Shown here: piece by piece, positions 1-4,502 of the stretch | How the letters are laid out: every line of letters starts with the position of its first letter | Position numbering within the stretch: position 1 is the first letter of the stretch | IMG/VR virus record: IMGVR_UViG_2541047931_000010 | DNA length: 4,502 nucleotides | Direction: 5' to 3' (one strand) | Source: a virus | Taxonomy: Duplodnaviria > Heunggongvirae > Uroviricota > Caudoviricetes | The notes under the pieces: generated by a model | The model's input: only the letters and a program-made list of their open reading frames with translations | Database searches by the model: none | What the model was told of the DNA's origin: nothing | Translations under genes and position numbers: made by a program

Positions 1-558
1 ATGAATACAGCTATAACTTTTTCTAACGAGTCACCAAAAGTCTTTTTCAAAGATGGTCGCCTGGTTACCACCTCTCAAGCTGTTGCCGACTACTTCGATA
101 AACAACATAAACACGTTTTAGCTAAGATTGACACACTCGACTGCTCTCCCGAATTTACATCAGCCAACTTTTCGGCCGATGTTCAGACTGTCGAAATTGG
201 CAACGGCGCAGAACGTGAATCACGATGCTACCTGATCACAAAAGACGGCTTCATGTTCCTCGTAATGGGATTTACTGGCAAAAAAGCAGCCAGACTAAAA
301 GAAGCTTACATTGAAAAATTTAACGCAATGGAAGAAGAACTCCACAAACGTCCTCCTGCAGCACAAAACTCCCCCGACCCAAATAATGGATGCGCATTAC
401 TGATCCACTTCGATAAACACGGTCAGGTCGAGTTCACAGAAAAAGTCCCCGCCGATGCGATGGTATGCACGCTGGAACGGTTTAAATTTTATCTGGAGCA
501 ACATGGGTGGATCGTTGCCCGTAAAGAACAATTGGTGGAAAGGTTGATGCGGTTTTAA
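1..558 (+). CDS. Rha-family phage regulatory protein (antirepressor-like)
   Basis: 185-aa ORF starting at the ATG at position 1 and ending at TAA 556-558. The N-terminal segment GRLVTTSQAVADYFDKQHKHVLAKID fits the Rha-domain signature as I remember it (v.TsSr.iAe.fgKrH.nVLr.I). A GC hairpin plus T-run follows directly. The ORF may continue upstream of the window. Confidence 0.75.
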   Translation: MNTAITFSNESPKVFFKDGRLVTTSQAVADYFDKQHKHVLAKIDTLDCSPEFTSANFSADVQTVEIGNGAERESRCYLITKDGFMFLVMGFTGKKAARLKEAYIEKFNAMEEELHKRPPAAQNSPDPNNGCALLIHFDKHGQVEFTEKVPADAMVCTLERFKFYLEQHGWIVARKEQLVERLMRF

Positions 559-565
559 TGAATGC

Positions 566-598
566 AAAACCCCGGATGATCACCGGGGTTAATTTTAT
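566..598. terminator. Probable bidirectional rho-independent terminator between convergent genes
   Basis: 8-bp GC-rich stem aaccccgg (568-575) / ccggggtt (583-590) with 7-nt loop atgatca. It is followed by aattttat on the plus strand and preceded by gcaaaa, which gives a U-run on the minus strand. It starts 8 nt after the Rha stop. Confidence 0.55.
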
Positions 599-684
599 CG
601 AGCGTGATTGCCGCTAATCGCCATCGCTCTGATTGAGCGTAAATCATTCAGGTTATTCAGTTCTTCCTTCTGCTCTCGCTGACG

Positions 685-855
685 TCAATAAATCCCATCA
701 TTGCGATCAACCTCATCCTTAACCATTGATGCGAGCAGTTCTTCCAGTTTCTGCGCTGACAGCTTTACCTGGTGATCTTCAGCATCTTCCCGGGCTATTG
801 TGGTTCGCGCAGTGGCTGATTTTGCTGACATCACCTCAGGGGGCAGACGGACCAT
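685..855 (-). CDS. Small hypothetical protein (about 56 aa), doubtful
   Basis: Taken from the 685..966 minus-strand ORF in the track, using the internal ATG at 853-855 (MVRLPPEVMSAKSAT...NDGIY). GGAGG lies 10 nt upstream. The longer form starts at a TTG inside the hairpin and tfa stop region and is not credible. No recognisable motif, so this may be a spurious ORF. Confidence 0.3.
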   Translation of the reverse strand: MVRLPPEVMSAKSATARTTIAREDAEDHQVKLSAQKLEELLASMVKDEVDRNDGIY

Positions 856-919
856 TGAACCATGGCCTCCGGAACAAATAAGGGCAAAAATAACAACCAC
901 TATCGAAAGCTCACAAACT

Positions 920-1089
920 AACCGCAGCACGTTCCTGCATACGACGTGTCTGCGGCATAATCCCAATGATTACTCCCTGACAGGATTTGCAGGCCACTCA
1001 ATATCAGGTGCAGTTGATGTATCAACACGATTCAACAATACCCGATATTTATTCCATGCCTCCAGCAACGATCTTTCTTCCTCCGTTGC
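920..1089. repeat. Direct repeat copy 1 (hairpin plus 3' end of tfa)
   Basis: About 170 bp matching 1970..2138 in the same orientation, roughly 85-90% identical by eye, with one 1-nt indel in the hairpin arm. On the minus strand it encodes the conserved Tfa C-terminus. Confidence 0.85.
922..955 (-). terminator. Hairpin directly downstream of tfa fragment copy 1 (terminator-like)
   Basis: Arms ccgcagcacg (922-931) and cgtgtctgcgg (945-955) pair with a 1-nt bulge. It lies 14 nt beyond the tfa stop on the minus strand and is followed on that strand by a U-rich stretch (uuaguuugug). No clean U-tract, so terminator function is uncertain. Confidence 0.35.
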
Positions 1090-1203
1090 GATTTCCAGAT
1101 CTACAGCATCCTGCAGTGGCGCAATATACTCACTGAATTCCTGGATGTAGAACTGTGTGGTGACGGTCTTCCAGCCATTCGGCTCCTGCTGTATCGAAGC
1201 ATA
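970..1203 (-). pseudogene. Tail-fibre assembly protein (Tfa) 3' fragment, C-terminal ~77 codons, no start codon
   Basis: Minus-strand translation gives [77 protein letters not shown]. This matches the conserved lambda/Mu-type Tfa C-terminus (...[43 protein letters not shown]...) as I recall it. The frame is closed upstream by TAG (1204-1206) and contains no ATG or GTG. Confidence 0.7.
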
Positions 1204-1224
1204 CTAGGCTATTTCAATATCGCT

Positions 1225-1239
1225 ATGCTGCGGCAGCAT
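1225..1239. other. 15-bp perfect palindrome atgctgcggcagcat
   Basis: A 7-1-7 perfect inverted repeat read directly from the sequence. It shares the 10-mer tgctgcggca with the hairpin arm at 1997-2006. It sits at the truncation point of tfa copy 1, just upstream of the candidate methyltransferase promoter. Confidence 0.5.
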
Positions 1240-1247
1240 TTAACCCC

Positions 1248-1295
1248 TTGTAATTCATCGCCATAATTGATTTAATTCACAAATAAAACTATAAC
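1248..1295 (+). promoter_or_regulatory. Candidate sigma70 promoter(s) for the methyltransferase gene
   Basis: AT-rich leader with two possible arrangements: TTGTAA (1248-1253), 17-bp spacer, TTTAAT (1271-1276); or TTGATT (1267-1272), 17-bp spacer, TATAAC (1290-1295). Judged by eye against consensus only. Confidence 0.3.
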
Positions 1296-1964
1296 ATGGT
1301 GAAATCAATGAAAAAAAACACAGATGATGGGGCTAAAATTTACACACCACTTACCCTAAAGCTTTATGACTGGTGGGTTTTGGGAGTATCAAATCGGCTT
1401 GCATGGGGATGTCCTACAAAGGAACACCTTCTTCCACACTTTCTGGAACATTTAGGTAACAACCATCTGGATATTGGTGTTGGAACTGGGTTTTACCTTA
1501 CTCACGTACCTGAGAGTAGTCTGATATCTTTAATGGATTTGAACGAAGCTAGCCTGAACGCGGCATCTACAAGGGCTGGGGAATCAAAAATTAAACATAA
1601 AATTAGCCATGATGTTTTTGAACCTTATCCCGCGGCGTTACATGGTCAATTTGATTCCATTTCCATGTTTTACCTTCTTCACTGCCTGCCTGGAAATATA
1701 TCTACAAAAAGCTGTGTAATACGCAATGCGGCGCAGGCCTTAACTGACGATGGAACTCTATACGGAGCCACAATTCTTGGCGATGGAGTTGTGCACAATA
1801 GCTTCGGTCAAAAACTGATGCGCATTTACAATCAGAAAGGCATCTTTTCAAACACAAAAGATTCCGAAGAAGGCTTAACACATATACTCTCAGAGCATTT
1901 CGAGAATGTTAAAACCAAGGTTCAAGGTACTGTAGTAATGTTTTCCGCTTCAGGGAAAAAATAG
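1296..1964 (+). CDS. ybcY: Class I SAM-dependent methyltransferase (Rossmann fold, not a DNA methyltransferase), probable prophage cargo gene
   Basis: 222-aa ORF. Motif I LDIGVGTG, acidic post-I residue (LMDLNE), motif II FDSISMFYLLHCL and motif III LTDDGTLYG. No DPPY/NPPY or PCQ/ENV motifs. GC is clearly lower than the flanks (about 36% in the first 66 nt). The start may instead be the ATG at 1308, which has GGTGA 5 nt upstream. The gene symbol is tentative: it rests only on remembered synteny with DLP12 tfaD-ybcY-tfaX, not on sequence comparison. Confidence 0.72.
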   Translation: MVKSMKKNTDDGAKIYTPLTLKLYDWWVLGVSNRLAWGCPTKEHLLPHFLEHLGNNHLDIGVGTGFYLTHVPESSLISLMDLNEASLNAASTRAGESKIKHKISHDVFEPYPAALHGQFDSISMFYLLHCLPGNISTKSCVIRNAAQALTDDGTLYGATILGDGVVHNSFGQKLMRIYNQKGIFSNTKDSEEGLTHILSEHFENVKTKVQGTVVMFSASGKK

Positions 1965-1969
1965 CATCC

Positions 1970-2138
1970 AACCGCAGCACGTTCTTGCTTAAGACGTGCT
2001 GCGGCATAATCCCAATGATTACTCCCTGACAGGGTTCGTAGGCCACTCAATATCAGGTGCAGTTGATGTATCAACACGGTTCAGCAACACCCGATACTTC
2101 TTCCAGGCTTCCAGCAACGGAGTTTCTTCCTCCGTTGC
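1970..2138. repeat. Direct repeat copy 2 (hairpin plus 3' end of tfa)
   Basis: Matches 920..1089 in the same orientation. Similarity fades by about 2147, where the membrane-protein gene ends. Confidence 0.85.
1972..2004 (-). terminator. Hairpin directly downstream of tfa fragment copy 2 (terminator-like)
   Basis: Perfect 11-bp stem ccgcagcacgt (1972-1982) / acgtgctgcgg (1994-2004) with an 11-nt loop. It lies 14 nt beyond the tfa stop on the minus strand, and a U6 run follows about 10 nt later on that strand. On the plus strand it starts 8 nt after the methyltransferase stop but has no U-tract. Confidence 0.4.
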
Positions 2139-2147
2139 ATATACAGC
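2019..2147 (-). pseudogene. Tail-fibre assembly protein (Tfa) 3' fragment, about 42 codons, no start codon
   Basis: Minus-strand translation [42 protein letters not shown] is the conserved Tfa C-terminus. The frame is closed upstream by TGA at 2148-2150 and has no start codon. Confidence 0.68.
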
Positions 2148-2157
2148 TCACCTTTTT

Positions 2158-2451
2158 TCACCCACGATTAACCAACAGCCAGACCAGCAGACACGCCACC
2201 ACCGGCACAGCAAAATCCATCAGGCTTGCCACATCCCACGCGCGCGGATCAAAACCGCCCCACCACGGCATATTCATTCGCTTGCCATGCACGAACATTT
2301 CAATCCAGCGATATTCTGCCTGGGTGTGTTCACGCGCAATGAAGAACGTACAACCGGCTATCGCCCCGTAAGCCCAGTTTCCGGTAAAAAGACCAGCCAG
2401 TACCTGCACCGCCACGGCACAAAGCGCATGAAGTATCGACGTGATATCCAT
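2158..2451 (-). CDS. Small hypothetical membrane protein (97 aa, 2-3 predicted transmembrane segments)
   Basis: ATG at 2449-2451 with AAGGA about 6 nt upstream and only 9 nt after the stop of the preceding gene. Hydrophobic stretches at residues 5-38 and 74-94. Ends at TGA 2158-2160. No family recognised. Confidence 0.6.
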   Translation of the reverse strand: MDITSILHALCAVAVQVLAGLFTGNWAYGAIAGCTFFIAREHTQAEYRWIEMFVHGKRMNMPWWGGFDPRAWDVASLMDFAVPVVACLLVWLLVNRG

Positions 2452-2460
2452 CTGCTATCC

Positions 2461-2739
2461 TTAAAACCACTCCCTGAGCGGGCGCTCTGGTGTAACCACC
2501 CACTCACGGAACACGGAATCATCAAATCCATCGTCAAGAAGACGGATATTAACAAAGTACCCTTCGTTTCGCGTGTATTCTGGTTCTCCGTCATCAGAAA
2601 CATCTGTCTCCCTGAACGTAAAACCAATCTCATCAACCAGAACGGCATTCTGCAGCTCTTCGTCCTCTTCCCAGTTAAGTTTCCTGAGAAATGCCCTGAA
2701 ATCTGCTTTATCACTGAAACGCAACGTGAAATCTCTCAC
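2461..2739 (-). CDS. Small acidic hypothetical protein (92 aa), translationally coupled to the tail-fibre gene
   Basis: GTG start at 2737-2739 overlaps the tail-fibre TGA stop in a GTGA arrangement. A strong GGAGG sits 7 nt upstream. There are 24 Asp+Glu against 12 Arg+Lys and no internal Met. No family recognised. Confidence 0.62.
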   Translation of the reverse strand: MRDFTLRFSDKADFRAFLRKLNWEEDEELQNAVLVDEIGFTFRETDVSDDGEPEYTRNEGYFVNIRLLDDGFDDSVFREWVVTPERPLREWF

Positions 2740-4502
2740 TCCACAACCTCCCCAAGCTGCGCATCTGTTAGCTCTTTATGCCAGAGACGAAAATTCCTCA
2801 CATGCCCAAATAAATGGCGTAATCCTGCTGTAGTTTGTCCACCAATGCGAATGATTGCTGTACTCCGGATATATTCCCATGTGGTTTTTGTTTCGCTGGA
2901 TATACGCCCGTTACTTACTGCACATGTAGACTGATCTGACTTTACACGCATCCCCATAACCATTTTTTTCAACGATGCGTTTTCGTTAACACGCCTATTT
3001 GATCCACCAATATCGCAATAAGGAAATCCGTCTGGCCCATCTGCCGAAGATCCGAAGCCAAGAATAATAGCCGCTCCGGTTTGATGACCGCCGGTATCAA
3101 AAACACGTGGCGCTGCATTTGGCGTTTTATACCAGTTCTTATGTACCTCACAAAGAACCGTAAAAGGAAGATTATAAAGATTATTCTTAATCGGAACTGT
3201 AACCATATCGCTTGCGCGCGTCGCCGCCGTCGTTCCTGATATAATAAAAGATGATACACACGAACCATCCTCAACCTGAGGGGTGGCCAGATAAATATAG
3301 TCACCAGATTCAACGACACCACCTTTTTTTGGTGCGTATTGTATTGCAGAGGTTATGTAAGTTTCTTTACTTGCTTGAATCGTTGCCTCTACAAAAATCC
3401 AGCCCGTAGCTTCATCTTTGCTAACTCGTGCGGTGAGCCTGTCGGCAGCTACACCGGTGATTTCAACCAATAAAGACCGCGTATTAACAATGGCATATCC
3501 AAGATTAGATGAAGCGCTGCCATCGAAGGCTTCAAACCTGATCCTTAACAGGAGTTCCAAATCCGTTTTAAATCTGCACGATGTCGTCACACACTTATTA
3601 TCGCCTGATACATCGACAGCCCCCGAGGTTGAAACTACTGCCATATTAAGGGTTGTACTTTGCCCAATTAATGATTCATTACAAACAAACTTTCCATAAG
3701 TAAAACCAAAACTATCAGTTCCAACCTCAGCGACATTCATATTTGCAGATTTACCCCAAGAAGCTGGAGTTGCTGAATTCAACATGTAGTTGGTTCGCTG
3801 ACCTTCAATCAATAAACCTTCTTTTTCAAATCGTGGCTCATTAATTTCCGCCGTTTTCAGTTCGCCAGATTTGTTGATATATGTTGCCGTTGATGCGCGA
3901 CTGAAATTAACCTGTTTATCACTGGCAACCTGAACCACATTATCACCAATCATCACTTTTTTATAACCCGGAGAATAGCCCGTAATCATATCCAGCGAAT
4001 CATTAAAGGGTATCCACACATCCGGCAGCGGCTGTAAAACATATCTGTACGGCTCTGCTGTCTGGTTTGCGTATTCTCTGGCAGCATCTTCACTTGCTTT
4101 TGCTGCCGTCTGGCTTGCTGCCGATGCTTTCGCCGAGTTCGCCGCCGCTGTTTCGCTCACCTTTGCGTTGGCTTCACTGTCTTTGGCATTCGTCTCACTG
4201 GTTTTCGCTGCCGTCTGGCTGGATTTTGCGTTTTTTTCGCTGGCCTTTGTGGCTGTCTCGCTATTTTTCGCGCTGGTTTCTGATTTTTTGGCTGCTGTCG
4301 CGGAGTTTGCCGATGCAGTCTGCGAGGCCGCTGCCGCCTGTGCGCTGTTAGCTGCATTCGTTTCTGAGGTTTTCGCCGCATTCTTCGATGAGGCTGCTGC
4401 CGTTTCGGATTTCTTTGCCGCCGCTGCACTCTGTGATGACGCTCCGGCATGACGTGCCACTTCATTCACCATCAGCTCAAAACGGCGCAGTGCCTCCGGA
4501 CG
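2736..4502 (-). CDS. Phage side tail fibre protein (Stf-like), N-terminus lies beyond the window
   Basis: The frame is open to the window edge; 2736..4502 translates to 588 aa. The first residues RPEALRRFELMVNEVARHA resemble the lambdoid Stf anchor region (PEVLRRLELMVEEVAR, from memory). Ala/Ser/Thr-rich SETNA/KNA-type fibre repeats follow. The C-terminal part ends with ...RHLFGHVRNFRLWHKELTDAQL, which resembles the terminal motif of LamG/ConA-like lectin domains. Confidence 0.9.
   Translation of the reverse strand, partial: RPEALRRFELMVNEVARHAGASSQSAAAAKKSETAAASSKNAAKTSETNAANSAQAAAASQTASANSATAAKKSETSAKNSETATKASEKNAKSSQTAAKTSETNAKDSEANAKVSETAAANSAKASAASQTAAKASEDAAREYANQTAEPYRYVLQPLPDVWIPFNDSLDMITGYSPGYKKVMIGDNVVQVASDKQVNFSRASTATYINKSGELKTAEINEPRFEKEGLLIEGQRTNYMLNSATPASWGKSANMNVAEVGTDSFGFTYGKFVCNESLIGQSTTLNMAVVSTSGAVDVSGDNKCVTTSCRFKTDLELLLRIRFEAFDGSASSNLGYAIVNTRSLLVEITGVAADRLTARVSKDEATGWIFVEATIQASKETYITSAIQYAPKKGGVVESGDYIYLATPQVEDGSCVSSFIISGTTAATRASDMVTVPIKNNLYNLPFTVLCEVHKNWYKTPNAAPRVFDTGGHQTGAAIILGFGSSADGPDGFPYCDIGGSNRRVNENASLKKMVMGMRVKSDQSTCAVSNGRISSETKTTWEYIRSTAIIRIGGQTTAGLRHLFGHVRNFRLWHKELTDAQLGEVVE
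4098..4439 (-). repeat. Imperfect tandem repeats encoding the tail-fibre repeat region
   Basis: Repeated nucleotide units such as ttttgctgccgtctggcttgctgcc and ttttcgctgccgtctggctgg encode repeated A-K-x-S-E-T-N-A-type peptides. Every frame on both strands is open here, which explains the spurious ORFs in the track. Confidence 0.6.

Follow-up and report, generated by a model that had tools for sequence, protein, structure and literature searches.

The methyltransferase gene in this stretch of phage DNA is bracketed by two direct repeats of about 170 bp that we interpret, with a probability of roughly 0.85, as copies of a conserved tfa-end repeat in a mosaic prophage, serving as homology patches for module exchange and for cargo deletion. 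The layout is of the known, common and already annotated DLP12 type, a recombination scar and not a new kind of element. The evidence consists of the repeat pair, the identities of the genes, the clustering of breakpoints among related loci, and a chimeric single-copy variant. Throughout, the window denotes the whole stretch of 4,502 nt that was analysed, and all coordinates refer to it.

Repeat pair and gene content

The features of the window used in this analysis are listed below, with the basis of each in brackets.

605-875, minus strand: remnant of a DUF4376 tail-fibre accessory gene (RefSeq, PHROG, comparison with the related locus L058)
898-919, no strand assigned: conserved flank immediately past the hairpin, cactatcgaaag... 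(follows tfa hairpins in many phages)
920-1089, minus strand: direct repeat copy A, a hairpin plus the final 39 codons and stop of a tfaX-type tfa stub (~91% identity to 1970-2138)
922-955, no strand assigned: hairpin A, 11-12 bp stem with one bulged T, arms 922-932 and 944-955 (folding)
970-1239, minus strand: tfaX-type stub A, an 89-codon ORF (MLPQHSDIEIAW...) in relatives (translation, relatives, Caudo_TAP)
1240-1295, plus strand: spacer of ~56 bp separating the methyltransferase from the divergent tfaX stub (promoter-like sites by scan)
1296-1964, plus strand: cargo, an intact ybcY-type class I SAM-dependent methyltransferase (Pfam Methyltransf_12/23/25/11; PHROG 2132)
1970-2138, minus strand: direct repeat copy B, a hairpin plus the final 39 codons and stop of a lambda-type tfa (repeat alignment)
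1972-2004, no strand assigned: hairpin B, perfect 11-bp outer stem, arms 1972-1982 and 1994-2004 (folding)
2019-2147, minus strand: tfa stub B, 42 codons with an in-frame stop before it, joined to a phage-21-type orf97 (translation)
2158-2451, minus strand: orf97, a small membrane protein (abuts stub B)

The preliminary description of this DNA had placed two units of about 170 bp in direct orientation on either side of the methyltransferase gene, and alignment bears this out. The similarity of the two units is significant (~91% with one 1-nt indel), and the methyltransferase ORF lies between them. The repeat finder returned the pair as a larger block (950-1089 versus 1999-2138, 140 nt, 91%) and a smaller block (920-948 versus 1970-1998, 29 nt, 90%), and the offset between the two blocks is the one-base indel, copy A having an additional T at 949. 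Homology ends sharply at 1089/2138 and at 920/1970. Alleles inside the repeat unit form a mosaic; the allele of copy A is almost unchanged among methyltransferase-linked copies. An assembly artefact, which had been named as a possible cause of the duplication, is ruled out because the layout of the whole window was found in 389 of 5,426 complete E. coli genomes and in the free phages ev243 and 2G7b; K-12 has the layout as well.

The methyltransferase as called has 222 aa. Its alignment to PHROG 2132 begins at residue 5, and the ATG at 1308 is possibly the true start. Of the 5,426 complete E. coli genomes, 3,836 (71%) carry the gene, in up to 4 places per genome, with a nucleotide identity of at least 95% everywhere and at least 99% in 3,266 records. 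In the spacer upstream, the scan returned two promoter-like sites, TTAACC-16-CATAAT at 1240-1267 and TTGATT-17-TATAAC at 1267-1295. A list of RpoD-holoenzyme SELEX sites includes the homologous spacer of K-12, between ybcY and tfaX, with the second of these motifs (PMC3946193).

On the left side, RefSeq labels the stretch homologous to 605-875 as a DUF4376 pseudogene, the same interval matches PHROG 7703 and 1141, and it is 72% identical to the intact DUF4376 gene of L058. It is the third in a stack of 3' remnants that follow the tail fibre operon. On the right side, orf97 is the final gene of a phage-21-type side tail fibre module (stf-orf92-orf97).

tfa stubs

Stub A matches the Pfam family Caudo_TAP (PF02413) over profile positions 75-130 of 131 (E = 3.7e-25). 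In the window it is interrupted by a change of TGG to TAG at 1204-1206 (codon 12), leaving an open part of 77 codons after the TAG (1203 to 970). The K-12 tfaX is the same ORF shortened to 61 aa by another nonsense mutation (codon 62), and many loci have stub A cut from its 3' side at 992 or 1015. Over the cassette-specific N-terminal 38 codons the dN/dS ratio is 0.68, a value based on only 8 substitutions and consistent with relaxed constraint. No full-length parent of stub A was found by tblastn against phages or in a search of 5.8 billion proteins, which returned only ORFs sharing the MLPQH start, or fusion artefacts. Ayreon was considered as a methyltransferase-free ancestor of stub A and rejected: it carries an internal deletion of the methyltransferase (window ~1270-1925) with both ends retained. 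Neither stub A nor the 42-codon stub B is a full-length Caudo_TAP protein; both are fragments, not functional members of the family. The 89-codon ORF with its ATG start is nevertheless intact in most relatives, including one variant whose protein is 83% identical, and this intactness, which runs against a scar reading, may hint at function.

Stub B meets orf97 at 2147/2148, and this junction, a non-homologous join, is shared by phage 21, PhiR49_2 and ev243. The Rfam model IS009 (RF02111) scores 113.4 bits at 1013-1216 and 68.3 bits at 2062-2160, both on the minus strand and both below its gathering threshold of 117; the model evidently covers tfaX and tfa 3' sequence itself. IS009 and CssrB both score under their gathering scores and overlap coding remnants, and we do not count them as evidence for an RNA gene.

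Hairpins

Both hairpins fold better than shuffled sequences. For hairpin A the energies are -18.8 (plus strand) and -25.5 (minus strand) kcal/mol, with z = -3.6 and -2.8, and for hairpin B -23.9 and -28.5 kcal/mol, with z = -5.7 and -4.6. Hairpin B begins 7 nt past the methyltransferase stop, ends 14 nt short of the tfa stop codon, and is kept in all 80 methyltransferase-bearing loci surveyed below. The homologous hairpin of lambda, the counterpart of hairpin A, begins 15 nt past the tfa stop codon. A simple terminator scan passes only hairpin A, with a terminator-like site on the minus strand (939 to 923), and fails hairpin B. On the minus strand hairpin A is followed by GUUAGUUUGU; on the plus strand a canonical U-tract is absent at both hairpins of the window, and L058-type alleles have the hairpin followed by TTTTTCTTTTT. 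Covariation of the stem is modest (2 of 10 pairs changed on both sides among 24 variants); in the lambda stem a C-G pair has become A-U, a compensatory change. Nothing usable on a terminator mapped between lambda tfa and ea47 came up in a literature search. The hairpin may terminate transcription of the converging tfa and methyltransferase genes or stabilise the 3' ends of their transcripts.

A third partial copy of the hairpin arm had been suggested at 1226-1235. The 10-mer TGCTGCGGCA is indeed located there as well as at 1997-2006, and it is missing from the arm of copy A because of the additional T. However, it does not qualify as a third hairpin copy: the similarity extends 0 bases to either side, shuffled sequences fold locally just as well (z = +0.6), and for ~28 possible hairpin 10-mers and 9 kb of two-strand sequence we estimate roughly 0.2 chance matches. 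The 10-mer at this position corresponds to codons 1-5 (MLPQH) of the stub-A ORF.

Breakpoints in related loci

We surveyed the breakpoints of 80 methyltransferase-bearing loci against the window. A core of 1188-2004 is present in all 80, at 96-100% identity where aligned. Homology breaks on the left side at 898, 992/993, 1015 and 1188 (some of the breaks at 992 lie within ~20 nt of a contig end), and on the right side at 2004/2010, 2116, 2138/2139 and 2150. The breakpoints thus cluster within or at the edges of both repeats. At 12 of the 80 loci homology to the window stops at 2004 or 2010 with no stub-B-like sequence beyond, and hairpin B is still there.

The partners are variable on both sides. 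What lies upstream of copy B is either a lambda-type tfa of the full 194 aa or a stub, with lengths of 83, 60, 42 and 27 codons. A comparison with related prophages for different cargo had been proposed, and such cargo was found: in phage 21 the orf97-stub junction recurs and sitABCD comes after it in place of the methyltransferase, L058 has an ipaH-like NEL effector at the same junction, and ompT is also among the cargo in this slot. The cassette was also found in a P2-like prophage at smpB. Depending on the query, the tfa end itself matches ~13,000-16,000 places in ~4,900-5,000 of the 5,426 E. coli genomes. Serial module exchange by recombination at the tfa 3' end, as originally proposed, is therefore upheld as far as the breakpoints in or at the repeats, the variable partners and the other cargo are concerned. 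It does not extend to the join between stub B and orf97, which is non-homologous, so that not every exchange was a homologous crossover in tfa.

Single-copy variant

Deletion junctions were searched for with a 491-nt synthetic query. Two E. coli strains from sheep, ECL27977 and ECL27829 (4 records), have a single chimeric unit between the same flanks, copy-A-like on its left and copy-B-like on its right, at the yciE/ompW site, which is also the chromosomal site of a two-copy locus (L001). The unit changes from A-type to B-type within a 35-nt identical stretch (950-985). The single-copy prophage is degraded further, with orf97 frameshifted and stf truncated. Such a unit is the product expected of recombination between the repeats, and it supports the suggestion that these could mediate deletion of the intervening cargo; its polarity is formally ambiguous. 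The flanking core genes of the compared strains are only 97.4% identical, so the event is not demonstrably recent. A circular cassette integrating by a single crossover would give the same A/B chimerism, reversed.

Proposed mechanism and alternatives

The repeated unit is probably the conserved end of a lambdoid late operon, i.e. the final ~40 codons of tfa and the hairpin just 3' of them, as is likewise seen in lambda. It would be present twice in the window because the window is a mosaic, described here along the minus strand, with the order of the events inferred. A non-homologous join would have attached a phage-21-type stf-orf92-orf97 module to what is left of a lambda-type tfa, 42 codons with their hairpin (copy B). 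Onto hairpin B converges the ybcY-type methyltransferase, a moron-like gene with its own promoter-like sites that ends 7 nt before the hairpin. It is followed by tfaX, the 89-codon tfa remnant that always accompanies the methyltransferase, with the second hairpin (copy A), and after copy A by the DUF4376 remnant. Since the tfa end is common to very many prophages, each copy may serve as a movable patch of homology. Recombination within copy B would connect the cassette with another tail fibre module, recombination within copy A would connect it with another downstream region, and a crossover between the copies would lose the cargo.

The single-copy strains could also be read in the opposite direction, with a single unit as the ancestral state (as in ECL27977) and a circle carrying the methyltransferase and one tfa-end unit integrating by one homologous crossover. 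The chimerism of the single unit is symmetric for integration or excision, and the presence of the cassette in many unrelated contexts, several of them in the same genome, would fit such integrations. We nevertheless consider this Campbell-type origin of the direct repeats unlikely: with these flanks the two-copy layout is the commoner one (389 genomes against 2 single-copy strains), the single-copy prophage is the more degraded, the range of stub lengths upstream of copy B from 27 to 194 codons points to independent illegitimate joins, and no circular form is known. It is quite improbable, too, that stub A is a gene for a functional mini-chaperone that forms a divergent module with the methyltransferase, the likeness to copy B then reflecting protein-level constraint on the Tfa C-terminal domain. 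The intact ORF of most relatives, the listing of the K-12 spacer with promoter-like sites in both directions (PMC3946193) and the near-threshold IS009 score speak for such a gene. Against it stand the nonsense mutations at different codons in the window and K-12, the many loci cut from the 3' side, the dN/dS ratio, the lack of the N-terminal half of Tfa with no full-length parent found in the searches above, and the extension of the repeat into the non-coding hairpin.

A further model, in which a site-specific system of the integron attC or invertase kind mobilises the methyltransferase as a cassette by crossing over at the hairpins, has a very small probability and was rejected. There is a hairpin at each unit end, and 11 of the 80 loci lose homology precisely where hairpin B ends on its outer side (2004), with one more at 2010. 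However, the window has no recombinase and the neighbours of the cassette vary; the repeats are direct, 170 bp long and reach well into coding sequence; the crossover of the chimeric unit, at 950-985, is outside the hairpin; the breakpoints at 992, 1015, 2116 and 2150 are away from it; and lambda has the same hairpin simply after tfa.

If the tfa-end repeats act as homology patches, one 170-bp patch would serve swaps of host-range modules upstream, swaps of cargo downstream, and deletion of cargo between the copies. The locus would be a clean and well-populated natural example of conserved gene ends ("linkers") driving prophage mosaicism. It also accounts for the paired partial "tail fiber assembly protein" annotations around the methyltransferase in hundreds of genomes, and warns that such repeats are real and not mis-assemblies. 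More tentatively, the pair of tfa ends might make up a recombinase-free portable methyltransferase cassette, riding on the patch of homology that enterobacterial tailed prophages share most widely, moving between lambdoid and P2-like prophages and kept by selection. If so, a gene of such prevalence and identity amid scrambled flanks would suggest an important function in lysogens, in small-molecule or other non-DNA methylation. The sole part that invites new work is this near-invariant and very prevalent ybcY-type methyltransferase.

Comparison with known systems

The inversion switches of phage Mu (Gin/G segment), P1 (Cin) and e14 (Pin) resemble the window in having duplicated tail fibre and tfa ends and host-range modules. 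They differ in their short inverted crossover sites and adjacent invertase, whereas the repeats here are direct and 170 bp long. No ORF or Pfam match for a serine invertase was found in the window, so it is not a Gin/Cin/Pin-type switch, and an inversion model was rejected on the direct orientation of the repeats and the lack of a recombinase in the window.

The moron concept (Hendrix/Juhala) and the exchangeable effector loci of EHEC prophages describe cargo downstream of lambdoid tail fibre genes. As with morons, the window has a putatively autonomous gene with promoter-like sites and an end hairpin, flanked by the tail fibre genes on one side and the end of the prophage on the other; the promoter-like hexamers lie 5' of the gene and the hairpin just past its stop, with no U-tract on the plus strand. 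What the moron definition does not include are the direct repeats of phage sequence, 170 bp long, on either side of the cargo here.

Lambda tfa (orf-194) has the C-terminal Tfa sequence of the window, and the hairpin in the tfa-ea47 intergenic region of lambda is homologous as well and is followed by TTAGTT as in copy A. In contrast to the window, lambda has a single copy and no methyltransferase, and the DNA identity is ~87%. According to Poteete et al. 2004 (PMC545071), the 200 bp that make up the C-terminal third of lambda tfa closely match four loci of K-12, among them the two tfa homologues of DLP12, and Red-mediated crosses yield recombinants at these loci. In the stf/tfa region lambda was shown to form hybrids with Rac and Qin (De Paepe et al. 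2014, PMC3945230).

The comparison with DLP12 of K-12, which had been recommended at the outset, gives a close match. Its tfaD (ybcX)-ybcY-tfaX segment has 97% DNA identity to window 993-2138 and the same annotation order. The marks of the DLP12-type segment, a tfa 3' end with hairpin, a methyltransferase (ybcY) convergent with it and a tfaX (MLPQHSDIEIAW) divergent over the short spacer, were all found in the window. The two differ in that DLP12 has a full-length tfaD as the upstream copy, a ybcY pseudogene and the other tfaX nonsense mutation, and its homology to copy A is lost at 993, so that it has no second hairpin. The window keeps both hairpins, an intact methyltransferase, and a copy B that is a 42-codon stub fused to the phage-21-type fibre module.

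Organization of the window

The minus strand of the window reads as the distal part of a lambdoid late operon.

Features of the window. Coordinates and strand are followed by a description of each feature.
4472..2736, minus strand: side tail fibre gene (stf), N-terminus cut by the window edge
2739..2461, minus strand: orf92, small ORF, PHROG 1361
2451..2158, minus strand: orf97, small ORF, PHROG 1443, two transmembrane domains in the phage 21 annotation
2147..2019, minus strand: stub B, lambda-type tfa remnant of 42 codons
1972-2004: hairpin B
1296-1964, plus strand: class I SAM methyltransferase, 222 codons
1239..970, minus strand: stub A, second (tfaX-type) tfa remnant, broken by TAG at 1204-1206
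922-955: hairpin A
about 875..605, minus strand: remnant of a DUF4376 tail-fibre accessory gene
568-590: terminator-like hairpin facing the Rha-family gene
1-558, plus strand: Rha-family gene

The side tail fibre is of the phage 21 type, with orf92 and orf97 downstream instead of a Caudo_TAP-type tfa; the two may be a chaperone or accessory pair for this fibre. Its N-terminal shaft (4075-4384, minus strand) carries degenerate periodic repeats of 21 and 42 nt encoding A-K-x-S-E-T-x-A-type runs (AAKTSETNAKDSEANAKVSETAA...), a seven-residue repeat. A 93-codon ORF (685-966, minus strand) crosses hairpin A into the DUF4376 remnant and is most likely spurious, made by the junction; the homologous stretch is a DUF4376 pseudogene with an internal stop in RefSeq.

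Identity of the repeated unit

The direct repeats reported in the preliminary description on either side of the methyltransferase (copy A, 920-1089; copy B, 1970-2138) were confirmed to be about 91% identical with a single 1-base indel, and their homology stops sharply at both edges. Hairpins A and B fold far better than shuffled sequence (z-scores -2.8 to -5.7). [quoted passage not shown] The 10-mer at 1226-1235, previously proposed as a degenerate third copy, is present, but we reject that status. The match is confined to 10 bases with no extension, the folding is no better than chance, the 10-mer simply spells codons 1-5 of the stub-A ORF, and the matching codons differ in phage Ayreon (ATGATGCCACGGCAT).

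Lambda tfa ends in the same protein sequence as the unit. A homologous hairpin starts 15 nt past its stop codon and, like the one in copy A, precedes TTAGTT. A sample of IMG/VR contigs with a 30-nt tfa-end motif yielded 130 distinct occurrences. In most of them a hairpin of the same family lies at a constant spacing of 41-42 nt from the motif, and a conserved flank of 20 nt (cactatcgaaagttcacca...) usually follows beyond the hairpin. The outer stem hardly varies among 24 hairpin variants, and two inner pairs are changed on both sides with pairing kept. The unit is therefore a conserved "end of late operon" linker, whose hairpin would serve as a putative terminator or 3'-end stabiliser of converging transcripts. 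Hairpin A passed a simple terminator scan on the minus strand, and on the plus strand of other alleles TTTTTCTTTTT comes after this hairpin. Hairpin B lies 7 nt from the methyltransferase stop codon and is kept in 80/80 methyltransferase loci.

The Rfam model IS009, a candidate E. coli RNA with a gathering score of 117, gave 113.4 bits at 1013-1216 and 68.3 bits at 2062-2160, both on the minus strand. The model evidently covers tfaX and tfa 3' sequence, so that this "RNA family" coincides with the coding remnant. CssrB matched weakly at 1973-2035 (minus strand).

Indications of module exchange

We compared 80 methyltransferase-bearing viral contigs with the window for homology breakpoints. The core 1188-2004 is present in all 80 and is 96-100% identical where aligned. 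Left breakpoints fall at 607, 898, 992/993, 1015 and 1188, with 43 loci merely reaching the contig end and some 992 breaks lying within about 20 nt of it (for example in the related locus L018); in K-12, by contrast, the sequences truly diverge at 993. Right breakpoints fall at 2004/2010 (12 loci), 2116 (9), 2138/2139 (46), 2150 (4) or further (9).

The partners 5' of copy B, which range from a full 194-aa lambda-type Tfa to stubs of 83, 60, 42 or 27 codons, reflect non-homologous joins that arose several times independently. The fusion of a 42-codon stub to orf97 also occurs in other phages, including phage 21 and PhiR49_2. In classical phage 21 the fused stub is cut at window 2082 and followed by sitDCBA; PhiR49_2 has one unit and then directly the conserved flank and a DinI-like gene, without methyltransferase. 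In a P2-like prophage beside smpB, the cassette (methyltransferase and 89-codon stub) stands after a lambda-type tfa, and thus crosses phage morphotypes. These E. coli loci (L207-L210) are myovirus prophages with baseplate J/W/I and a P2-type fibre, in which the 194-aa tfa is followed by the same methyltransferase-tfaX cassette and then a DinI gene.

Loci of the L058 type carry an ipaH-like LRR-NEL effector, which separates the methyltransferase hairpin from the tail fibre module. In L058 itself (4985-6628, plus strand) this type III effector has LRR_TTSS and NEL E3 ligase domains (E = 6e-77). It is flanked by a phage_tail_N/DUF4376 fibre module and by the methyltransferase cassette, with an rve-family transposase on the other side, making this a stacked cargo region.

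Typing of 85 distinct units at diagnostic sites showed that copy-A, copy-B and single copies are patchworks of the same alleles, as would be expected if homologous exchange or gene conversion had acted repeatedly inside the unit. Counting the DUF4376 remnant, three 3' remnants of tail-fibre accessory genes are stacked in the window, which fits serial replacement of host-range modules.

Probable loss of the cargo between the repeats

We searched for deletion products with a 491-nt synthetic junction consisting of left flank, one unit and right flank. It matched in one piece in four records, representing two sheep strains (ECL27977 and ECL27829), whose prophage shares the yciE/ompW site with the two-copy locus L001. 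The single unit aligns to both copies of L001 by pairwise BLAST. It has the flank and hairpin of copy A, including the extra T, and from about 985 on the alleles of copy B together with its orf97 flank; the switch thus lies within the 35-nt identical stretch 950-985. Such a chimera is the product expected from homologous recombination between direct repeats, in agreement with the repeat-mediated deletion suggested earlier. The single unit could instead be the precursor, since integration of a circle would be the exact reverse of deletion. However, the layout ratio (389 genomes versus 2 strains) and the further decay of the ECL27977/ECL27829 prophage favour deletion. Together with the breakpoints, partners and allele patchwork, the chimeric unit indicates that the earlier mechanistic reading of module exchange and deletion was essentially right.

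Ayreon (L085, about 3700-3860) represents a second route of cargo loss, independent of the repeats: its methyltransferase is internally deleted, with window about 1270-1925 missing and the last 45 or so nt of the gene, the promoter region and the tfaX start retained.

Methyltransferase and stub A

Only generic class I domains were found in the methyltransferase, with marginal similarity (E about 1e-3) to small-molecule O-methyltransferases, for example UbiG and juvenile hormone acid methyltransferase. The protein falls into PHROG 2132, the alignment starting from residue 5. An RpoD-holoenzyme site, TTGATT-17-TATAAC, is listed for the K-12 ybcY/tfaX spacer (Shimada et al., PMC3946193). Its counterpart is window 1267-1295, where the -10-like TATAAC (1290-1295) adjoins the called ATG at 1296. 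For this reason translation may instead begin at position 1308 (ATG; MKKNTDD...), leaving a very short leader.

Stub A lacks the N-terminal half of Tfa. Most relatives have its 89-codon ORF uninterrupted, but many loci lose part of it through truncation at 992 or 1015. In the window, codon 12 (1204-1206; ORF 970..1239, minus strand) reads TAG instead of the TGG (Trp) of nearly all relatives. In K-12 tfaX the nonsense mutation is another one, at codon 62, so that this 89-codon ORF has been inactivated twice independently. Between lambdoid and P2-like versions, dN/dS is about 0.68 over the first 38, cassette-specific codons, with only 8 substitutions, whereas the methyltransferase is 99% identical. 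We regard stub A as a young scar, intact mainly through recency.

Prevalence and comparison with DLP12

Of 5426 complete E. coli genomes, 3836 carry the methyltransferase segment, in up to four places per genome; its identity never falls below 95% and reaches 99% or more in 3266 records. The whole layout with DUF4376 and orf97 flanks was found in 389 of the complete genomes and in free temperate phages, ev243 and 2G7b among them, which excludes the assembly artefact considered earlier.

Beyond existing annotation, the analysis adds the breakpoint catalogue of 80 related loci, a natural chimeric single-copy variant and a P2-like prophage that carries the cassette; a phage genomicist would find none of this unexpected. 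The K-12 cryptic prophage DLP12 has the same layout as the window, in the order tfaD, ybcY (a pseudogene on the opposite strand) and tfaX, and this region is 97% identical to window 993-2138; its tfaX corresponds to the stub-A ORF, shortened to 61 codons by its own nonsense mutation. Four loci in K-12, both DLP12 homologues among them, closely match the C-terminal third of lambda tfa (200 bp), and Red-mediated recombinants are documented at these loci (Poteete et al. 2004, PMC545071). Lambda mosaics with Rac and Qin in stf/tfa are also reported (De Paepe et al. 2014, PMC3945230). The paired tfa 3' homologues of DLP12 were thus already described, and the window is a further instance of a known, annotated arrangement.

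Follow-up and report, generated by a model that had tools for sequence, protein, structure and literature searches.

Organization of the region

The window, by which we mean the whole 4,502-nt stretch of viral DNA that was analysed, carries a methyltransferase gene between two fragments of tail fibre assembly (tfa) genes, with a Rha-family regulator gene towards one end and a tail-fibre gene towards the other. The genes and repeats are as follows.

1–558, plus strand: Rha-family regulator gene
920–1089: direct repeat, left copy (tfa 3' end and hairpin)
970–1158, minus strand: left tfa remnant, the C-terminal 62 codons and stop, divergent from the methyltransferase gene; a partial tfa in BEC1
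1296–1964, plus strand: ybcY-type open reading frame, ATG to stop, 222 codons (in RefSeq a class I SAM-dependent methyltransferase of 222 aa)
1308–1964, plus strand: probable true coding sequence, 218 aa, beginning at the second ATG (Met5 of the open reading frame)
1970–2138: direct repeat, right copy (tfa 3' end and hairpin)
2019–2147, minus strand: right tfa remnant, the C-terminal 42 codons and stop, convergent with the methyltransferase gene
2158–2451 and 2461–2739, minus strand: small open reading frames
2736–4472, minus strand: tail-fibre gene (stf)

The ORF listing returned the 222-codon frame at exactly 1296–1964 on the plus strand, as the first-pass annotation, made from the sequence alone, had given it. 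It is a real gene and not a chance ORF, since its product passes Pfam cut-offs, matches PHROG 2132 from end to end, has about 1300 homologous clusters at 50% identity and shows a dN/dS of about 0.1. The gene had been described as lying on the opposite strand, which is true relative to the tail-fibre genes, all of which are on the minus strand; the Rha-family gene is also on the plus strand. The GC content of the frame is 41.0% (GC3 35.9%) compared with 46.1% for the whole window, and the neighbouring tfa remnants and orf97 are higher, at 47–55%. The low GC content proposed earlier therefore stands, but the bias is modest and stf has a GC3 of only 39%, so that the gene cannot be called strongly AT-rich.

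Both flanking fragments translate to the canonical C-terminus of Tfa, LLEAW(N/K)...(A/T)NPVRE followed by the stop codon, in agreement with the earlier view that the gene sits between tfa remnants, and in S88 and BEC1 the counterpart of the right one has the annotation of a partial tail fibre assembly protein. The fragments belong to the two copies of the direct repeat, which are 90–91% identical and 1049–1050 bp apart, with a strong hairpin following the Tfa C-terminal piece in each; the repeat families behind this bracket are D1 (140 nt, 91%) and D4 (29 nt, 90%). That both remnants are C-terminal pieces argues against insertion of the gene into a single tfa. Two such pieces would instead fit repeated rounds of homologous recombination where the C-terminal sequence of Tfa is conserved, by which the gene might move among prophages.

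Identity with ybcY and the lesion in K-12

By sequence identity and context the frame at 1296–1964 is an intact allele of K-12 ybcY. The locus in strain BW25113 is 98.9% identical over positions 1230–1990 of the window (761 nt) and the feature there is flagged as a frameshifted class I SAM-dependent methyltransferase, located in DLP12 between two partial tfa genes and adjoining appY and ompT. The resemblance to ybcY proposed in the first-pass annotation is thus borne out, and both the sequence and the tfa remnants on either side place the gene in the ybcY orthologue group. A RefSeq example of this type of protein is WP_023148666.1, "class I SAM-dependent methyltransferase". The gene was also said to be a pseudogene in K-12 and intact here, and aligning the window to BW25113, O157 and the second copy in S88 locates the lesion:

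1309–1310, plus strand: site of the K-12 pseudogene lesion, a 2-bp deletion in ATGAAAAAAAAC

This deletion is the only frame-breaking difference between K-12 and the window, where the frame is open. It takes the G of ATG 1308 together with one A of a run of eight, so that the probable true start codon is lost and the frame is shifted.

On the promoter side the neighbour in the window is the Rha-family gene, unlike the appY and ompT genes of K-12. The junction on this side was found in one of 5426 E. coli genomes, and only one genome covers at least 80% of the window, at just 91% identity.

Transcription signals and start codon

The following signals were located around the gene.

1240–1267, plus strand: alternative promoter-like site, weak, TTAACC-16-CATAAT with 9 of 12 consensus matches
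1267–1295, plus strand: candidate σ70 promoter, TTGATT (1267–1272), a 17-nt spacer and TATAAC (1290–1295)
1972–2004: hairpin with an 11-bp stem, CCGCAGCACGT...ACGTGCTGCGG, between the methyltransferase stop (1962–1964) and the stop of the right tfa remnant (2019–2021)

In genomic SELEX of K-12 the ybcY-tfaX spacer binds the RpoD holoenzyme, and TTGATT-17-TATAAC is the best-match constitutive RpoD promoter listed for ybcY, an assignment based on in vitro binding rather than on a mapped transcription start (PMC3946193). The same method placed an H-NS site inside this spacer (PMC3946193). The four aligned loci (window, BW25113, O157 and S88 copy 2) do not differ in either hexamer, and the only difference in the promoter region is base 1262, in the spacer of the alternative site. 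The gene had been credited with its own promoter, and the K-12 hexamers are indeed unchanged at 1267–1295. A scan for promoter consensus sites found them no more numerous than in shuffled sequence. From the candidate promoter, transcription is predicted to start near 1302, downstream of ATG 1296.

The hairpin at 1972–2004 folds as RNA with -23.0 kcal/mol on the plus strand and -28.5 kcal/mol on the minus strand. The terminator scan did not call it, since the plus strand lacks a T-run. Its position between the convergent stops of the methyltransferase and tfa is terminator-like in both directions, and it is probably a bidirectional terminator. With a promoter of its own, in a spacer bound by H-NS in K-12, and a hairpin shared with the convergent tfa remnant, the gene would be expected to be expressed independently of the late operon. 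The literature searched gave no data on the expression of ybcY or on a phenotype.

The real start codon is probably ATG 1308 and not ATG 1296, giving a product of 218 aa. The Met at 1308 is the first residue in 30 of the 31 aligned homologues, and the PHROG 2132 profile (218 positions) spans residues 1–218 of 218 counted from it. In S88 copy 2 ATG 1296 is replaced by ATA with the gene otherwise intact. The sequence GGTGA (1298–1302) is located 5 nt upstream of ATG 1308, inspection of the sequence found no Shine-Dalgarno sequence before ATG 1296, and the predicted transcription start lies past the latter codon.

Distribution and selection

Of 5426 complete E. coli genomes, 3836 (about 71%) have the 761-base region with at least 95% identity, in up to four copies per genome, and in E. 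coli MS7163 it is 100% identical to the window. Fifteen phage records also carry the gene in intact form, among them Nesevirus ev243, 2G7b, Kati, Turner and several ECOR prophage isolates. In ev243 and Kati it is located between the tail-fibre module and int, and fellow cargo in the phage records is ompT together with an alpha/beta hydrolase or an appY-like regulator. With a promoter based on SELEX, the hairpin at 1972–2004, a position between modules and a GC content below that of the flanks, the gene would qualify as a phage moron. The first-pass annotation had taken it for acquired cargo, and the low GC content, the independent transcription unit, the occurrence in free phage genomes and the stand-alone homologues outside phages in other genera all agree with this.

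A gene that is broken in K-12, lies amid tfa fragments and further debris and has its promoter within a spacer bound by H-NS might be a decaying remnant with no function, kept only through a near-fixed defective prophage. Such decay is very improbable, as the pairwise dN/dS is 0.09–0.16 where dS is unsaturated (about 0.1 against the Enterobacter and Klebsiella homologues), the two copies in S88 differ by six synonymous and two non-synonymous substitutions, the frame is intact at every non-K-12 locus examined, functional phages included, and the 90% cluster holds 6589 full-length member sequences. The low dN/dS across genera and the synonymous excess in S88 indicate that the gene is maintained as a protein under purifying selection, and the reading as a pseudogene or remnant was dropped on these grounds.

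Protein family and fold

The product scores above the Pfam cut-offs for Methyltransf_12 (37.6, cut-off 30), Methyltransf_23 (28.8, cut-off 27), Methyltransf_25 (27.7, cut-off 27) and Methyltransf_11 (24.6, cut-off 21.2). PHROG 2132 is a family of unknown function, and the source names of ten distant clusters are all generic. The complete set of SAM motifs reported earlier was examined in an alignment of 32 homologues that are 56–90% identical, and motifs I–IV are present and invariant in the family. In motif I, HLDIGVGTG (LDIGVGTG being residues 58–65), D59, G61, G63 and G65 are invariant, as are D81 (LMDLN) and D106 (HDVF), which align with their counterparts in UbiG and in juvenile hormone acid O-methyltransferase (JHAMT). 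The acidic residue that closes strand 2 of class I methyltransferases contacts the ribose hydroxyls of SAM, and motif III of these enzymes has an acidic or polar residue. D120 in the motif IV region (FDS) is kept in 31 of the 32 sequences, and the H129-C130 pair after motif IV in all. An N-terminal signature is also invariant (Y16, P18, Y24, D25, W26, W27, N33, W37 and C39), and the family pattern is YxP-x5-YDWWV-x3-SN-x2-AW-x-C.

An AlphaFold2 model (pLDDT 90.6, pTM 0.87) has seven strands and two N-terminal helices, and these helices would form a lid. Motif I, the acidic residues, the seven-stranded sheet and the Pfam scores above threshold together place the protein among the class I Rossmann-fold methyltransferases, and the profile and structure searches gave class I methyltransferase models and folds with no close characterised relative among the matches. 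In NCBIfam the only matches were CpaM (17.4 bits, cut-off 180) and RquA (16.9 bits, cut-off 175), both far below threshold, and no equivalog of a housekeeping enzyme (UbiG, UbiE, CmoA, Tam etc.) scored above its cut-off. No match to a housekeeping methyltransferase was better than E about 1e-3, the value for E. coli UbiG, and a BFVD search gave nothing informative. The gene thus has the similarity to ybcY and to methyltransferase profiles and the complete SAM-binding residues, with no identity to a housekeeping methyltransferase, and the first-pass annotation withstands each of the observations that it had named as fatal to it.

Orphan methyltransferases are common on phages, and an enzyme that methylates DNA could shield the phage genome from restriction. 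PADLOC gave a weak match to the MADS methyltransferase mad2 (E 0.0033, 14.3 bits), its only match, which does not assign the protein to a defence system. The absence of DNA-methyltransferase motifs had been noted before, and a regular-expression search of the protein likewise found no [DNS]PP[YFW] and no PC[QN]; ENV occurs once, at residue 203, but without conservation across the family. The AlphaFold model lacks a target-recognition domain, no DNA-methylase model in Pfam or NCBIfam was matched, and homologues occur as stand-alone genes in chromosomes with no restriction partners. A DNA methyltransferase is hardly credible on this evidence, and the reading was dropped because the motifs are absent.

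Substrate class

The solved structures were searched with the single sequence and then with a profile of the 32 sequences. The best relatives in the PDB by profile are JHAMT (E 3e-5), UbiG (2e-3), the ToxA protein XrdM (0.016) and PmtA (0.046), all of which act on hydrophobic small molecules or lipids, and no solved structure scored better than the JHAMT value. The nearest neighbours in sequence and fold are small-molecule methyltransferases at 10–21% identity, and the substrate class is proposed from this remote similarity, as no characterised family member was found in NCBIfam or among the ten distant clusters. The substrate would be a small molecule, which we give a little better than an even chance, and probably a hydrophobic one, and the protein a stand-alone O-, N- or S-methyltransferase.

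The gene context points the same way. Homologues are monocistronic at every locus examined, and no conserved partner gene was found across Enterobacter, Salmonella, the Klebsiella plasmids, Erwinia, R. equi, Hahella and an acidobacterium, which would fit a lone enzyme acting on a diffusible substrate. The only informative fusion is a distant relative joined to a P450, with another P450 gene next to it.

Two further features of the loci were seen. A fusion to RCC1 occurs in a fungal MAG and may be an artefact of the gene model. Redox and detoxification genes (Zn-ADH, DJ-1, azoreductase-like, DoxX, alpha/beta hydrolase) recur loosely near homologues, too weakly for any inference.

Most family members are mildly basic (pI 8–9.4), as could also be expected of enzymes with nucleic acid or a membrane as substrate. 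The enzyme might instead methylate a macromolecule, either rRNA, tRNA or a protein, for instance in the host translation apparatus or on a phage or host surface. This appears unlikely, as the AlphaFold model has no RNA-binding or substrate-recognition domain beyond the core of about 218 aa, none of the RNA or protein methyltransferase models in NCBIfam was matched, rRNA methyltransferases appear in the PDB profile search only at E 1.5 or worse, and the best sequence relatives are small-molecule enzymes.

The top Foldseek match is a bacterial phosphatidylethanolamine N-methyltransferase, 8ys9 (207 aa, TM 0.61–0.65, E 3e-12). Together with the aromatic, amphipathic N-terminal helix, the basic pI of the family and its recurrence in virulence loci, this could point to a phospholipid N-methyltransferase like PmtA, converting phosphatidylethanolamine towards phosphatidylcholine in the membrane of the lysogen as a host-interaction trait. 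However, the profile matches 8ys9 only at E 0.046, which does not make the protein a member of PmtA, and the TM of 0.61–0.65 is no better than that to many other class I methyltransferases. We regard a phospholipid substrate of this kind as quite improbable.

Homologues in other mobile elements

Klebsiella homologues with 64–67% identity are present on about 600 plasmid records. On one hypervirulence plasmid of liver-abscess origin the gene is directly beside rmpADC, peg-344 and iroN, with two copies per plasmid. Two genomic association studies list the Klebsiella homologue among the genes associated with liver abscess (PMC5126061, PMC9372168); linkage to rmpA and iro would explain this association. 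Plasmids of the pEA29 type in Erwinia amylovora carry a 53%-identical copy adjoining a choline transporter. In the vap pathogenicity island of Rhodococcus equi, pVAPA_0470 shows 31.6% identity and is divergent from the virR operon, and it is conserved across the vap island types (PMC5434932). Its SAM motifs are degenerate, with GVGTG changed to GARSA, D81 to C and D106 to S, indicating that the R. equi protein may not be an active enzyme. The enterobacterial homologues measured are mostly 35–41% GC, the Salmonella copy being 47%, which suggests a common foreign origin and targeting by H-NS. No functional study of ybcY, pVAPA_0470 or prophage methyltransferase morons was found in the literature searched.

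The ybcY family might be a mobile, xenogeneically silenced stand-alone methyltransferase that has been repeatedly recruited into the virulence loci of pathogens, where it would methylate a hydrophobic molecule derived from the host or associated with the envelope (for example an antimicrobial metabolite or the head group of a lipid) and thus be a factor of host adaptation or resistance and not a passenger. We consider this improbable. The loci cited for such recruitment are the E. coli prophage beside ompT, the rmpADC plasmids of Klebsiella, the vap island of R. equi and pEA29 of Erwinia.

Proposed function

As a whole, the locus is likely to be explained as an intact ybcY moron that encodes a cytoplasmic class I SAM methyltransferase of about 218 aa acting on a small molecule. 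The identity with ybcY, the open frame, the fold and SAM motifs, the purifying selection, the distribution and the flanking repeats are its foundation; how the gene is expressed and recombines, what class of substrate its product takes and whether the lysogen benefits are proposals built on them. In lambda-like prophages of E. coli the gene would form a self-contained transcription unit at the distal end of the tail-fibre module, read from its own σ70 promoter and ending at the strong hairpin that it has in common with the convergent tfa remnant. Expression in the prophage would not depend on the late operon and should probably be low or limited to some conditions. SAM would most likely be bound through motif I (HLDIGVGTG), Asp81 and Asp106, and the methyl group passed to an oxygen, nitrogen or sulphur atom of a metabolite or xenobiotic of low molecular weight that is probably hydrophobic. 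This substrate should be held under the aromatic N-terminal lid (Y16, Y24, D25, W26, W27, W37), with His129-Cys130 beside the acceptor. DNA is probably not methylated by the product. To move among prophages, the gene would use homologous recombination in the conserved C-terminal part of Tfa that lies on either side of it.

Thousands of genomes already carry an annotation of the ybcY-type gene, and in K-12 it has a name. What is added here is a probable correction of the start codon, the exact lesion in K-12, the bracket of Tfa repeats and hairpins, the evidence for purifying selection and the observation that the family recurs in mobile DNA associated with virulence. Among the prophage cargo genes of E. 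coli, ybcY is one of the most widespread, with 71% of complete genomes carrying it. It is intact almost everywhere but in K-12, the main strain of functional genetics, which may explain why a function has not been assigned. With relatives located beside virulence determinants in Klebsiella and Rhodococcus equi, the substrate could explain a recurrent and ignored passenger.

Comparison with known systems

The closest solved structure by profile is JHAMT (PDB 7EBS/7EC0), with 21% identity at the E value given above and motifs I–IV aligned. A His at the position after motif IV is common among Methyltransf_11/12 enzymes, and H129 of the window protein aligns with the catalytic His114/115 of JHAMT. 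In JHAMT this His hydrogen-bonds and anchors the carboxylate of the substrate (PMC8526772). The match is confined to the core (profile positions 41–147), the catalytic Gln14 is outside the alignment, the Trp that follows the His in JHAMT is a Cys in the ybcY family, and JHAMT is 50–70 residues longer. The window protein is probably not a member of the JHAMT family.

Small natural-product and xenobiotic enzymes of about 200–230 aa were also compared, namely MM_2633 (3dtn), BelI (9fce), DhpI (3ou2), UbiG (4kdc), TmtA (5egp) and Rv0560c (7bgg). These six small-molecule methyltransferases are only 10–18% identical to the window protein and none of them has the N-terminal signature of the ybcY family, so that a substrate should not be transferred by homology from any of them.

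Within the family, pVAPA_0470 of R. equi is likewise a stand-alone, AT-rich gene in mobile DNA. The gene next to rmpA on K. pneumoniae plasmids of the pK2044/pLVPK type (BAH65943.1) is also stand-alone, AT-rich and carried on mobile DNA, with 64.7% identity. The nearest counterpart is ybcY of K-12, which shares the upstream promoter region and the bracket of tfa remnants (tfaX and tfaD in K-12), and it differs in the GA at ATG 1308, which is lost in K-12 and kept in the window allele.

Genetic surroundings of the methyltransferase gene

The promoter-side part of the window holds two features ahead of the left tfa remnant (970-1158, minus strand):

1-558, plus strand: gene for a Rha-family regulator
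685-966, minus strand, and 559-919: degenerate tail-fibre/DUF4376-like fragment, matching PHROG 1141/7703 over residues 34-93

The Rha gene is joined to the tfa/methyltransferase block in only one of the 5426 complete E. coli genomes searched, that of BEC1-S17-ESBL-09, which matches the window with 91% identity and carries the prophage beside trpA-yciEFG-ompW'. Other genomes have ompT, appY or an alpha/beta hydrolase gene as the promoter-side neighbour instead of Rha. The degenerate fragment lies between the Rha gene and the left tfa remnant, and the tail-fibre debris ahead of the methyltransferase gene amounts to three layers.

On the other side of the methyltransferase gene (1296-1964, plus strand) are an overlapping open reading frame and two small genes:

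1909-2046, minus strand: antisense ORF of 45 codons, annotated in RefSeq
2158-2451, minus strand: 97-aa gene, PHROG 1443
2461-2739, minus strand: 92-aa gene, PHROG 1361

The antisense ORF covers the 3' end of the methyltransferase gene, the hairpin (1972-2004) and the right tfa remnant, is out of frame with this remnant, and is labelled in RefSeq either "hypothetical protein" (WP_001309429.1) or "nucleocapsid protein" (WP_071592174.1); this gene call is almost certainly spurious. The two small genes are flanked by the tail-fibre gene on one side and the tfa remnant on the other, and they occupy the slot in which one would expect a tfa gene. The 97-aa gene has a GC content of 55% and its product looks like a hydrophobic membrane protein. 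Its stop codon (2158-2160) and the first position of the tfa remnant (2147) are 10 nt apart, which marks a mosaic joint near position 2150.

Copies and homologues of the methyltransferase gene

The following loci are given in their own coordinates:

L001, 924-1592 and 6282-6950: two gene copies, E. coli S88
L014, 7010-7663: homologue with 64.7% identity, K. pneumoniae hypervirulence plasmid NZ_CP047676.1
L015, about 5971-6717: pVAPA_0470, vap-island homologue on R. equi plasmid pVAPA1037
L020, 2315-4474: P0242, distant family member fused to a cytochrome P450

The S88 copies are located about 5 kb apart, each with an ompT paralogue nearby, and differ from each other by 6 synonymous and 2 non-synonymous substitutions; copy 2 has ATA where the window has ATG 1296. 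The E. coli gene is also present, with 99.1% protein identity, at 53447-54094 of HM037272.1, a record labelled Bacillus thuringiensis CT-43 plasmid, which suggests contamination or misassembly of the record.

Two of the homologues are found in virulence loci. The Klebsiella homologue, with a GC content of only 35%, directly adjoins rmpA-rmpD-rmpC, peg-344 and iroN, and hypervirulence plasmids of this kind carry two family copies each. In pVAPA_0470 the SAM-binding signature is gone (GVGTG to GARSA, D81 to C and D106 to S), and from this loss the protein may be a catalytically dead pseudoenzyme; the 34 codons 5' of its annotated start are also homologous. The short contig that carries the P0242 fusion gene comes from a sequencing-run assembly and has another P450 gene after the fusion, an arrangement that hints at natural-product tailoring in this lineage.

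The tail-fibre gene

4075-4384, minus strand: 21/42-nt-period repeats in the N-terminal portion of the tail-fibre gene (2736-4472, minus strand)

The C-terminal part of this gene matches the NCBIfam GTA_spike_fiber domain. The repeats encode a heptad-like region rich in Ala/Ser/Lys/Glu/Thr (...KTSETNAKDSEANAKVSETAA...), a typical feature of the "prophage tail fibre N-terminal domain".

Follow-up and report, generated by a model that had tools for sequence, protein, structure and literature searches.

Side tail fibers decide which strains are reached by lambdoid phages and by delivery particles derived from phage lambda. In lambda, the side tail fiber gene is directly followed by, and coupled to, tfa, which codes for a small acidic protein of 194 aa (the Caudo_TAP family). 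Tfa binds the fiber tip, which is of the lambda/T4 gp37 type, and is required for fiber trimerization or assembly. Tfa-type chaperones usually track the fiber tip, and it is the C-terminal part of Tfa that co-varies with it. A different kind of head is found in RcGTA, whose head-spike fiber binds capsular polysaccharide.

Receptor-binding genes can also be accompanied by accessory genes that act on the host envelope. Cor (phages phi80 and N15) and Llp (phage T5) are FhuA-specific outer-membrane lipoproteins, and their specificity is linked to that of the neighboring receptor-binding protein. HK97 gp15, which is embedded among tail genes, T4 Imm, and P22 SieA are small or polytopic inner-membrane exclusion proteins that act generically on DNA entry and not on a receptor at the surface. 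Strong conservation across bacterial classes is unusual among superinfection-exclusion proteins. Phages epsilon15 and D3 carry small inner-membrane modifiers of O-antigen synthesis beside their tailspike genes.

Here, we describe a 4,502-nucleotide stretch of E. coli lambdoid prophage DNA (referred to as the window) in which the minus strand carries, in this order, a side tail fiber gene, a gene for an acidic protein of 92 aa, a gene for a membrane protein of 97 aa, and a stub of tfa. In phage 21 (OL657228), homologs of the two small proteins are encoded in this order behind a fiber of the same kind; gp23 and gp24 are 64% and 93% identical to the 92-aa and 97-aa proteins, respectively. The annotation of the phage 21 proteins does not go beyond “hypothetical protein” and “putative membrane protein” and adds no mechanism. 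We tentatively favor the reading that the window holds the 3′ end of a host-range cassette, in which a fiber-accessory acidic protein is joined by a separate membrane protein that would target a conserved part of the envelope.

Two conserved genes lie between the side tail fiber gene and a remnant of tfa

The coordinates of the features are given in Table 1. The TGA stop codon of the fiber gene (positions 2736 to 2738) shares bases with the GTG start codon of the 92-aa gene (2737 to 2739) in a GTGA overlap. The TAA stop codon of the 92-aa gene (2461 to 2463) is followed by 9 nt and then by the ATG of the 97-aa gene (2449 to 2451). The initial annotation of this DNA had described this layout, including the GGAGG and AAGGA ribosome-binding sites and a Tfa stub that has no start codon, and all of it is confirmed from the sequence. 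The GTG start is further backed by homologs of the 92-aa protein, which open with M[KR]D[LF]TL[KR]F. A scan for simple consensus sequences, from which weak promoters may escape, found no sigma-70-like promoter or terminator between the fiber, 92-aa, and 97-aa genes on the minus strand. A moron has its own promoter and terminator, whereas for the 97-aa gene the same scan, with the same limit on weak promoters, found neither a sigma-70-like promoter upstream of position 2451 nor a terminator-like site directly after position 2158, and only the short gap separates this gene from the preceding one.

TABLE 1 Positions of the fiber gene, the two small genes, their ribosome-binding sites, and the tfa remnant in the window
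Feature	Coordinates	Strand	Remarks
Side tail fiber gene (stf)	2736..4502	minus	Runs out of the window at 4502; 5′ end outside
GGAGG ribosome-binding site of the 92-aa gene	2747..2751	minus	7 nt before the GTG start; read from the sequence
92-aa acidic protein gene	2461..2739	minus	GTG start; phrog_1361
AAGGA ribosome-binding site of the 97-aa gene	2458..2462	minus	Overlaps the TAA stop of the 92-aa gene; read from the sequence
97-aa membrane protein gene	2158..2451	minus	ATG start; phrog_1443
Start-less C-terminal stub of Tfa	2022..2138	minus	tblastn with lambda Tfa, 87% identity, E = 6e-18

Both open reading frames are genuine genes under purifying selection rather than chance ORFs, because their dN/dS values against relatives lie between 0.12 and 0.29 (0.25 for the acidic gene against ev243 and 0.12 to 0.29 for the membrane gene), their matches to PHROGs are strong, and they occur widely in E. 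coli. The 92-aa protein matches phrog_1361 over residues 1 to 92 of 92 (E = 1.1e-40), and the 97-aa protein matches phrog_1443 over residues 1 to 96 of 97 (E = 1.2e-56); PHROGs labels both families “unknown function”. The fiber/acidic/membrane order is repeated in phage 21, ev243, Lambda_2E9, 2G7b, E. coli S88 and BEC1, and E. ruysiae, and both small genes are thus conserved in related prophages. DNA of this region was matched in 1,906 of 5,426 complete E. coli genomes. In most cases, the match is confined to the membrane-gene half of the pair; 365 of the 5,426 genomes cover the complete pair in the allele of the window.

Neither protein was recognizable to the initial annotation, and our searches bear this out. 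With single sequences and profiles, sequence searches of Pfam, NCBIfam, PADLOC, and the PDB gave no significant match to the 92-aa or the 97-aa protein, and a literature search found no paper treating either of them. The sole PDB match of the acidic-protein profile, Tetrahymena p19 (E = 0.0037), was treated as chance. The two proteins represent widespread, uncharacterized families, and the roles they play would be of kinds that are already known.

The initial annotation had also pointed to the absence of a functional tfa at this locus, and only C-terminal stubs are indeed present: tblastn with lambda Tfa found no intact tfa within the window. The stub downstream of the membrane gene corresponds to residues 156 to 194 of lambda Tfa only (39 codons), and a second stub (973 to 1161, minus strand) corresponds to residues 132 to 194. 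RefSeq marks both as pseudogenes in the near-identical loci of S88 and BEC1. With a Tfa stub downstream, the 92-aa gene occupies the former tfa slot. The stub next to the membrane gene is the scar of a module exchange that removed the original fiber tip and the 5′ part of tfa, and the locus shows in this way how host-range cassettes are swapped. The incoming lambdoid host-range cassette would have replaced a lambda-type fiber tip together with tfa, and the two small genes at its 3′ end would be functionally separate.

The acidic protein is probably an accessory factor of fibers with an RcGTA-like head

The fiber gene matches the tail protein family phrog_1419 (E = 3e-288), with PF08400 at the N-terminal edge, and at full length the same gene codes for 686 aa in E. 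coli S88. Its shaft is repetitive and rich in Ala, Ser, Thr, and Lys. Beyond the shaft lies a distal head domain that matches NCBIfam GTA_spike_fiber (NF048003; E = 3e-13) and Rcc01080 in the PDB (6tb9; E = 3.2e-6). By its sequence, the fiber head is a homolog of Rcc01080, the RcGTA head-spike fiber. Rcc01080 sits on the capsid, whereas the homologous head in the window sits on a lambdoid side-fiber shaft.

The 92-aa protein has a pI of 4.26, with 24 acidic (D+E) against 12 basic (K+R) residues. The family alignment, made from 55 protein-library matches, is marked by the motifs M(K/R)DLxL(K/R)F ... D.IG ... GY(F/H)VNxR ... PxRvW. Four long eukaryotic repeat proteins had been dropped from the library matches as spurious; P0167 was inspected and is a spurious repeat, and P0158, P0169, and P0188 were dropped by length and repeat count alone.

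Like Tfa, the 92-aa protein is a small acidic protein encoded directly after, and coupled to, a side tail fiber gene. However, it is less than half as long and shows no sequence relationship to Tfa. A Pfam scan (E ≤ 1) of the 92-aa protein and 19 family members gave no match to Caudo_TAP (PF02413), and BLASTP of the 92-aa protein against lambda Tfa gave nothing at E ≤ 100. The fibers also differ, the acidic protein being found with a GTA head-spike-like head rather than with the gp37-type tip of Tfa's fiber. On the evidence of these searches, the acidic protein is not a relative of Tfa.

The association of the acidic gene with this fiber extends well beyond E. coli. In a distant environmental phage lineage, an acidic homolog with 31% identity to the 92-aa protein starts on the fiber stop codon in 79 of 80 IMG/VR loci, the one exception being truncated, and the fiber heads of this lineage match that of the window with E values from 1e-18 to 1e-43. 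Among further E. coli-type loci, the fiber likewise adjoins the acidic gene in 79 of 80. Weak full-length homologs of the acidic protein are found beside phrog_5939 fibers in Comamonas (L102, L114), on a Pantoea-labeled contig (L104), and in Chelativorans (L110). Searches of IMG/VR with four single distant members as queries found no further lineages of the family, and a search with another alignment (A6) recovered E. coli-type loci only.

A dedicated fiber helper was among the roles suggested by the initial annotation for the acidic protein, and it fits these data because the start-on-stop adjacency to the same fiber family is kept in distant lineages. The best reading is that the acidic protein is probably a fiber accessory or assembly factor. 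It would be a cytoplasmic, dedicated accessory of side fibers with an RcGTA-like head (phrog_1419/5939), with translation of its gene coupled to that of the fiber gene, and it would most likely aid folding, trimerization, or attachment of the distal fiber, as Tfa does for lambda-type fibers. It may or may not stay on the virion. If this type of fiber needs its 92-aa partner, transplanted fiber heads must bring the partner along, and a non-Tfa factor for GTA-like fibers would be a useful handle for lambdoid host-range engineering.

The sequence of the acidic protein sets it apart from Tfa in a further respect. Three sequence types occur in E. coli, and types A and B include the window and phage 21. 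In pairwise identities among nine modules, the type of acidic protein was compared with fiber-head identity (Spearman 0.18) and with the last 60 fiber residues (0.13). Judged by these comparisons, the type does not co-vary with the sequence of the fiber head as the C-terminal part of Tfa does with the tip, and this counts against a Tfa-like role. The acidic protein may act on conserved parts of the fiber rather than on its variable receptor-binding loops.

Type C modules of E. coli and the environmental lineage have a different composition: the fiber and acidic genes are followed by the gene for a second fiber of 234 to 345 aa that carries an S74-like SDxxLKxNI motif. Wherever a type C locus extends far enough downstream, this arrangement is present (66 of 66), and acidic-protein type follows the presence of the second fiber better than it follows fiber-head sequence. 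The conserved fiber N-terminus and the conserved membrane gene bracket a variable segment comprising head, accessory gene, and second fiber. With a second fiber gene directly downstream, as in type C and the environmental lineage, the acidic protein could equally well act as an adaptor or in branching. In its most specific form, the acidic protein would be a structural adaptor kept on the virion, such as a connector that hangs the short second fiber on the long side fiber to give a branched structure. The gene order and the tracking of second-fiber presence both speak for such an adaptor, but types A and B keep the acidic gene under purifying selection without a second fiber, and modules like the window would have to keep it for another structural reason. 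We consider the virion-borne connector unlikely; it is a variant of the accessory hypothesis and does not contradict it.

The membrane protein is conserved whichever receptor-binding gene precedes it

The 97-aa protein (GRAVY +0.59) is predicted to form three long helices (residues 3 to 22, 25 to 52, and 73 to 95) in an AlphaFold2 model with a pLDDT of 93.7, and structure searches with this model returned generic helical-bundle matches only. The family comprises 2,109 clusters, none of which has a Pfam domain or a name. Its invariant signature is R39-E40-x-T-Q-A-E-Y-R-W-I ... G55-x-R57 ... M-P-W-W-G-G ... W71 ... P82 (RExTQAEYRWI...MPWWGG). Thirteen positions do not vary among the members from alpha-, beta-, gamma-, and deltaproteobacteria and one Dehalococcoidia-labeled MAG, and in or beside the membrane helices there are invariant His, Gln, Arg, Glu, Tyr, and Asp residues. 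About one third of complete E. coli genomes carry the gene, frequently as several copies. With its invariant motif and its travel with receptor-binding genes, the protein offers a cheap and well-defined subject for screens of plating or adsorption.

We examined the genomic contexts of the membrane gene. Of 10 tightly coupled contexts that were tested, 8 have as their large upstream gene one for a tail fiber, a spike, or a J-like protein, covering seven PHROG families, and in one locus (L006) a P2-type fiber gene lies upstream. In alpha-, beta-, gamma-, and deltaproteobacterial prophages, the membrane gene follows unrelated fibers and spikes. Across E. coli modules, the membrane protein stays 88 to 100% identical while the acidic protein and the fiber head each drop to 42%. 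Standalone chromosomal copies are found amid housekeeping genes in Aeromonas, Leclercia, Silvania, and sphingomonads, and in several Aeromonas species the copy lies at one conserved site. The housekeeping genes around these copies are unrelated, with no conserved tie to polysaccharide genes, and give no clue to the function of the membrane protein.

Whether the two small genes form a pair beside fibers with this C-terminal domain was a point raised by the initial annotation, and it holds in part. The coupling of fiber and acidic gene is recurrent, but the pair is not obligate, each gene being found without the other: the 80 IMG/VR loci have the fiber and acidic gene without the membrane gene, and the membrane gene is found behind unrelated fibers or spikes, or alone in chromosomes, with no acidic gene. 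The membrane gene is present together with this fiber and the acidic gene in three classes of Proteobacteria, one case having the order fiber, membrane, acidic, and this co-occurrence may reflect a functional link of the membrane protein to the fiber.

In the reading that we favor, the 97-aa protein would be a self-sufficient, three-helix inner-membrane protein of a large proteobacterial family that phages repeatedly carry as the last gene of receptor-binding cassettes. Because its sequence does not depend on fiber type and its polar motif is invariant, the most likely target is some conserved component of the envelope or inner membrane. Candidate roles include a generic block to incoming phage DNA and a change in envelope biogenesis. 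The former would place it beside HK97 gp15, T4 Imm, and P22 SieA. However, it has no sequence or specific fold similarity to these proteins, and its family is far more conserved and is also chromosomal outside prophages; exclusion is a candidate activity. It is possible, though doubtful, that both proteins found new families at once. The 97-aa protein would then found a large, unnamed family of small inner-membrane effectors with a bacterial envelope function, which phages of at least four proteobacterial classes append to receptor-binding cassettes as a generic device, perhaps a new kind of injection block or an envelope-modifying micro-enzyme, and the 92-aa protein would found a family of non-Tfa assembly factors or adaptors for fibers with GTA-like lectin heads.

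Possible alternative roles of the membrane protein

The homology of the adjoining fiber head to the RcGTA head-spike fiber raises the possibility that the 97-aa protein is a small enzyme or inhibitor of lipid-linked surface polysaccharide synthesis. Acting much as in seroconversion, it would alter the glycan seen by lectin-type fibers and would shield lysogens or keep progeny off debris. The invariant polar residues at the membrane helices resemble a catalytic or ligand site; epsilon15 and D3 provide precedents; and the chromosomal copies fit a cell-autonomous envelope function. However, the protein has no homology to any glycan-modifying family, its model retrieved generic bundles alone, the gene is also found after protein-receptor-type J-like tips, and its chromosomal copies keep no company with polysaccharide genes. 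We regard this role as improbable.

A holin-like or lysis-timing protein, of the class I holin or antiholin type and expressed late with the tail genes, is suggested by three prophage groups in which the membrane gene borders a lysis cassette. The gene lies directly upstream of a multi-TM protein and then a GH108 endolysin in L115; in L109, the gene immediately downstream codes for a Phage_lysozyme protein whose N-terminus carries a TM segment. In Comamonas (L004 and L107), the membrane gene is directly followed by genes for two membrane proteins and a soluble 183-aa protein that looks like a lytic transglycosylase by motifs judged by eye, with no tool match. The 97-aa protein also resembles class I holins such as lambda S105 in its size and its three modeled helices, and many homologs have a basic C-terminal tail, which is limited to some lineages. 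The 2G7b allele opens with MKMD in a dual-start-like manner, and one family member has a weak match to Phage_holin_8 that is not significant (E = 0.042). Against this, phage 21 and lambda have an S/R/Rz lysis cassette that is sited elsewhere and suffices for lysis, and the membrane gene lies outside it, keeping with the fiber rather than with lysis genes in lambdoid (window, phage 21, and others), P2-like, and DGR contexts. Moreover, holins do not typically have an invariant polar segment of 34 residues or stay above 45% identity between proteobacterial classes. The standalone copies at a conserved Aeromonas site likewise speak against a holin. A lysis role is quite unlikely in our judgment.

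The initial annotation had compared the 97-aa protein to T5 Llp and phi80 Cor, as an exclusion protein that masks a receptor, and had considered the acidic protein as a DNA mimic or immunity partner; beyond the position beside a receptor-binding gene and the acidity of the 92-aa protein, nothing speaks for this combination, and we find it highly improbable. The 97-aa protein has no lipobox (its N-terminus, MDITSILHALC, has an acidic n-region, Leu at residue −1 to Cys11, and a Cys11 that varies among homologs) and is modeled as a polytopic helical protein. Unlike Cor and Llp, it is independent of the type of receptor-binding protein beside it, and its sequence hardly varies where that neighbor belongs to another family. 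Masking of one specific receptor is unlikely. The independent occurrence of the two genes argues against an immunity pair, and the acidic gene is coupled to a late structural gene rather than to early anti-defense genes, with no PADLOC match.

The distribution of positive charge bears on the orientation of the 97-aa protein in the membrane. K+R counts put the conserved loop in the cytoplasm (5.2 versus 1.3), the orientation opposite to the N-out, C-in topology of class I holins, and the basic C-terminal tails of sphingomonad homologs point to a topology contrary to these counts.

Two genes separate the side tail fibre from a Tfa remnant

The two open reading frames (ORFs) downstream of the side tail fibre are genes. 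The TGA stop codon of the fibre and the GTG start of the acidic gene overlap as GTGA, a start backed by homologues, and a 9-nt gap separates the stop of the acidic gene from the ATG of the membrane gene. Compared with their relatives, the two ORFs show dN/dS of 0.12 to 0.29, and both match PHROG profiles over their full length (E = 1e-40 for the 92-aa protein and E = 1e-56 for the 97-aa protein). The acidic protein contains 24 Asp and Glu residues versus 12 Lys and Arg. DNA matching the region is carried by 1,906 of 5,426 complete Escherichia coli genomes, the majority covering the membrane-gene half only; the whole pair, in the allele of the window, is covered in 365 of the 5,426. A site scan of the minus strand found neither a sigma-70-like promoter nor a terminator within the fibre/acidic/membrane block, and the three genes seem to be transcribed together with the late tail operon. 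The ORFs, overlap, ribosome-binding sites and start-less Tfa stub are as the initial annotation had described them, judged by coordinates, junctions and tblastn.

Features of the window, in order of position
Feature	Position	Strand	Basis or remarks
Rha-family phage regulatory protein	1-558	+	PF09669, E = 3e-27
93-aa ORF	685-966	-	within ~600-970; RefSeq DUF4376-domain pseudogene at the same place in the closest genome, BEC1
Second Tfa stub (lambda Tfa residues 132-194)	973-1161	-	tblastn
Class I SAM-dependent methyltransferase	1296-1964	+	phrog_2132 (function unknown); Pfam Methyltransf_12/23/25
Tfa stub (lambda Tfa residues 156-194)	2022-2138	-	tblastn
97-aa ORF, hydrophobic (membrane gene)	2158-2451	-	ORF reading
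AAGGA site before the 97-aa gene	2458-2462	-	read from sequence
92-aa ORF, acidic	2461-2739	-	ORF reading; pI 4.26
Side tail fibre gene	2736 to beyond 4502	-	ORF reading
GGAGG site of the 92-aa gene	2747-2751	-	7 nt upstream of the GTG start

The acidic gene accompanies one fibre family

A word-indexed search with the acidic protein gave about 25 clusters, from Escherichia only, and an exhaustive profile search gave 55 representatives, from which long repeat proteins judged spurious were dropped before the family was defined. Its members are 85 to 101 aa long, share the motifs M(K/R)DLxL(K/R)F, D.IG, GY(F/H)VNxR and PxRvW(A), and make up phrog_1361 and phrog_18574, each labelled function unknown. 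The family had no Pfam match and no significant PDB match, and the acidic protein showed no similarity to lambda Tfa. In two related loci, one from Comamonas (L114, 5429-5995) and one labelled Pantoea (L104, 5481-5996), homologues of 171 to 188 aa carry the family domain at the N terminus, followed by an added C-terminal extension.

The fibre of the window belongs to phrog_1419, and its distal domain matches the NCBIfam family GTA_spike_fiber (E = 3e-13) and the solved head-spike fibre Rcc01080 of RcGTA (6tb9, E = 3.2e-6). A distant acidic subfamily (31% identity to the protein of the window) occurs in 217 IMG/VR stretches. Among the 80 of these loci retrieved, 79 place the acidic start codon on the fibre stop codon, with fibre heads that match the window head (phmmer E = 1e-18 to 1e-43); the sole exception is cut by a contig end. 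The fibre of the related locus L008 (phrog_1419/5939) has two segments in common with that of the window, at the shaft-head junction and in the C-terminal strand GHxRNxRxWHxxLTDxQ. The fibre also adjoins the acidic gene in 79/80 of a further set of E. coli-type loci. Weak full-length homologues lie next to phrog_5939 fibres in Comamonas kerstersii, C. thiooxydans, a Pantoea-labelled contig and the alphaproteobacterium Chelativorans, where (Chelativorans sp. locus L110, 4526-6590) the order is fibre (phrog_5939), membrane, acidic, and every start overlaps the preceding stop. This synteny across distant lineages is the decisive evidence, and by it the acidic gene belongs with this fibre family over very large distances. 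It is translationally coupled to the fibre gene, and an assembly factor or fibre-bound subunit is what one would expect of such synteny.

The initial annotation had listed a dedicated fibre chaperone among its options. Like lambda Tfa, the acidic protein is positioned beside its fibre and coupled to it, but it fails to group with Tfa on sequence and on co-variation with the fibre head. Nine E. coli-type modules carry acidic proteins of types A (window), B (phage 21) and C (2G7b), which do not follow fibre-head identity (Spearman 0.18): between the window and 2G7b, for instance, identity is 76% for the heads and 42% for the acidic proteins. Type C is followed by a second fibre in 66/66 loci with enough sequence, and the environmental IMG/VR lineage likewise has the order fibre, acidic, second fibre. 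The missing co-variation and the association of type C with a second fibre disfavour a classical Tfa-like tip chaperone. Because the acidic protein does not track the head and a second fibre follows type C, an adaptor or branching factor for fibres is a live rival to an assembly factor or fibre-bound subunit. In 2G7b, BEC1 and two further loci (L088, L090), the second fibre lies between the acidic and membrane genes; it is 234 or 345 aa long and has an S74-like SDxxLKxNI motif. The E. coli-type series of fibre, acidic, second fibre and membrane genes also occurs, at ~91% identity, on a 2.8-kb contig (L089) of a metagenome-assembled genome labelled Collinsella sp. (Actinobacteria), which is almost certainly a binning contaminant.

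The sequence of the membrane protein is indifferent to the neighbouring fibre

A first search with the membrane protein gave 564 clusters, spread over Escherichia, Salmonella, Leclercia, Enterobacter, Aeromonas and Comamonas; with a profile built on varied members the number was 2,109, none of which (0/2,109) has a Pfam domain or informative name. A single scan with one genome per species located 67 loci in Gammaproteobacteria (Escherichia, Leclercia, Silvania, Pantoea, Aeromonas, Halomonas), Betaproteobacteria (Comamonas, Acidovorax, Pigmentiphaga), Alphaproteobacteria (many sphingomonads, Chelativorans, Devosia) and Desulfovibrio. Thirteen positions are invariant family-wide (R39, E40, Q43, A44, E45, Y46, R47, W48, G55, R57, P61, W71, P82), and H7, Q15, an MPWWGG motif, D67 and D78 are almost so. 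AlphaFold2 predicted three helices (3-22, 25-52 and 73-95) with confidence (pLDDT 93.7), and fold searches with the model returned generic helical matches only. By Lys and Arg counts (5.2 vs 1.3) the conserved segment would be cytoplasmic, whereas sphingomonad homologues, with their basic C-terminal tails, point to the opposite topology.

In 8/10 tightly coupled loci tested, the large gene upstream encodes a tail fibre, a spike or a J-like protein, and these genes span seven PHROG families; in Leclercia (L006) the preceding gene is a P2-type fibre carrying an S74 domain. Fibre and membrane gene are often separated by a small acidic protein of another family. Standalone membrane genes also occur, at one site conserved among several Aeromonas species and elsewhere with unrelated housekeeping genes as neighbours (ligA, pnp, porin, PFOR and ABC transporter genes). 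Within E. coli modules the protein is 88 to 100% identical and its neighbours diverge; therefore the membrane gene, evidently conserved in related prophages, is also a conserved flank of the variable host-range segment.

The initial annotation had considered a receptor-masking exclusion protein comparable to Cor or Llp. Such a masker would track the neighbouring receptor-binding protein and was rejected on that ground. Unlike Cor and Llp, the membrane protein is polytopic and helical, has no lipobox (Cys11 is not conserved in the family alignment) and is indifferent in sequence to the adjacent receptor-binding protein. Because it is near-constant beside varied fibres and has standalone copies, it is probably not a receptor-specific masker of this type. 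Instead, it would act generically and cell-autonomously, with some conserved part of the inner membrane or envelope as its inferred target; the contexts fit such envelope action. The small inner-membrane exclusion proteins HK97 gp15 and T4 Imm are similar in kind only. A holin-like function is a minor rival: the gene borders lysis-type genes in L115, L109 and L004/L107, and one allele begins MKMD, but in lambdoid and P2-like contexts and in a retroelement context (L116, flanked by Mtd-like and bAvd genes) it accompanies a fibre rather than lysis genes.

Five Aeromonas loci (L005, L091, L095, L096, L098) have the membrane gene at one chromosomal position, the last four placed with L005 by similar ORF size pattern alone. 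In L005, Pfam matches give a pirin gene, the membrane gene, then RIO1-kinase and lipid A acyltransferase genes; this suggests a vertically inherited, ordinary cellular gene. In Comamonas nitrativorans (L116) and Pigmentiphaga humi (L117), the stretch 4782-6688 has the gene flanked by a protein of 370 to 383 aa and by a gene resembling bAvd (PF22296, E = 2e-32), in what looks like the target module (mtd-avd) of a diversity-generating retroelement.

The two genes also occur apart

The pairing is not obligate: fibre and acidic genes occur without the membrane gene in the IMG/VR lineage, and the majority of membrane-gene loci lack the acidic gene. As to whether the pair recurs beside such fibres, the trio co-occurs in alpha-, beta- and gammaproteobacterial prophages, but each gene also occurs without the other. 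At times the three-gene cassette evidently moves as one piece, and the genes may be functionally linked in a looser way. The trio corresponds to phage 21 gp22-24 and is also found in ev243, Lambda_2E9, E. coli S88 and E. ruysiae. Neither sequence had been recognised at the outset, and profile searches likewise gave no Pfam match and PHROG families of unknown function. Both proteins are already in databases as hypotheticals (phage 21 gp23 and gp24; PHROG 1361 and 1443), and literature searches found no paper on either. We place both in known kinds: a protein accessory to the fibre, and an accessory gene for a membrane protein carried on a receptor-binding cassette. Such loci are common, with an architecture that phage biologists would find unsurprising; the family of the membrane protein is large and sharply delimited, and easy to test.

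Tfa stubs record cassette exchange

A tblastn search of the window with lambda Tfa found nothing besides the two C-terminal stubs, which RefSeq annotates as pseudogenes in near-identical loci. The membrane gene is followed by a Tfa stub, a hairpin, the opposite-strand methyltransferase gene and the second stub. A direct repeat (920-1089 and 1970-2138, 90 to 91% identity), consisting of the tfa 3' end and its downstream hairpin, flanks the methyltransferase gene, a structure also present in S88, BEC1, ev243 and 2G7b. Recombination between tfa 3' ends seems to have inserted or duplicated the methyltransferase cassette. From the cassette layout and surviving stubs it follows that the tip of a lambda-type fibre, together with the 5' part of tfa, gave way to a different cassette; the 3' end of tfa is the scar that remains. 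In phage 21 it is sitABCD that comes after the membrane gene, and this junction is marked as a hotspot for cargo insertion. In phage 21 (L002) and Lambda_2E9 (L155), this metal-uptake operon adjoins the membrane gene on the opposite strand, and both loci still share ~57 nt of the Tfa-stub region with the window.

Other features of the window

The methyltransferase gene, opposite in direction to the tail genes and with a promoter-like site at 1240-1267, is likely a moron; it has a weak PADLOC match to mad2 (E = 0.003). Between its stop and the Tfa stub lies an inverted repeat with perfect 11-bp arms, CCGCAGCACGT(11 nt)ACGTGCTGCGG (1972-2004); a second, imperfect copy occupies 922-954. For want of a T-run directly after it, the 1972-2004 repeat was not called in the terminator scan; the hairpin may be a bidirectional terminator. 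The 93-aa ORF is probably a further remnant of a tail-fibre-assembly-type gene, as its BEC1 counterpart would indicate; the latter has an internal stop and lacks its N terminus. A clean intrinsic-terminator-like hairpin (568-590) follows the Rha-family gene, which in BEC1 comes after an ash-family gene and is located at the prophage end near ompW/yciE.
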